From the NCBI GenBank assembly GCA_963666735.1, contig OY762926.1:3264001-3328000 (forward strand): a stretch of 64,000 nucleotides of DNA, in the 5' to 3' direction. The notes beneath the pieces are model-generated. The model was not told the origin of the DNA. It ran no database searches and was given only the letters and a program-made list of their open reading frames with translations. This document shows, one piece after another, positions 1-64,000 of this stretch (position 1 is the stretch's first letter; the number at the start of each line of letters is the position of its first letter). This DNA is from Gemmatimonadota bacterium (GTDB lineage: Bacteria > Gemmatimonadota > Gemmatimonadetes > Palauibacterales > Palauibacteraceae). Both the position numbers and the translations under genes were made by a program.

Positions 1-1341
1 GTCGTACGTGTAGGTCGTCGAGGAGGACCGGACGGAGGGCGCCTCGGGGGCGAGCGCTCCGCTCTCGTGCAGATAGAATTCGGTGGGCCGGGACGCGGCC
101 GGGGGCCAGTTCTCCTCGTAGCGCCACTCGCCGCCTTGGTTGATGCGGCCGTTCTCGGCCTTCCGCCCGTCTCCCCCGCCCATGATGAAGTACTTCGCGG
201 GCGCCCACACGTCGGCGCTCTCGTCGCCCTTCAGCCAGCGGTCGAACCAGCGGAGTTCGAGGTTCAGGTAGTCGTCGTAGGTGACGATCCGGGCGCCCTC
301 GGGGCCGAAGTTCACCTCCCCGATCGACGACGCGAAGTTGTTGTGCGTCCACGGACCGATGAGGATGTGCTGGTTCTCCCGCCCCATGTCGACCATGGCC
401 TGATAGCCGTCGCTGATCGTGCGCGGGTACCAGTCGAACCAACCCACGACCCACAGGATCGGCATGTCCGGGTAGGACTCGAAGTGCTCGTCCATCCCCA
501 GTCCCGGCTGCCGCCAGAAGTCGCTGTAGTCGTAGTTTTCGAAGTAGAGCTGGAAGGCGGCCTCCTCGTACGTCGGCGCGAGGCTGAGCGGCGTCTCCCC
601 ACGCCGCCACGGAATGCGCGAGGCCCAGTCGAGGAATGTCTGCCCCGTGCGCATCTCATTGATCGCCTCGGTGATCTGCGGGTTCGCCCGCGCCTCGTTC
701 CCGTTGGACGCGACGGACAGAATCCACTGCAGCAGCCCCAGACCCAGGGCGCCGCCGCACTTCATGCTGTAGGTGTAGGCGTTCGTCGGTCCCTCGTACG
801 GGATCATCGTCTTGAGGCTGGGCGGGTTCAGCGTCGCGGTCTCGAACTGGACCCACGCCTGGTACGAGACGCCGTACGTGCCCACCTGCCCGTCACAGGA
901 CGGGTGCCGGGCGACCCACTCCACGGTGTCGTAGCCGTCCTCCGGCTCCTGCACGAAGGGGAAAAAATCCCCCGGCGAGTTGAAGCGCCCCCGGCAATCC
1001 TGGACGACGGAGACGTACCCGTTGCGCGCGAAGAACATCGCGTGCTCGATCGAGATCGGCCGCATCTTGTCGTAAGGAGTTCGCGCGAGGACGGCGGGGA
1101 GCGGTTCCTCCAGCGGGACGCCGTCCTCCGCCGGAAGGTAGAGGTCGGTCATGAGGTCGAGGCCGTCGCGCATGGGGACCGGCACGTCCTTCACGATGAC
1201 GACATCTCCCTCGGCATCGGCGGCGAGCCGACCATCCGAGGCTCGAGTGCTCCCCGCGAGCGCCTCCGGGTCGAACGCGGCTCCCAGCCCCGCCAGCCCC
1301 GCTCCGGCCAGCCCGGTTCGAACGAACGATCTGCGGTCCAT
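1..1341 (-). CDS. CocE/NonD family serine hydrolase with Tat signal (runs off the window start)
   Basis: Not in the ORF track because it is open to the edge. Manual translation from ATG 1341 (GGAGGAGG RBS upstream) gives MDRRSFVRTGLAG...VPVPMRDGLDLMTDLYLP...RTPYDK...VQDCRGRFNSPG...GTYGVSYQAW, which are the CocE hallmark motifs. Confidence 0.9.
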   Translation of the reverse strand, partial: MDRRSFVRTGLAGAGLAGLGAAFDPEALAGSTRASDGRLAADAEGDVVIVKDVPVPMRDGLDLMTDLYLPAEDGVPLEEPLPAVLARTPYDKMRPISIEHAMFFARNGYVSVVQDCRGRFNSPGDFFPFVQEPEDGYDTVEWVARHPSCDGQVGTYGVSYQAWVQFETATLNPPSLKTMIPYEGPTNAYTYSMKCGGALGLGLLQWILSVASNGNEARANPQITEAINEMRTGQTFLDWASRIPWRRGETPLSLAPTYEEAAFQLYFENYDYSDFWRQPGLGMDEHFESYPDMPILWVVGWFDWYPRTISDGYQAMVDMGRENQHILIGPWTHNNFASSIGEVNFGPEGARIVTYDDYLNLELRWFDRWLKGDESADVWAPAKYFIMGGGDGRKAENGRINQGGEWRYEENWPPAASRPTEFYLHESGALAPEAPSVRSSSTTYTYD

Positions 1342-1510
1342 GCGGCCTCCTCCGGCGGGTGTGCGAGGGAACCGTCGACGGCGGCGGACCCTCGATTCTC
1401 AACCTACGGATGTCGACCACAGCGTCCAGACGTGGCGGGCGGCAGCGCATCCGGCCGCGTACGGCGGCGCCTTGTCACGGGAAACGCCCGCGTCGAACGT
1501 TGGAAGCGCG

Positions 1511-3672
<2,162 letters not shown>

Positions 3673-3676
<4 letters not shown>

Positions 3677-3786
3677 ACGGGCCGGACCCGCGCGGAGGGC
3701 GCCTCAAGCCCTGGCTGGCGCTTCTCATCCTCGTACTCCTGGGCTTCGGCTACATCGGGCTCTGGGGCTGGCTCCTGCGTGGATAG
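3673..3786 (+). CDS. 37-aa single-pass membrane protein, probable small accessory subunit of the downstream SSS transporter
   Basis: GTGA overlap with the hyuA stop. MNGPDPRGGRLKPWLALLILVLLGFGYIGLWGWLLRG has one hydrophobic helix. Below the ORF-track cutoff. Confidence 0.65.
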
Positions 3787-3801
3787 GCCGAGGGTCACGC
3801 G

Positions 3802-5235
3802 ATGATGGACGGCGTGCAGCTCTCGTGGTGGCTCATCGGGGCCTACCTCGCCCTCATGCTCGGGGTCGGCCTCTGGTTCCGGCGGCGCGTGCGCTCCGTC
3901 GAGGACATGGCCGTGGCCGGCCGGCATTCGGGCGTATGGCTCATCGCCTTCTCCGTCGCCGCCACGTGGATCAACGGCACGACCCTGATCGGGATTTCGG
4001 CGCTCGGCGCGGACTTCGGCCTCGACGCGTACTGGAGCGGCGGCTCCTTCATGCTGGGCACGATCTGGATCGCGTACTTCATCATCCCGCGGCTCTGGGA
4101 GACGGGGGTCATCACCATCCCGGAACTCTTCGGGCGCTGCTTCGGCCCGCGGCACCGGATCGTCTCGCTCCTGCTCGTCATCCTCCGGGACATGGGAGTG
4201 ACGGCGGGGACGATCGGCGCGCTGACGCTCGTCACCACCGCGGTGCTCGGCCTCTCGGTGGCCGAGTCGCTCCTCCTCTGGCTCGGCGTCACATCCGTCT
4301 ACGTGTTTCTGGGCGGCATGTGGGCGGTGATGGCCACCGACGCGATCCAGTTCTTCATCATCCTGGCCGGTTCGATCGCCGTGCTGGTGGCGGGACTGGC
4401 CGCCGCCGGAGGGCTCGGCGGGCTGAGCGCCGGTGTCGATCCGGCGCTGATCGACATCTTCGGGCGGGCCGGCGTCACACAGGTCCTGGCCTGGATCGTC
4501 ATCGGCCTCGCGATCACGGGCGCGTACCAGGGGTTGATCCAGCGGGGATTCGCGGCCAGGAGCGCGGACGTGGCGCGGCGCGGCTTCCTGTACGGCGGGG
4601 TCATCGCCTCGATCTGGTACATGACGCCGCCTCTGATCGGAATCGTCGCCCGCACGATCTACGGGCCCGGCCTCGCGGCGGAGGACGCCTTCGTCACGCT
4701 CGCGTTCGGCGCGGCGGGGAACGAACTGGCGAGCCTCGTCGTCGTGTGCGTGCTGGCGGCGAGCATGTCGACGCTCTCCAGCACGATCAACACGATCGCC
4801 TCCAACTTCACGCTCGATCTGTACACGCGGTTCATCGCGCCCACGGCCAGCGCCGCCCGGCAACTCTGGGTGTACCGCCTCAACGTCCTCCTCGTGGGGG
4901 CGCTGGCGGCGGTCCTCTACCTCGCGCTACCCCTCCTCATCGAGCTGTTCTGGATCGGAGGACGGATCATGGGAGCCTCGGTCGCCCCCGCGCTGATCGG
5001 GATCGTCCTCTTCCCATCGCTGCGGGAAGCGCCGCGGACGGTCATGGCGGCGATGCTCATCGGCGCCGGGATCCAGGCCGCGTGGCAGACGTTCGGGGCG
5101 ATCCGCGAGGTGGGCGCCGTCGTCATCATCTGGGAACTGGACCCGATTCTGGTCGGACTGCCCCTCACGATCCTGATTCTGTGGATCGGGACGCGCCTCG
5201 AAACTCGAACGGGGGGCCGCAATGCCGCAGCCTGA
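3802..5235 (+). CDS. Sodium:solute symporter (SSS/SLC5 family)
   Basis: Many TM helices; VAGR...FSVAATWING, YVFLGGMWAVMATDAIQ and AASMSTLSSTIN signatures. Confidence 0.93.
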   Translation: MMDGVQLSWWLIGAYLALMLGVGLWFRRRVRSVEDMAVAGRHSGVWLIAFSVAATWINGTTLIGISALGADFGLDAYWSGGSFMLGTIWIAYFIIPRLWETGVITIPELFGRCFGPRHRIVSLLLVILRDMGVTAGTIGALTLVTTAVLGLSVAESLLLWLGVTSVYVFLGGMWAVMATDAIQFFIILAGSIAVLVAGLAAAGGLGGLSAGVDPALIDIFGRAGVTQVLAWIVIGLAITGAYQGLIQRGFAARSADVARRGFLYGGVIASIWYMTPPLIGIVARTIYGPGLAAEDAFVTLAFGAAGNELASLVVVCVLAASMSTLSSTINTIASNFTLDLYTRFIAPTASAARQLWVYRLNVLLVGALAAVLYLALPLLIELFWIGGRIMGASVAPALIGIVLFPSLREAPRTVMAAMLIGAGIQAAWQTFGAIREVGAVVIIWELDPILVGLPLTILILWIGTRLETRTGGRNAAA

Positions 5236-6982
5236 GAGCCGCGCCGGAGGCGCCGTGGATCCGGTCCTGTTCGAGGTCATCCGGAACGCGCTCGTCGAGG
5301 CGACGGAGGAGATGTCCGTCACGCTCCAGCGCACCGCCTATTCGACCAACATCAAGACGCGGCTCGACTATTCGTGCGCCTTCGTGGACGCGGACGGACG
5401 GATGATCGCGCAGGCCTTCTGCCAGCCCGCGCACCTCGTGACGATCGGGCGGCTCGTCCCGCGCGCGGTGGCCGAGTACGAGGCCGAGCACGGGGAGGGG
5501 ACGCTCGGTCCCGGGGACGGGCTGCTGGTCAACGATCCGCACCGGCAGGCGAGCCACCTCAACGATGTCTTCCTCATCACCCCCTTCTTCCATGGGGGCG
5601 AACGGGTGGGATACGTCGCCAACTGCTGCCACCACGTGGACGTGGGAGGCGGGGCGCCGGCGAGCATCGGCGCGTTCCGCGAGATCTACCAGGAGGGGAT
5701 CATCCTTCCCGTCGTGAAGCTCTTCGACGGCGGCGAACTGGTGGACGATGTGCTGAAGCTCATGCTCGCCAACGTGCGCGCGAAGAAGGAGGTGGCGGGC
5801 GACCTGCGGGCGCAGCACGCGGCGAACGAGATCGGGCTGCGGCGGCTGTCCGCGCTGTGGGAGCGCTACGGCCCGGAGATGCTGCGCTCCTACATGGAAC
5901 GCATGATCGAGTACAGCGAGCGGCGGCTGCGGGCGGAGCTGGCGGAGCTTCCGCGGGGAGAGTTCGCGGCGGAGGGGTGCCTCGACGACGACGGGATCAC
6001 CGGCGAGCCCGTGCACCTGAGGGTCCGGATCCGCTTCGACGGCTCGACCGCTCGCTTCGATTTCACGGGGACGGACGCGCAGCGCGCGGCGCCCATGAAC
6101 TGCAACCTCACGCAGTGCTTCACCGCCTGCGTCTACGTGCTCAAGTGCCTCGTCGACCCGGACATCCCGCTGAACGAGGGGTTCTACCGCCCCATCGAAG
6201 TCGTCGCGCCGGAGGGATCGGCGGTGAACGTCCGGCCGCCGGCGGGGGTGGTCGGCGGGTGGGAAGTCGCGATGCGCCTGTGCGACATCATGTTCCGGGC
6301 GCTCGCCGACCCCATGCCGGAGCGCGTGCCCGCGGGAACGAAGGGGATGATCTGCCACGTCGGATTCGGGGGCGAGGATCCGGCGACCGGGGAGTACTAC
6401 TGCTTCCTCGAGACGCTCGCGGGCGGCTACGGCGGACGGCACGATACGGACGGCCCGGACGCGGTCCAGACCCACATCCAGAACACCCAGAACGCGCCCA
6501 TCGAGGAGACCGAACTCAACTATCCGGTGCGGATCCACGAGTACAGCCTCGTCCCCGACTCGGAGGGGGCGGGCCGGCAGCGGGGCGGCCTCGCGCTGTG
6601 CCGCGAGTACGAGTTCGTGGGTCATGAGCCGACGTTCACGACGCTGGCCGACCGCGCGCGGTTCCCGGCCCACGGCCTGCACGGCGGCGGCGACGGGAGG
6701 GTGGCGAGCTACCGGCTGATCTCGGGCGGAGCGGCGCGGGATCTCGGTTCGAAAGCGACGGTGCAACTCGCCACGGGAGACCGGGTGCGGATCGAGACGG
6801 CGGGCGGCGGCGGATTCGGACCGGCTCACGAGCGGGATCCGGAGGCCGTGCTCCGGGACGTGCGGGAAGGCAAGGTTTCGCGGGCCCGGGCGCAGGAGGC
6901 CTATGGCGTGGCCATCAGTTCGGGGGAGTGGACGGTCGACCTCGCGGAGACAGGGAGACTGCGCGGATCGCCGGGACGATGA
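5222..6982 (+). CDS. hyuB: Hydantoinase B/oxoprolinase subunit B
   Basis: DPVLFEVIRNAL, RTAYSTNIK..DYSCA, NDP...HLND, HHVDVGG, EIYQEG and TAGGGGFG motifs. Confidence 0.93.
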   Translation: MPQPESRAGGAVDPVLFEVIRNALVEATEEMSVTLQRTAYSTNIKTRLDYSCAFVDADGRMIAQAFCQPAHLVTIGRLVPRAVAEYEAEHGEGTLGPGDGLLVNDPHRQASHLNDVFLITPFFHGGERVGYVANCCHHVDVGGGAPASIGAFREIYQEGIILPVVKLFDGGELVDDVLKLMLANVRAKKEVAGDLRAQHAANEIGLRRLSALWERYGPEMLRSYMERMIEYSERRLRAELAELPRGEFAAEGCLDDDGITGEPVHLRVRIRFDGSTARFDFTGTDAQRAAPMNCNLTQCFTACVYVLKCLVDPDIPLNEGFYRPIEVVAPEGSAVNVRPPAGVVGGWEVAMRLCDIMFRALADPMPERVPAGTKGMICHVGFGGEDPATGEYYCFLETLAGGYGGRHDTDGPDAVQTHIQNTQNAPIEETELNYPVRIHEYSLVPDSEGAGRQRGGLALCREYEFVGHEPTFTTLADRARFPAHGLHGGGDGRVASYRLISGGAARDLGSKATVQLATGDRVRIETAGGGGFGPAHERDPEAVLRDVREGKVSRARAQEAYGVAISSGEWTVDLAETGRLRGSPGR

Positions 6983-8157
6983 CGACGAAGGTGAAGACCG
7001 CCGATGCCGTCGTCATCGGGGGCGGGATCATGGGCGCCAGCGCCGCGCACTTCCTCGCGAAGAGGGGGTTCGGCCGCATCGTCCTTCTCGAGAAGGGACG
7101 CCTCGCGGGCGTGAGCACGGGACATTCCGCCGCGATCGTCCGCACGTACTACTCGAACCCGATCACGCTCGAACTGGCGAAGCGGGCCCTCCACATGTTC
7201 GAGAACGACCGGGACCTGCTCGGCGGCGACTGCGGGTTCCGGCCCATCGGCTTTCTTCTCCTGATCGGCGAGCGTCTGCGCGCCGCCGGAGAGCACATCC
7301 TCGAGTCGGAGCGGCGGCATGAGCTCCACGTCGAACGCCTCACCGTGGACGAGGTGGCCAACTTGGCGCCTCCACTCTCTCTGGACGGCGTCTCGTACGG
7401 CATCCTCGAGCCGCGCTCGGGTTACGCCGATCCCGCCCGCACGGCGGAAAACCTCGTGGCGGCCGCTCGTCCCTGGGGACTCGAACCCGGCGTCGGCGTC
7501 GCCGCTGCGGGCGTCCGCCTGCATGGGGATCGCGTGGCCGCCGTGGAGACCGAGCAGGGGACGATCGCGACGAATGTCGTCGTGAACGCGGCGGGCCCCT
7601 GGGCGGGGCAGGTCGGCTCCTGGCTCGGCTTGAAGTACTCGCTGCGCTGGAGCCGCGAGAGCGATCTGTTCGTGGAGAGGCCGGCCCGCTTCGGAGATCT
7701 CCCGGTCGTCTCCGATCCGGGTCTGCGCGTCTACCTGCGACCCTACGGCGACGACCGGATCATCGCCGGACTGGGGGCGCCCAAGGACATCGAGCCCGTG
7801 GATCCCGACGACTGCGATCCGGCTCTCGATCCGGAGGTGCGCGAGCGCATCGAGCGCCCGCTCTTCCGGCGGGTTCCGGCTCTGTCGCGCGCCCGGCACC
7901 TGGGCGGCTACGCCTCGCTCTACACGATCACGGACGACTGGCACCCGATCGTGGGCGCGGAGCCCGGTCTCGAGGGCTACTACGCGTTCTTCGGTGGCAG
8001 CGGCCACGGGTTCAAGCTCGGCCCCCCGATCGGCGAAGCACTGGCCGACGTGATCTGCGGAGAGGCGCCGGAGATCGATCTCTCGCCCTTCCGCCCGGGC
8101 CGCTTCGTCGACGGCGAGCCCCTCACGTCCGCGTGGGGTGAGGGCAACCGCGGCTGA
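6979..8157 (+). CDS. FAD-dependent oxidoreductase (DAO / sarcosine oxidase beta-like)
   Basis: VVIGGGIMG Rossmann motif, VVNAAGPWA, GGSGHGFKLGP. ATGA overlap with the hyuB stop. Confidence 0.9.
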   Translation: MTTKVKTADAVVIGGGIMGASAAHFLAKRGFGRIVLLEKGRLAGVSTGHSAAIVRTYYSNPITLELAKRALHMFENDRDLLGGDCGFRPIGFLLLIGERLRAAGEHILESERRHELHVERLTVDEVANLAPPLSLDGVSYGILEPRSGYADPARTAENLVAAARPWGLEPGVGVAAAGVRLHGDRVAAVETEQGTIATNVVVNAAGPWAGQVGSWLGLKYSLRWSRESDLFVERPARFGDLPVVSDPGLRVYLRPYGDDRIIAGLGAPKDIEPVDPDDCDPALDPEVRERIERPLFRRVPALSRARHLGGYASLYTITDDWHPIVGAEPGLEGYYAFFGGSGHGFKLGPPIGEALADVICGEAPEIDLSPFRPGRFVDGEPLTSAWGEGNRG

Positions 8158-8192
8158 CTGTTGCGAGACTGCCCCTCCGAGAACTCGTCGGC

Positions 8193-8240
8193 TTGCATTC
8201 TAGTGTGCCATCCTGTACCATGCCGTGCCAGCACGTACCG
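8193..8240 (+). promoter_or_regulatory. Sigma70-type promoter overlapped by four 10-bp-phased direct repeats (putative operator)
   Basis: TTGCAT (8193-8198), 17 bp spacer, TACCAT (8216-8221). GTRCCR at 8205, 8215, 8225 and 8235. Confidence 0.65.
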
Positions 8241-8254
8241 ACACGGTGGACATT

Positions 8255-8497
8255 GTGACGATTCAGCTTGGTGGGACAACCTATTTTAGAATCGGCGAGG
8301 CTCTTGACCGAGCTGGCGTCAGCCGGTCGACGTATTTCCGGTGGGTCCGCGACGGGCGAATCGAGGATGCACGATATCGAGACCGGAACGGTCGTCGAGT
8401 TCTGACAAGTAGCGAAGTCGATTCCCTGTGCCAGGTGAGCAACCGCGTGATCGTCGCCGCGCCGGACCCGCGTCAGACGCGCCTTGAGCTCGATTAG
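8255..8497 (+). CDS. Small MerR/Xis-like helix-turn-helix protein, putative R-M controller
   Basis: YFRIGEALDRAGVSRSTYFRWVRDGRI...RDRNGRRVLT. Start uncertain (GTG 8225/8246/8255). Confidence 0.8.
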   Translation: MTIQLGGTTYFRIGEALDRAGVSRSTYFRWVRDGRIEDARYRDRNGRRVLTSSEVDSLCQVSNRVIVAAPDPRQTRLELD

Positions 8498-8509
8498 GAT
8501 TACTGGGCC

Positions 8510-8930
8510 ATGGCCGACGTCGTTACTCCCGAGAAACGCAGCTGGATCATGCGTCAGATTTCGGAAAAGGATACTCGCCCGGAACCTGCGCTGCGAAAGC
8601 TGTTACATCCACACGGTTATCGCTTCAGGCTCCACCGGAGCGACCTGCCCGGCAAACCGGACATCGTGCTTCCGAGATACCGGGTCGTGATTTTTTTACA
8701 TGGGTGCTTTTGGCACGGGCATGAATGCCAAAAGCGACGACGCCCCAAGACAAATAGAGATTACCGGAACAAGGAGCTCGCTAGAAATGTGGAACGAGAT
8801 CGGACGACGCAAGAAGCCTGCAAGGAAGTCGGCTGGAAGCCAATCGTAGTGTGGGAGTGTGGACATGAAACGTAATCCTCGTGAGGTGTTGGATCGCATC
8901 ATAGTAGATCTCCCAAGGGTGGGGACTTGA
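8510..8930 (+). pseudogene. vsr: Very short patch repair endonuclease Vsr, probably frameshifted near the 3' end
   Basis: ADV..PEKRSWIM, DLPGKPDIV, FLHGCFWHGH, VVWEC. The frame stops at 8875; the +1 frame from 8862 continues DMKRNPREVLDRII...TGA 8930. Confidence 0.8.
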
Positions 8931-9892
8931 CCTATCGGGTCGCATCCCTGTTCTCGGGGATCGGGGGCTTCGATCTTGGCTTCGAGCGTGCCGGGTTCGA
9001 AGTCACGTTTCAGTGCGAGATTGACAAGTTTTGCAGCTCAATTCTTCGACAACACTGGCCGGATGTGGAGCGACATGAAGATATCAGAAACGTCCAGGAC
9101 TCAGACATCCCTATTTCCGACGTTTGGGCAGGCGGATTCCCCTGCCAGGACGTCTCAGTGGCGCGAATGGGGCCGCGAGCTGGGCTTAGGGGGAGACGAT
9201 CTGGACTCTTTTTTGAGTTTTCTCGACTCGTTGAGACAGGTCGCCCCAGAGTTGTTGTCATCGAGAACGTGCCGGGTCTCCTCTCTTCCCATGGAGGCCG
9301 AGACTTCCGAATCGTTATTCAAACTCTGGCCTCGTTCGGGTATGGCGTGGGATGGCGGGTGCTTAACAGCCGGTACTTCGGAGTCCCCCAATCGCGGTCG
9401 CGAGTCTTCATTGTCGGATGCGATCGTGACCGGCGAGGTCCCGCAGAAATACTTTTTGAGTCCGAATGCAGCGCGGGGAATCATCAGAAGAGTCGACCGA
9501 ATGGGAAGAAACCTGTTTCGCCCTTTAAGAGAAGCATTGGAGATCTTGGCAAAGGACCCGTGACTCCGGCCCTTGCATACTGTCTGTATGCCTGTTCGGC
9601 GCGGCACACCGGTACGGATTGGAGCAGGAACTACGTGAGCTACCCGGACGGCCGCGTACGACGCTATATGCCGCTAGAGGCAGAGCGGCTTCAGGGGTTT
9701 CCGGATGGTTGGACGATTCCGGAAGCTGCGGGCTCCCCAGCCGCCGATCCCGATTCTCCACGTTACCACGCACTCGGTAACGCCGTGACGGTCCCCGTAG
9801 CTGAGTGGCTTGCTCGGCGAATCGAAACCTATTTGATGGCGTCTGGGGATCGCGCCCGCTCGCCGGAGTTTGCGTTAGCTCCTGTGGTATGA
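8927..9892 (+). CDS. DNA (cytosine-5)-methyltransferase
   Basis: Motifs I (LFSGIGG), IV (GGFPCQ), VI (ENV), VIII (PQSRSRVF), IX (RRYMPLEAERLQGFP) and X (GNAV). TTG start. Confidence 0.95.
   Translation: MTYRVASLFSGIGGFDLGFERAGFEVTFQCEIDKFCSSILRQHWPDVERHEDIRNVQDSDIPISDVWAGGFPCQDVSVARMGPRAGLRGRRSGLFFEFSRLVETGRPRVVVIENVPGLLSSHGGRDFRIVIQTLASFGYGVGWRVLNSRYFGVPQSRSRVFIVGCDRDRRGPAEILFESECSAGNHQKSRPNGKKPVSPFKRSIGDLGKGPVTPALAYCLYACSARHTGTDWSRNYVSYPDGRVRRYMPLEAERLQGFPDGWTIPEAAGSPAADPDSPRYHALGNAVTVPVAEWLARRIETYLMASGDRARSPEFALAPVV
9075..9563 (+). CDS. Overprinted +1-frame ORF inside the methyltransferase (M.EcoHK31I beta-polypeptide-like)
   Basis: Frame open 8976-9563 in an AT-richer gene. GTGGAG RBS just before ATG 9075. 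Contains WPRSGMAWDG...ESP...SSLSDAI..GEVPQKYFLSPNAARGIIRR. Confidence 0.7.
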   Translation: MKISETSRTQTSLFPTFGQADSPARTSQWREWGRELGLGGDDLDSFLSFLDSLRQVAPELLSSRTCRVSSLPMEAETSESLFKLWPRSGMAWDGGCLTAGTSESPNRGRESSLSDAIVTGEVPQKYFLSPNAARGIIRRVDRMGRNLFRPLREALEILAKDP

Positions 9893-11059
9893 TTCGTAAT
9901 AAAGACTGAGCAACCGAGGGTCGGGTCGATCCTCTCTTCTTGTGGGAAACCGGTCGGCTGGTATCGGGCCCGTGTGCTTGAGCAGGCTGACGACCCCGAA
10001 GGTCGGACACTCACTCCTAAGTGTAGCGACCGCATCCTCCGGGACCTCCAGGATGTAGCTGGCACCATCCCAAGTCAGGACCAAGAGGCCCTCGTCAAAC
10101 GCCCAGTGATGATGCTTACACAGGCAGAGCCCATTTGCAATGCCGTCGAGGTCATAATCTGCCCACGGGAGGATATGGGCGGCGTCTACTCCGGCAACCC
10201 GATTGACGGACGTGCGGGGATAACGGTGCCCACACACGACACAAGTCCAGTCGTAAGCAGCGCGAACGTCTTGCCGAAAACGGGCACTGGCCGCTCCGCG
10301 TGCAGCTGCCCAGCGGCGCCACTCACGGACCGTTCGGCGACGAAGCTCTAGCTCGCTAGGGTCTATCTCGTCCACGCGTACGGGAGGCTCCGGGGGTACC
10401 TTGGCCAAGTCTAAAGTTTGGAGGAGATCAGGTACGACATCCTCTCGCCCCTGCCGATAAATCCGAAAGTCCGGCCCTAGTTCTGAGAGTTGATCTTGGA
10501 GGTCGGTTATGATTTGCTCTCCGCGTAGAGGGACTGGCGTTCCGACCGTCACAAGGTCCCTATGTGCGCGGAGCAGTCGCGCGATGTCTTCAGGCAATTC
10601 ATCTGTACAAGCCCAAAGTTGTCTTAGGTTTTGAATGCGATCTGCATAGCCCAACAGTTCAGCGTGCAGGTTGTAATTGCGAAGAATAATATCGCTAATC
10701 GCCACTGTGACACGGCCGGGGCCATGAAGAACTACGCGGCCTAGCTCAATGTGCTCGATAGCGTATCGCTCGGACAGGAGAATAGGTCGTCCACTACCCA
10801 GAGCATCGTCTGCTCGAACTGGAGAAGGCATTAGGAGAGATGCTGCGATCTGGCGGTGAAGATGAATCGACGCATCTTGGATGCGGAGCCTCTTCTTACC
10901 CCCCTGGCTAGTAAGTACTACGCCGGAATCGATCACCCAGTCGCTATCGAATGCGACATGAAAGCGCCGCCCTATGACGTCGGTTGGAGTGACGTTCCCG
11001 TGATTCTCGCTCAACTCGTATTCGCCCCGGCCCCCGCTTGTGCGGCGCGAAATCCTCAC
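9875..11059 (-). CDS. HNH endonuclease, putative cognate restriction endonuclease
   Basis: C-terminal CVVCG...DAAHILPW...NGLCLCKHHHWAFD (HNH_2 type). GTG start at 11059 with GGAGGG RBS. Convergent with the MTase. Confidence 0.85.
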   Translation of the reverse strand: MRISRRTSGGRGEYELSENHGNVTPTDVIGRRFHVAFDSDWVIDSGVVLTSQGGKKRLRIQDASIHLHRQIAASLLMPSPVRADDALGSGRPILLSERYAIEHIELGRVVLHGPGRVTVAISDIILRNYNLHAELLGYADRIQNLRQLWACTDELPEDIARLLRAHRDLVTVGTPVPLRGEQIITDLQDQLSELGPDFRIYRQGREDVVPDLLQTLDLAKVPPEPPVRVDEIDPSELELRRRTVREWRRWAAARGAASARFRQDVRAAYDWTCVVCGHRYPRTSVNRVAGVDAAHILPWADYDLDGIANGLCLCKHHHWAFDEGLLVLTWDGASYILEVPEDAVATLRSECPTFGVVSLLKHTGPIPADRFPTRREDRPDPRLLSLYYESYHRS

Positions 11060-11223
11060 GTTGTCCCTCCGGCAGCATTCTTCGGTGTGTGGGGCACGGA
11101 AGGTCGGCGTAAACCAAGCACCGCACAAGGGGGGATGCAGGGCGGAGCGGACACCGGGCATGGATTGGCGACGGGACGAATGTGTGGGATGTCTCCGGTT
11201 GCGGGGATGTGCGTGGAGTGACG

Positions 11224-11610
11224 TCACGAAGGGGGTGAAGACGTTGCCCGTCCGGAGCTGATCGCTTCGAGCTTCCTGCGCACCCGCTCTACCCTCCGCC
11301 GGTTCACCCCGAAATCGAACAGGCCGACGCGCGAGGTCGACCTTACATGGGCGACGCCGTCCGACGGACACCACCGAAACTCGAGATCATCGCGGAATCC
11401 GAGGCGGGTTCGGCAGACCGCGTGCAGGTGATCGCGCCTCGCCGTGACGATCTGGGTGCGTGGCATGGCGGCCACGACGTCCCGAAGGTGACGAAAGAGT
11501 GTGGCCGGGTCTCCCGAAGTGTGAAACGGTGCCACCCGGTGGATCCACCACTCACCGGGTTTGCTGCTCACATGGTCGTGCCTGAGCCGTCCGAAACGGG
11601 CGTGTCCCAA
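11224..11610 (-). CDS. DUF1499-like protein, possibly N-terminally degenerate
   Basis: LHAVCRTRLGFRDDLEF...HVRSTSRVGLFDFGVNRRRVE matches the DUF1499 C-terminal pattern. Confidence 0.65.
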   Translation of the reverse strand: MGHARFGRLRHDHVSSKPGEWWIHRVAPFHTSGDPATLFRHLRDVVAAMPRTQIVTARRDHLHAVCRTRLGFRDDLEFRWCPSDGVAHVRSTSRVGLFDFGVNRRRVERVRRKLEAISSGRATSSPPS

Positions 11611-11622
11611 TCTTGTTCCGTA

Positions 11623-12789
11623 TCAACGGGGGGTGAAGCGCTGGACCCGGCGGCCGGTGGAGGCTTCGCCCACGTAAATGTTGCCGCGGGAGTCGACGCT
11701 CATCCCGTGCGGGCGCAGGAACTGGCCGAGTTGGCGCCCTCCGCGGCCGAACTCCCCCACGATCTCGAGGTCACTGCGGCGCAGGATCCACACCTTGTGG
11801 TTGGTGCCGTCGGCGAGGTAGAGCCAACGCTGCTCCGGGCCGGGTGAGAACGCGACGACGAAGGCCGAGCCCGAGGCGCGCGTCAGGGGTGCCACGATCT
11901 TCTCGGCCTGGAACGCGCCCTCCTGGTCGAACACCTGGATCCGGTTCCCGCGGCGGTCGGCCACGTAGATGAGGCCGTCGTTGGATCCCGCGAGTCCGTG
12001 GACCGTGGAGAAATGGCGGGGCGGCTCCGAATCCGGCCCGCGGCCCGAGTAGTCGTACTCGTACGTGTCGTCCGGCGGCTCGCCGTAGGCGCCCCAGTGG
12101 CGGAGGTAGGCTCCGGTCTCGCCGTCGAAGACGACGACGCGGCGGTTCCGGTAGCCGTCGGCGATGAAGACCTCGTTGTCGTCGGGGTCGACCCAGATGC
12201 CGGCGGGGCCGCCGAGAAGCTCCGTGTCGTCGCTCCCCGCGTTCTCGTCGTAGCGGCCGATGGTCGTGACGAGGTCGCCGGAGCGCGTGAACTTCATGAC
12301 GCGGTGGTGCCGGTAGGTGCCCACCCACACGTAGTCGTTGTGGTCGACGAAGATGCCGTGCGCGTTGCGCGGGAACTCGGACACCTCCTGCGTCGCGGGG
12401 TCGCCCCACCCTTGAACCACGTTCCCGTCCGCGTCGAACTCGATCACGACCGGGGCCGGGACGCAGCAGGCGCCGATGGGTGGGTCCTGGACCGCGGACG
12501 TCTCCTCCGGGGTCAGCGTCTCGGGCAGGTGCGTGACCCAGACGTGGTCACTCGCGTCGACGAATACGCCCGTCACCGAGCCCATGATCCATAGGTTCGG
12601 CATCTCGCGCGGCCAACCCGGATCGACCGCGAACGACGGCGCGCCGGTATCGGTCGTCTCGCCGGACCCTCCCGCCTCCGGGTTCGCGCATGCCGGAAGG
12701 AGGGCCGCAAGTATGATGAGCGCGGGCGCCCCGACCCCGGTTTCCGCGCGATTCCTCGTCGTTCCCGCGTCCTTCATGCCGTTTCGCAT
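11623..12789 (-). CDS. NHL-repeat beta-propeller lipoprotein, peptidyl-alpha-hydroxyglycine lyase (PAL)-like
   Basis: Lipobox LLPAC. NAHGI, ADGYRNRR, TVHGL, VADRRGNR and RPHGM repeats. Confidence 0.8.
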   Translation of the reverse strand: MRNGMKDAGTTRNRAETGVGAPALIILAALLPACANPEAGGSGETTDTGAPSFAVDPGWPREMPNLWIMGSVTGVFVDASDHVWVTHLPETLTPEETSAVQDPPIGACCVPAPVVIEFDADGNVVQGWGDPATQEVSEFPRNAHGIFVDHNDYVWVGTYRHHRVMKFTRSGDLVTTIGRYDENAGSDDTELLGGPAGIWVDPDDNEVFIADGYRNRRVVVFDGETGAYLRHWGAYGEPPDDTYEYDYSGRGPDSEPPRHFSTVHGLAGSNDGLIYVADRRGNRIQVFDQEGAFQAEKIVAPLTRASGSAFVVAFSPGPEQRWLYLADGTNHKVWILRRSDLEIVGEFGRGGRQLGQFLRPHGMSVDSRGNIYVGEASTGRRVQRFTPR

Positions 12790-12890
12790 GGCCGTCCTCT
12801 GTCTTCGAGCCGGGTTCCGCCCCGGATCGTTGCCTCCCGGAACGGGAAGATCCACTGTGAACGCTCACCCTCAGCGTGGGAGACCGTTCC

Positions 12891-14048
12891 ATGTCGAGTC
12901 AAATGAAGGCGGGCCTGGTGGCGCTGGGCTGCACGCTCGCGCTGGGGTGCGCGCCCCCGGCGTACGAAGACGCGGGCGACGGCGGGGCCGAGGCGATCGT
13001 GCCCGACCACGTCCTGCCGTCGCGGCCGGAGACGCTCAACTGGGGCTGGTATCCGATCGACAAGGAACCGGTGCTCCGCATCGCCTCCGGCGAAACCGTT
13101 CGGATCCAGACGCTGACCCACGTCGGGGCCACGCAGAATGAGGATCCGGTGGAGTTTCTGACCGGACTCGGCGTGCCCCGGGAGGAGATCCTCGACGACG
13201 TGATCGACTTCTGGGCCTCGCGCGACGACCGTCCCCGCGAAGGCCGCAGCGGCCACGTCATCACGGGTCCGATCCACATCGAGGGCGCGGAGCCGGGTGA
13301 CATGCTTGAGATCCGGATTCTCGACATCGAGACGCGCGTCCCCTGGGGGGTGAACTCCACCAGCGGGCGGGGCGGGATCTTCTCCCCGAGCTATCCCGGC
13401 GCCGCCGCGGGGGACGAACCGCTCGACATCCCGGCCGGCCGGCACCTGATCCGGACGGGTGAAGTGGACGGGCGGGAGGTGGCCTTCTTCTCTCCGGAGA
13501 TCCAGGTGCCGCTGGCGCCGTTCATGGGCATCCTCGCGGTCGCGCCCGATCCGGTCGTGGGAGAGCCGGGGGTGACGGTCGAAGGCGTCCAGGCCTCGCG
13601 CCCGCCGGGGGCCTTCGGCGGCAACCTCGATGTGAAGGATCTCACCGCGGGGACCACGGTCTACCTCCCCGTCTTCCACCGGGGAGCGCTCTTCTACGCG
13701 GGGGATCCGCACGGGGCGCAGGGAGACGGCGAGGTGAGCGGAACGGCCATCGAACAGTCGCTGACGGGCGTGTTCCGCTTCGTCCTCCACAAGGGAGTGT
13801 CGATTCCCGCCCCGCGGGCCGAGACCGCGACGCACTACCTCATCATGGGGATCGATCTGGATCTCGACCGCGCGGCGCGCGAAGCCGTCCGGCTCGTCGT
13901 CGAGTTCCTGGCGGAGGAGAAGGGCCTCGCGCCGGACAAGGCGCTGTCGCTCGCGAGCATCGCCGTGGACTTCCGCGTGAGCGAGGTCGTCGACCTCACG
14001 CAGGTCGTCACCGGGTTCATTCCGAAGAGCATCTTCCTCCAGGAGTGA
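12891..14048 (+). CDS. Acetamidase/formamidase family lipoprotein
   Basis: GHVITGPIHIEGAEPGD, FGGNLD, GDPHGAQGDGEVSGTAIE. Lipobox LALGC. Confidence 0.9.
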   Translation: MSSQMKAGLVALGCTLALGCAPPAYEDAGDGGAEAIVPDHVLPSRPETLNWGWYPIDKEPVLRIASGETVRIQTLTHVGATQNEDPVEFLTGLGVPREEILDDVIDFWASRDDRPREGRSGHVITGPIHIEGAEPGDMLEIRILDIETRVPWGVNSTSGRGGIFSPSYPGAAAGDEPLDIPAGRHLIRTGEVDGREVAFFSPEIQVPLAPFMGILAVAPDPVVGEPGVTVEGVQASRPPGAFGGNLDVKDLTAGTTVYLPVFHRGALFYAGDPHGAQGDGEVSGTAIEQSLTGVFRFVLHKGVSIPAPRAETATHYLIMGIDLDLDRAAREAVRLVVEFLAEEKGLAPDKALSLASIAVDFRVSEVVDLTQVVTGFIPKSIFLQE

Positions 14049-16744
14049 AGACTCCACGAGTCGACCAGCGGCACGGACTGCTCCTCACCCGCCGAATCGC
14101 GCTCGGGGCCGCTATCGCCGGCGGCCTGGGCGTCGTCGGTGGGGTCGGCGGCCCCGGGCCCTTCGGCCCCGACGAGTTGCGGGCCCAGGGGGTCGGCGTC
14201 GAGGACCGGCAGGAGATGCGGGCCACCCGCGACGCGGGCCGCACGCTGCGCCTCGACGGCTTCCTGGACGACGCGGTGTGGGAGGAGGCGGAGTTCGTCA
14301 CTTCGTTCTGGCAGCGCGAACCGGACGAGGGCCGGCCCGCCACGCGGCGCACGGAGGTCGCGTTCGCGTTCGACGACGAGGCGCTGTGGGTCGCCGGGCG
14401 GATGTTCACGGACGATCCCGGCGGCATCCAGGCCTACCGCACCCGCCGCGACCAGAACACCGGCTCCGAGCGGCTCCTGGTCTCACTCGATCCCTACCTG
14501 AACCAACGCACGGCGGTTTCCTTCGGGGTGAACGCGGCGGGCAGCCGCACCGACTGGTACCACCCCGAGGACAACGTGACGAACCGCGACTACACGTGGG
14601 ATCCCGTGTGGTCGGCGCGCGTGCAGCGCGACTCGCTCGGGTGGACGGCCGAGATGCGCATGCCGTTCTCGCAGCTGCGCTTCAACGGCGACGAGCGGGC
14701 GTGGGGTGTGAACATCAACCGCTACATGCCCGACATCCAGGAGAACCTCCTGTGGGAACTCGTGGTTCGGAGCGAACCGGGGTGGGCCTCGCGCCTCGGC
14801 GATCTGACCGGACTCGAGGGCGTGCGGGGGAGCCGGGGGATCGAATTTCTCCCCTACGTGGCGGGTGATCTGCGAACTCCCACGAGTGGCCCGATGACGG
14901 GCGTGGTGACGCGGAGCGAATCCCGCGTGGGGGCGGACTTCAAGGTCGGTCTCGGTTCGAGCCTCACGCTCGACGCCGCCGTCAACCCCGACTTCGGACA
15001 GGTCGAGGCGGACCCCGCGGTCGTGAACCTGACGGCGTTCGAGGAGGTCTTCGAGGAGCGCCGCCCGTTCTTCACGGAGGGCCGCCAACTCATGGAAGGA
15101 TTGGGTCCGCGCTACTTCTACTCGCGCCGCATCGGAGCGCCGCCACCGGGACGGGCCGCGGCCGACAGCGTGGTCGCGCCCGATCAGACGACGATTCTCG
15201 GGGCGGGGAAGATGACCGGCCGGCTCCCGGGCGGGACCTCCGTGGGCGCGCTCTTCGCCGTCACCGGCCGCGAGGATGCCCGGGCGTTCCACTTTACGCG
15301 GCGCGGGGCCGCGACGGACACGACCGAGAGCGCCGTCCCGATCGCCCCCTCGAGCGCCTTCGCGGTGGCGAGACTCGAGCAGGAGTTCGGTGAGGAGGGG
15401 TCCACGCTCGGCTTCACGGGGACCACGCTCAGCCGCGAGGGCCGTCCCGAACTCGCCTCGCTCCTCCCGTGGCGCGCCTACGCCGGGGGCACCGACTGGA
15501 ATCTGCGCTTCGGCGGGGGGGAGTACGAACTCACGGGCCACGCGGGGTTTTCCCATCTCAGCGGCAACCCCGAATCGACCCTGCGGGTACAGCGCTCGAG
15601 CGCGCGTTTCTTCCAGCGCCCGGACCGCGAGACCGCGCGGCTGGATCCCTCGCGCTCCGCGCTCTCCGGGTATACGGCGGCTCTCGGGATGGAGAAGGTG
15701 GGGGGGCGGCGCTGGCTGTGGCGCGTGCGAGGCGAAGCCATCTCGCCCGGCTTCGAGATCAACGACGTGGGCCAGATGTTCAACGCGGACCGGCTTACGG
15801 CCGAAGCCGACGTCGCGATCCGCGAGACCCTCCCGACCGCGTTCGCCCGCTCGTGGCGGGTCGGCCTCACCTCGGCGAGCGCGTGGAACTTCGACGGCGT
15901 GCGCACCGAGACGACGCTCGGGGCCGACGCCACCGCCACCTGGCACAACTATCTGCGCACGACGCTCAACGGCGAATACCAGCCTCGCGCGCTCAGCGAC
16001 CACCTGACACGTGGCGGCCCGCTCATGGAGACGCTGGCCCGCTGGCACGCCGGGCTGACGCTCGCCACCGACCGCTCCTTCCGAACCGGCTTCCGCCTCA
16101 TGGGATCCTACGGACGGGATGAAATCGGCGGGTGGATGTACGACGTGAGCGGCTCGCTCACCCTCCGTCCGGGGACGGCGCTCCAGCTCGAGGTCGAGCC
16201 CAGTTACCGGCGCGAGATGGAATCGCGCCAGTACCTCACGACGCTGGCCGGCGGCCGGCGGGCCACGTTCGACCGGCGCTACATCTTCTCCGCCATCGAC
16301 CGCAGCACGCTCGCCCTCCGCCTCCGGGGCGCCTACGCCTTCGGCCCGGACCTCACGCTCGAGGCCTACTTCGAACCGTTCGCGGCGAGCGGACGCCGCC
16401 ACGGCCTGGGCGAACTCCTCGAACCCGGCCACCGGGACCTGCTCGTGTACGGCGCAATGGGCTCAAGCATCGAGCGCCGGGCCGACGGATCGTGGGACGT
16501 GACCCAGGGCGGCGGTTCGTTTACGCTCCCCGACGGAGACTTCAACATCCTCTCCCTGCGCAGCAACGTCGTCCTGCGTTGGGAGTGGCAGCCGGGCAGC
16601 ACGCTCTTCCTCGTCTGGCAGCAGGACCGCTCCGACATGCGGACTTCGGGCGAACTCGTGGACCCCGGCCGCCTCGTCGACAGCCTGCGCTCCCGCGGGC
16701 AACATGTGTTCCTGCTCAAGATCGCCTACTGGCTTCCAATTTGA
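14045..16744 (+). CDS. DUF5916 / CBM9-like domain outer-membrane protein
   Basis: LDGFLDDAVW, W.AEMRMPFSQLRF, VNPDFGQVEAD..VVNL, ERRPFF.EG, SRRIG. C-terminal aromatic beta-strand. Confidence 0.85.
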   Translation: MKTPRVDQRHGLLLTRRIALGAAIAGGLGVVGGVGGPGPFGPDELRAQGVGVEDRQEMRATRDAGRTLRLDGFLDDAVWEEAEFVTSFWQREPDEGRPATRRTEVAFAFDDEALWVAGRMFTDDPGGIQAYRTRRDQNTGSERLLVSLDPYLNQRTAVSFGVNAAGSRTDWYHPEDNVTNRDYTWDPVWSARVQRDSLGWTAEMRMPFSQLRFNGDERAWGVNINRYMPDIQENLLWELVVRSEPGWASRLGDLTGLEGVRGSRGIEFLPYVAGDLRTPTSGPMTGVVTRSESRVGADFKVGLGSSLTLDAAVNPDFGQVEADPAVVNLTAFEEVFEERRPFFTEGRQLMEGLGPRYFYSRRIGAPPPGRAAADSVVAPDQTTILGAGKMTGRLPGGTSVGALFAVTGREDARAFHFTRRGAATDTTESAVPIAPSSAFAVARLEQEFGEEGSTLGFTGTTLSREGRPELASLLPWRAYAGGTDWNLRFGGGEYELTGHAGFSHLSGNPESTLRVQRSSARFFQRPDRETARLDPSRSALSGYTAALGMEKVGGRRWLWRVRGEAISPGFEINDVGQMFNADRLTAEADVAIRETLPTAFARSWRVGLTSASAWNFDGVRTETTLGADATATWHNYLRTTLNGEYQPRALSDHLTRGGPLMETLARWHAGLTLATDRSFRTGFRLMGSYGRDEIGGWMYDVSGSLTLRPGTALQLEVEPSYRREMESRQYLTTLAGGRRATFDRRYIFSAIDRSTLALRLRGAYAFGPDLTLEAYFEPFAASGRRHGLGELLEPGHRDLLVYGAMGSSIERRADGSWDVTQGGGSFTLPDGDFNILSLRSNVVLRWEWQPGSTLFLVWQQDRSDMRTSGELVDPGRLVDSLRSRGQHVFLLKIAYWLPI

Positions 16745-16866
16745 CGCCGTGAACCGCTTCCGGTAGTCCGTAGTGCGCGCTGTCGTAGCCATCCGTAGAT
16801 CGCCATCTTGATGGACGTCCCCGTACCCCAAGCGCACTCCCACGAACCATCCTCCAGGAGGTCCCG

Positions 16867-19662
16867 ATGTCACGGTCGCGGCGGTCCAATCGTGGCCCTC
16901 TCGTCGGTGACAGCCCCACTCCCGGCGAGATCCACGCGCTCCCGGCGACCCTCGCCGCACTGATCGCAGCTCCGAAGCGACTTAGCGCGCGGCGGCTCTG
17001 GCGGGCTCTCGAAGAGGGAGAGAAGGCGTCGGCCCTCAAGGAACATATTCTCAAGAGGAAGGCTCGTGACGCGCTCGTACAGAGCGTGGCGGAAGCCCGC
17101 AACTTCCGTACGAAGACGGTGCGAGGCTGGAACGACAACAAGATCGTGGACTGGGCCCTGCGTGTAACGCCGGACAACCCGCTCGCGCGGGAGCTGCTGC
17201 AGACGCTGCACGTTGCCCGGCGCCGGGAAATGCTTGCGCAGTTTCTCGACAGTTTGGGTATCCCGAACGATGACGGCATTCGGCCAACGGATCCAGAGGA
17301 CGAACGCCCGGGTTCCGGCCCGGCCGAGGCGGATGTTCACGCGGCGGCAGACGACCTCGCGCGCGAACACGGACTCCGCCGGGTCGTCGTGTACTTTCTC
17401 ACCGCAGCGATTCTCGAAGAACCCTATACGGCCCACCTGATCGCCTGGTTGACGGCACTTTCCCCGGACGCCGCGCCGCCCGATGTCGCCTCGAGCGACG
17501 GCGAGCCGGCGGCCGCGCTGGACGATGAAGTGGAGGAAGAGGAGGGAGATCCGGCCCGCCACCGCTCCTTCACGACTCTCGACCGACTGCTCATCGAGGC
17601 GATGGTTGACGCCAGACAAGACGTTGTCGGTAGCTTGGAGGAGGACGAAGTAGACGATGCCGTGGACGAGTTCGTGAATTTGAACCGATCGCGGCAACAC
17701 TCATACTTCCATGTCGGACTTCGGGATGTCCTCTTCAAGGGCGGCGCATCGGCGGAACTCCCCGCCCCGAGCGAAGAGAGGATCCGGTGGTATTGGGCGG
17801 GCTCGATCATGGGGTGGGTGCGCTCCGAATCGTGGGCCGACATCGTGGCAGCCTACGAGGCGCACGCATCTGTACGCAGCCTCGGCAACGGAGCGGACTT
17901 TGCGACCAGGGCCGCCGCCCCTCACGTGGTCCACGCTCTCGCGCGAGAGCGGCGCGGTGGAGAGGTGGCGGGTTTCGTGCAGGTTCGCGCCCTGCTTCGA
18001 TTCCCTCAGCTGTTCAGGACGATGCTCGAGGTCGGGACGAACGCACTGCGCCGCGGCGAGGAGAGTGATGCGCGCGCGATCTTCGACCGGCTCATGGAGG
18101 CCGTGCGAGCCTTGGAAGACGAAGGCCAGCCACCGGCTTTCCGCCCCTTCCTGACCGTGCGGCGCCGTCGGGCGCACTGTCTGCAGCGGGCACTCGAGCA
18201 CGACCGTGCGCGGCGCGAGCTCGAGGAACTGCTCGACCTCGAGTTTGATCCCAACCACCGGGCGATGGTCCATGCGGACCTCGGCTTGCTCGCCGGGCGC
18301 TTCAACCGTTTGGAGGATGTGTCGCTGCCCACGAGCCGCGACGGGCTCCAGGATTTCGCCGACCGATTGAGCGAAGGAATCGAACATTTCGAGCGGTCTG
18401 TGGAAGGGGGCCACGATTACACGGCGCACGGACACTACTGTCTCGGCGTCCTCGGCATGGCGCGACGTGCGCTTGATCGACACAGAGGCGGCTTCGGGGA
18501 CGTCGAGAACCACCTCCTCCGAGCCTGGAGCCGTTTCGGCGGACGTGCGACAAGCTACGGGCAGGATCTTGTTGACCGGACGGTTCTTTACCTCGGGATT
18601 GCACGCGCCGCGCGGGCGCATTCTGCCGGGGATCTGTCACATGCGGCGGGCCTCATGGTCAACGCGCTGGATGCGGGAGCCGCGTTCCCCCCATATCTCA
18701 TTGACGCCGTGGTGGATGGTCTGGATCTGGGTGCGCCGGAGGATCTGGCACGATTCGCGGGGGCGCTGCTGAGGGCCTCCGGCAGCGAGGCGCTCGATGT
18801 GCTCGCCCGGAGCGCGACTGCCGTAAGACAATGCCGGGAAGTGACCGACGCGCTTCGCGGGCGCGCGAAGGAACGTGGGGCCACGGCGGCGGCGGCGGTG
18901 GATCTCCGGGCCTGCTTGAACGGTTACCTTGAGACCGGCTGTTACGACGACGCCGAAGACGTGCTGGATCGCTTGGAAACGCTGGCGGTGCGCGAGATCG
19001 GCACCGCTGAATTCGAAGCGCTGCTCTCCGACGACGCCAGCTACCAGCCAGCATGGGAGCCGACGGACGCTAAGGTTGCCCGCGCCCGCTGCCTCGAATC
19101 CAGGGGCGACATCACGGGAGTCTTCGGCCTGCTTGGACCCTTGGTTCATCAGTATGTAACGGAGAACGATGTACACTCCGCGGCCGGCCTGCTCGGATAC
19201 CTGCGGAGTATTGGGCTGCCGGACGACCATCTGACCGACCTGACGAGCCGAGTGGATGCCCGGCGGTCCGCACTCGTCGGCCGTTCGCGTGCCGACAGTC
19301 CCTCCCAACTCCGGCAGGCGCCCCCGTCGAAGGTGCGAGTGCTGTTTGTCGGCGGAGACGAGCGGCAGGAGAAGAGTTCGGGCGCCGTCAAGGACGCGGT
19401 GGCGAGTCGCTCAGCCAACGTCCAGGTAACGTTCATCCACCCGGGGTGGAGCGGGAATTGGAGTCCGTGGCTGGAGAAGACCAAGGCCGAACTGGAGAGG
19501 CACGACGCCGTCGTCCTAATGCGCTTTATGCGCACCCAGCTGGGCCGACAGATCAGAAAACGCTGCGGTGGGAAGCCTTGGCGCTTTTGCTGGGGTGCGG
19601 GAAGAAGGACGATGACGGACGCGATCCTCGAGGCGGCGGACGCGGCGCGTGGCTTGGACTGA
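16867..19662 (+). CDS. Large hypothetical protein: helical/TPR-like core with a C-terminal DUF2325-like alpha/beta domain
   Basis: 931-aa ORF with AGGAGG RBS. C-terminus RVLFVGG...HDAVVLMRFMRT...WRFCWGAG. Codon usage looser than neighbours. Confidence 0.75.
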   Translation: MSRSRRSNRGPLVGDSPTPGEIHALPATLAALIAAPKRLSARRLWRALEEGEKASALKEHILKRKARDALVQSVAEARNFRTKTVRGWNDNKIVDWALRVTPDNPLARELLQTLHVARRREMLAQFLDSLGIPNDDGIRPTDPEDERPGSGPAEADVHAAADDLAREHGLRRVVVYFLTAAILEEPYTAHLIAWLTALSPDAAPPDVASSDGEPAAALDDEVEEEEGDPARHRSFTTLDRLLIEAMVDARQDVVGSLEEDEVDDAVDEFVNLNRSRQHSYFHVGLRDVLFKGGASAELPAPSEERIRWYWAGSIMGWVRSESWADIVAAYEAHASVRSLGNGADFATRAAAPHVVHALARERRGGEVAGFVQVRALLRFPQLFRTMLEVGTNALRRGEESDARAIFDRLMEAVRALEDEGQPPAFRPFLTVRRRRAHCLQRALEHDRARRELEELLDLEFDPNHRAMVHADLGLLAGRFNRLEDVSLPTSRDGLQDFADRLSEGIEHFERSVEGGHDYTAHGHYCLGVLGMARRALDRHRGGFGDVENHLLRAWSRFGGRATSYGQDLVDRTVLYLGIARAARAHSAGDLSHAAGLMVNALDAGAAFPPYLIDAVVDGLDLGAPEDLARFAGALLRASGSEALDVLARSATAVRQCREVTDALRGRAKERGATAAAAVDLRACLNGYLETGCYDDAEDVLDRLETLAVREIGTAEFEALLSDDASYQPAWEPTDAKVARARCLESRGDITGVFGLLGPLVHQYVTENDVHSAAGLLGYLRSIGLPDDHLTDLTSRVDARRSALVGRSRADSPSQLRQAPPSKVRVLFVGGDERQEKSSGAVKDAVASRSANVQVTFIHPGWSGNWSPWLEKTKAELERHDAVVLMRFMRTQLGRQIRKRCGGKPWRFCWGAGRRTMTDAILEAADAARGLD

Positions 19663-19668
19663 GACGAG

Positions 19669-20382
19669 ATGAGGCCGGACATGACCGGGGGGGTTGCGCT
19701 CGTGACGGGCGGGACGAAGGGCATCGGACGCGCGATCGCGGAGCATCTGCTCGCCGTGGGCGCGTCGGTCGCCATCTGCGCGAGAACCGGGGCGGACGTG
19801 CGGGCCGCCGAGGCGGACCTCGGCGCGGGCGCGCTGGGCATCGTGTGCGACGTGGCGGATCCCGCCGCCTGCGAGCGCATGGTCGAGGAGACCGTGGCTC
19901 GTTTCGGCCGGCTCGACGTCCTCGTGAACAACGCGGGCCTCGGGATCTTCAAGCCGCTGCGGGAGATGAGCGTCGAGGAGTGGCGGCTCCAGATCGACGT
20001 CAACCTCGGCGGCGTCTTCTACTGCTCGAAGGCGGCGCTCCCGCACCTGAGCGCGAGCGGCGACGGCTTCATCGTGAACATCGCATCGCTCGCCAGCCGT
20101 CATCCCTTCCATGGCGGCGCCGGGTACAACGCGAGCAAGTACGGCCTCCTGGGACTCACCGAAGCGATGCTGCTCGACGTGCGCTACGACGACGTACGGG
20201 TGAGCATCGTGATGCCCGGGAGCGTGGACACGTATTTCAACGGCCGGGAGCAGGTGCCGGAGCGGACCTGGCGCCTGCACGTGGACGACTGCGCCGCGGC
20301 GGTCATGCAGCTCCTCTCCTATCCGAAGGAAGCCCACGTGAGCCGCGTCGAACTCCGTCCGTCGCAACCGCCCCGCAAGTGA
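19669..20382 (+). CDS. SDR family oxidoreductase
   Basis: TGGTKGIG, NNAG, catalytic YNASK. Confidence 0.93.
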   Translation: MRPDMTGGVALVTGGTKGIGRAIAEHLLAVGASVAICARTGADVRAAEADLGAGALGIVCDVADPAACERMVEETVARFGRLDVLVNNAGLGIFKPLREMSVEEWRLQIDVNLGGVFYCSKAALPHLSASGDGFIVNIASLASRHPFHGGAGYNASKYGLLGLTEAMLLDVRYDDVRVSIVMPGSVDTYFNGREQVPERTWRLHVDDCAAAVMQLLSYPKEAHVSRVELRPSQPPRK

Positions 20383-21272
20383 CGACGGCGCCGGCGGGCC
20401 GCAGCGGAGCCCCGGCTGACGAACTCGGCGCCCACGTCTCGGTGGCGGGGGGCGTGCGGAACGCGCCGGGGCGGGCGGCGGAGATCGGGGCGGCCAACTT
20501 CCAGCTCTTCACGAAACAGCCGAACCGCTGGGCCGAGCCGAAGATCGATGACGAGACGGCGGCGGCGTTCAAGGCGGCACGCGCCGAGCACGGGATCGCC
20601 GTCGCCGGAGCCCACGACTCCTATCTGATCAATCTCTCCACACCGGACCGCCGGTTGTGGCGGATGTCGCAGCGCTCCTTCCAGGGCGAACTCGAGCGCT
20701 GCGCGCGCCTGGGCCTCGAGTTCCTGGTCACCCATCCGGGGAACGCCACGGACGGCGACATCGAGGAGGGGCTCACGCGCAACGCCCGGGGCGTGACCGA
20801 GTCGCTGGAGGCCGTGGAGGGCCCGACCCGCGTCCTCCTCGAACTCACCGCCGGTGCGGGGACGACGGTCGGGGCGAGCTTCGAGAACCTCCGCGCCATC
20901 CTCGACCGGATCCCGGAGTCGCAGAGGGATCGCGTGGGCGTCTGTCTCGACACGTGCCACGCCTACTCGGCCGGCTACGACCTGGTCGGCGACTACGACG
21001 GGGTATGGGAGGCGTTCGATGAAATCCTCGGACTCGAGCTGCTCGGACTCATCCACATGAACGACTCGAAGCACCCCTTCGACTCCCGCAAGGACCGCCA
21101 CGAGGAGATCGGAGCGGGCAGCCTCGGCGAGGGCCCGTTCCGGCGGCTGATGCGGGATGCCCGCCTCCGTCACGTCCCCAAGATCCTGGAGACCCCCAAG
21201 GGTGGGGACGGCGCGGACGCGGATATCCGGAACCTCGCCCGCCTGCGGAGTTACCGCGAAGCGAGCCGGTGA
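20379..21272 (+). CDS. nfo: Endonuclease IV (AP endonuclease 2)
   Basis: LGAHVSVAGG, HDSYLINL, HPG, CLDTCH, HMNDSK, DRHEEIG, ILETP. GTGA overlap with the SDR stop. Confidence 0.95.
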   Translation: MTTAPAGRSGAPADELGAHVSVAGGVRNAPGRAAEIGAANFQLFTKQPNRWAEPKIDDETAAAFKAARAEHGIAVAGAHDSYLINLSTPDRRLWRMSQRSFQGELERCARLGLEFLVTHPGNATDGDIEEGLTRNARGVTESLEAVEGPTRVLLELTAGAGTTVGASFENLRAILDRIPESQRDRVGVCLDTCHAYSAGYDLVGDYDGVWEAFDEILGLELLGLIHMNDSKHPFDSRKDRHEEIGAGSLGEGPFRRLMRDARLRHVPKILETPKGGDGADADIRNLARLRSYREASR

Positions 21273-21350
21273 AGATGTCCGATCCCGTGAGAGCCCGGTG
21301 CCGCGGCGCGTCCTCGAAGTCACGCTGGACCGGCGTGCGCGTCGCCCCGG

Positions 21351-22985
21351 TCAGTGCCAGCGTCGGCGTGAGGACTCCACGCGGTAGAGGATGTAGTCGC
21401 GCAGCGCGCAGGCCACGCGACGATCGATGTACGGCACCGTGATCTTCCCGCACGCCAGCTGTACCTGAAGCGTGGCCAGTCTCTTCCGGCGCTGCAGGGG
21501 GGACTGCCTGACGGTCGCGGACTGAACCTTCCGCATGAGGAACGCCTTCACTTCTCTTCCGGCGAATCCGGTGCGGCTGGCCAGTCCATCGCGGTCGTAC
21601 GCGTACCCCTGCCGGCGCCACCGCTGCCAGGCGGCGAGCGCCGCGGCCGGGATGGATGCGGCCCACCAGAAGAGGATCGTGGAGGTGCCGGCGAACATCC
21701 CGGCCCACGCCAGCAACAGGAGAGTTCCGAAGATGATGGCAAGGACGAAGCCGTAGCGCAGGGCGAGGGCGCGAATGTAGTGAGGCGACACCCGCTTGAA
21801 TTCGCTGCTTCCGGGAAGAACGGGAATCGCCGTCGCTTCCCGCGCGAACATCAACGCCCGCAGGTCCTCGGCGAGCCGGTCGCCCATGAGCGGTACCTCC
21901 AGCACGTCGGGCACTTCGAGGGCGGAGGCGCGGCCCATTTCCGGGGGGACGGCCGCGGCGGGGAGGGCGTAGAGCCGGTACCGTCGGAACCACCGCAGCA
22001 CGAGACCCTGACCCACGGTCAATTGCTGGATCTTCGGAGCCTCGACCACGACCTCGCGCTGCGTGAGGAGGCCGGCGCGCGAGCGGAACCTGCCGCCGCC
22101 GTGCCGGAGGGTGAAGTTGTAGTGTCGCAGGAACGCCGATGTCACCGTGAGGAAGAGCGCCACGCCCGCAATGGAGGCGACCAGGGCGGCGGCGAGCCCC
22201 ACCCGGGCGAGCGTCCCGAGACCTGTGAACGCGCTCGCCGCGCTGTCGATGCCCGACTCGACCGCCTCCAGGACGGGATCCAGGAAATCGCCCGGCTGGA
22301 GAAGATCGGCCAGCACGCCGACCAGCGCCGCCACGAAGATGAAGTTCCGGCTGGCGAGCCCGATGCGCACCATGTCGGCCGGGCCGAGCTTCAGCAGGAC
22401 GCGGCCCGGTCCAATGGCGGGCCGTATGTCCCCCGCCGCATCGGACGACGGGCTCGCGTCCGCCGCCGCAGAACCCTCCTCGCCCGCGGCGCGGCCCTCG
22501 AGTGCGGGTCGAAGGGCCGTCACGCTGCGCTGCAGCCGGTGGGCCACCTCCGTCTTGATCGACGGCAGCTTGCCCTCGGCCTGGACCGAGCCCGAGGTGT
22601 CCAGAGTAACCGTGACCAGCGCGAACAGACGGTCGACGGGAGACCGCCTGACGTTGATGCCCTGCACGCGCTCGTAGGGCAGGTCGAGCGCGGTCTTCTT
22701 GAGGACGCCCTTGTGGATGAGGAGTCTGTCTTCGGCGACCCTGAACCTGAAGCAGGCCCACTGAACCGCGCCCGCGACGAAGGCCAGAAGGAGAAGCGCC
22801 CAGAGCACGAGGAGCAAGACGCCGGGGACGCCGGGATCGTTCCGCACCAGCGGCACCAGCGCGATCAGCGGGATCAGAGCGCCCTGAATCATGGCGCGCG
22901 CCACGGTCTTGAAGATGTTTCCGGCGAAGAAGAGGATCGCGACGGGCGAGGAGCGTTGCCAATTGCCGGGGGCCGGCGAATTCAC
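21351..22985 (-). CDS. YdbT-like membrane protein with bacterial PH domains
   Basis: TM pairs followed by RVQGINVRRSPVDRLF, KIQQLTVGQ and KVQSATVRQSPLQRR repeats. GTG start overlaps the upstream stop. Confidence 0.85.
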   Translation of the reverse strand: MNSPAPGNWQRSSPVAILFFAGNIFKTVARAMIQGALIPLIALVPLVRNDPGVPGVLLLVLWALLLLAFVAGAVQWACFRFRVAEDRLLIHKGVLKKTALDLPYERVQGINVRRSPVDRLFALVTVTLDTSGSVQAEGKLPSIKTEVAHRLQRSVTALRPALEGRAAGEEGSAAADASPSSDAAGDIRPAIGPGRVLLKLGPADMVRIGLASRNFIFVAALVGVLADLLQPGDFLDPVLEAVESGIDSAASAFTGLGTLARVGLAAALVASIAGVALFLTVTSAFLRHYNFTLRHGGGRFRSRAGLLTQREVVVEAPKIQQLTVGQGLVLRWFRRYRLYALPAAAVPPEMGRASALEVPDVLEVPLMGDRLAEDLRALMFAREATAIPVLPGSSEFKRVSPHYIRALALRYGFVLAIIFGTLLLLAWAGMFAGTSTILFWWAASIPAAALAAWQRWRRQGYAYDRDGLASRTGFAGREVKAFLMRKVQSATVRQSPLQRRKRLATLQVQLACGKITVPYIDRRVACALRDYILYRVESSRRRWH

Positions 22986-23635
22986 CGGCCGGCGTTCCCG
23001 GCGGTCTCGGAGTGTTCGTCGGCATCCGTAGCGGGCGGCACCGCCGGGTCGATTCGTTCCGAGATGTACACGCGCATCCGCTCGGCGGTCTCTCGCCCCA
23101 AACCGCGAATTGGGCTGCCGCGGCCCCCGCCCGCCGGAAAGACCGACAGGCTCGCCAGACCGAACCGGCGGTCCAGCGGAGTGCTGTGGAGCTTGGTGTG
23201 CTGTACGCGGTTGAACGGAAACGCCTTCACGGAACGCCAGAGGACGCCGGACTTGTACAGGAGGTCTTTCTCGCGGACGACGTAGCCCCGGCGAGGCACC
23301 GCGATGAGCGGCCACAGGACGGACCACACACAGAAGATCCCCAGGGCCGTCCACAACAACGGCGCGAGCCACGGCAGGGCCTCCGAGATGAGAGCCCGGT
23401 TGCCAGGGGATATCGCCACTTGGAAAGCCCCGCCGCCCGCGACGCAGACGACGGACCGGATGATCGCTCCGACCTGGAGACGCCTCGCGAAACGAGGGTG
23501 TAGCGGCAGCCAGTCGACGGTGTCGGCGCCGGGCAGGGCATCGAGCGGCACCTCGGCGTTGAAGAAGCTGGCGGAAGCCTCGGGTTCGACCGGTCCCGAA
23601 TCCTCCCTCAGCCCCGGATCGCCCTCAGCGGCCAC
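22982..23635 (-). CDS. YdbS-like membrane protein with one bacterial PH domain
   Basis: Two TMs, then GVLWRS...PFNRVQH...PLDRRFGLASL. Start uncertain. Confidence 0.82.
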   Translation of the reverse strand: MAAEGDPGLREDSGPVEPEASASFFNAEVPLDALPGADTVDWLPLHPRFARRLQVGAIIRSVVCVAGGGAFQVAISPGNRALISEALPWLAPLLWTALGIFCVWSVLWPLIAVPRRGYVVREKDLLYKSGVLWRSVKAFPFNRVQHTKLHSTPLDRRFGLASLSVFPAGGGRGSPIRGLGRETAERMRVYISERIDPAVPPATDADEHSETAGNAGR

Positions 23636-26207
23636 TGGCGGCCTGATCCCGGTAGAGCCCAAGGCCCTCCTCGAACGTCGCGATGACCTCGGCCTTGTGC
23701 GCCGGGTCGTCCCAGCGGTCCATCGAATGGAGATCCTCGAGCGTCCGCTCGATCCAGCGCACGAAGAAGGCGGCGTCCTCCCGCGACCGGATCGGCTCGC
23801 CGTCGGCGATGACGAACACCGGGTTCGTGTGCGCGAACAGGTAGCTGTCCATGGCGCCGTGCTGCGCCGGCCCGAGGACTCGGGCGGCGATCCAGCCGCT
23901 CCCGTCCATTGGCACATCGATCTCCGCCTCCAGCGTCCGGCCGTCGCCGCTCGCCTCCACCGTGTGGATGATCTCGCCGTTCCGGATGATGTCGAGGCGC
24001 TCCATCTGGAACAGCGAACGCGCGGTAACCGCGACCGTCACGCTCTCGCCGCTTGAAACCGCGAGTTCCTCGCCCATCCCCATGCCGTCCACGTCGAGCG
24101 TCAGGAGGGGGCCGCTCGTCACGAAAGCGTGGCCGCCGGCCATGGCGTCGGCCCACTCGTCGTAGTCGAGTTCCTCTTCCCCCGTGTAGACGTAGGAGCG
24201 CGTGGTCCCCACGGCCGGATGCCGCCACATGTCCGTCATGACGTCCGTTCCCGCCGTAGCCGGGATCCGCGAGCCGGTGTTGAGGAGGCGATACCAGATC
24301 GCGGCCGTCCCCAGTTCGTCGCTCCAGATGCAGGAGACATCCACGAAGTCGGCCAGCCCGAGGATCGCGTCGACGGGCAGTTCGCGCGCCCCGCCCGGCG
24401 CCGGGTCGGGCCCGCGGTGGCTGAGGCCGAACGGGTGCACGTAGCCGCCGATGCCGCCCTGTTCGTGCACGCGTCTGAGCACCGCCGCGTTGTCCGGGTA
24501 GAGCTCGCGGTAGGCCGTCCCCTCGTAGCCGATGTAGAAGGGGGTGATGAGTTCCACGAGATTCAGCAGCGACATGTGGGCGAAGAAGTTCGGCCGGTAC
24601 TCCTCGTTGTAATAGACGATCGTCCGCGGATCCGGGTGCGGGTGGGGGTGGCCGAGGAAATGTTCCAGATCCTCCACGCGACTGTTCGCCCAGTAGTTGG
24701 CGATCATCCCGTTCGCCACATTGAGGTCTTCCGCCAGCGCCTTGTTCCCGAGGTCGAGCGGCGTGACGAAGTAATGGCCGCCATAGTTCGGGTGAATGTG
24801 ATTGTCGCCCGAGTACCAGCCCTCCGCGGCCATGTCGATCCAGCGCTCCAGCCGCACATCCACGTTCGTCCACTCGCCGGCCCGCACGTCAACGGTCTGC
24901 GCGACGGGTTCGTACTCGAATCCGCGCCACACCTCGAGTTCCGCCGTCCCGGCCGGGAGGGTGACGGAGAAGCTCCCGTCCGTGTGGAAGTAGTAGTCCT
25001 CCGGCCCGCTCAGGACGCGGGGGAAGCTGCCGTCCGGAAAATAGCTCCGCCCGTCCGAGGCCTCCAGGTAGATGCGGGAAGGGATCCGCCGCCCGCTCGC
25101 GTCGCTTACGCGCACCTGCACCTGGCCCGTCGGTTCGGACCACGCGTAGTCCTCGATCCGCACCGGAACCGGCTCGCCGCCGCCGCGGCCCGTCGTGTAG
25201 AGCCCGAACCCCATCCCGCCGTCCGTCGTCCGATCCTGGCCGTGGATGCCCCCGTTCCGCGCGTAGACGAGGCGCTCCCCGTCGGGGGACCAGGACGGAA
25301 AATACTCGTCCGTCCGCGTGTGCGTGAGCCGAACCTGCTGGATTCCGGGGCTGGAACGGTCCTGCGCCGCGCCCGCCCGGTAGGTCGGGACCTGGTAGAT
25401 GTCGTTGTTCCCCGACGCGTCCGTCACGTACGCCACCGAGCCGCCGTGCGGGGCGACGACGGGTGAAGCCTGGTAGTTCGTCTCAATGCGGATGAGAAGC
25501 TCCGCCTCGCCGGTGTCCGCGCTCCAGCGCCACAGCGAGCCCGAGCCGAGCGCCGCCTCTCCGCGCTTGGAGACGAAGACGATATCGCCCGTTTCCCCGA
25601 TCCAGTCGCCGGCCATGTCGTTCGCCCCCGGGTGGGCGATGACCGACTCCATGGCTCCGGCGTCCAGGTCGTACGCCCAGAGGTCGAACGTCCCGTCCCG
25701 TCCGGTCGTGAACAGGATCCTGGACCCGTCGGGAGAGAACCGCGGCCGCATGTCGATGGCGGGGTCTTCCGTCAGCCTTCGGGATTCTCCCGTCTCGAGG
25801 TCGAGGAGGAAGATGTCGAGGTTGAGGTCGACATCCGCGGCGTAGGCGATGTGGCGGCCGTCCGGGGACCAACTCGGCATGGAGTGGTATCCGGCCCCGG
25901 ACGTGAGTTGACGGGCCACGCCCCCCTCGGCCGGGACCGCCCAGATCCGCCCCTGGTAGGCGAAGGCGATCGACGCGCCGTCGGGGGAAAACGCCGGATA
26001 GGTGGGAGACGCCGTGACGGGAGGCGGGAAGTAGCTCTCCATGTACATCTTCCCGGATCCGCCGATCCCGCTCATCGCCGGATACCCGCCGGGGAACGGC
26101 CCCGGATACCGATCCGCGTCCTGCCCCGCGAGTGGCAGCGCGGCGGCCCCGCCGCCAACGAGCAAGACGACTCCGAGCAGTCGCAGGCGGTGCAGCTTCC
26201 GCGTCAT
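23625..26207 (-). CDS. Secreted CehA/McbA-family (PHP-like) metallohydrolase with N-terminal PD40/TolB-like propeller
   Basis: Signal peptide; repeated P.WSPDG/FSPDG; GWYSGDNHIH, YVHP, WYRLLN.G..IPATAGTD, FAHTNP. Confidence 0.85.
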   Translation of the reverse strand: MTRKLHRLRLLGVVLLVGGGAAALPLAGQDADRYPGPFPGGYPAMSGIGGSGKMYMESYFPPPVTASPTYPAFSPDGASIAFAYQGRIWAVPAEGGVARQLTSGAGYHSMPSWSPDGRHIAYAADVDLNLDIFLLDLETGESRRLTEDPAIDMRPRFSPDGSRILFTTGRDGTFDLWAYDLDAGAMESVIAHPGANDMAGDWIGETGDIVFVSKRGEAALGSGSLWRWSADTGEAELLIRIETNYQASPVVAPHGGSVAYVTDASGNNDIYQVPTYRAGAAQDRSSPGIQQVRLTHTRTDEYFPSWSPDGERLVYARNGGIHGQDRTTDGGMGFGLYTTGRGGGEPVPVRIEDYAWSEPTGQVQVRVSDASGRRIPSRIYLEASDGRSYFPDGSFPRVLSGPEDYYFHTDGSFSVTLPAGTAELEVWRGFEYEPVAQTVDVRAGEWTNVDVRLERWIDMAAEGWYSGDNHIHPNYGGHYFVTPLDLGNKALAEDLNVANGMIANYWANSRVEDLEHFLGHPHPHPDPRTIVYYNEEYRPNFFAHMSLLNLVELITPFYIGYEGTAYRELYPDNAAVLRRVHEQGGIGGYVHPFGLSHRGPDPAPGGARELPVDAILGLADFVDVSCIWSDELGTAAIWYRLLNTGSRIPATAGTDVMTDMWRHPAVGTTRSYVYTGEEELDYDEWADAMAGGHAFVTSGPLLTLDVDGMGMGEELAVSSGESVTVAVTARSLFQMERLDIIRNGEIIHTVEASGDGRTLEAEIDVPMDGSGWIAARVLGPAQHGAMDSYLFAHTNPVFVIADGEPIRSREDAAFFVRWIERTLEDLHSMDRWDDPAHKAEVIATFEEGLGLYRDQAASGR

Positions 26208-26292
26208 TTGAACCTCCGTAGCGTCAAGCGTGGATCTGATCCTCGAAACAGTGGCCGGCAGGTGCGGTTGCCGCCAGACGACGGTCGACTCG

Positions 26293-26343
26293 ACCTTGAC
26301 GCACTGCGATCCGTGACACTAGACTAGATAAAATAACTAGTTA
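26293..26343 (+). promoter_or_regulatory. TA operon promoter/operator
   Basis: TTGACG (26296-26301) with TAGACT (26320-26325). Three CTAG cores and the perfect palindrome TAACTAGTTA (26334-26343). Confidence 0.6.
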
Positions 26344-26349
26344 CACGAG

Positions 26350-26595
26350 ATGGTTATGATTGAAGTCGGAACCTTCGAAGCGAAGACGCACCTGTCCTCC
26401 CTCCTCAAGAGAGTAGCGGACGGAGAAGAAGTGCTCATCACAAGGCGCGGCGTACCCGTTGCCCGTATCGTCTCGGCGGGGTACGCCACCGGGGCCGAAG
26501 TCGATCAGGCGATTGAGGAATTGATCGCGCTCCGCGAGGGATCGCGACTGGACGGGTTGAGCTGGAAGGACCTTCGGGACGCCGGCCGCAGGTGA
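26350..26595 (+). CDS. Phd/YefM family antitoxin
   Basis: VGTFEAKTHLSSLLKRVADGEEVLITRRGVPVARIV. Confidence 0.92.
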   Translation: MVMIEVGTFEAKTHLSSLLKRVADGEEVLITRRGVPVARIVSAGYATGAEVDQAIEELIALREGSRLDGLSWKDLRDAGRR

Positions 26596-27026
26596 ACCCG
26601 TTCGTTCTGGATTGCTCGATCGCCGCCGCATGGCTGTTCGAGGATGAGGCGGCGCCCGCTACGGATGCTCTTCTGCGCCGCCTCAAGCGTGACGGCGCCC
26701 TCGTGCCCGGCCTCTGGCGGTTGGAACTGGGTAACGTCGTCGCACAGGCGGAGCGCACCAGGCGCACTGACGCGACGCGAATCGCACGCTGGATCGAGCG
26801 GTTGGAGAAACTCCCAATTGTCGTCGACCCGGAAACCGGAAGCCGCGCGTTCAGGGAGATCCTGGGATTGGCTCGGCAGGAGCGCCTGACGACGTACGAT
26901 GCAACCTATCTGGAGCTCGCGATCAGAAAGGCAATCCCACTCGCGACCCTGGATCGCGCGTTAGCCCGAGCGGCGCGGCGCCGGGGTGTCGCGATCCTGC
27001 CTCGGAACGAACGGACTACGTCATGA
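26592..27026 (+). CDS. vapC: VapC PIN-domain toxin
   Basis: FVLDCS, WRLELGN, LTTYDATYLELA, LATLD. GTGA coupling to the antitoxin. Confidence 0.92.
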   Translation: MNPFVLDCSIAAAWLFEDEAAPATDALLRRLKRDGALVPGLWRLELGNVVAQAERTRRTDATRIARWIERLEKLPIVVDPETGSRAFREILGLARQERLTTYDATYLELAIRKAIPLATLDRALARAARRRGVAILPRNERTTS

Positions 27027-28714
27027 ACGCAGGGCGCGGGCGGGCGGTCTACGGCGTCATTGTGCTCGGCTTGGCGCTCATGGGATGTGGACGAGGCGAT
27101 GTACCCGGCGGGCCGGAGCCGTTCGACGTGCTGATCACGGGGGCGCGGATCGTGGACGGGGCGGGGAACCCGTGGGTACGCGGCGACATCGGGCTTCGAG
27201 GCGACCGGATCGCGGCGGTCGGCGACCTGGACGGACACGCGGCGGTGCGCACGATCGACGCGGCGGATCGCGTAGTCACCCCCGGCTTCATTGACATGAT
27301 GGGCCAGTCGAGCGTCGTCCTCGTCACGGATCCCCCGAGCGCCGAGAGCAAGCTCCGCCAGGGAATCACGACCTACCTCTCGGGGGAAGGCGGGTCGGCC
27401 GCGCCCCAAAGCGACGCCACGCAGCCCGAGGGTCCGGTCGTGAACGGCGAGGAACTGCGCTGGCGGACGTACGCGGAGTACTTCGCGCACGTCGAGCGCA
27501 TCGGCATCCCGATCAACGTGGTCCACGACGTGGGGCTCACCCAGGTGCGGCGCGTGGTTCTGGGCGAGGAGGATGTACAGCCGACGCCTGAGCAGTTGGA
27601 GGAGATGAAGGCGCTCGTCCGGCAGGCCATGGAGGATGGGGCCGTCGGGACCTCGACATCTCTCATCTATCCGCCCGCCGTGTACGCGACGACGGAGGAA
27701 CTCGTCGAACTCACGCGCGTCGCCGGCGAGTACGGCGGCACCTACTTCACGCACATGCGGAACGAGTCACACTCGGTGCTGGAGGCGATCCGGGAAGCGA
27801 TCGAGATCGGCGTCCGCGCCGGCACCCCCGTCCACATCTACCACCTGAAGGCGGCGGGGCGGGAGAACTGGCCGCTGATGGCCGAAGCCCTCGCCCTCAT
27901 CGACTCGGCGCGCGTGGCCGGGATCGACGTGACTGCGGACATCTATCCCTACATCCGCAACGGGATCGGTCTTGGGTCCTTCCTTCATCCGCGGCACTAC
28001 GCGGGCGGCGCGGCGCCCTTCCTGGAGACCCTGGCCGACCCCGCGGTGCGGGCCGAACTCCGCCGCGAGGTCGAGACCACGTCGGACTGGGAGAACTGGT
28101 ACCGCCACGTGGGGATGGACTGGGGCAAGGTCCTCATCGTCTCCGCCCCGGACGACGTGGACGAGCGGGTGATCAACCACTCGGTCGCCGAGGCGGCGGA
28201 CATCCTCGGGACGGAGGAATGGGATGCGTTCTTCGATCTCGTGCGGGCCGGCGGCGTGAGCGTGAACCCGCAGAGCATGAACGAGGAGCAGAAGTGGCAG
28301 GCGCTCCGGGCCGAGTTCGTGATGATCGACACCGATGCTTCGCCCACGAATCCGGCCACGGCGGCGAGTGCGCATCCGAGGGCGTTCGGGGCCTTCCCGC
28401 GCGTCATCGCGAAGTACGTGAGAGAGGACGGGATCCTGAGTCTGGAGGACGCGGTGCGCCGCATGACGTCGCTCGCCGCCCGTCGGCTGGGGCTGGCGGA
28501 CAGAGGCCTGATCGCGCCGGGGATGGCGGCGGATCTCGTGCTCTTCGATCCGGACGAGGTGCGGGACATGGCCCGGTTCGGGGACGCGATGCGGTATGCC
28601 GAGGGGATGGATTATGTGTTCGTGAACGGCGTGCCGGTGATCGATGACGGCGCGCTGGCGGAGGCGCAGCCCGGCAGGCTCCTGCGCCGGGAGACGGGAG
28701 CGGGGCCGCGATGA
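27023..28714 (+). CDS. D-aminoacylase-like amidohydrolase lipoprotein
   Basis: Lipobox LMGC; TPGFIDMMGQS, THMRNE, HIYHLK, DIYPY, HPRAFGAFPRV, GMAADLVLFD. Confidence 0.9.
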   Translation: MNAGRGRAVYGVIVLGLALMGCGRGDVPGGPEPFDVLITGARIVDGAGNPWVRGDIGLRGDRIAAVGDLDGHAAVRTIDAADRVVTPGFIDMMGQSSVVLVTDPPSAESKLRQGITTYLSGEGGSAAPQSDATQPEGPVVNGEELRWRTYAEYFAHVERIGIPINVVHDVGLTQVRRVVLGEEDVQPTPEQLEEMKALVRQAMEDGAVGTSTSLIYPPAVYATTEELVELTRVAGEYGGTYFTHMRNESHSVLEAIREAIEIGVRAGTPVHIYHLKAAGRENWPLMAEALALIDSARVAGIDVTADIYPYIRNGIGLGSFLHPRHYAGGAAPFLETLADPAVRAELRREVETTSDWENWYRHVGMDWGKVLIVSAPDDVDERVINHSVAEAADILGTEEWDAFFDLVRAGGVSVNPQSMNEEQKWQALRAEFVMIDTDASPTNPATAASAHPRAFGAFPRVIAKYVREDGILSLEDAVRRMTSLAARRLGLADRGLIAPGMAADLVLFDPDEVRDMARFGDAMRYAEGMDYVFVNGVPVIDDGALAEAQPGRLLRRETGAGPR

Positions 28715-30399
28715 GGGAGATCGGGACTTCACGGACCGTCGCCGTGCTGGCGGCGCTGTGCGTCGCGGGGCTGGGGCTTGCGGCCTGCGGGGCGCCCCCG
28801 CGGGAGGCGGCGGATCTCGTCTTCGTGGACGGAGACGTGCTCACGCTCGGGGCGCCGGGGGTGGTGGAGGCGCTGGCGGTGAGCGGCGGCCGGGTGCTGG
28901 CGGTGGGGACTTCGGAGGAGATTCGCGGGCTGGCCGGACCCGGCACGCGCGTCGTGGAGTTGAACGGACGCACCGTGATCCCGGGGCTCACCGACAACCA
29001 CTACCACGGGATCGGGGGCGGGCCCGGCGTCGACCTGACGCGCGCGCGATCGATGGCGGAAGTGATCGACGCGATCGCGGCCTTCGCGCTGGAGACGGCC
29101 CCCGGGGAGTTGATCGTCACGAACCGCGACTGGCACGAGGGGCAACTCGCCGAGCACCGCCTTCCCTACCGTGACGATCTCGACGGCCCGGCGCCGGGGC
29201 AGCCGGTCGTCGTCGTCCGCGGCGGGCACGAATACGTGCTGAACAGCGCGGCGCTCGCCCGCTGGGGCATCGACGAATCGACGCCGGAGGTACCGGGCGG
29301 CCGCATCGGACGCTATCCGGACGGGCGGCTGAACGGCGAACTCGTCGACCGCGCCAAGGACCTCGTGACGCTGCCCCAAGCCGCGCCGCCCGACCCGGGG
29401 GCCGTCCTCGATGCGCTGGCCGGGGAGTACGCCGCGCTCAACGCCCGCGGCCTGACGAGCATCCGCTACCCGGGCGGCCCCCCCGAGCAGTACCGGGCCA
29501 TCGAGCGGCTCCGGGACGAGGGCCGGCTCACCCTGCGCGTGAACTACGTGCTCCGGGCGCCACGGGGCGCCGGAGCGCCGCCGGTCGCCGACGCGCTCGC
29601 GGCGTGGCCCGCCATGGGCGAGGGCAACGACTGGCTTCGCGTCGGCGGTGTGAAGCTCGGCGTGGACGGCGGCTTCGAGGGCGGCCTCATGCGCGAGCCG
29701 TACGAGGAACCGTGGGGCGAGGGCGGCGCCTTCCACGGCCTGCAGACCGTGCCCACCGAGCGCTACATCGAGACCGTCCGCGAACTTCACCGGCAGGGTT
29801 GGCGCGTGGCGACGCACGCGGTGGGCGACGCGGCCATCGACCTCGTCCTCGACGGCTACGAGGCCGCGAACGCCGATGCCCCGATCGACGGCCTGCGCTG
29901 GGTCATCGAACACGGCTTCATTGCGCGCGAGGACCACTTCCCGCGCATGCGGGCGCTCGGCCTCTCCGTGACGGCGCAGAACCACCTCTACGTGGCGGCG
30001 CCGAGTCTTGTGAAGTACTGGGGCGAGGAGCGCGCCGCCCGGACCACCCCCGTGCGCGCCTATCTGGACGCCGGGATCCCGGTGTCGCTGGGGACGGATT
30101 CCCCCGTCATCCCCTGGGACCCGTGGTGGATGCTGCACCACTTCACCACGCGCGGCACGATCAGCGCCGGCGTGCTGGATCCGGCCCAGGCGATCACCCG
30201 CGAGGAGGCGCTGCGCGCGGTGACAAGCGGGTACGCGCACCTCACCTTCGAAGAGGAAGAGAAGGGGACGCTCGAGACCGGCATGGCCGCCGACCTCGTC
30301 GTGACGGCCGAGCACGTGCTGGAATGTGAGGACCCATGTCTGGAATCGATGGAGGTCGATCTCACCGTGGTGGACGGCCGGGTCGTATACGAGCGGTGA
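28711..30399 (+). CDS. Amidohydrolase_3 (YtcJ-like) lipoprotein
   Basis: Lipobox LAAC; IPGLTDNHYH, KLGVDG, ATHAVGD, IEH, LGTDSP. Confidence 0.9.
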   Translation: MREIGTSRTVAVLAALCVAGLGLAACGAPPREAADLVFVDGDVLTLGAPGVVEALAVSGGRVLAVGTSEEIRGLAGPGTRVVELNGRTVIPGLTDNHYHGIGGGPGVDLTRARSMAEVIDAIAAFALETAPGELIVTNRDWHEGQLAEHRLPYRDDLDGPAPGQPVVVVRGGHEYVLNSAALARWGIDESTPEVPGGRIGRYPDGRLNGELVDRAKDLVTLPQAAPPDPGAVLDALAGEYAALNARGLTSIRYPGGPPEQYRAIERLRDEGRLTLRVNYVLRAPRGAGAPPVADALAAWPAMGEGNDWLRVGGVKLGVDGGFEGGLMREPYEEPWGEGGAFHGLQTVPTERYIETVRELHRQGWRVATHAVGDAAIDLVLDGYEAANADAPIDGLRWVIEHGFIAREDHFPRMRALGLSVTAQNHLYVAAPSLVKYWGEERAARTTPVRAYLDAGIPVSLGTDSPVIPWDPWWMLHHFTTRGTISAGVLDPAQAITREEALRAVTSGYAHLTFEEEEKGTLETGMAADLVVTAEHVLECEDPCLESMEVDLTVVDGRVVYER

Positions 30400-30461
30400 C
30401 CTTCTCCGTACGTTGCCCCAAGCCCGGATGGTCGGCCCCGGCACGTCACCAGGAGGACCCC

Positions 30462-31874
30462 ATGCGCCGTCCCACTCTTGTCGCTCTCTGCTTCGTTCTG
30501 TCCCTCACCGCCCTGGCGCCCGCCGTCGGGTCCGACACTCATGCGCAGAGCCGTTCGCCCATCGACGCCGAGACTCGCTGGACGCTGGCCGCGGTGGGTG
30601 ACGTGATCATGAACCGGCGCACGGCGCCGTTCGATCACCCCGGCGATCCGGGCTTCCACGACCTCGCGAACATCATCCGCGCGACCGATGCCGCCTTCCT
30701 GAACCTCGAGCAGTCGGTCTTCCGGCTGCAGGAGTTCACGGGCTGGCCGGCGGCGGAGAACGGGGGGAACTACGAGGTGGGTTCGCCCGAGACGCTGAAG
30801 GACCTCGTGGACATGGGGTTCAACCTCTACAACCGGGCGAACAACCACTCGACGGACTACGGGGTCGAGGGTATGCGCCTCACGAACCGGCTGATGGACG
30901 ATTGGGGCCTCATCCACTCGGGGACCGGCGAGAACCTGGGCTGGGCGAGTCGCCCCGGATACCTCGAGACTCCGAAGGGGAGGATCGCGCTCATCGGGAT
31001 GGCGTCCACCTTCACGCCCATGTCGCGCGCGGGCCGCACCGGCCCGACCGTGCAGGGCCGCCCGGGGCTGAACCCGCTGCGGCTGAGCGCGCGCTACGAA
31101 GGATCGCCGGAGACGATGGCCGCGCTGCGGGAGGTGGCCGGGCGGCAGGGCGCGAACGTGCCGGAGGACCCGGACGCGCCGGTGCGCGTGTTCGGGTCCA
31201 CGGTGTTCCCGGGCGACGAGGACCGCGCGACCGTGTCTCTCAACGACGAGGACCGCGAGCGGGTCCTGCACGAGGTGCGAAACGCCACGGACCAGGCCGA
31301 CTACGTCGTCGTGAACAGCCACTCGCACGAGCCCGGCAACGCCTTCGTGACCGCGCCTCCATGGATGGAGGAGTTCGCGCGGCAGACGATCGACGCGGGG
31401 GCGAACACGTTCATCATCCACGGCCCGCACCAGCTCCGCGGCGTGGAGATCTACAGGGGCCGGCCCATCTTCTACTCGCTCGCGAACTTCATCTTCCAGA
31501 ACGAGACGATCGACCCCATGCCCTCCGACCAGCGCGACCGCTACGGGATCCCGCTCGACCGGCTCGCCTCGGAGATCTACGACACCCGCTTCCAGGTGGA
31601 CGAGGACGGCAACCCGACGACGGGCTTCCCCATCGGATCCGAGTGGTACGAGAGCGTGGTCCCGGTGGCGACCTTCGAGGGCGACGAGGTGGTCGAGATC
31701 ATCTTCCACCCGATCGAACTGAGCTGGAAGGCGCCGCGGGGGCGGCGCGGCACCCCCCGGATCGCGCCCGAGGAACTGGGCCGCAAGATCATCGAGCACC
31801 TCGCCGAGCTGTCGCGCCCGTACGGCACCGAGATCGTCTACGCAAACGGCGTCGGCGTCTGGCGACGCCGATAG
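30462..31874 (+). CDS. CapA-family metallophosphatase-fold secreted protein
   Basis: AAVGD, FLNLE, ANNHSTDYG, NSHSHE, HGPH, YSLANF. AGGAGG RBS and a signal peptide. Confidence 0.88.
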   Translation: MRRPTLVALCFVLSLTALAPAVGSDTHAQSRSPIDAETRWTLAAVGDVIMNRRTAPFDHPGDPGFHDLANIIRATDAAFLNLEQSVFRLQEFTGWPAAENGGNYEVGSPETLKDLVDMGFNLYNRANNHSTDYGVEGMRLTNRLMDDWGLIHSGTGENLGWASRPGYLETPKGRIALIGMASTFTPMSRAGRTGPTVQGRPGLNPLRLSARYEGSPETMAALREVAGRQGANVPEDPDAPVRVFGSTVFPGDEDRATVSLNDEDRERVLHEVRNATDQADYVVVNSHSHEPGNAFVTAPPWMEEFARQTIDAGANTFIIHGPHQLRGVEIYRGRPIFYSLANFIFQNETIDPMPSDQRDRYGIPLDRLASEIYDTRFQVDEDGNPTTGFPIGSEWYESVVPVATFEGDEVVEIIFHPIELSWKAPRGRRGTPRIAPEELGRKIIEHLAELSRPYGTEIVYANGVGVWRRR

Positions 31875-31935
31875 CCGCCGGCCCCGCGCACCGGGTGGCT
31901 CATGGAGACGTTCCCGCGGGAACGTGCCTGTCGGC

Positions 31936-32331
31936 TCAGTCAGTGCCGCGCAACTCCACGGGTTGGCCGTGGGGGGTGTGGCGGTAGGCGTCCGCCCACG
32001 CCTCCTTGCGGTCCCCGAGGACCGCGGAGGAACTCAACCGGCGGTCCACGACGAGCCGCTCGAGGGCGGCGACCCAGTGGTGGTAGTACCGGGTCCCGTC
32101 GTCCGGTTCGCCGCGCGCCTCGGCCGCCGCGAGTTCGTCGGCGAGCGTCCCCGCCCACTCCTTCCAGGTGAAGTGGCCCTCCTCGGAAAGCCTGACCGCG
32201 AGCGCGAAGGCCTGCGCCTGCCACGGCGCCTCGAACACCGGACCGTCGTCGTCGGCGGGCAGCGGCGGGAGCGCCGCGAGACGTTCGGCGCCGACCCGTT
32301 CGGCACCGCCCCGTCCGGCGCCGGCCATCAC
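31936..32331 (-). CDS. Nitrile hydratase accessory/activator protein (P14K/NhlE-like)
   Basis: PVFEAPWQAQAFALAV.L...F.W.EW...YYHHW..ALE...W..AY..TPHGQPV. Confidence 0.9.
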   Translation of the reverse strand: MMAGAGRGGAERVGAERLAALPPLPADDDGPVFEAPWQAQAFALAVRLSEEGHFTWKEWAGTLADELAAAEARGEPDDGTRYYHHWVAALERLVVDRRLSSSAVLGDRKEAWADAYRHTPHGQPVELRGTD

Positions 32332-32981
32332 GCGGGCTCCAGGTAGTCTTCCCACAGGTCGACGTACACCGCGTCACGCGCGGCGGCCCGCTCGCCCCAC
32401 AGTTCCCGCCCCTCGAAGCGCACCGAGTACACGTGCTGCGGACGGTCGAGGGAGCGTCGTCCGTCCTCATCGGTATCCTGCAGCGCGTACACACCGTGGT
32501 CCTCGACCACCGTCCCCTGCCGGCCGCGGACATAGCGCGGCTGCCGGGTGTGGCCGCGCGGGTGGAGGTTGCGCGCGCGCACCCGGTCGTTCGTCCCGAA
32601 GCGGGCGAGCAGGTCCATGTCCAGGAGTCCGGCCCCCAGCGAACCGGTGTTCGACCCGGGGAGAAGCTCCGGCCGCGGCGCGCCGGGATCCGGGTATCCC
32701 GTCTCCAGCTCCGTCTCGGAGATGAGGCCGCTCACGAGCAGGCGGGTCGCCATCATCCGGAACCAGCGCTCGTAGTAGGACATGCTCAGGTACTCGACCG
32801 GCGGGATGCTCTCGAGCGTGAAGCGGAAGGGAGGCCATTCGCGACCTCGTCCCCACGGACCGACGGCTCTCGTCAGGGCGTAGACCCGGCCCTCCCAGCG
32901 GTGGTGGAAGACGGGTTCGTGCTCCTCGGGCTCGACCGGGCCGAAGCCGTCCATGCCGCCCATGTCGTGGATCGTGTTCAC
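32328..32981 (-). CDS. nthB: Nitrile hydratase subunit beta
   Basis: [49 protein letters not shown]. Confidence 0.93.
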
Positions 32982-33745
32982 GCGTCGCCTCCCGGGCTGC
33001 CCACCGTGGGCATCTCGACCCGGGCCACGCCGATCATCGAGTCCCGGCTGACGATGTCCGCCAGTTCCTCCTCGGTGAGATCCTCGGCGCCGGCGGGCCG
33101 CTCCGGGAGCACGAGATAACGGATCTCCGCGGTGCTGTCCCAGACGCGGATCTCGACATCCTCCGGCAGATCGAGGCCGAACTCGCTCAGCACGGCGCGC
33201 GGTTCGATGACCGCCCGCGCCCGGTACGCGGAGGACTTGTACCAGACCGGTGGCAGGCCCAGCGTCGGCCACGGATAGCAGGAACAGAGGGTGCACACGA
33301 CCAGGTTGTGCACCCGGGGCGTGTTCTCGACCACCTTCATGTGTTCGCCCTGTCCGCCCAGGTAGCCGAGTTCGCCGATCGCGGCGGTCCCATCCGTCAG
33401 GAGGCGCTCCCGGTAGGCGGGATCCACCCAGGCGCGCGCGACGACCTCGGCTCCGTTCCGGGGACCGACCCGGTTTTCGTAGGTGTCGACGATCCCGTCC
33501 AGCGCCGCCGAGTCCACCATCCCCTTCTCCACGAGGACGGACTCCAGCGCCCGCACCCGGAGGGCGATGTCCGGCGGCACGTCCTGGTGGTCGTGATCGT
33601 GGTCGTGGCCGTGCTCGTGAGTGTGGTCGTGAGGCTCGATCTGGTCCGCCATCAGCTTCCCCGGAGCGGCGAATGCGGCCGCACCCACTGCCGCGTCCCT
33701 GATGAACCCGCGCCGGTCGACCGGCCGCTCTTCCGATTCGTCCAT
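32978..33745 (-). CDS. nthA: Cobalt-type nitrile hydratase subunit alpha with Tat-like leader and His-rich tract
   Basis: VCTLCSCY (Co-type), [18 protein letters not shown]-terminus DRRGFIR...[15 protein letters not shown]. Confidence 0.94.
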
Positions 33746-33850
33746 GGGCTCCCCATTGCACGGTGAGGCACGGTTGTCAGCGTTCATGGTGACCACGCGC
33801 CGCTGGACCACGCAACCGGCCCGCTACAGCGAGGCTGGCGGAACAGGCCG

Positions 33851-35107
33851 TCACACCGCTGTCCCCGCCCACAGCGCCCCGATGGGCACGGCGAACAGCC
33901 GGTCCCCGAAAGCGGTGGAGTGGTCGCCATCGTACAGTAGAATGCCCGCCCCGAAGCGGTCGCCGGCGACAGTTTGAAACCGTCTCAAGGCGTGGAAATC
34001 CCCGGCCGTCAATCCCGCCGCCGCCTTGACCTCGATGGCGAAGCATCGACCGGACAGCGTCTCCAGGACGATGTCCACCTCCACCTTGTCCTTGTCTCGG
34101 TAGTGATGGAAAGTCAGCGGTTCGTCCGCCCACAGCGCCTGCTTCCGCAGCTCGTTGTATACGAAGGACTCCAGTAAAGCCCCGAGTTCGCCGGGGCGCT
34201 TCAGCAGCATGTGCTGGTTGATCCCGCGCAGGGCGCATATCATGCCCGTGTCGGCGGCGTGCAGCTTCGGGGCCTTGACGAGCCGTTTGAACTCGCTCGC
34301 GTGCCACGCCGGCAGCCGCTCCACGACGAAGAGCTGCTCCAGGAGAGCAAGGTATCTGCCGGCGGTGAGGCGGTTCAGGCCCAGCCTGCCCCCGAGGTCG
34401 GCGAGATTGACGAGCCGTCCGGAGTAGAGTGCGGTCAGCTTGAGCAGCTTCGTCATCGCGTCCAGGTGCTCGACGCGAGCAAGTTCACGCAGGTCCCGCT
34501 GGACGAGAGTACCGATGTACTGCTCGTGCCACGCACGGGCCCGCCGCTCGCTCGTTCGCGTCAGAGGCTCGGGGAACCCGCCCGCCACGATCCGCCTCAC
34601 CAGGTGGTCCCTTACGCGCACCTCGGTGGCCTCCGGCATTTCAAGCCGCAACATTCTTCCGATGAAGGAGGGTTCCCGCGCGGCGATCTCGCACTCGGAC
34701 AGAGTCGCCAGCCGAACTGCCTCCATTCGTCCGACCAGAGCATCTGCGAGTTTGGGGAGCAGCATGGCGTTGGCGGAGCCGGTAAGCAGGAAGCGGCCGG
34801 GCGTGCGGTCCTCGTCCACCGCCTGCTTGATGGCCAGCAGCGTGTCGGGAACGCGCTGCACTTCGTCGAGCGCGATCCGCTTCGCAGGCAGGTTGCGTAT
34901 GAAGCCCACGGGATCTGCCCGGGCGATCTCCAACTGCGCGCGGTCGTCGAACGTGATGTATTCCCAGGTCTCGTCGATCAGAGTTCGAACCAGCGTCGTC
35001 TTCCCGGCTTGCCGTGCGCCCATGAGGAAGACGACCGGGGTGTCGGAGAGGGCCTCTTTGACGAAGCGGGCGGCAAGACGTCGATACATGGGGCTGGACC
35101 GTTGCAT
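33851..35107 (-). CDS. AAA_14 + DUF4143 ATP-binding protein
   Basis: GARQAGKT, LDEVQR, FLLTGSA, GGFPE, PKLH..DTG, EVDIV...AIEVK (PD-(D/E)xK-like C-terminus). Confidence 0.92.
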   Translation of the reverse strand: MQRSSPMYRRLAARFVKEALSDTPVVFLMGARQAGKTTLVRTLIDETWEYITFDDRAQLEIARADPVGFIRNLPAKRIALDEVQRVPDTLLAIKQAVDEDRTPGRFLLTGSANAMLLPKLADALVGRMEAVRLATLSECEIAAREPSFIGRMLRLEMPEATEVRVRDHLVRRIVAGGFPEPLTRTSERRARAWHEQYIGTLVQRDLRELARVEHLDAMTKLLKLTALYSGRLVNLADLGGRLGLNRLTAGRYLALLEQLFVVERLPAWHASEFKRLVKAPKLHAADTGMICALRGINQHMLLKRPGELGALLESFVYNELRKQALWADEPLTFHHYRDKDKVEVDIVLETLSGRCFAIEVKAAAGLTAGDFHALRRFQTVAGDRFGAGILLYDGDHSTAFGDRLFAVPIGALWAGTAV

Positions 35108-35194
35108 GTTGCCGGATCTCGGACGCGTGGCCGGGGGTGGTTCGGAAACCGGACTCGGAACCCATCGTAACGGCCCGGGGCTACCTTGGAAACC

Positions 35195-35261
35195 GCGTCT
35201 GATCGTTATTCGAGTGGCGTCTGATCGTTATTGAGGCCTCGGCCAATCGTTATACGAGTGG
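35195..35261. repeat. Three 22-bp-period imperfect direct repeats (core ATCGTTAT)
   Basis: ATCGTTAT at 35202, 35224 and 35246. GCGTCTGATCGTTATT exact at 35195 and 35217. Confidence 0.85.
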
Positions 35262-35303
35262 TAGGGATTGCGCCATCCGGGTCCTCGTACGCACCCTTCG
35301 CGC

Positions 35304-35813
35304 ATGACTGTCTCCTACGAGAACTCGAAGGCCATCTTCGACGGGATCAAGGCCGCCGGCATCCGCAGCATCTCGGCGCTCCCGGAAACCTGGCTCGGTC
35401 TCCTCCTGCAACGGGCCGAGGACGATCCCGAGGTCGATCTCATCCAGGTCGCCAAGGAGGAGGAGGCAGTGGGCATCGCGGCCGGCGCATACTTCGCGGG
35501 CGAACCCCACGTCCTCCTCATGCAGAACCACGGCTTCTTCGCGGCGATGAACGGAATCATCTCTCTCGCCCAACTCTATTCCGTGCCGCTCTGCATGCTC
35601 ATCGCGGTTCGGGGTCACTGGGGCGAGCCGTATCCGTGGCACACTCGTGGCGGAATCGTGACGGAGGGTTTGCTTCAGGCGCTCAACATCCCCTACCACC
35701 ACGCGAGAGACCCGGCGCTCGTCGCGAAGGAAATCGCCGAGGCGTACACGCTTTCGCAGAGTTCGCTCTCGCCGGTCGCACTGCTGCTCACGCGCGACCT
35801 CATGGAAGTGTGA
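35304..35813 (+). CDS. TPP-dependent decarboxylase alpha subunit (sulfopyruvate/phosphonopyruvate decarboxylase-like)
   Basis: LPET.L, KEEEAVGIAAGA, LMQNHG (PYR domain). Confidence 0.85.
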   Translation: MTVSYENSKAIFDGIKAAGIRSISALPETWLGLLLQRAEDDPEVDLIQVAKEEEAVGIAAGAYFAGEPHVLLMQNHGFFAAMNGIISLAQLYSVPLCMLIAVRGHWGEPYPWHTRGGIVTEGLLQALNIPYHHARDPALVAKEIAEAYTLSQSSLSPVALLLTRDLMEV

Positions 35814-35850
35814 TGCGCGACGACGACCCGAGGCGGGGGAAGGGGGTCTG

Positions 35851-36471
35851 ATGCGGCGGGCGGACTGCCTGCAACTCATCTATCCCGAGATCGAGGACAA
35901 GCTCGTCGTCACGATCATGGGGGCCTGCGCCCAGGAGCTGCACGACCTCGGGCACCGCGAGAACTTCTTCTACCTGCAGCACGCGATGGGACTCGCCTCG
36001 TCGATCGGTCTCGGCCTCGCGAACCATCTGCCGCACGAGAAGGTGATCGTGCTGGACGGAGACGGGTCGGCGCTGATGAACCTCGGCACCTTCGCCACGC
36101 TCGCGCGCTACCGGCCCCGGAACCTCCTCCACATCATCTTCGACAACGGGAGCCTGCTCTCGACGGGAGGTTTCGAGTCGCACACCACGTCGGGCGTCAC
36201 GGATCTTGCCGCGATCGCGCGCGGGGCGGGGATCGAGCACGCGGTGGCCGTGGATTCGTCGATGGGGTTCGGGGAGGCTTTCGTCGAAGCGCTGGAGCGC
36301 GACAACCTCGGCGTGATCGTGGCCCGGGTCGACGCCGTGGGTCCCGACCACTACGGGATGGACTTCGCCCTGCCCGAAAACGCCTTCCGCTTCAAGCGCT
36401 GCGTGCGGGAGCGCCGCGCCGCGATGGGCTGGACGCCGCCGCGGCAGCCGGGACACGCCAGCAGCGCCTAG
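35851..36471 (+). CDS. TPP-dependent decarboxylase beta subunit (ComE-like)
   Basis: MGLASSIGLG, DGDGSALMNLG...FDNG TPP-binding motif. Confidence 0.87.
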   Translation: MRRADCLQLIYPEIEDKLVVTIMGACAQELHDLGHRENFFYLQHAMGLASSIGLGLANHLPHEKVIVLDGDGSALMNLGTFATLARYRPRNLLHIIFDNGSLLSTGGFESHTTSGVTDLAAIARGAGIEHAVAVDSSMGFGEAFVEALERDNLGVIVARVDAVGPDHYGMDFALPENAFRFKRCVRERRAAMGWTPPRQPGHASSA

Positions 36472-37916
36472 CGCGCTTCTGCGGCCACCCGCGCCACCAC
36501 CTCCCGCACCCGGTCGCGGAAGGTGTACGCCTGTTTCATGACCTCCGCTTCGTCGACCGTGAGTACTCGGCCGTCCCGGACGACGACGCGCCCGTTCACG
36601 AGGACCGTGGAGACATCGCTCCCCCCCGCCGCGTACACGAGGTGAGAATAGACGTTGTAGAGCGGCGTGAGCCCGGCGCGCCGCGTGTCGAGGAGCACGA
36701 TGTCGGCGCGCTTGCCGGGCTCGAGCGAACCGATGCGGTCGTGGAGGTTGAGCACGCGGGCGCCGCCCATCGTGGCCATGCGGAAGACCGTTTCGGCGGG
36801 CATTGCGGTCGGGTCGGCGTTCGTGAACTTGTGGAGCTTGGCGGCCGTGTCCATCTCGTCGAAGAGATCGAGATCGTTGTTGCTCGCCGCGCCGTCGGTG
36901 CCGAGTCCCACCGGGATGCCCGCCGCGAGCAGTTTCGCGACCGGGGCTGCCAGCGGAATCCCCAGCTTGAGGTTGCTCTGCGGGTTGTGCGAGACCCCGG
37001 CGCCCCCGGCCGCGATGCGTTCAATGTCCTCGTCCGAGAGGTAGATGGAGTGTGCGAGCACCGTCCCCGGCCGCAGCGCGCCGATGGACTCTAGCGCTTC
37101 CACCACGCCCATCCCGGTGAGTTCCGTCGCCGTTGCGAGTTCGCTGGCGTCTTCGGCCGTGTGGATCTGAAACGGAGCGTCGTACTCGAAAGCCAGTTCC
37201 AGCGCGGCGCGCACGTCTTCGAGGGGCGTCGTGTAGAGCGAGTGTGCGGCCGCTCCGGGGACCAGCGTGGGGTGGTCTCGATACCTCTCCATGAACTCGG
37301 CGGCGTCCGCCAGCGTTTCGGCCGGTGAGGCGAAGTCGGGGGCCGGGAAGCCGATGACGTGCGGGCCCATGACGGCGCGGATGCCTGCATCGATGACCGC
37401 CCGCGCCGCATCGTCCCGGAAGTAGTACATGTCCGCGAACGTCGTCGTCCCGCTCTTCAGCATCTCGGAGGACGAGAGGAGCGTGCCCCAATAGACGAAT
37501 TCGGGATCGACCAGTTCGGCCTCGGCGGGGAAGATGTGCTCGTTCAGCCACGTCATCAGGGGCAGGTCGTCGGCGAGTCCCCGGAGGAGCGACATGGCGG
37601 CGTGGCCGTGCGTGTTGACGAGACCGGGGATCACGAGGTGCCCCGTCGCGTCGAGAATTGGCACGCCGGCCGGCCGGGGGGTGGCCGCCTCCAGGACCGC
37701 GGAGATCCGGTCCCCCACCACAAGAACCGCGCCGCCCTCGAGCACGGTGCCCGCCTCGTCCATGACGACGACCGTACCGCCATCGATCAGGAGCCGGCCC
37801 TCCTCGGCGGTTGCGTCGCCCGCGTCGGAACCGGCGGAGCACGCTGACAGGAGCAGGCCGGCGAGGAGGCGCCCTGCGCCGGTTCGCGCCGCGGTCTTCG
37901 GCAAAGCGTCCCGCAA
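36468..37916 (-). CDS. MTA/SAH deaminase-family amidohydrolase lipoprotein
   Basis: PGLVNTHGH, SGTTTFADMY, HSLYT, HTAE, HNPQSN.KL, GLGTDG.ASNN. Lipobox LSAC. Confidence 0.9.
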   Translation of the reverse strand: MRDALPKTAARTGAGRLLAGLLLSACSAGSDAGDATAEEGRLLIDGGTVVVMDEAGTVLEGGAVLVVGDRISAVLEAATPRPAGVPILDATGHLVIPGLVNTHGHAAMSLLRGLADDLPLMTWLNEHIFPAEAELVDPEFVYWGTLLSSSEMLKSGTTTFADMYYFRDDAARAVIDAGIRAVMGPHVIGFPAPDFASPAETLADAAEFMERYRDHPTLVPGAAAHSLYTTPLEDVRAALELAFEYDAPFQIHTAEDASELATATELTGMGVVEALESIGALRPGTVLAHSIYLSDEDIERIAAGGAGVSHNPQSNLKLGIPLAAPVAKLLAAGIPVGLGTDGAASNNDLDLFDEMDTAAKLHKFTNADPTAMPAETVFRMATMGGARVLNLHDRIGSLEPGKRADIVLLDTRRAGLTPLYNVYSHLVYAAGGSDVSTVLVNGRVVVRDGRVLTVDEAEVMKQAYTFRDRVREVVARVAAEAR

Positions 37917-37919
37917 AGG

Positions 37920-38585
37920 CTAACCGTCCCGGGGCTGCGGGACGATCCGAATGTAGGGTAGGGGCTGCTCCCATCCGTCCGGGAACCGCTTGCGCGCTTC
38001 GTCGTCGGAGACCGCCGGCGCGATGATCACGTCGTCGCCCTGCTCCCAGTTCGCCGGCGTGGCGAGCTGCTTCTCGGCCGTGAGCTGGCACGAGTCCAGG
38101 AGCCGGAGGATCTCGGTGAAGTTGCGGCCCGTGCTCATCGGATAGGTGAGCGTGGCCTTGATCTTCTTGTCCGGGCCGATGACGAACACCGAGCGCGCCG
38201 TGGCGTTGTCCATCGGCGTGCGGCCCTCGGAGGTGTCGCCCGAGTCGGCCGGCAGCATGTCGTACGTCTTCACGATCTCGAGCTTCGGGTCGCCGATGAG
38301 GGGATAGCCCACGGCGTGTCCCTGCGAGGCCTCGATGTCCTTCGACCAGGCCTTGTGATCGCTCACGCCGTCGACGCTGACCCCGATGATCTTGCAGTTG
38401 CGCGCCGCGAATGCCTCCTCAAGGGCGGCCACCGCCCCGAGTTCCGTCGTACACACGGGCGTGAAGTCCTTCGGATGGGAGAAGAGCAGGGCCCACCCGT
38501 CCCCGATCCAGTCGTGGAAGCGGATCGTCCCCTGGGTCGTATCCGCCGTGAAATCCGGCGCCGCGTCGTTGATGCGCAGCGTCAT
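37920..38585 (-). CDS. 1-Cys peroxiredoxin (Prx6)
   Basis: FSHPKDFTPVCTTEL, YPMSTGRNF.EILR, ATPANW. Confidence 0.95.
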   Translation of the reverse strand: MTLRINDAAPDFTADTTQGTIRFHDWIGDGWALLFSHPKDFTPVCTTELGAVAALEEAFAARNCKIIGVSVDGVSDHKAWSKDIEASQGHAVGYPLIGDPKLEIVKTYDMLPADSGDTSEGRTPMDNATARSVFVIGPDKKIKATLTYPMSTGRNFTEILRLLDSCQLTAEKQLATPANWEQGDDVIIAPAVSDDEARKRFPDGWEQPLPYIRIVPQPRDG

Positions 38586-38646
38586 TCGTTCCCCCGGAGT
38601 TGAGCCGTCACCGTCGCAGTCGGGGGGCAATGATCGGCACTTGAGG

Positions 38647-39405
38647 CTACGGGGACAACGCCGGGAGCAGCGTGTGGCGAACCCAGGCATACGACGGCTC
38701 GATTTCCAAGGCCCGTTCGTATGCGGCGCGAGCATCTTCCAGCCTGTCCAACTCGGCGTACGCCTGCCCCAGCCAGGCGTAGACCTCGGCGCGACCCCAC
38801 GCGGGAAGCGGAGGCTCCGGCGCGTCCTCCTCGAACAGCGCGGTCGCGGCGAGAAAGCTCTCGAGCGCGATATCCGCGCCACCCCCGAACATGGACGGCG
38901 TGTGCAGGGCCTGGATCCCCTCCAGCATTCTGACTCGAGGGTTGCGGGGGTCCATCGACACGGCCCGGCGCAACTCCGCCGACGCGCGCATCGAGAGATT
39001 CATGGCGGTTTCGCCGCTGACGATCTGTGGGCCGAGCACCGCGCTCATGAGCGCATGCGATTCGGGGATCGGTGCGATATCGATCGAGTGAAGGAGGACC
39101 GATTCGGCCTCGGCAAATGTGGCGAGCGCCCCATCCGGATCCGTATCGAGACGGCGCGTGGCCAGGCGGTAGAGCGCGTAGCCGAGATAGTGCTGGACGA
39201 GTCCGTTTTCGGGAAAAGCGGTTGCCGCCCGCCGGGCCAGCGTGACCATCTCGGCAAGGCCCTCATCATCGTCGGCGATCACCGCCTCCGCGATGCCCGT
39301 TCGAAGGCGCGCCGCCACTTCGCCGGGGTCCGGAGCCTGGGAAGCGGAGCCGGGGGCCGGCGCGAGCAGCAGGGCCACGCACGCCAATACGCGGGGCCGG
39401 GTCAT
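38647..39405 (-). CDS. Secreted TPR protein
   Basis: Signal peptide; DPRNPR...TPSMFGGG...PAWG..E.YAWLG...ARAAYERAL. Start uncertain (39405-39453). Confidence 0.8.
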   Translation of the reverse strand: MTRPRVLACVALLLAPAPGSASQAPDPGEVAARLRTGIAEAVIADDDEGLAEMVTLARRAATAFPENGLVQHYLGYALYRLATRRLDTDPDGALATFAEAESVLLHSIDIAPIPESHALMSAVLGPQIVSGETAMNLSMRASAELRRAVSMDPRNPRVRMLEGIQALHTPSMFGGGADIALESFLAATALFEEDAPEPPLPAWGRAEVYAWLGQAYAELDRLEDARAAYERALEIEPSYAWVRHTLLPALSP

Positions 39406-39460
39406 CGCGTTCGTCCGCCAACCCATGCGATTCTCTCTCCCTTCCCGCTCCAAGAAGACC

Positions 39461-41665
39461 TCAGAGGGGCAGTGTGGCCGTCACGCCGAAGTAGATCGTT
39501 CGATTGAACGGGCTTCGCAGCGGCGTGCGGCCGGTGTAGTCGCGGTTGTGCCGATACTCGGAGACGTTCCGGCGGCCGAAGACGTTCATCGCGGAGACGT
39601 AGAAGACCGTCAGATTGTCACGCCAGAGGCTCTGGAGAAGGCTCGCGGAAAGGTCGAACCGCGCATAGTTGGGAAGCCGCTCCGACATCGGCGCGCCGTA
39701 CGCCGGCTCCCACACCCCGCGGCCCGGGTCGAAAGCCGCCCTCTCGATGGGTGTGAGGGGAATCCCCGTCGCGGCTCGCCAGGCGGCGCCGACCTCGAGC
39801 CATTCGGTGAGCCCCCGCGTGAGGACGATATTCAACGTATGCGTCGCATCGAAGGGCGACGGGGCCAGTTCGCCGCTGTCCGGGTCCGTGCGCTCGGAGT
39901 CGATGAAGCTGTACGCGACCCGTCCCGTGAGCCCGAGAAACGGCACATCTCCCTTGAGAAAGACATCGAATCCCGCCGCCTCCCCGGTTCCGCCTCCGCG
40001 GGCGACGTGGTCCCGGGTCTGTGACGCCAACGACCCGTAGCGTTTTCGATATGCCTCTACACGAACGAGGCGCTCGCCATCATCGTACGCGATGCCCCCG
40101 ATCAGGTGACGCGCCGACATGGCGGGCAGGCTGGGGTCGCCCAGCGTGGGCTCGAAAAAGAGAGGATCCGGAACCTGATGAAACACACCCCATGCCCCGG
40201 TCAGCGTGAGATTGGCGGCCGGGCGCCAGGACACCGACACCCGCGGGTCTGCCGTCACGCGGTCCGTAAACGAGGAACGGTCCGCGCGCACGCCCAGCAC
40301 GAACCGAAGTGCGTTCCACGGCTGCATCTCGATATCCCCGAAGCCGCCCCATCGCCATCCTGTCTGGAGGCTGCCGAAGATGGTTGTTGGCGCGCCGGGC
40401 GCGTTGTCGTGCGAACCCGCCGGCACCGAACCGGCAATGTCCGCGCTTCGGTCCTCGACTTCGACCCCGCCGGCCAGCGCGATTCCGCGACCCACGCGGA
40501 CATCGATCTTCGCGCGTGACTGCGTGAGCCTGTCCTCACGTTCGAGGCGGAATGCTCCGAAATCCTCATCCTTCCGCGACCCGCTGGTTGCCACGCTCCA
40601 CGCCACGCCGAGCGCCCCGAACGCGTCGAAGCCGGAGACGGCAAGAAGATCCGCTCGCGCGTCCGACCGGTACGTGCCCGAGTGTCCCGGGTCGTCGATC
40701 AGGACGCCGACGCGATCGGTCTGATACAGCCCGAAGGCCTTTACGTTGCCGCCGCCGCGGTAGGACCATTCCGCGGCCCCGCTCAGGTCGGTTGATTCGG
40801 GGACCCGATCGAACTCCGATCTGCGCCCATTGAGACGCATGAGAAAGTCGGTGTCCGAGCGTGACGCCGTCACCCAGCCACCCATCGACTCCGACGCGTC
40901 GAGGGCCATCCGTCCCGATACCCCGGCCACGGAAGCGCCCAGGTTGAGTTCGCTGCGAGTCGGCTTCCCTGCGCTGCGGAGGTCGGCCACGGCAGAGAGA
41001 GCGTCACCGTATTCCACGCCGAAGCCCCCGGCCGAGAAATGCGTACCCTGCAGTTGAAAGGGGTCGAAGCGTCCGAACGAGATCGTCCGGTCGGTATCGA
41101 GCCGGAATGGTGAGATGACCGTCGCTCCGTCGAGCATCACCCTGGTCTCGGATATGTCGCCCCCGCGCACGAAGAGCCCGGCCCCCTCTCCAATGTTCTG
41201 GAGTCCCGGGAACGTCTGGATCGCCCGGAAGGGATCCGCCGCCGCACCCGGCGTGCGTACGACATCGAGATCGCCGAGAATGACGCCGGGGAGGCTGCCC
41301 AACCGGTATGTGCCGGCTTCGACCCGGATCGGCTCCAGCGCAACCGGCGCCAGCTCCATGACGATCGGAACGGGAAGCGCGAGTGGGAGTTGTATGGCCT
41401 GTCTGGTCTCCAGATACCCGAAACGCTGCACGACCAGCGTCACCGGACCCCTGGCGACGGATTCGAAGCTGAAAATGCCCGCGGAATCCGTAAGCGCCCC
41501 CTCCAGCGTCTCGAGCAGGAACACATTCGCCCCGCCAACCGCCTTCCCCGCCGGTTCGCGTACACTTCCCGGCACACGGGACGCCTCCTGCCCGGCGAGG
41601 CTGGCCGGTACGAGGGCGAAGACCCAGATCCAGACCGTGGGGATGGCCGCCCCCGTTGCTTTCAC
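39461..41665 (-). CDS. TonB-dependent receptor with N-terminal carboxypeptidase-regulatory-like domain
   Basis: GANV...GALTDSAG.F, PGAAADP.RAIQ.FPG...LFVRGG, GGFG.EYG.ALS, C-terminal RLP.Y.RFD...N.F...YFGV. Confidence 0.9.
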   Translation of the reverse strand: MKATGAAIPTVWIWVFALVPASLAGQEASRVPGSVREPAGKAVGGANVFLLETLEGALTDSAGIFSFESVARGPVTLVVQRFGYLETRQAIQLPLALPVPIVMELAPVALEPIRVEAGTYRLGSLPGVILGDLDVVRTPGAAADPFRAIQTFPGLQNIGEGAGLFVRGGDISETRVMLDGATVISPFRLDTDRTISFGRFDPFQLQGTHFSAGGFGVEYGDALSAVADLRSAGKPTRSELNLGASVAGVSGRMALDASESMGGWVTASRSDTDFLMRLNGRRSEFDRVPESTDLSGAAEWSYRGGGNVKAFGLYQTDRVGVLIDDPGHSGTYRSDARADLLAVSGFDAFGALGVAWSVATSGSRKDEDFGAFRLEREDRLTQSRAKIDVRVGRGIALAGGVEVEDRSADIAGSVPAGSHDNAPGAPTTIFGSLQTGWRWGGFGDIEMQPWNALRFVLGVRADRSSFTDRVTADPRVSVSWRPAANLTLTGAWGVFHQVPDPLFFEPTLGDPSLPAMSARHLIGGIAYDDGERLVRVEAYRKRYGSLASQTRDHVARGGGTGEAAGFDVFLKGDVPFLGLTGRVAYSFIDSERTDPDSGELAPSPFDATHTLNIVLTRGLTEWLEVGAAWRAATGIPLTPIERAAFDPGRGVWEPAYGAPMSERLPNYARFDLSASLLQSLWRDNLTVFYVSAMNVFGRRNVSEYRHNRDYTGRTPLRSPFNRTIYFGVTATLPL

Positions 41666-41669
41666 GGTT

Positions 41670-41999
41670 TCAGCCCGCCTCGCGATGGTCCGCGTCCACC
41701 GGCAGCGAATGCAGTAACCATTCCAGACGGCTGACGTAGTCCCGGAAGGCTCCGCGCCCCAGCCCGGTTGTTTGGTATCTCGTGATGGGTCTCCGGCCGA
41801 CAAAGCTCTTGCTTACGCGCACGTACCCCGCGTCCTCGAGCTTGCGAAGATGCGCCCCAAGGTTGCCATCGGTGGTCTTGACCTGGTCCCGGAGGTACGT
41901 GAACTCCGCGTCCTCGACACTGGCAAGGATGGCGAGGATCGAAAGCCGGATCCTCGAGTGAATCAACGGATCGAGATCGCGATAGTCATACGGCGTCAT
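41670..41999 (-). CDS. Winged-helix transcriptional regulator (ArsR/MarR-like, HTH_34)
   Basis: LDPLIHSRIRLSIL..L...AEFTYL...TDGNLGAHLRKLE.AGY. Confidence 0.9.
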   Translation of the reverse strand: MTPYDYRDLDPLIHSRIRLSILAILASVEDAEFTYLRDQVKTTDGNLGAHLRKLEDAGYVRVSKSFVGRRPITRYQTTGLGRGAFRDYVSRLEWLLHSLPVDADHREAG

Positions 42000-42613
42000 G
42001 CGATAAGCTCCATTCGGGCGGGTTTGCGGGTGCGGCGGATCAGCAGGAGACCCGGTCCCGCCATGAAGAGGATCAGCCCGGCGGACATCACCAGATTGTT
42101 GGAGGCGTGCGGCCACGTCAGCATGGTGCCGCCCAGGGCCCACCAGCAGATGGCCAACACCCGGAACAACGCGCGATCGCATAAGGAGGACGACGTAAAG
42201 AAAGCGGTCCCGATCACGATGGCCATCACGGCTGGGGCGATCGGGCCCGGCAGCGTTCCGGTTCGGGCTCCGCAGAATCCGAGCAGCATCAGCCCAAGGC
42301 CGCATCCAATCCAGATTGCGGCGAGAATCCTGTTGGCTGACGAGTCAACCGCCGCGTGCTTTCGCCTCCAACGCCGCAGAGGCATGGAGAGCCCCCAGCC
42401 GATTCCGAGCGCTGTGCTCCAGACGAGACTGGGCGAAACGCGAAGCACACCGCTATCCGCCCAATAATCGAAGGCCTCGGCGACCGCGAGCACGCTGCCC
42501 CACAACACAAAGTGCCAGCCGTTGTTGGACACGGTCTCCCGCGCGTCTTCCATCAGGCGACGAATGATGGCCAGGTCGTCTCCCGCCTGCTGTCTTGAGT
42601 TCGCTTCGCCCAT
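41996..42613 (-). CDS. Multi-TM membrane protein (sensor-like partner of the regulator)
   Basis: DDLAIIRRLMEDAR...FVLWG followed by about 6 TM segments. ATGA-coupled to the wHTH gene. Confidence 0.8.
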   Translation of the reverse strand: MGEANSRQQAGDDLAIIRRLMEDARETVSNNGWHFVLWGSVLAVAEAFDYWADSGVLRVSPSLVWSTALGIGWGLSMPLRRWRRKHAAVDSSANRILAAIWIGCGLGLMLLGFCGARTGTLPGPIAPAVMAIVIGTAFFTSSSLCDRALFRVLAICWWALGGTMLTWPHASNNLVMSAGLILFMAGPGLLLIRRTRKPARMELIA

Positions 42614-42635
42614 CGAATCCTCGCCAATCCTCGCC

Positions 42636-42649
42636 ACAGAGTACTCTGT
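42636..42649. promoter_or_regulatory. Perfect 14-bp palindrome, probable operator of the wHTH regulator
   Basis: ACAGAGTACTCTGT, about 23 bp upstream of the operon start, in an AT-rich patch. Confidence 0.7.
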
Positions 42650-42806
42650 AATTTAGAGCTTAGGGATCGAAACCCGCCCACGTCAACTTCGTCCCAACAG
42701 TGAGGTACTTGGTCGGACGCCGCCGCTATGGCCGAACCCGGGCTGACCCTGTCATGTTGATCGACAGTCTGAACACCTGAAGGGTTGCCGACCGGGAGTA
42801 TTGGAA

Positions 42807-43676
42807 ATGACCGTAGGACGCCGCGCCCTGTTGACCACCGCCGTGTTGACCGTCGCCATCGTCGCGACGGCGCAGGCGCACACGATGTTCCTGAAGCTCG
42901 AGAGCTTCTTCCTGGAGCCGAACTCCACGAACGTCGTCGCGCTCCTGAACGGAGACTTCGACAACAGCGAGAACCACATCACGCGCGACCGCATGCTGGA
43001 TGTCAGCATCGTGGGGCCGGATGGGGTCATGCACCCGCCGACCGAGGCGTGGCGCGACACGGCGATGTTCCACTGGCACGCCGACAGCGTCGACACGGCG
43101 CTGCTCACCTTCGAAACGGGTTCTCCCGGCACCTACCAGATCGGCGTTTCGACGGCGGCCCGCGTGTTCACGCTCACGGCGCAGGAGTTCAACGACTACC
43201 TGGTCCACGACGGCGTGGTGGACGCGATCGCCGAGCGCGAAGCGGCGGGCAGGACGAACGACGAAGCCACCGAGCGTTACAGCAAACACGTGAAGGCGAT
43301 CGTCCAGGTCGGGGATGCCCGGAGCGGGGAATGGGGCGGGGAACTTGGCTACCCGGTGGAGTTCATCCCGCTGCGGAATCCCTACGACCTGGGCGTCGGC
43401 GACGAGCTTCAGGTGCGCTTCGTGCGAGCCGGCGCGCCGGTGGCGAACCAGGTCGTGTATGCGAACCACGAGTTCAACCACGCGCACGACGACACGGGCG
43501 GTCACGTCGATGCGGTCACGACCCGCACGGACGGGGACGGGGTCGCGACGATCCCGCTCAGCGCCGGGGGCCGATGGTACATCCGGGCGATCCACATGGT
43601 GGAGACGACGTCCGAACCGGATGTGGACTACGAGTCGAACTGGGCCACGCTCACCTTCCAGGTCCAGGGCGGGTAG
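42807..43676 (+). CDS. DUF4198 (NikM-like) secreted protein
   Basis: Signal ends AQA-H; ERYSKHVK, VEFIPL.NPY, RTD.DG, W....HM...YESNWATLTF. Confidence 0.85.
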   Translation: MTVGRRALLTTAVLTVAIVATAQAHTMFLKLESFFLEPNSTNVVALLNGDFDNSENHITRDRMLDVSIVGPDGVMHPPTEAWRDTAMFHWHADSVDTALLTFETGSPGTYQIGVSTAARVFTLTAQEFNDYLVHDGVVDAIAEREAAGRTNDEATERYSKHVKAIVQVGDARSGEWGGELGYPVEFIPLRNPYDLGVGDELQVRFVRAGAPVANQVVYANHEFNHAHDDTGGHVDAVTTRTDGDGVATIPLSAGGRWYIRAIHMVETTSEPDVDYESNWATLTFQVQGG

Positions 43677-43717
43677 ACGGAAGCCGAACCCGGGAATCCG
43701 GCTGCGGGGCGCGCGGG

Positions 43718-44880
43718 CTAGTAGCCGCGCTCCCGGTCCACCACGGCGAGAAGCGGCTCCCCGACCGCGAAGCGCCGCAGGTTTTCGCGGAAGAGGATCC
43801 ACATCCGCTCCATGTGCCCATCGGAATCGCCACCCAGGTGGGGCGTGATGATGACGTTCGGCATGCCCCACAGCGGATGGTCGGAGGGAAGCGGCTCCGG
43901 CTCCGTGACGTCGAGCCCGGCGCCGCCGATGCGCCCCTCCCGAAGGGCGTTCGTCATCGCTTCCGTATCGGTGGTCCGCCCGCGTCCCAGCGTGATGTAG
44001 AGGGCGGTCGGCCTCGTGAGCCGGAAGAAGGCCTCGCCGATGAGGCCGTCGGTCGCCGGGGTGAGGGGCAGGGCGTTCACGATGACATCGGCCTCCGGGA
44101 CGAGGTCCAGGAGCTCGGATGCCAGTCCGATGCGCTCAACGAAGTCGGGTCCTTCGCGGCTGCTGTTCCGCGTGGCGATGACCCGCATCCCGATGCCGTG
44201 CGCGATGCGGGCGGTTTCCGTCCCGATCCCGCCGAGGCCGATGACGAGCATCGTGCGACCCCGGAGTTCGAGCAGTTCGCTCCCCTCGCCGACGTAGGGA
44301 GATGGTCCGGTGAGCGGTCGGATGTCCCAGCGCCTCTCTCGCTGCAGGCCGAGCGCCGTGTGGAACCGTCGCGCCAGCACGAGCGCCATGCCGAGGGCGT
44401 GTTCCGCGCCCCCGGGGGCGAAGATCCGCTGGGCGTTCGTGATGACGAGATCCTCGGCATCGGCGAGTCCGGGGATCGCCAGGTAGCGTTCGACGCCCGC
44501 CGAAGCGAGCTGCACCCAGCGGAGCCGGTCGCCGGCGGCGAGGATGTCCGCGTTCAGCACGCCGAGGACCGCGTCGGCGTCGTGCGCTTCGGCCGCCGCG
44601 GCCTGTCCGTCTCCGACGACGACGAGGTCCACGCCCGGGGCGACCTCCGCGAGTTCGGCCGTGCGGCCGGGCCACAGATCGGCGACGACGACTTTCACGG
44701 GCGCCTTCCAGTCAGGGGAGGATCGATCGGGCGAGGGGCCCGGGCGCAGGCCGAGCACCCCGGCCGGGGTGGTCTCCGCTTCGGCCGCGCTCTCCGGCGG
44801 ACGATCGGCGGCGCAGCCCGCGATCGCCAGCGCGGCGAGCAGCGAACAGAGGCGGCCCGGCGACGGCGCTACGGATTCCC
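43718..44880 (-). CDS. D-2-hydroxyacid dehydrogenase (start unresolved)
   Basis: LRWVQLASAG, VIGLGGIG, LPLTPAT, GAGLDV..PEPL, ITPHLGG. N-terminal LAIAGC lipobox-like segment. Confidence 0.88.
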
Positions 44881-45954
44881 CCCCATCCGCTCCTGATAGC
44901 GCGCGCCGCTCAGGACGTTGGACATGGCGTAGTTGCCCTCGTGGCACGCGTACTCGTAGAGCAGATGGTTGAATCGCGTGAACGGAACCTGTCCGCTCCA
45001 GGGGCTCGTGTACACGGCGGGATCGTCGATCGTGAACTCGTAGAGGATCGTCTCCTCGTCCACGCGCGTGAAGCGCTCGATGACCTTCCGGTCCTTCGAG
45101 GGCGGCACCCCCCGAAATGCGTGTTCCGGGTTCAGGTTCGTGGTCTCGACCACGAAGGTGCGGTCCTCCCAGTACCCCCACGAGTTCCCGAACCACGGAG
45201 TCACGTGGTCCGGTTCGGGCCGGCTCTCGAGGCGCTCCCGCGGGTCCCGGATCGGGATGATCCGGGCGTCGTGCACCATCTCGGCCATGATCACGACGAA
45301 GTCCTCGTTCTGCGCAATGGTGTAGCTGTTGTTATACCAGTAGTTGGGGAGCATCGGCGGCCCGGCGCTCGATCCGAACGATACGATGCACCGTTCCGCG
45401 AGCGGCCGAAGCTCGGGGTGGTCGTACTGCCCGAACCTGCCGCGGAACTCGGCCGCCTCCTCCAGCCGCCGCCGGGCCTCCGGCGTGAGATCCGGAATCC
45501 GTCCGTCCGCCGGGTCGGTGACGAGGGAACTGCGGGGCTCGCCGTTGACGACCGCCACGCGTTCGCCCGGCTCCCGGTAGAACTCGTCGTAGCAGGTCGT
45601 CGCCCCATCGATGCAGACTCGGTGCTCGCCCCCCGGGGGCAGCGGCCGGGCAGGGTCGACGGGGGCCGTTCGCTCGGCGACGGTCTGTGCCCGTCCACCT
45701 TCGATGGCGGCGACTTCTGCCGGGCTCAGCACGGATCCCTGGCCTTCGGGACGTTCGAAGGGGGTGAGCGTCTGGTTGGTCCAGTTCCCCTGCAGGTCGG
45801 GATGGCCGTGCGCGGTGAGCGGTGGCTCCCAGTCGCCGGAGGTGGTCTGCGTGCGGGCCGCGCCGGGCTGAATAAGTACCGCGGCGGCAGCGAGCCCGAG
45901 GACGCCGGTCGAGATGTAGGTGAAGGGGCGCGCGGCGGGGTGGTCCACGTTCAT
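44869..45954 (-). CDS. Secreted conserved hypothetical protein
   Basis: Signal peptide; GHPDLQGNW..TLTPFERP, ERC, EMVHDARII, GNSWGYWE, YEYACHEGN. GAGGAG RBS. Confidence 0.8.
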   Translation of the reverse strand: MNVDHPAARPFTYISTGVLGLAAAAVLIQPGAARTQTTSGDWEPPLTAHGHPDLQGNWTNQTLTPFERPEGQGSVLSPAEVAAIEGGRAQTVAERTAPVDPARPLPPGGEHRVCIDGATTCYDEFYREPGERVAVVNGEPRSSLVTDPADGRIPDLTPEARRRLEEAAEFRGRFGQYDHPELRPLAERCIVSFGSSAGPPMLPNYWYNNSYTIAQNEDFVVIMAEMVHDARIIPIRDPRERLESRPEPDHVTPWFGNSWGYWEDRTFVVETTNLNPEHAFRGVPPSKDRKVIERFTRVDEETILYEFTIDDPAVYTSPWSGQVPFTRFNHLLYEYACHEGNYAMSNVLSGARYQERMGGNP

Positions 45955-46035
45955 CGTTCCTCCTCGGTACCGGCATCGGAATCGGCCGCATGGCCAATCT
46001 GCGCTTCCGGACCCTGGGGCGCGAGACGTGAAACG

Positions 46036-46065
46036 CGAAAGGGCCCGAGTGGCCGGGCCCTTTCG
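46036..46065 (-). terminator. Intrinsic terminator-like hairpin
   Basis: CGAAAGGGCCCG-agtggc-CGGGCCCTTTCG, 38 bp downstream of the 46103 stop. Confidence 0.75.
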
Positions 46066-46102
46066 GAGGAAGCTTCAGGACAGGCGGGACGGGGCGTGAG
46101 GC

Positions 46103-47275
46103 TCAGACACCTCCGCCGCCGCGCCGCCGCGCGGTCCGTCCCGTCGACCGCCCTCCCGAACCCGACGATGAAGTGCCGATCGACGATGTCCCCCGCGAGG
46201 ACCCGGTCGACCGGGTTCCGACTCTGGAGCTTCCGCTGCTGTAGCCCTGTCCGCTGATCACCCGGCCGCCGTTGTTCCTGGGCTCCGCACGGATGATCGT
46301 CGGTCCGTATCCATAACCGTAGCCGTAGGGATACCCGTATCCGAAACCGAAGGGCGAGTATCCGTATCCGTATCGGTAGCCGAGCGACCCGTAGTAGGGG
46401 GAACCCCAGCGGGAACCGCCGCCGTAGAACGGGTCGTAGTATCCGCCGTAGCCGAGCATGGACCGTTCGCCGCCGCCGCCGCCGCCCGCGGACACCGCGA
46501 AGCGCTCGGGATAGCTTCGTGCGATCATCATGTCGATGACCCCTTCCGACACGCCGGCATCGGCGAGTTGCACAAGCCGGTCGGCGTCGACCGAGAGAGG
46601 CGCCTCGTGTTCGACGATCCAGGCTTCCACGGCCTCGGGATCCACATGAGCCTGCGCCTCGATGATGTCATCGACCGAGTACCGCCCGGACGCGGCGAGT
46701 CGCAAGGAGCGTACGGCCAGGCTCCGGCCGGCCGCGATCTCACCGAGGCCGACGGCCTCGGCCTCGCTCTGCGTGGCCAGCCGGTATCGCGTCACCCACG
46801 TCAGCTTCTCTTCGCCGACCGTGACCACCTGCGCATCGATCCAGGCGTCGGACGAAATCATCGCGAACATCCCGCTCGATGATCGGTCGACGCCGCCCTC
46901 GCAGACCTGGCCCACATCCATGAACACCCGGCCCGGGCGCGAGGCGAAAACCGCGCGACGCGATCCGCTGCACCCCTCCAGCGCCGCCTCGTGGGGCAGT
47001 CCATCCGCCCGCACGACTTCCCGGGCCGCGATCTCGCCGTCTTCCACGGCGATCATTTCGACACCGGCCTCTTCCGCGCTCGGCCGGAAGCAGAGCAGAG
47101 ACTCCGGCGCGTCCGCGCTCGTCGAGGTACGAACGGGCTGCCAGCAACCCATCCAGGCGAGCCAGCGTTGGTCCATCTCCTGCGCCGCCACGGTCGACAG
47201 CGGTCCGGCCGCGAGCATCATGCCGGCCGCAACGAAGAGGGCGGAGCCGATTCCAGCAGTTCGCTGTTTCGTCAT
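46103..47275 (-). CDS. Secreted hypothetical protein with Gly/Tyr-rich and Ser/Gly/Arg-rich tail
   Basis: Signal peptide; W.AWMGCW; GYGY repeats; GAGG RBS. Confidence 0.78.
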   Translation of the reverse strand: MTKQRTAGIGSALFVAAGMMLAAGPLSTVAAQEMDQRWLAWMGCWQPVRTSTSADAPESLLCFRPSAEEAGVEMIAVEDGEIAAREVVRADGLPHEAALEGCSGSRRAVFASRPGRVFMDVGQVCEGGVDRSSSGMFAMISSDAWIDAQVVTVGEEKLTWVTRYRLATQSEAEAVGLGEIAAGRSLAVRSLRLAASGRYSVDDIIEAQAHVDPEAVEAWIVEHEAPLSVDADRLVQLADAGVSEGVIDMMIARSYPERFAVSAGGGGGGERSMLGYGGYYDPFYGGGSRWGSPYYGSLGYRYGYGYSPFGFGYGYPYGYGYGYGPTIIRAEPRNNGGRVISGQGYSSGSSRVGTRSTGSSRGTSSIGTSSSGSGGRSTGRTARRRGGGGV

Positions 47276-47294
47276 GTGACCATACCTCGAGGTT

Positions 47295-48041
47295 TTATAG
47301 CCGTACGGAGAAGCCGAACGCGGCGCGGAGCCCGTTCAGGTCGATCTTGTCGAATCCGACGAAGCTCTCCCCCATATTCGCGCTGGCCCAAGAATAACGC
47401 GCTTCGGCGGTCAGAATCCACCGCAGCCCGATCGAGTAGTCGAATCCGGCCGTCGCGTAGGCGAGCGCGGATCCGTCGCTGGACGTGAAGTAGTCGTAGA
47501 AGATGTCCAGCGTTTCGTAGTCGACGAACTCGCCCTCCTGCTCGAATTCATACCATACGAAGCCGGCGCCGCCTCCGACGAAGGGAGCGAACTTGCTCGG
47601 AATCCAGGCGAGATTGCTGATCCGTCGTCCCCGCTCCGTGAGGTAGGCCTTCACGCCGACGGTGAACGGGACGCGACGGAAGTCCGTCGTCTGCAGGATC
47701 GGCAGGTCGTCATTGCCGATGAAATCCCGGGATTCGGAGTCGATCTCGCTGTTCGCGTACCCGATACCCAGCGCCAGATCGACGCGATCCGTGAGCCGAA
47801 TGCCGAGGTCGGCGGCGATCGCCACCGCGTTGAAATCCTCTTTCTCGATCGTCAGTTCGTCGCGCGAAAAATCGAAGATTTCGCTGTCGGCGCGGGGTAT
47901 TGCGTACCCGATTCGAGCGCCGAGGGTGATGGAAGGACGCCCGAAGAGAAAATCCTGCGCCACGACGGCTTCGGCCGCCCAGGCTCCCCCGATGACGGCG
48001 AGGACGGCCGCCATCGAGGACTGTCTGAATCGGTACGACAC
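47295..48041 (-). CDS. Outer-membrane beta-barrel protein (OmpA/Opa-like)
   Basis: GGAGG RBS + GTG; signal peptide; PFVGGGAG; amphipathic strands ending FGFSVRL. Confidence 0.82.
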   Translation of the reverse strand: MSYRFRQSSMAAVLAVIGGAWAAEAVVAQDFLFGRPSITLGARIGYAIPRADSEIFDFSRDELTIEKEDFNAVAIAADLGIRLTDRVDLALGIGYANSEIDSESRDFIGNDDLPILQTTDFRRVPFTVGVKAYLTERGRRISNLAWIPSKFAPFVGGGAGFVWYEFEQEGEFVDYETLDIFYDYFTSSDGSALAYATAGFDYSIGLRWILTAEARYSWASANMGESFVGFDKIDLNGLRAAFGFSVRL

Positions 48042-48215
48042 GTTACCTCCTTCACGGCGCCTGAGCGGAACATCATTCGCTTGCGCCAACCGGGTTTTCG
48101 GTCTGCCACTCCTAACACGAAGCAATCCCCGGACGGGTCACATCTTCACCGGCCACCCGTCCGCCACCGCTACGCGGGCGCCGCCACGCCCCCCGGCCCG
48201 GCCCTCGCCGAACTC

Positions 48216-48246
48216 CTCGTGTCAGCTGCTCGTGTCAGCTGCTCGT
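48216..48246. repeat. 13-bp tandem duplication across a stop codon
   Basis: CTCGTGTCAGCTG x2 plus CTCGT. Confidence 0.85.
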
Positions 48247-48906
48247 TACGACCACCGGCGTCTGCTGCTGGACCTCGCCCCCGTCCGAGTCCCGCGCCGT
48301 GACGGTGATCGTCGTGCTCCCGACCGTCACGCCCACCACCGTGAGGGTGCTGCCCGAGACCGCCCCCACCGCCACGAGCGTGTTCGCGGTCGTGACGCCG
48401 AACGTGAGGTCGTCGCCCTCGGGATCGCTGAAGTACTGCGACAGATCGATCTGGCGTACCTGTCCCGCCGCCAGGCGCAGCGCCGGGAGCGACTGCGCGG
48501 CGGCCGGGGGCTGGTTCGGCACCGTGATCAGGAAGTTCTGCACGGCTTCGCCGCCGGATTCATCGCGAGCGAAGAGCAGGCCGCCCGCCTGACCGGTCCC
48601 GACCCCGACCACCGTCATCGTGCTGCCCGAGACGGAGACGCCGGCCACGAGCGCGTTCGATGTCCCCGCGCCGTACAGGAGCGGATCGCCGTCCGGGTCC
48701 TGGAAGAAGCCCGACACGTCCACCATCACATGGTCGCCGGCCGCCACGGTCACCGGCGGCACCACGCCTACCGCGGCCGGCGCTTCGTTCGCGGGCGTGG
48801 GCTCCATCGTATCCTCGCTCTCGATGCATGCCCCGGCCACGAATATGGACAACGCCACCGCGACGCAGACGCCCGCGCGTCCGAAATTGAGATGTTCACG
48901 CAGCAT
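48235..48906 (-). CDS. Lipoprotein with two cadherin/Ig-like repeats
   Basis: Lipobox VAGAC; two N..P.A...D.S..F.DP.GD.L..G..T.N.LVA...VSGST.TVVGV repeats. Confidence 0.82.
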   Translation of the reverse strand: MLREHLNFGRAGVCVAVALSIFVAGACIESEDTMEPTPANEAPAAVGVVPPVTVAAGDHVMVDVSGFFQDPDGDPLLYGAGTSNALVAGVSVSGSTMTVVGVGTGQAGGLLFARDESGGEAVQNFLITVPNQPPAAAQSLPALRLAAGQVRQIDLSQYFSDPEGDDLTFGVTTANTLVAVGAVSGSTLTVVGVTVGSTTITVTARDSDGGEVQQQTPVVVTSS

Positions 48907-48963
48907 GTTTTTTTCTTCCTTACGCTCTTGAGAAGGGTTCAGCCCGTCCGGCCCGAGTGGCCA

Positions 48964-51042
48964 TCAGGGCAGTGCCAGCGCCGCAAGTCCGTCCGTGAGT
49001 TGAATGATCACGTACTGCTTGCCCTCGTGGACCCAGCTCGACATCCCGTAGCGCGTGTTGCCGGGCAGCTCCACCTGGCCCACGCGCTCGCCGGTCCGCT
49101 TGTCGACCGCGAACAGGTGCGGCGTCCCATCGCTCGTCTGTCCAGACGCAAGAAGGAGCGTCGGAGTTGCAACCATGGCGGAGTGGCCGCGCCGGCCCTG
49201 GTTCGGATTCACGTCCGCTCCCTGCAGCATCGGATGGTCGCGGATCACCGCCTGCTGCCGCTCCGGGGCGTCGCCATGCGGGATCATCCACAGGTGTTCG
49301 CCCGTGTTCACGTCGATTGCCGTGATCCGTCCCACCGGCCCCTTCCAGATCCTCAGTCCCTCGACCGTCGCCTGGTCCGCCGTGTTCTCCGTCACGACGC
49401 CGGTCGCGCGGGAGAATTCGGAGTGGGTGACGCCCGTTTGATCGGGTCCGTCGAGTTCGGATTCGATACCCGGCGCCACCATGACCGGCGAGCACCCGCT
49501 GGTGGACGTGACGAACACGATTCCGTTCACGGGGTCGGCGGCGGGCGGCCCGGTGATGTTCGCGCCCCCGCCCCCGCCGGGGCAGATGAGCGCCGGCCCC
49601 TCGCCATCCGGGTTCCCGACGTGCGTGGGCGGGTTGAAGAGCGGCGCGAAGAGATCGTTCTCCCGCGCGTATTCGAGCGCCATTTCGCGCAGTTCGGGCG
49701 TGTAGTCGATGAGGTCCTGCTCCGTGCGGCCCTGCAGGTCGTAGGGCGGAGGCCACGTGGGGTGCGGCTGCGTCGGAGAGAGCTTCTCGCCCGGCACCTT
49801 GGAGGCCGGGACCGGCCGCTCCTCGATGGGCCAGATCGGCTCGCCCGTCTCGCGGTCGAGCGCGTACAGCCACGACTGCTTCGTCGCCTGGAAGACCCCC
49901 TTGACCGGCCGTCCGTCGACGACGACGTCCATGAGGACCGGGGCGGTCGGCGTGTCGTAGTTCCAGATGTCGTGGTGCACGAACTGGAAATGCCAGCGGC
50001 GCTCTCCCGTCTCCACGTCGAGCGCGACGATGCTCGTGCCGAAGAGGTTGTCGCCGGGGTGGAAACCGCCGTAGTAGTCGATCGTGGCGCCGTTGGTGAC
50101 GAGGTAGACGAGTCCGAGTTCCGGGTCCGCCGAGAGCGGCGCCCAGGGGGAGACGTCACCGGTCCACTGCCAGGCGTCGTTCTCCCAGGTCTCGTGCCCG
50201 AACTCGCCCGGACGCGGGATGATGTGGAACTTCCACTTGAAGTCCCCCGTGCGGGCGTCGTAGGCCAGAATATCGCCCGGGACCATCTCCTTCCGCGTCT
50301 GGTTGTATCCCTGCTCCGCGGAGTTGCCGACGACGACCACGTCGTTCACGACGATCGGCGGAGAGGAGGCGGTGATGTAGCCGATCTCGAGCGGCATCCC
50401 CTGATCCGGGTCGTACTCCTGGTTCAGGTTCTCCCAGGGTCCCCAGCCCTCGATGAGGTCCGCGACCAGGTCCACCGTCCCCGTGGAGGGGAACCCCGGC
50501 AGCGGCACGGCCTCGCCCCAGTTCTCCAGCGGCCGGCCGGTGTCCGCGTCGAGCGCGTAGAGGAAGAAGCCGGGACTGATGATGTAGACGACGCCGCGGC
50601 CGTCGATCTCGGCGTAGGCGACCCCCTTGCCGTACGCCTTTCGCATCGAGTACTCGTGCCGCCAGGTCATGGGTTCGGCGAAGCTCCACAGGAGTCTCCC
50701 CGTGGAGGGGTCGAGGGCGATGACATGCCGGTTCTCGCCCGTCACCGTGATCATCTTGCCGTCGACGTAGGACGGCGTAGCCCGCGCCGTGCTCGGCCCG
50801 AAGCTCGAAGCGTCCCAGCGCCACGCGACCTCGAGGCTCTCGAAATTGGCGGCATCGATCTGCGTCGCCGGCGTGTAGCGGGTGTGCCAGGCGTCACCGC
50901 CCATGTACGTCCACGCCGCCCCCTCCACGCCCGGGCCCTGCGCCGCAACGGGGGCGCCGGCGGTGGCTCCCGCGATGGATCCGAAGAGAAGGGGGAGAAG
51001 AAGGGCGCTGCCCGGCCGCGAACTCCAGTGGTTCTTCATCAT
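48964..51042 (-). CDS. PQQ-dependent quinoprotein dehydrogenase (GDH-like)
   Basis: RYTPATQI...N...LEVAW, AYDARTG...[41 protein letters not shown]. Confidence 0.9.
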
Positions 51043-51068
51043 CCGTCCGCTCTCGCTGTTCTCTCTTC

Positions 51069-51112
51069 CGCAGTACGCGCGTCTCACCGTCGCAGTACGC
51101 GCGTCTCACCGT
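51069..51112. repeat. Perfect 22-bp tandem duplication
   Basis: CGCAGTACGCGCGTCTCACCGT x2 in the divergent intergenic region. Confidence 0.9.
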
Positions 51113-51296
51113 TCCCGGCGCCGACGCAGGGTTTTGCCACGGCTGCCAAGGATAACACTCCATCGTGGACGCGCGTTTCCCGGGACGCAACGTCTCCTTG
51201 CACGCGGGCGACGTTTCTTCGCACTGTATCAGAGAGCTAAAGAGGAGTCGCTGGAAGCGGCAGCGGGAAGCAGTGCCATCTGCAGGAGGATGCCTC

Positions 51297-52691
51297 ATGC
51301 GTGGATCGCATCGTCACTCGAACCATGCCTGGTCGCGCGCAACGGCCTTGGCCGTCGTTATCGTGCCCGTTGCGCTGGGTCTCGCGTTCGGGGATCTCGC
51401 GGGACAGGGGCCGGCGGCGAACGGGGTGAACGGCGCCGCCGGGGCGAAGGCCGACGTCACATTCTCGAAGGACGTGGCCCCCATTCTCCAGGCGAACTGC
51501 CAGATCTGCCACCGGCCGGGATCGGTGGGGCCGATGCCGCTCCTCGAATACGGCGACACGCGGCGCTGGGCCTCGCGCATGAAGGACCTGGTCTCGAAGC
51601 GGCTCATGCCGCCCTTCCACCTCGACACGGGCCTCGGAATCCAGGACATCAAGGATGACTGGCGTCTGAGCGAGGCGGACATCGAGACGATCGTGGCGTG
51701 GGCCGATGCCGGCGCTCCCGAAGGGGATCCGGCCGACATGCCGCCCCCGGTCGAGTGGCCGAACGAGCAGAAGTGGCAGCTCGAGGACATCCTCGGCCCG
51801 CCGGATCACGTGATCCGGTCGAAGCCGTTCGACGTGCCGGCCGAGGGCGGCGACACCTGGTGGCGGCCGCGGGTGCCGACGGGGCTCGAGGAGGATCGCT
51901 GGGTAATGGCGTTCGAGACGCGGCCTTCGTTCCCGGCCGGGCGGCAGGTCGTGCATCATGCGATCCCGCGCCTGCTCAGGCTCAACGAGGAAGGGGATTA
52001 CCAGCGCATCCAGAGCCTGTCCGAGTACGCCATGGGCAAGGTCGGGGAGATCGTGCCCAACGATGCGGGGCGGATGCTGAAGGCGAACGACATGATCGAG
52101 TGGGACGCGCACTACTATCCCATGGGATATGACATCCCCGGCGATCAGGTCGAACTCGGGATCTGGTTCCACGAGGACGGCTACGAGCCGGAGTTCCAGC
52201 AGGATCTGCGCCTCTATCCCCTCAGGGGCGACATCGCGCTGGCGCCGGGAGGGACCGCCATGACGCAGGGGTTCCACCGCTGGGACCACCCGGTGAGGCT
52301 CGACAGCTTCCAGCCGCACGGGCACGTCCACCTGCACGCGATGTCGATCCAGGCGCTCTACCCCGACGGCAGGCTCGAGCTCATCAGCATGGTCACGGAC
52401 TTCGACGCCCGCTGGCATCACAGCTACATCTACGAGGATGATGTCGCGCCGCTGCTCCCGCCCGGCACGGTCCTCGTGATGACGGGGTGGTACGACAATA
52501 CGGCGGAGAACGAACTGACCCCGGATCCGGAGATCTGGTACGCCCGCGGGGCGCGCACCGGGGATGAGATGTCGCACGCGTGGCTCGCCGTGACGCACCT
52601 CAGCGAGGAAGGCTACCAGCGGCTGGTCGAGGAGCGTGAGGCGAAGCTCGCGACCGACGAAGACAACGACGACAGCAACGACGACCACTGA
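51297..52691 (+). CDS. Cytochrome c / copper type II (PHM/DBH-like) monooxygenase fusion
   Basis: AGGAGG RBS; signal peptide; CQICH heme motif with MPP; VHHA, DAHYY, PHGH, DEM copper ligands. Confidence 0.85.
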   Translation: MRGSHRHSNHAWSRATALAVVIVPVALGLAFGDLAGQGPAANGVNGAAGAKADVTFSKDVAPILQANCQICHRPGSVGPMPLLEYGDTRRWASRMKDLVSKRLMPPFHLDTGLGIQDIKDDWRLSEADIETIVAWADAGAPEGDPADMPPPVEWPNEQKWQLEDILGPPDHVIRSKPFDVPAEGGDTWWRPRVPTGLEEDRWVMAFETRPSFPAGRQVVHHAIPRLLRLNEEGDYQRIQSLSEYAMGKVGEIVPNDAGRMLKANDMIEWDAHYYPMGYDIPGDQVELGIWFHEDGYEPEFQQDLRLYPLRGDIALAPGGTAMTQGFHRWDHPVRLDSFQPHGHVHLHAMSIQALYPDGRLELISMVTDFDARWHHSYIYEDDVAPLLPPGTVLVMTGWYDNTAENELTPDPEIWYARGARTGDEMSHAWLAVTHLSEEGYQRLVEEREAKLATDEDNDDSNDDH

Positions 52692-52710
52692 CCTGCAACT
52701 GAGACGGAAC

Positions 52711-53586
52711 ATGCGGATCGCACATGTCGCGGCCGTCCTGGTCGCCGCACAGGTGGCGCCGGTCGCCCTGGTCGGGTGGCCGGCGCCCGTTCACGCCCAG
52801 CAGGTGCAACGGCTGCCGCTCGCGCCCATCCCGCCGAAGGGGGAGCCCGTGGCCCCCTTCTTCGAGGGCTGGTACCGGAACGACGACGGCTCCTTCACCT
52901 TCTCGTTCGGCTACTTCAACCTGAACCGGGAGCAGGTGCTCGACGTCCCGCTCGGCGCGGAGAACCACATCGAGCCGCACGAGTTCGACGGGATGCAGCC
53001 GACGCACTTTCCGGTGCGCCCGCGACGGGACCGCGGCGTGTTCTCCGTCACCGTGCCGGCGACGTTCGAAGACGTAGAGCAGCGGGTCGTGTGGACGATC
53101 ACGACGAACGGCGTGACCTACTCCGTGCCGGCGCGCACCTTCTCGCCCGCGCTGCAACTCGACTACGGGCCGAGGGCCATGGGGTCCGTGCCGCCTCTCG
53201 TCCGCTTCGACCCCGAGGGGGAGGCGGGCCAGCACGTCCAAGGTGTGTGGGGCGAGCCGCGCAGCGCGAAGGTGGGCGAGCCTCTGACGCTGCAGTTGTG
53301 GACCGAAGACGTCTCCGTCCGCGACCCCGAGGATCTCGTGAACCAGGTCGTCGACGTGGAGGTGACCTGGTTCAAACACCAAGGGCCCGCCGCGCCGGTG
53401 GAGTTCGAGCCGTGGCAAATCACCGTCGCGGGCGGGACCGGCGAGGCGACGACGGCGGCGACCTTCACCGGGCCGGGCGAGTACATCCTGCGCGCGCGCA
53501 TCGACAACTGGGACGCGAACGACAGTGCCGGCGGAGACCAGTGCTGCTGGAGCAACGCCTACGTCCGGGTGACCGTCACCCCCTGA
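52711..53586 (+). CDS. Secreted hypothetical protein with C-terminal PKD/Ig-like domain
   Basis: Signal peptide; PFFEGWY.N.DGS....FGYFN.N, QPTHF, W.K.QGP, F..PGEYILR, DQCCW. Confidence 0.78.
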   Translation: MRIAHVAAVLVAAQVAPVALVGWPAPVHAQQVQRLPLAPIPPKGEPVAPFFEGWYRNDDGSFTFSFGYFNLNREQVLDVPLGAENHIEPHEFDGMQPTHFPVRPRRDRGVFSVTVPATFEDVEQRVVWTITTNGVTYSVPARTFSPALQLDYGPRAMGSVPPLVRFDPEGEAGQHVQGVWGEPRSAKVGEPLTLQLWTEDVSVRDPEDLVNQVVDVEVTWFKHQGPAAPVEFEPWQITVAGGTGEATTAATFTGPGEYILRARIDNWDANDSAGGDQCCWSNAYVRVTVTP

Positions 53587-53613
53587 CCGACTGAGACCGA
53601 CTGGGACCGACTG
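53585..53613. repeat. Three 10-bp-period direct repeats
   Basis: GACCGACTG at 53585, 53595 and 53605. Confidence 0.8.
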
Positions 53614-53625
53614 ACAGGAGGCGCC

Positions 53626-55806
53626 ATGGCGGACTCGACCCCCCGCGCCCGCGCCATCGCCGTGCCCGCCGACCGTCTTCTCGGGCGGCTCCCTTGGCAC
53701 CCGCTGCGCCTGCTGCCGACGCTGGCTGTCTGCCTGGCGGCGTGCGACCCTCCGTACCCGCCCGCGCCCGAGACCGCCCGGATTCCCGTCGTGGACACCC
53801 TGCACGGGGTCGAGTTCACCGACGACTACCGGTGGCTCGAGGAGCAGGAGAGCCCCGAGACCCGCGCCTGGATCGACGAGCAGAACGCCTACGCGGAACG
53901 CATCGTCGGCGCCACGCCGCTGCGGGCGGATCTCGAGGGGCGGCTCCGTGAACTGATGGACGCGCCCAGGGCAATCTTCCCGCGCCGGGCGGGGGACTAC
54001 GAGTACTTCTCCTTCCGGAAACCGGGACGGGAGGTCGGAGCGATCTACCGCCGGCCGGCGCCCGACGAACCCGAAGACGCTCCCGTGGACCCGGAGGGCG
54101 AGTTCGAAATCGTGATCGACGCCCTCGATCTCCGCGCCGACGCCACGACCAGCGTGAGCATCATCGACTTCTCGCCCGACGGCACCCTTATGATCTACGC
54201 CATCCGGGACGGGGGCCGGGACGAGCGGGAGTACCGCGTCCGCGACCTGGAGAGCGGCGAGGACCTGCCCGACCGCCTGCCGACCTACCTGTACGGCAGC
54301 GTCGCCTTCGATCCGGAAGGGGACGGCTTTTACTACAGCCGCCGGTCGCGGGAGACGGGGGCGCGGATCCGCTACCACCGGCTGGGGACCGACCTCGAAC
54401 AGGACGAGGAACTGTTCGGAGAGGGGCACGGGCCGGAGCGGTTCGTGGGCTTCTCGCGGGGGGGCGACGGCCGGTGGCTCGTCTACACCGTGCAGCACGG
54501 GTGGGCGCGAACGGACGTCTACCTGCACGACCTGCGTTCCGGGACGGGGCCCGCGCCGCTCATCGTCGGCGCGCCCGCCCGCTTTAGCCCCCGCTTCGTC
54601 GAGGACGAACTCTACCTGCTCACGAACCTGGATGCGCCGAGAAACCGGATCGTCGCGGTGGACCTCGAGAACCCCGAGCCGGACCCGGCCGCGTGGCGCG
54701 AGGTGCTGCCCGAGGGGGAGGATCTCCTCACGGGGTACCGGTTCATCGGCGACGATCTGTACGCCGACTACCTGCGCGACGTGAGCAGCCGGATCGTACG
54801 CTACGGGCCGGACGGCGCGGCGAAGGGCGAGATCCCGATCCCGGCGCACCATGTGGCGACGCTGCGCTCGCACGGAGATGACGGGAACGAGGCCCTCCTC
54901 ACGCTGACGTCGCTCCTCACCCCCTCCACCATCCTCAAACTGGACCTGGAGACGATGGAGACGGAGGAATGGCGGCCGTCATCCGTCCCCTTCGACGGTT
55001 CGGGGTACGAACTGAAGCAGGTCTGGTACACTTCGGAGGACGGTACGCGTGCTCCGATGTACATCGCGCACCGGACGGGACTCGCGCTGGACGGGCAGAG
55101 TCCCGCCCTCCTGTACGGGTACGGCGGCTTCAACGTGAACCTGTTGCCCCGTTTCGACGCCCGCGCCGCGGCGTGGCTGGAGCGGGGCGGCGTGTACGCG
55201 ATGGCGACGCTGAGGGGCGGCGGGGAGTTCGGCGAGGAGTGGCACCGGGCGGGCATGCTGGAGAACAAGCCGAACGTGTTCGCCGACTTCATCGCCGCGG
55301 CGGAGTGGCTGGTCGACAACGGCTACACGAACCCGGACAAGCTCGCGATCCGCGGCGGGAGCAACGGCGGCCTCCTCGTCGCCGCTTCCCTCACCAAGCG
55401 GCCGGACCTCTTCCGCGCCGTCTACTGCGGCCTTCCCGACCTCGACATGGTCCGCTTCTACCAATTCACCGACGCGAACAACATGCCCGCGCTCCTGGAA
55501 TACGGGAACGCGGCGGTGGCCGAGGAGTTCGAGGTCCTCCGCACCTTTTCCCCGTACCAGAACGTGCGTGGCGGCGTCGACTACCCCGCCGTCATGCTCA
55601 CGCAGGGAGATCTCGACACCCGCGTGCCTCCGCTGCAGGCCCGAAAGATGGCCGCGCGCCTGCAGGCGGCGTCGACCTCGGGTCTGCCGGTGATCCTCGA
55701 CTACGACCCGCGCACAGGCCACGCGGGCGGCCGCTCCTTCAGTCGCAACGTCCGCAACGCCGCGATGGAACTCGCCTTCCTCCTCCAGCAGCTCGGCGCG
55801 TCCTGA
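53626..55806 (+). CDS. Prolyl oligopeptidase (S9A)
   Basis: DDYRWLE, LYGYGGFN, RGGGEFGE.WH, GGSNGG (Ser), DTRV (Asp), GH (His). Confidence 0.94.
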   Translation: MADSTPRARAIAVPADRLLGRLPWHPLRLLPTLAVCLAACDPPYPPAPETARIPVVDTLHGVEFTDDYRWLEEQESPETRAWIDEQNAYAERIVGATPLRADLEGRLRELMDAPRAIFPRRAGDYEYFSFRKPGREVGAIYRRPAPDEPEDAPVDPEGEFEIVIDALDLRADATTSVSIIDFSPDGTLMIYAIRDGGRDEREYRVRDLESGEDLPDRLPTYLYGSVAFDPEGDGFYYSRRSRETGARIRYHRLGTDLEQDEELFGEGHGPERFVGFSRGGDGRWLVYTVQHGWARTDVYLHDLRSGTGPAPLIVGAPARFSPRFVEDELYLLTNLDAPRNRIVAVDLENPEPDPAAWREVLPEGEDLLTGYRFIGDDLYADYLRDVSSRIVRYGPDGAAKGEIPIPAHHVATLRSHGDDGNEALLTLTSLLTPSTILKLDLETMETEEWRPSSVPFDGSGYELKQVWYTSEDGTRAPMYIAHRTGLALDGQSPALLYGYGGFNVNLLPRFDARAAAWLERGGVYAMATLRGGGEFGEEWHRAGMLENKPNVFADFIAAAEWLVDNGYTNPDKLAIRGGSNGGLLVAASLTKRPDLFRAVYCGLPDLDMVRFYQFTDANNMPALLEYGNAAVAEEFEVLRTFSPYQNVRGGVDYPAVMLTQGDLDTRVPPLQARKMAARLQAASTSGLPVILDYDPRTGHAGGRSFSRNVRNAAMELAFLLQQLGAS

Positions 55807-55890
55807 CGCCCCCTGGCGCTGCCGGCCGGGACGGTCGTCAGCCTGTTGCCGACGTCCTCGGCCGAGCGCGGCCGCACACGTCTCCCGCGG

Positions 55891-56262
55891 TCAGGCCAGT
55901 TCGAGACCCAAAGCCTCGAAGCGGTGGAAGTCACGCTGGTCGGCGGTGGCGAGCCGAGCGCCCCGGCCGAGCGCCACCGCCGCGATCATGCAGTCGGGCA
56001 GCGACCCGCGACGACGTCCGGAAGCGTTGAAGAGGCGCGCGGCCATCGCGGCATCGCCATCCGTGAAATCGATCCGCGGGCCGACGATTCGGTCCGCCGC
56101 TTCCAGGTGCGGTGAGGAGAGGGGTCCGCACCGAAACTCGGCCCAGGCAACCGCGCTTACGGCGATGTCTTCGCCTGCGGCGTTCCATGTGCGCAGCCGC
56201 CCATCCTCCGCCGATCCGGGTCGCAGTGCCAGGATCAGGAAACTGGTATCGAGGTGGATCAT
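55891..56262 (-). CDS. vapC: VapC PIN-domain toxin
   Basis: IHLDTSFL, AWAEF, SLPDCMIAA, LATAD..DF.RF. Confidence 0.9.
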   Translation of the reverse strand: MIHLDTSFLILALRPGSAEDGRLRTWNAAGEDIAVSAVAWAEFRCGPLSSPHLEAADRIVGPRIDFTDGDAAMAARLFNASGRRRGSLPDCMIAAVALGRGARLATADQRDFHRFEALGLELA

Positions 56263-56552
56263 TCGTGATGTATGTCGGGTGCGTCTCCCGCGGTCGTCCA
56301 GGCACGACGCTCAGCCCTTGCCTCCCTCACCCACTGGTCTAGATCCACTCCGGCAGCCTGGACATCCTTCTGAAGCTGCGTGAGCGCCTCCATAGGCCCG
56401 TCGGCGGACATCGCCTGCTCTCTCCAGGCGGCACGGATCGCCCGGCGCAACACTTCCGACTTGGAAACGTTCCACCGCGCCGCGAGGGTCTCGAGGGCGC
56501 GCACGGACTCCACGTCAAGCGAGTAGGTCGACTTTATGGTGGTGGTGGCCAT
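56259..56552 (-). CDS. Ribbon-helix-helix (CopG-like) antitoxin
   Basis: KSTYSLD...LETLAARWNVSKSEVLRRAI. ATGA-coupled to vapC. Confidence 0.85.
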   Translation of the reverse strand: MATTTIKSTYSLDVESVRALETLAARWNVSKSEVLRRAIRAAWREQAMSADGPMEALTQLQKDVQAAGVDLDQWVREARAERRAWTTAGDAPDIHHE

Positions 56553-56590
56553 ACGCCGATGGTAGGGCCATACTTCCAGTGCGTCAAGGT
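56547..56590 (-). promoter_or_regulatory. Leaderless-type promoter with operator repeats for the RHH-VapC operon
   Basis: Minus strand TTGACG-17bp-TACCAT ending 6 nt before ATG 56552. GGCCATAC direct repeats at 56547 and 56566. Confidence 0.7.
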
Positions 56591-56745
56591 GAACGAAAGG
56601 CGTCGGGGGTGGGAACGCGGCCGGGTCGGCAGCCGGTCGTGAGGGACGAATAATCCAGCGGCGTCGGAACGGTCGCAGCTTGACCCGTGCGATGCGACTG
56701 GAGGTTTCCGTATGCCGCCCAAGCCAGTCCATGTTAGGGTCAGTG

Positions 56746-57312
56746 ATGACCATCGCCCAACGCCGGACCTACCAGCTCAGAGTTGCGCTCAGCGGCGCGA
56801 AGCCGCCGATCTGGCGCCGTTTTCTCGTGTCGCCGACGATGCCGCTGTCGGAATTGCACGACGTATTGCAGGTCGTCATGGGCTGGGAAGACTGCCATCT
56901 CCATCATTTCCGGCAGGGCGAACGGTGTTACGAGCCGCCGAGTCCGTGGGATGATGGTTTTGGACCAGCGAGCGTGGATTCGCGGAAGGTCCGCATCGGC
57001 CAACTCCTCCGGAAGCCGAAGGACTGGATCGCGTATCTCTACGACTTCGGCGACGGCTGGAGGCACCGGGTCACGCTGCAGAAGATCCTGCCGCTCGACC
57101 CGTCGGTCCGACTCCCCGCGTGCATCGCGGGCAGGCGGGCCTGCCCGCCCGAGGACTGCGGCGGTCTGTGGGGCTACTACGAGATGCTGGAGGCGCTCGG
57201 TGATCCCGGACACGAACAGCACGAGGACATGGTGGACTGGATCGGCAGCTTCGACCCCGACGATTTCAGCCTCGACGACGTCAACGTCCAACTCCGCGCC
57301 CGCTGGAAGTAG
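56746..57312 (+). CDS. Plasmid pRiA4b ORF-3 family protein
   Basis: YQLRV.L....PPIWRR, LHDVLQ.VMGWED.HLHHF, YLYDFGDGW.H, G.RACPPEDCGG..GY. Confidence 0.92.
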   Translation: MTIAQRRTYQLRVALSGAKPPIWRRFLVSPTMPLSELHDVLQVVMGWEDCHLHHFRQGERCYEPPSPWDDGFGPASVDSRKVRIGQLLRKPKDWIAYLYDFGDGWRHRVTLQKILPLDPSVRLPACIAGRRACPPEDCGGLWGYYEMLEALGDPGHEQHEDMVDWIGSFDPDDFSLDDVNVQLRARWK

Positions 57313-57388
57313 CCCGCCGACCCTCGACGCCTCGCCAAGCCGGCGTACGGTCGACCGGCGGCGACAGTAGCCTGCAGCGTTCACTCTT

Positions 57389-57417
57389 TTGCTTCGGGCA
57401 GTTATTCGGGTTATATT
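57389..57417 (+). promoter_or_regulatory. Sigma70-type promoter for the dprA-PRTase pair
   Basis: TTGCTT (57389-57394), 17 bp spacer, TATATT (57412-57417), in an AT-rich patch. Confidence 0.6.
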
Positions 57418-57585
57418 CGGTCTCGTGGAGGCGATGCAGCGGACACGTCCGCGGTCGGCCTCGGGGCTGATGATGGGAGGGGTGGAATGAGGTGGATTCC
57501 AGGATGGGAACGATTGCGGTACCGTGGCGACCGGGTTGGGCGACCCGTTGCGGCTTCGCGTGCGACCAGTGCATCCTCAGCGCGT

Positions 57586-58263
57586 ATGGTCAGCCTACCC
57601 GTGCGAGACATTCTGGGCGAACTGACTCCGGTCGAGCAGAAGCTGGCACCCGGTGTTCTGCATGTTGCTGGAGACGTCGACCTGCTGCGCGCCAGCCCGA
57701 AGGTGGCGGTAGTGGGATCGAGAAAAGCGAGTCCCGAGGGGCTGACGAACGCCATGCGGGTCGCCGATACGCTCGTCGGACTTGGCGCCACCGTGGTCTC
57801 AGGCCTTGCGCAGGGCATCGACACCGCCGCCCACAAAGCCGCGCTCCGTGCTGGAGGCCGCACCTTCGCTGTCATTGGAACGGGCTTGGACATCAGCTAC
57901 CCGCGCGGCAACCAACGGCTACAGCAACACCTGATGACCAACTTCGCCGTCGTCAGCCAGTTCCGTGCGGGTTCTCCTCCGGCGAGACGAAATTTTCCCC
58001 AGCGGAACCGAACGATGGCTCTCCTCAGCGACGCGCTCGTGATCGTGGAGGCCGCGGAGAAGAGCGGTACCATCAGCCAGGGATGGGAGACGCTGCGCCT
58101 CGGGCGCACGCTTTTCCTGCTGGAGGCCGTCGCCAACAACCCCGCCTTGTCGTGGCCGGCCGAAATGCGCCGCTACGGAGCGGAAGTGCTGCGGATGGAG
58201 GATCTCGATCGGATTCTCGACCACCTTCCCTGCGTGACGATGAGCGGGGCGATCGGCTTCTGA
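57586..58263 (+). CDS. Short DprA/Smf (SLOG) protein, putative ShosA-like antitoxin
   Basis: VAVVGSR, VVSGLAQGIDTAAH, FPQRNR, VEAAEKSGT. Rossmann domain only. Start could be 57487. Confidence 0.88.
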   Translation: MVSLPVRDILGELTPVEQKLAPGVLHVAGDVDLLRASPKVAVVGSRKASPEGLTNAMRVADTLVGLGATVVSGLAQGIDTAAHKAALRAGGRTFAVIGTGLDISYPRGNQRLQQHLMTNFAVVSQFRAGSPPARRNFPQRNRTMALLSDALVIVEAAEKSGTISQGWETLRLGRTLFLLEAVANNPALSWPAEMRRYGAEVLRMEDLDRILDHLPCVTMSGAIGF

Positions 58264-58266
58264 CGG

Positions 58267-58890
58267 ATGCGGTTCGCATCGCTTTTGGTCTATACACCTT
58301 GGGGTCGCGATCCCGAGAATCTGGGACAGGGGCCCCGAGGAATCATGGGTATGGTGAAGGGCGCCCGCCCGGAAGTCCTGGAACGCATTGCCGTCCGTTG
58401 TGGCGAGCGCCAAGGCACAGATTTCGAGGGGTTCTTCACTCCCACGTCGACCCTGGTTCCCGTTCCCACGAGCGCTCCGGCCAGAGCTCCCGACACCCTG
58501 TGGCCCGGGCTCAGCATTGCCGAAGCGCTATTGGACCAAGGGCTGGGGCGGGACGTTCAAGAGTTGCTTGTGAGAACCGTCCGGGTGCCAAGGGCGCACG
58601 AGCAGCTTGCGGCTGATCGCCCGCGAGTGGACGAACTGGCCGCCTCGCTCGAATGGCGGGGCGATTTCGGCTCGGGTCTTGAGCAGGTCGTACTGGTGGA
58701 CGACGTGGTGACTCGGGGCACCACGTTTCTTGCGGCACGCGAAGTCATCCACCGCACAGAGCCGTGGCTGGAAGTTCGAGGATTCGCCGCCGTTCGCACG
58801 ATGAGCTTCAACGTCGTCACGGAACCGCTGAGCCCAGTGATCGGCCGGGTGGAGTTGCAAGCGAATGGGTGGGGCCGACGGGATCCTTGA
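58267..58890 (+). CDS. Phosphoribosyltransferase-fold protein, putative ShosT-like toxin
   Basis: LVPVPTS and the PRPP-binding loop VVLVDDVVTRGTT; 3 bp after the dprA stop. Confidence 0.85.
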   Translation: MRFASLLVYTPWGRDPENLGQGPRGIMGMVKGARPEVLERIAVRCGERQGTDFEGFFTPTSTLVPVPTSAPARAPDTLWPGLSIAEALLDQGLGRDVQELLVRTVRVPRAHEQLAADRPRVDELAASLEWRGDFGSGLEQVVLVDDVVTRGTTFLAAREVIHRTEPWLEVRGFAAVRTMSFNVVTEPLSPVIGRVELQANGWGRRDP

Positions 58891-58981
58891 GCTCCACGGT
58901 CAGATGCAATGAGCCGTGAGTGAACCGTCAATTGACCGAAGGAACGATCGGCTCGTGCCGAGAGACCATGCCCATCCAGCA

Positions 58982-60391
58982 CTATTTCAGCGATTCCGCG
59001 AACAGCTCCATGCGTTCGACCGCCGCCTCGAACTCGCCTCTCCACCCTTCCCACCCGATCTTCGCTTGCACGAGCCTCACGGTTGCGTCCGCGTGCTTCC
59101 ACGCTGCCTGCTCAGCGATGTCATCTGGCTTATCATCACTAGCCAGAGTCGCATACTCTTGGAGAATCGCCCTGCCTTGTTCGTCGGCAGCGATGATGAG
59201 CATCGCCTCAAACACATATCGTCTTTCCAGTTCCTGGAACAGCGTTCCGTCTGGACCACCGGACAATCGTCGGACCACTTCATCAACCGCGATGCCGCGG
59301 CCCGTGAAACGCTGATAAAGTTCGAGATCGAGCGTACGGAGGATCAACGCCGTCGTAGCTGGCAGGAGTAATGGTTTATAGTTAGCTGCGAGCGAGGCGA
59401 AGATCAGGCCCAATCTGTGAATCGCTTGGGCTACCGCACGTATGCTAAGTCGAGGCAGCGCAAAGAAACCGTGCAGCATTTCCTTGGCGAGGGTCGCGTA
59501 TTGGCGGGTGTCGTGATCGGTGGCCTGGGCGAGAAAGTCATTGATGCCCGTCGCATCCAGCATCGCCTCGATGAACGGCTCTCGGTCAGGATCGGGCAGC
59601 CGAAAGTCGATGTCGACGAACCGCCGCAAGTAGCCATGCGCGTCGAAACCGTCACCATAGAGGGCCTTCACGGAGTGCTCCAACTCGGAGCGATTCACGG
59701 CCAATGCGAACACGATGTGTCGTGCGGCGAAGATGTGTTTGGCGACCTCGAGAAGTTCGATGGCATACGGCGGGCGGCAGCGGTCCAACTCGTCGATCAT
59801 GACGACCAACGGTCTGCCGTCTCGCGACTCAGACACCGTGCGTGCCGCATCTTGGAGGTCTGCACGGAACGTGCCGAAGAGCTTAACGGCCTCTTGATAC
59901 TGGCGAACTCGTTCGGCGGGTTCCAACAGCGCCTCGACATCAAGCACCCCGCTGGTTGCCACACGGATGACCGAGGGAGCAACGGCTCGTAGGAGGTCGG
60001 GCACGCCGTCCTTCAATTTCTTGAGTGCGGCTTGGGTCCGGTCACCCTCCGAATCGAGACTGTCCAGGATTTGCGTGGAGAGGGCGAGCAGTGGATCGCC
60101 GGCAAAGTCAGTTTCCCAAGCGTTGAAGTGCGCCACGCCGAACGCTTGGTTTTTCAGATACCGCCTCCACATGCGAAAGAATGTGGACTTGCCGGTGCCC
60201 CAAGGCGCGTCAACCGCAAGAACGCACGGGCCTTCGAGGGAGCCGACAAGGTGAGTGAGCACCTCGATCGACGGCCTTCTGCCGAGAAGGTCGTTCTTGA
60301 ACGGCTCGTCTCTCGGCACATCGATGTCAGGCGGCTGAATCCGGTACAATATCCTGTCTGGAGGTGTGGTGTCGTGATCGAGACGAGTCAC
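58982..60391 (-). CDS. KAP-family P-loop NTPase
   Basis: DLLGR, APWGTGKS, FNAWETDF, VMIDELDRCRP, YLRRF.D..F.LP. GGGAGG RBS + GTG 60391. Confidence 0.9.
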   Translation of the reverse strand: MTRLDHDTTPPDRILYRIQPPDIDVPRDEPFKNDLLGRRPSIEVLTHLVGSLEGPCVLAVDAPWGTGKSTFFRMWRRYLKNQAFGVAHFNAWETDFAGDPLLALSTQILDSLDSEGDRTQAALKKLKDGVPDLLRAVAPSVIRVATSGVLDVEALLEPAERVRQYQEAVKLFGTFRADLQDAARTVSESRDGRPLVVMIDELDRCRPPYAIELLEVAKHIFAARHIVFALAVNRSELEHSVKALYGDGFDAHGYLRRFVDIDFRLPDPDREPFIEAMLDATGINDFLAQATDHDTRQYATLAKEMLHGFFALPRLSIRAVAQAIHRLGLIFASLAANYKPLLLPATTALILRTLDLELYQRFTGRGIAVDEVVRRLSGGPDGTLFQELERRYVFEAMLIIAADEQGRAILQEYATLASDDKPDDIAEQAAWKHADATVRLVQAKIGWEGWRGEFEAAVERMELFAESLK

Positions 60392-60428
60392 GTCTGATCC
60401 TCCCGTTGGGTGGACCGGCGCGTGTGGC

Positions 60429-62531
60429 TTATTCAAGGAGCTTGAAGACGCCGTCGGCGGCGTCGCTGTAGAACTCGATGTTGAGCTTCGTCCAGATGTC
60501 GTCGGGGAGATTGTTCAACTCGCGGCGGGCGGTGACCGGGAGGAGAAGGACGGAAGCGCCCTTGTCCACGGCGAGCTCGGCGATCGCGACCGGATCTGCC
60601 AGCTGATCGAGGGAGCCGCCCAGGTTCAGGGGGCCGGTCACGATTGCGGCGCCGCGCGTGCCCCGATCGAGGAGTGCCCCGACGAATGCGGCGAGGACAG
60701 GCACGCCAAGGTGGGTCCCGGAGGTGTCCGCGTCGAAGGGACGGAGTTGGACGGTGTATTCGTGGGACCGGGCGTTGCGGTCACCGATGAGGTTGGCGGC
60801 GCTGGCGTAGAGGTTCTGCTCAGCCACCTTCACGCTCTCGCGGAACGCCGGCGGGACCGGGTGGTTCAGGATTCGGGTGCCGCTGCCGGGTCCATCCGAG
60901 ACCTCGATGCGGTAGAGACCCGGGCCGGTCTCGGCGAGGCCGGGGCCTATCGCCCACACCTGCCCGGGGGGCAGGGGGTCGGGGTCGATCGCTTCGTCGC
61001 TATGGAGTTCGGGAGTGGCGACGAACTTCTCGATACCGTCCACGCCGAGCGTGAACGAGAAATGCGTATTCCGGAACTCGGCCTTGAGGCAGCGCTTTTG
61101 CTGCTCCTTGACTCGACGCCGTGACTCCAGCGCGAGCCGGACGATCCATTCGAGGTCTCCGTCTTCGATCTCCATCTCGGGGTCGGGGAAGATCAGCTTG
61201 AGGAGCCCGGAGACCGACTTGTGGACCGCTTCGATATCGCGGCCGGAGAGGGCGCCGCCCCAGAACACGCGGTTCTGGATCCTGGGGAGTCGCGACTGCG
61301 GGCGCAGGCCGGTCCAGCAGGCGCTCAGGAAGTCGCTCACAAGCCCGAAGTGGTCGGTGAGGTGTTCCTTCGGATTGAGCTTCGGGAAGTTCCAGCCCGG
61401 GGCGTATCCGTGGATCCGGTCGTGGAAGGCCGTGTCGTCGCGCATCTGCTTGGGGAGCGGGCTCAGGAGATGCCCGACGCGCTGCTGCTGCTCGACCGAC
61501 ACGTTGAAGTTTCCGACCATCACCATCGAGCCCTCGGCGCGGATGCTCTCCTTTCCGCGGCTGAATTCTCCCGACGCCATGTAGCCTTTCATGATGTTGA
61601 CCCCGTCCTTCTGGTCGAAGGAGACGCCGGCGATCTCGTCGAAGCACACGACGTCGTAGTGGCACACGAGGCCGCGCTGTCCGCTGGCCATGTTGACGAA
61701 CATCTTGGCGACCGTGGCCTTTCCGCCCGAAATCAGGTGCGAGAACGGGGAGAGCTGCTGATAGACGTGGCTCTTCCCGGTTCCGCGCGGTCCGAGTTCC
61801 ACGAGGTTGTAGTTGCGCTCGACGAAGGGGATGAGCCGCAGGAGGACCACGCGCTTGGCTCGCTCATCCAGCGTGCTGGGCTCGAGGCCGGTCGAGCGGA
61901 GAAGGAAGTCGACCCATTCCTCGGTCGTGAAGTGGCGGCGGCCGCGGGACAGCACGTCGAGCACGTTCGGACTCGACATCTGGATGGGGCGCAGCGCCTG
62001 GATGCCGAAGGGGCGGCCGTTCCGTTCCTGAGCGATAACGGGGTCGTATTCGAGCGTCACCTCGGCGTAGAAGCCGTCGGCCAGCATGCGCTGGTTCTCT
62101 CTGACGAGGCGGGTGCCGATGCGGGCATCCTTGAGGTTGAGGCTCGGGAGCTCGGCGACGTAGCAGTCGTTCTTGGCATCAAGGCGGGCACGGATGAGGT
62201 CGATGGGCCGGACGGTGCCTTCCTCCCGGGCCCTGGACTTGAAGATCTCCTGCTCCGCGGCGCGGATCGTGCGGCCATCGAGCTGCTTCTCGACGATCGC
62301 CAAGCCCTCCGCGATCTCCGCCTCGTCCACGCTCGCGCAGTAGCGGCCGAGGAGGAACTCCACGACGTACGTTGGGACGGGGTACTGGCGGGCGTAGCGC
62401 CGCACCAGGTCCTTGCGCACGAGGTAGCCGGGGAACGCCTCGTTGGCCGCGATGTCCAGCGAGTCGAGTTCAATCGCGGGGTCGCCCGTGGGGGCGTCCG
62501 GCTCCTGTGTATGGGTTCCCGAGTCGCTCAC
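60429..62531 (-). CDS. brxL: BREX system BrxL (MCM-like ATPase + Lon-like domain)
   Basis: FPGYLVRKDL, PTYVVEFLLGRYC, ELGPRGTGKSH, VCFDE, MKGYMASGEFSRG, DTAFHDRIH. C-terminal Lon-like domain without a clear GPSAG/Lys dyad. Confidence 0.93.
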   Translation of the reverse strand: MSDSGTHTQEPDAPTGDPAIELDSLDIAANEAFPGYLVRKDLVRRYARQYPVPTYVVEFLLGRYCASVDEAEIAEGLAIVEKQLDGRTIRAAEQEIFKSRAREEGTVRPIDLIRARLDAKNDCYVAELPSLNLKDARIGTRLVRENQRMLADGFYAEVTLEYDPVIAQERNGRPFGIQALRPIQMSSPNVLDVLSRGRRHFTTEEWVDFLLRSTGLEPSTLDERAKRVVLLRLIPFVERNYNLVELGPRGTGKSHVYQQLSPFSHLISGGKATVAKMFVNMASGQRGLVCHYDVVCFDEIAGVSFDQKDGVNIMKGYMASGEFSRGKESIRAEGSMVMVGNFNVSVEQQQRVGHLLSPLPKQMRDDTAFHDRIHGYAPGWNFPKLNPKEHLTDHFGLVSDFLSACWTGLRPQSRLPRIQNRVFWGGALSGRDIEAVHKSVSGLLKLIFPDPEMEIEDGDLEWIVRLALESRRRVKEQQKRCLKAEFRNTHFSFTLGVDGIEKFVATPELHSDEAIDPDPLPPGQVWAIGPGLAETGPGLYRIEVSDGPGSGTRILNHPVPPAFRESVKVAEQNLYASAANLIGDRNARSHEYTVQLRPFDADTSGTHLGVPVLAAFVGALLDRGTRGAAIVTGPLNLGGSLDQLADPVAIAELAVDKGASVLLLPVTARRELNNLPDDIWTKLNIEFYSDAADGVFKLLE

Positions 62532-64000
62532 GTATCCTCTCCCACGCGGGTCGGTTGCTGGGACATTATACGACCGTCGGCGTCGGTGACGATGAGGACG
62601 AGCGTTTCCTCCTCGTGTCTGTCGTCGTCGAGGACAAGGCTCACCGAACCGTCTTCCTGCACCTGCTTGGTCGTCTGGGCCACGGAATCGCCCGAGGGGG
62701 TCGCGAGCCGAAGATCGGCGGTCACGGGGTCAGTGCCGCGAACCTCGACCTCGGCGTAGCAGCGCAACCGCCGCCAGGTGATCGAACGGATTGTGGCGGC
62801 GATGCCGCTCCCCGCTGTGCGTTCGACGCGCATATCGGGGATGAGGCACTCCTGGACGCTGAGGCCGCCGTGAGCGTATTCGTCGCGCTTGCTGAAGCAG
62901 GCGATGCCGGGGGGCGTGGCGAACCACTGGCCTGCGTTCCAGTGCCAGGGAAGCCGGGGGACGTCGGGCGTGGAGTCGCCGGAGATGACGGCGCAGCGCG
63001 CCCACTTGGACTTGGTGAGGTGCTTGGGAAGCTGCACCATCGGAAGACCGCCCGGCAGCCAGAGCCAGCCGTGGTCGGTGACGATCCGCACCGAGCGCCA
63101 GCCCGCAGCGAGCAGCTGCGCGATGCGCTCGGCAAGCGCGTCCAACTCCTGACCAACCAGCCGCGCGAAGGTCGCGGCATCGTGATCGTGGCCAAACTTG
63201 TCGATCTTGCCGGTCTCGAGCCAACCGCGGGCGTCGGCCTCCAGCGGCAGGTCCAGGGTGCCGTCGCCGACGATCTGGTAGCCGCGTTCCTTCATCGCCT
63301 TGCGGAGGTCGGCGGCGAGCGCGGGCCGGGGCGGGTTCTTGCCGTCGTCCGTGCCAATCGCGGGCCGGAAGTCGGTGCCCAGCTCATCGCCTTTGACGAG
63401 ATCGGCTGCCGGTGTGACTGCGGGTTTGCCCGTAGCCGTTACGGTAGGGATCGCCGCCCAACGGTGACCGGGGGAGACCTCACAGCCGCGCCGTTGGAGG
63501 CGGCCGGCCAGATCCCGCCCCAGTTCGTAGCGCAATCCGTCCACGAAGACGAGACACTCGTCTTCCCGCGCCTTGACGAGCGGCTGCTCGCCCCGGCGGG
63601 GGAGAGATGTCCGTTCAACCGCCTCCTGGAACGCCGCTGCGGTGTCCCCCAACCATGGCTCGAGCAGGTGCCGGACGGTGGACGTGATCAGCGCTGCGTC
63701 TGGGCCCGATGCTCGCGCGAGTGCGGCCCGGGCGTGGGCGTCGGCCCGCCAGCCCGCGTCCGCGTAGGTTGCAGCGATATCGTCCGGCGCGGCCCTGCCG
63801 ATGGCGCTTCGCGTCGTGTCGGTGAGACCGGCCAGCGGTTCCAGCGTCGCGGCCAGCGGCGAATGTCCGAGCCGCGCCCACACCCAGTCCCGGCGGTGGC
63901 CGTGCGCAGCCTCCAGCGCGAGCACCGCGTCGCGAGCCTCCTCCACGGGGCGCTGCGGCAGGGATGAGAGTGTTTTGCGAACCTCGGCTTCGTCCTCGTC
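62528..64000 (-). CDS. pglZ: BREX system PglZ alkaline-phosphatase-domain protein (5' part outside window)
   Basis: VFVDGLRYE, PTVTATGK, IDKFGH, IVTDHGWL, YAHGGLSVQEC. GTGA-coupled to brxL; frame open to 64000. Confidence 0.92.
   Translation of the reverse strand, partial: DEDEAEVRKTLSSLPQRPVEEARDAVLALEAAHGHRRDWVWARLGHSPLAATLEPLAGLTDTTRSAIGRAAPDDIAATYADAGWRADAHARAALARASGPDAALITSTVRHLLEPWLGDTAAAFQEAVERTSLPRRGEQPLVKAREDECLVFVDGLRYELGRDLAGRLQRRGCEVSPGHRWAAIPTVTATGKPAVTPAADLVKGDELGTDFRPAIGTDDGKNPPRPALAADLRKAMKERGYQIVGDGTLDLPLEADARGWLETGKIDKFGHDHDAATFARLVGQELDALAERIAQLLAAGWRSVRIVTDHGWLWLPGGLPMVQLPKHLTKSKWARCAVISGDSTPDVPRLPWHWNAGQWFATPPGIACFSKRDEYAHGGLSVQECLIPDMRVERTAGSGIAATIRSITWRRLRCYAEVEVRGTDPVTADLRLATPSGDSVAQTTKQVQEDGSVSLVLDDDRHEEETLVLIVTDADGRIMSQQPTRVGEDT

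Follow-up and report, generated by a model that had tools for sequence, protein, structure and literature searches.

A conserved gene overprinted on a C5 cytosine methyltransferase of a Gemmatimonadota bacterium probably encodes a second subunit of the M.EcoHK31I kind

Introduction

What is the role of an open reading frame that lies inside a DNA methyltransferase gene, in another frame, when the methyltransferase already carries a full set of motifs of its own? The question is raised by a gene cassette in the window, by which we mean the whole stretch of 64,000 nucleotides analyzed here (Gemmatimonadota bacterium, GenBank assembly GCA_963666735.1, contig OY762926.1, positions 3,264,001 to 3,328,000). 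M.HhaI-like C5 methyltransferases are known as single chains; M.EcoHK31I, the YGGCCR C5 methyltransferase of E. coli HK31, consists of two. PMC2836561 describes the beta chain of M.EcoHK31I as the product of a second frame that lies entirely within the alpha gene. Alpha, according to that paper, carries motifs I-VIII and X together with the TRD; motif IX resides, there and in PMC3404938, on beta. PMC2836561 further states that a beta chain deprived of some 41-42 N-terminal residues loses both association and in vitro activity, citing Lee et al. 1995 and Fung et al. 2006. The plasmid names M38 and C23 in its supplement imply chains of ~38 and ~23 kDa. A further two-chain C5 methyltransferase is M.AquI, as described in PMC3404938.

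An earlier note, made from the letters of the window alone, had drawn attention to the nested +1 frame, with its GGAG, its ATG at 9075, its product of 162 residues and its stop at 9563. These features are confirmed here, and all coordinates and sequences quoted in that note are correct. It had gone on to argue that the nested product cannot be the donor of motif IX and to propose other roles for it, as a structural subunit, a regulator or a link to the HNH nuclease, or else as an evolutionary intermediate of the split methyltransferases. The features of the cassette are collected in Table 1; alpha denotes the methyltransferase and beta the product of the nested frame.

Table 1. Features of the methyltransferase cassette, with positions in the window.
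Feature	Position	Strand	Remarks
Small HTH protein, possible controller	8225..8497	+	Weak MerR/HTH_17 matches below Pfam cut-offs; homolog in 7/80 related loci
Vsr very-short-patch repair endonuclease, upstream of the methyltransferase	8510..8875	+	Pfam PF03852 at 5.9e-33; homolog in 45/80 related loci
Alpha, C5 DNA cytosine methyltransferase	8927..9892	+	321 aa, TTG start; Pfam PF00145 at 1e-63
GGAG, Shine-Dalgarno-like	9066..9069	+	5 nt upstream of ATG 9075
Beta, nested +1 ORF	9075..9563	+	162 aa and TGA; alternative ATG 9063
Alpha motif IV, catalytic P72-C73-Q74	9140..9148	+	Bases read SPAR in the beta frame
Beta residues 85-91 (WPRSGMA)	9327..9347	+	Predicted strand pairing with alpha strand 141-145 (complex model)
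Beta residues 126-160 (YFLSPNAARGIIRR...ALEILAK)	9450..9554	+	Most conserved part of beta, over the variable stretch of the main frame
Alpha motif IX (RRYMPLEAERLQGFPDGW), R245-W262	9659..9712	+	Outside the nested ORF
Alpha motif X core (GNAV)	9776..9787	+	
499-aa protein with C-terminal HNH_2, presumed restriction endonuclease	9875..11374	-	Pfam PF13391 at 2e-12; convergent with the methyltransferase; homolog in 69/80 related loci

Results

The methyltransferase and the frame nested within it

A single alpha chain carries motifs I-X in order, including I (FxGxGG), IV (PCQ), VI (ENV) and VIII (QxRxR). Its alignment with M.HhaI, a monomeric C5 methyltransferase, runs over residues 4-167 and 239-300, that is, over motifs I-VIII and then IX-X. 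At E <= 0.001, 7997 of 8000 scored candidates are homologs of alpha. The best 120 share 65-81% identity with it, and the homologs are colinear and full-length. Columns invariant in an alignment of 27 homologs include G11-G14, P72-C73-Q74, E113-N114-V115, Q155-R157-R159, R245...W262 and G284-N285, and the motifs, IX and X among them, lie in the main frame in all 27. The nested product is thus not the donor of motif IX, as the earlier note had held. With the full set of motifs I-X, alpha might methylate alone.

The stretch of the main frame that had been read as an unconstrained linker is indeed variable, yet it is anchored by ILFE.E, SPFK and GP. The G+C content of the methyltransferase gene and cassette is 58%, against 68% for the window.

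The whole of beta is contained in the alpha gene, in a frame of its own. As seen in both the list of open reading frames and the three-frame translation, the +1 frame is free of stops from 8931 to the TGA at 9561-9563. The earliest TTG in it, at 8976, would give a product of 195 residues, and ATGs follow at 9063 and 9075. Over the span of the nested ORF the +2 frame has nine stops, and the +1 frame itself has five in the 93 codons that follow its end. Motif IX starts 96 nt past the nested stop, in the main frame.

The overlap imposes some of the sequence of beta: alpha FPCQDVS reads SPARTS in the +1 frame, and conserved alpha motifs dictate the N-terminal half of the +1 product. Within beta, W85, S88 and G89 are invariant or almost so, and a segment towards the C-terminus, YFLSPNAAxGxLRRADRMGRNLFPPLRxALEIL (also given as YFLSPNAAxGILRR...), is nearly invariant.

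The resemblance of the +1 product to a genuine protein had raised the suspicion of a frameshifted gene. A frameshifted pseudogene in which +1 is the ancestral methyltransferase frame is ruled out, the main frame being colinear with thousands of homologs throughout the overlap.

Selection on the +1 frame

Homologs were gathered from 80 genomic loci in Acidobacteriota, Planctomycetota, Chloroflexota, Actinomycetota, Pseudomonadota, Bacteroidota and other groups. Of these, 78 were kept, L031 (a near-duplicate of L029) and the truncated L080 being dropped. Genes were aligned by protein, and each was compared with 100 shuffles that preserve its protein and its codon use.

Avoidance of +1 stops and synonymous constraint among homologs had been named beforehand by the earlier note as a test of its reading, and both were found. 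Across codons 61-210 of the window's gene, the 78 homologs contain 2 stops in the +1 frame where ~245 are expected. Depletion is confined to this region and this frame: in codons 1-60 and 212-321 the +1 stops amount to 1.1-2.2 times expectation, and the +2 frame has 795 stops against 834 expected. The +1 stops that do occur cluster just outside the ORF, at codons 53 and 56 ahead of it and at 212, 213 and 216 behind it. Two loci, L065 and L070, are exceptions: in each, codon 78 holds a +1 stop, and the sole possible restart is a GTG at codon 85.

The translated +1 frame is conserved over the same interval. Pairwise identity in codons 60-211 is 0.55, against 0.27 under the synonymous-shuffle null (z ~200), and falls to the null in the flanks (0.28 against 0.27 in codons 1-56; 0.27 against 0.26 in codons 213-305). 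Since the +1 frame is conserved above the null in the overlap only, the synonymous sites of alpha are constrained only inside the nested ORF. Conservation of the two frames is, moreover, inverted towards the end of the overlap: in codons 171-210 identity in the +1 frame (0.62-0.75) exceeds that in the main frame (0.33-0.63), the extreme being codons 181-190, where the supposed linker of the main frame stands at 0.33 and the +1 frame at 0.75.

Equivalent behavior was observed in a second clade, that of the methyltransferase of Caulobacter phage DMCA, whose alpha is 42% identical to that of the window. From 80 viral loci, 16 relatives were kept, each with a single alignment from residue <=12 to >=235, no in-frame stop and no duplicate. 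They contain one +1 stop in codons 61-210 where ~52 are expected, and their flanks are normal.

One may ask whether there is a second gene at all, or whether G+C content, codon use or the conserved protein sequence of the methyltransferase keeps the +1 frame open as a mere by-product. The 58% G+C of the gene and the dictation of the N-terminal half of the +1 product by conserved alpha motifs would speak for a by-product. The shuffles, however, preserve protein and codon use and still leave the scarcity of stops unaccounted for, in this frame and within this ORF alone; the constraint on synonymous sites has the same limits; conservation of the +1 product peaks where that of alpha is lowest; and the pattern is repeated in the second clade. 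We regard a by-product as exceedingly improbable, and a chance ORF arising from G+C content in particular is rejected by the stop depletion together with the conservation of the protein. The +1 frame, its ATG and the protein it encodes are shown here to be under purifying selection across phyla.

The start of beta

With the window included, 73 of 79 sequences have ATG as the chosen start of beta, in most cases at main-frame codon 57-59; the remaining six have no ATG at the usual place. As a raw count, 57 of the 79 have a Shine-Dalgarno-like tetramer no more than 20 nt upstream of that start. The window has no ATG at codon 58 and would use the one at codon 46 or 50 instead, and other homologs could start likewise, eight at codon 50 and four at codon 46.

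Could the +1 frame instead be reached by ribosomal frameshifting, yielding the N-terminus of alpha (motif I) fused to the beta domain? The early opening of the +1 frame in the window means that any early shift would read through. Motif I and the beta domain share a frame in the viral contigs L087 and L089, and two database proteins, P0185 and P0214, consist of motif I followed by the beta domain. Most homologs, on the other hand, have a +1 stop at codon 53-57 and then a conserved ATG with a Shine-Dalgarno-like site, and we consider frameshifting very unlikely. Independent initiation is the reading that we prefer: beta would be translated on the alpha mRNA from its own Shine-Dalgarno sequence and ATG.

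Distribution and annotation

A search with the 195-aa ORF among 1.84 billion representative proteins returned 1790 matches at E <= 0.001, 293 at 1e-10 and 10 at 1e-30, many of them 'proteins' of 150-220 aa with no Pfam family. Using the 162-aa product, tblastn matched 139 phage and 205 plasmid records. Six of these were examined, namely phage MM1-1998, mycobacteriophage Omega, a Brucella plasmid, an Agathobacter phage, a Pantoea P1-like dmt gene and Caulobacter phage DMCA. Each of the six matches falls within an annotated C5 methyltransferase gene, in its +1 frame, which is open there for 159-221 codons; in five of these records the nested ORF is unannotated, MM1-1998 being the exception.

Annotation of the domain is sparse. 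The 195-aa TTG-start form of the nested ORF has no match in Pfam, PF00145 included, and NCBIfam offers no family for beta. A profile built from the beta alignment found no match among PDB sequences at E up to 10, and a Foldseek search of the PDB with the predicted beta fold gave three rows, all at E >= 8 and meaningless. In a protein atlas the clusters retrieved with beta are all named 'hypothetical protein' and are mostly viral. The PHROG family phrog_16143 ('DNA methyltransferase', 139 positions) matches residues 51-131 of the window beta at 1.1e-10, and the beta of viral contig L088 at 2e-16.

The segment LSD..E..VP.KYFLS of beta may resemble the part of monomeric C5 methyltransferases that comes after motif VIII. 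A role for beta in supplying such an element in trans was entertained and dropped: PF00145 misses beta, and the alpha variable region falls short of that of M.HhaI by only ~22 residues.

Predicted complex of alpha and beta

Modeled together (alignment A1 for alpha, A2 for beta), the two chains gave complex scores of 0.83, 0.84 and 0.83, the best of three controls scoring 0.00. The mark against which such scores are read is reached by 116 of 157 solved complexes and by 2 of 215 mismatched pairs, a calibration that is approximate here, our own unpaired alignments having been used. The runs share 89% or more of their contacts, with a partner pLDDT of 77 or higher. Modeled alone, beta has a mean pLDDT of 66.9, with 45 of its 162 residues below 50; it is confident only at residues ~110-160, which are helical, and exceeds 90 within the 126-160 part.

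The contacts of lowest predicted error join beta 88-91 (SGMA) to alpha 141-145, the motif VII strand, which such methyltransferases usually have at the edge of their catalytic sheet. A second pairing is predicted between beta 126-128 (YFL) and the alpha strand just ahead of motif IX, residues 244-246. Association of alpha with beta is thereby supported at the level of the model, and the conserved coding frame together with this predicted binding supports the earlier suggestion of a structural subunit or an intermediate of the split methyltransferases. The basic pair R138/R139, nearly invariant in beta, is not among the named residues of the predicted interface.

These features suggest how beta may act. 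Its SGMA strand would extend the catalytic sheet of alpha at the exposed edge strand, and its YFL segment and C-terminal helices would pack on the strand that runs into motif IX. As there are two contact elements on alpha, beta would tie the large domain to the small one, bracing the one against the other; R138/R139 may face DNA.

The nested ORF might also be translated and conserved and yet serve as something other than a subunit, for example as a regulator of the restriction-modification cassette, timing methylase against nuclease, or as a partner of the HNH or Vsr protein. The recurrence of the Vsr - methyltransferase - HNH cassette among the 80 related loci (Table 1) is in keeping with such a role, as are the basic helical C-terminus of beta and the presence of all ten motifs in alpha. 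The nested ORF, however, also occurs in MM1, Omega, the P1-like dmt gene and the Caulobacter phage, where the neighbors are others and no such nuclease is found. The predicted interface between alpha and beta is large and reproducible, and the EcoHK31I homolog is, according to PMC2836561, a chain of the enzyme itself. A role outside the enzyme is, on balance, unlikely, and we continue with beta as a putative subunit.

Relation to M.EcoHK31I and other split methyltransferases

The window resembles M.EcoHK31I in that beta is nested in alpha in another frame and the beta chains are of similar size. It differs in the placement of motif IX, which M.EcoHK31I has on beta and the window has on alpha, downstream of the end of its beta. 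Truncation primers of M.EcoHK31IB, listed in the supplement of PMC2836561, give WSNSGMA, GMAFRGE, EEECTLSQVL and SQVLETCAP when translated singly, and these four stretches match the family motif W.xSGM..G... E.SLS..xE..xP. The corresponding core of the window beta is WPRSGMA ... ESSLSDAIVTGEVP. The reverse primer places the end of the EcoHK31I beta at NWTLIDSEQ, and NWT is typical of the end of motif IX.

A fuller view of this arrangement is offered by viral contig L088. Its alpha frame has motifs I-VIII plus X and is without IX; in its +1 frame the nested domain comes first, motif IX (VRRLTPTECETLQGFPKGWT) next, and a stop after that. The beta of L088 is 46% identical to that of the window over 116 aa (E 5e-25). 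The alphas are likewise 46% identical, in an alignment that fails at motif IX.

The streptococcal phage MM1-1998 (GenBank DQ113772) resembles the window more closely in layout. Its orf13 and orf14 are annotated as 'C5 methyltransferase alpha subunit' and 'beta subunit', a 141-aa +1 ORF lies in a 385-aa methyltransferase, and motifs IX and X are in the main frame, as in the window. The two betas share 40% identity over 80 aa (E 3e-14). The MM1-1998 beta differs in being without the C-terminal basic helix region (GILRR...ALEIL), and its alpha belongs to a distant clade. In the literature searched we found no paper testing the 'beta subunit' label, which is a database annotation only.

Short as the primer stretches are, they and the proxies L088 and MM1-1998 show, as far as sequence comparison can, homology between the window beta and the docking part at the N-terminus of EcoHK31I-type betas. 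The similarity to EcoHK31I beta for which the earlier note proposed to search is therefore present, and it lies in that docking part. Because the window beta matches this part, an EcoHK31I-type beta appears to consist of the nested docking domain followed by motif IX. The deletions reported for EcoHK31I beta in PMC2836561 end at the SGM segment, which is the best contact in our model, and the model thus agrees with the deletion data.

M.AquI presents a different division. Its second chain has motifs IX-X and half the variable region. The window beta has no canonical motif, and the two motifs that mark the second chain of M.AquI are both in the alpha frame of the window. Viral contigs L097 and L101-L103, in which motifs IX and X are both in the +1 frame, resemble the M.AquI split.

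Discussion

The nested-beta kind of methyltransferase is already known, having been recognized since M.EcoHK31I, and labels exist in one phage record and one PHROG family. In the literature searched, from which subscription journals were mostly absent, we did not find the nested domain described as widespread, as free of motif IX or as dual-coding, which is weak evidence that these aspects are unpublished.

Taken together, the selection on the +1 frame, the predicted complex and the homology to EcoHK31I-type chains lead us to think that the +1 ORF at 9075-9563 is probably a real, translated, overprinted gene whose ~18-kDa product binds alpha to form an alpha/beta enzyme of the M.EcoHK31I kind. 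The most likely function predicted for beta from sequence and model is that of a brace-like second subunit, a variant of the EcoHK31I kind.

The order in which the layouts arose may also be approached by comparing them. In the window, MM1 and DMCA clades motifs IX and X are both read in the alpha frame, as they are in ordinary C5 methyltransferases, and the EcoHK31I-like layout is that of the window with the frame changed twice, once ahead of motif IX and once behind it. Given that three clades and the ordinary enzymes agree in this respect, the window's layout is the likelier ancestor, and it is probably near the ancestral form of the EcoHK31I kind. In EcoHK31I-type genes, two frame changes would have handed motif IX to a beta frame that already existed, and the prior existence of that frame would have let motif IX stay expressed after the changes.

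A broader reading, which we offer tentatively and at somewhat less than even confidence, is that a large share of phage-type C5 methyltransferases are obligate alpha/beta enzymes with an ancient and almost never annotated overprinted beta, M.EcoHK31I and perhaps M.AquI being derived forms. If true, it would cover P1-like dmt, mycobacteriophage Omega and thousands of chromosomal restriction-modification systems, and recoding of such a gene, codon optimization for instance, would silently destroy the enzyme, which would explain expression failures of recoded methyltransferase genes. If beta is needed, many 'single-chain' cytosine methyltransferase genes would encode two proteins, one of which annotation has missed, and the accepted view of the EcoHK31I beta as motif IX donor would give way to that of a docking or brace domain, with or without motif IX. 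The locus would also be a clear bacterial case, conserved over great distances, of overprinting on the same strand, and would offer a testable route to the split methyltransferases.

Motif order and reading frames in phage, plasmid and viral homologs

Four viral contigs (L097, L101, L102 and L103) carry both motif IX and motif X of the methyltransferase in the +1 frame relative to that of motifs IV–VIII. This layout resembles the split of M.AquI, a two-chain C5 methyltransferase whose second chain holds motifs IX and X, and on these contigs the second chain may start with the nested domain, i.e. the region homologous to the 162-residue +1-frame ORF (beta) of the window.

Rearranged motif frames are also seen on two diverged viral contigs, L087 and L089. 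On each of them, motif I shares its frame with the beta domain and with motif IX; motifs IV–VIII and X lie in the other frame. Such a pattern implies one of two things, a two-chain enzyme with interleaved chains or a translational frameshift. The same junction of motif I and beta domain occurs in P0185 and P0214, database proteins matched in the protein search with the nested ORF.

Further beta-like ORFs were found in annotated phage and plasmid genes (Table). In Mycobacterium phage Omega, the first of the two genes encloses a nested beta-like ORF of 159 codons, and the methyltransferase may thus be made up of three chains. The large Pantoea gene has a C5 part at its N-terminus, which encloses a beta-like +1 ORF of 166 codons; tblastn matches similar to this one were noted in 147 Escherichia plasmid records.

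Table. Coordinates of methyltransferase genes and of window features
Feature	Location	Description
Mycobacterium phage Omega gp127, gp128	L082:1158-2462	Methyltransferase annotated as two consecutive same-frame genes
Pantoea P1-like plasmid large gene	L085:1891-4524	Annotated 'Dam family' methyltransferase
Viral contig L087	L087:1496-2566	Rearranged motif frames
Viral contig L089	L089:2174-3687	Rearranged motif frames
Cassette	window 8200-11400	HTH, Vsr, methyltransferase, HNH protein
Small HTH protein	window 8225-8497	Separate protein
HNH_2 protein	window 9875-11374 (-)	
Candidate beta start	window 8976	TTG
Candidate beta start	window 9063	ATG

The 5' ends of beta and of the methyltransferase

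Unlike most homologs, which have +1 stops at codons 53–57, the window has no +1 stop across the first 48 methyltransferase codons (8931–9074), and beta may have a longer N-terminus here, with TTG 8976 and ATG 9063 as candidate starts. In five loci (L022, L054, L058, L064 and L072), the methyltransferase open frame runs on 5' of motif I into an HTH-like stretch (ITLKRWLL.GK...). Given its similarity to the small HTH protein of the window, this stretch may represent a fused controller.

Genomic context

A homolog of the HNH_2 protein adjoins the methyltransferase in 69 of the 80 loci. In the window, this protein has a sub-threshold NCBIfam match (2.1e-14, 53 bits; cut-off 180) to a model of phosphorothioated-DNA-binding restriction endonucleases. 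The G+C content of the cassette, 58% as opposed to 68% for the whole window, suggests that it is an acquired island.
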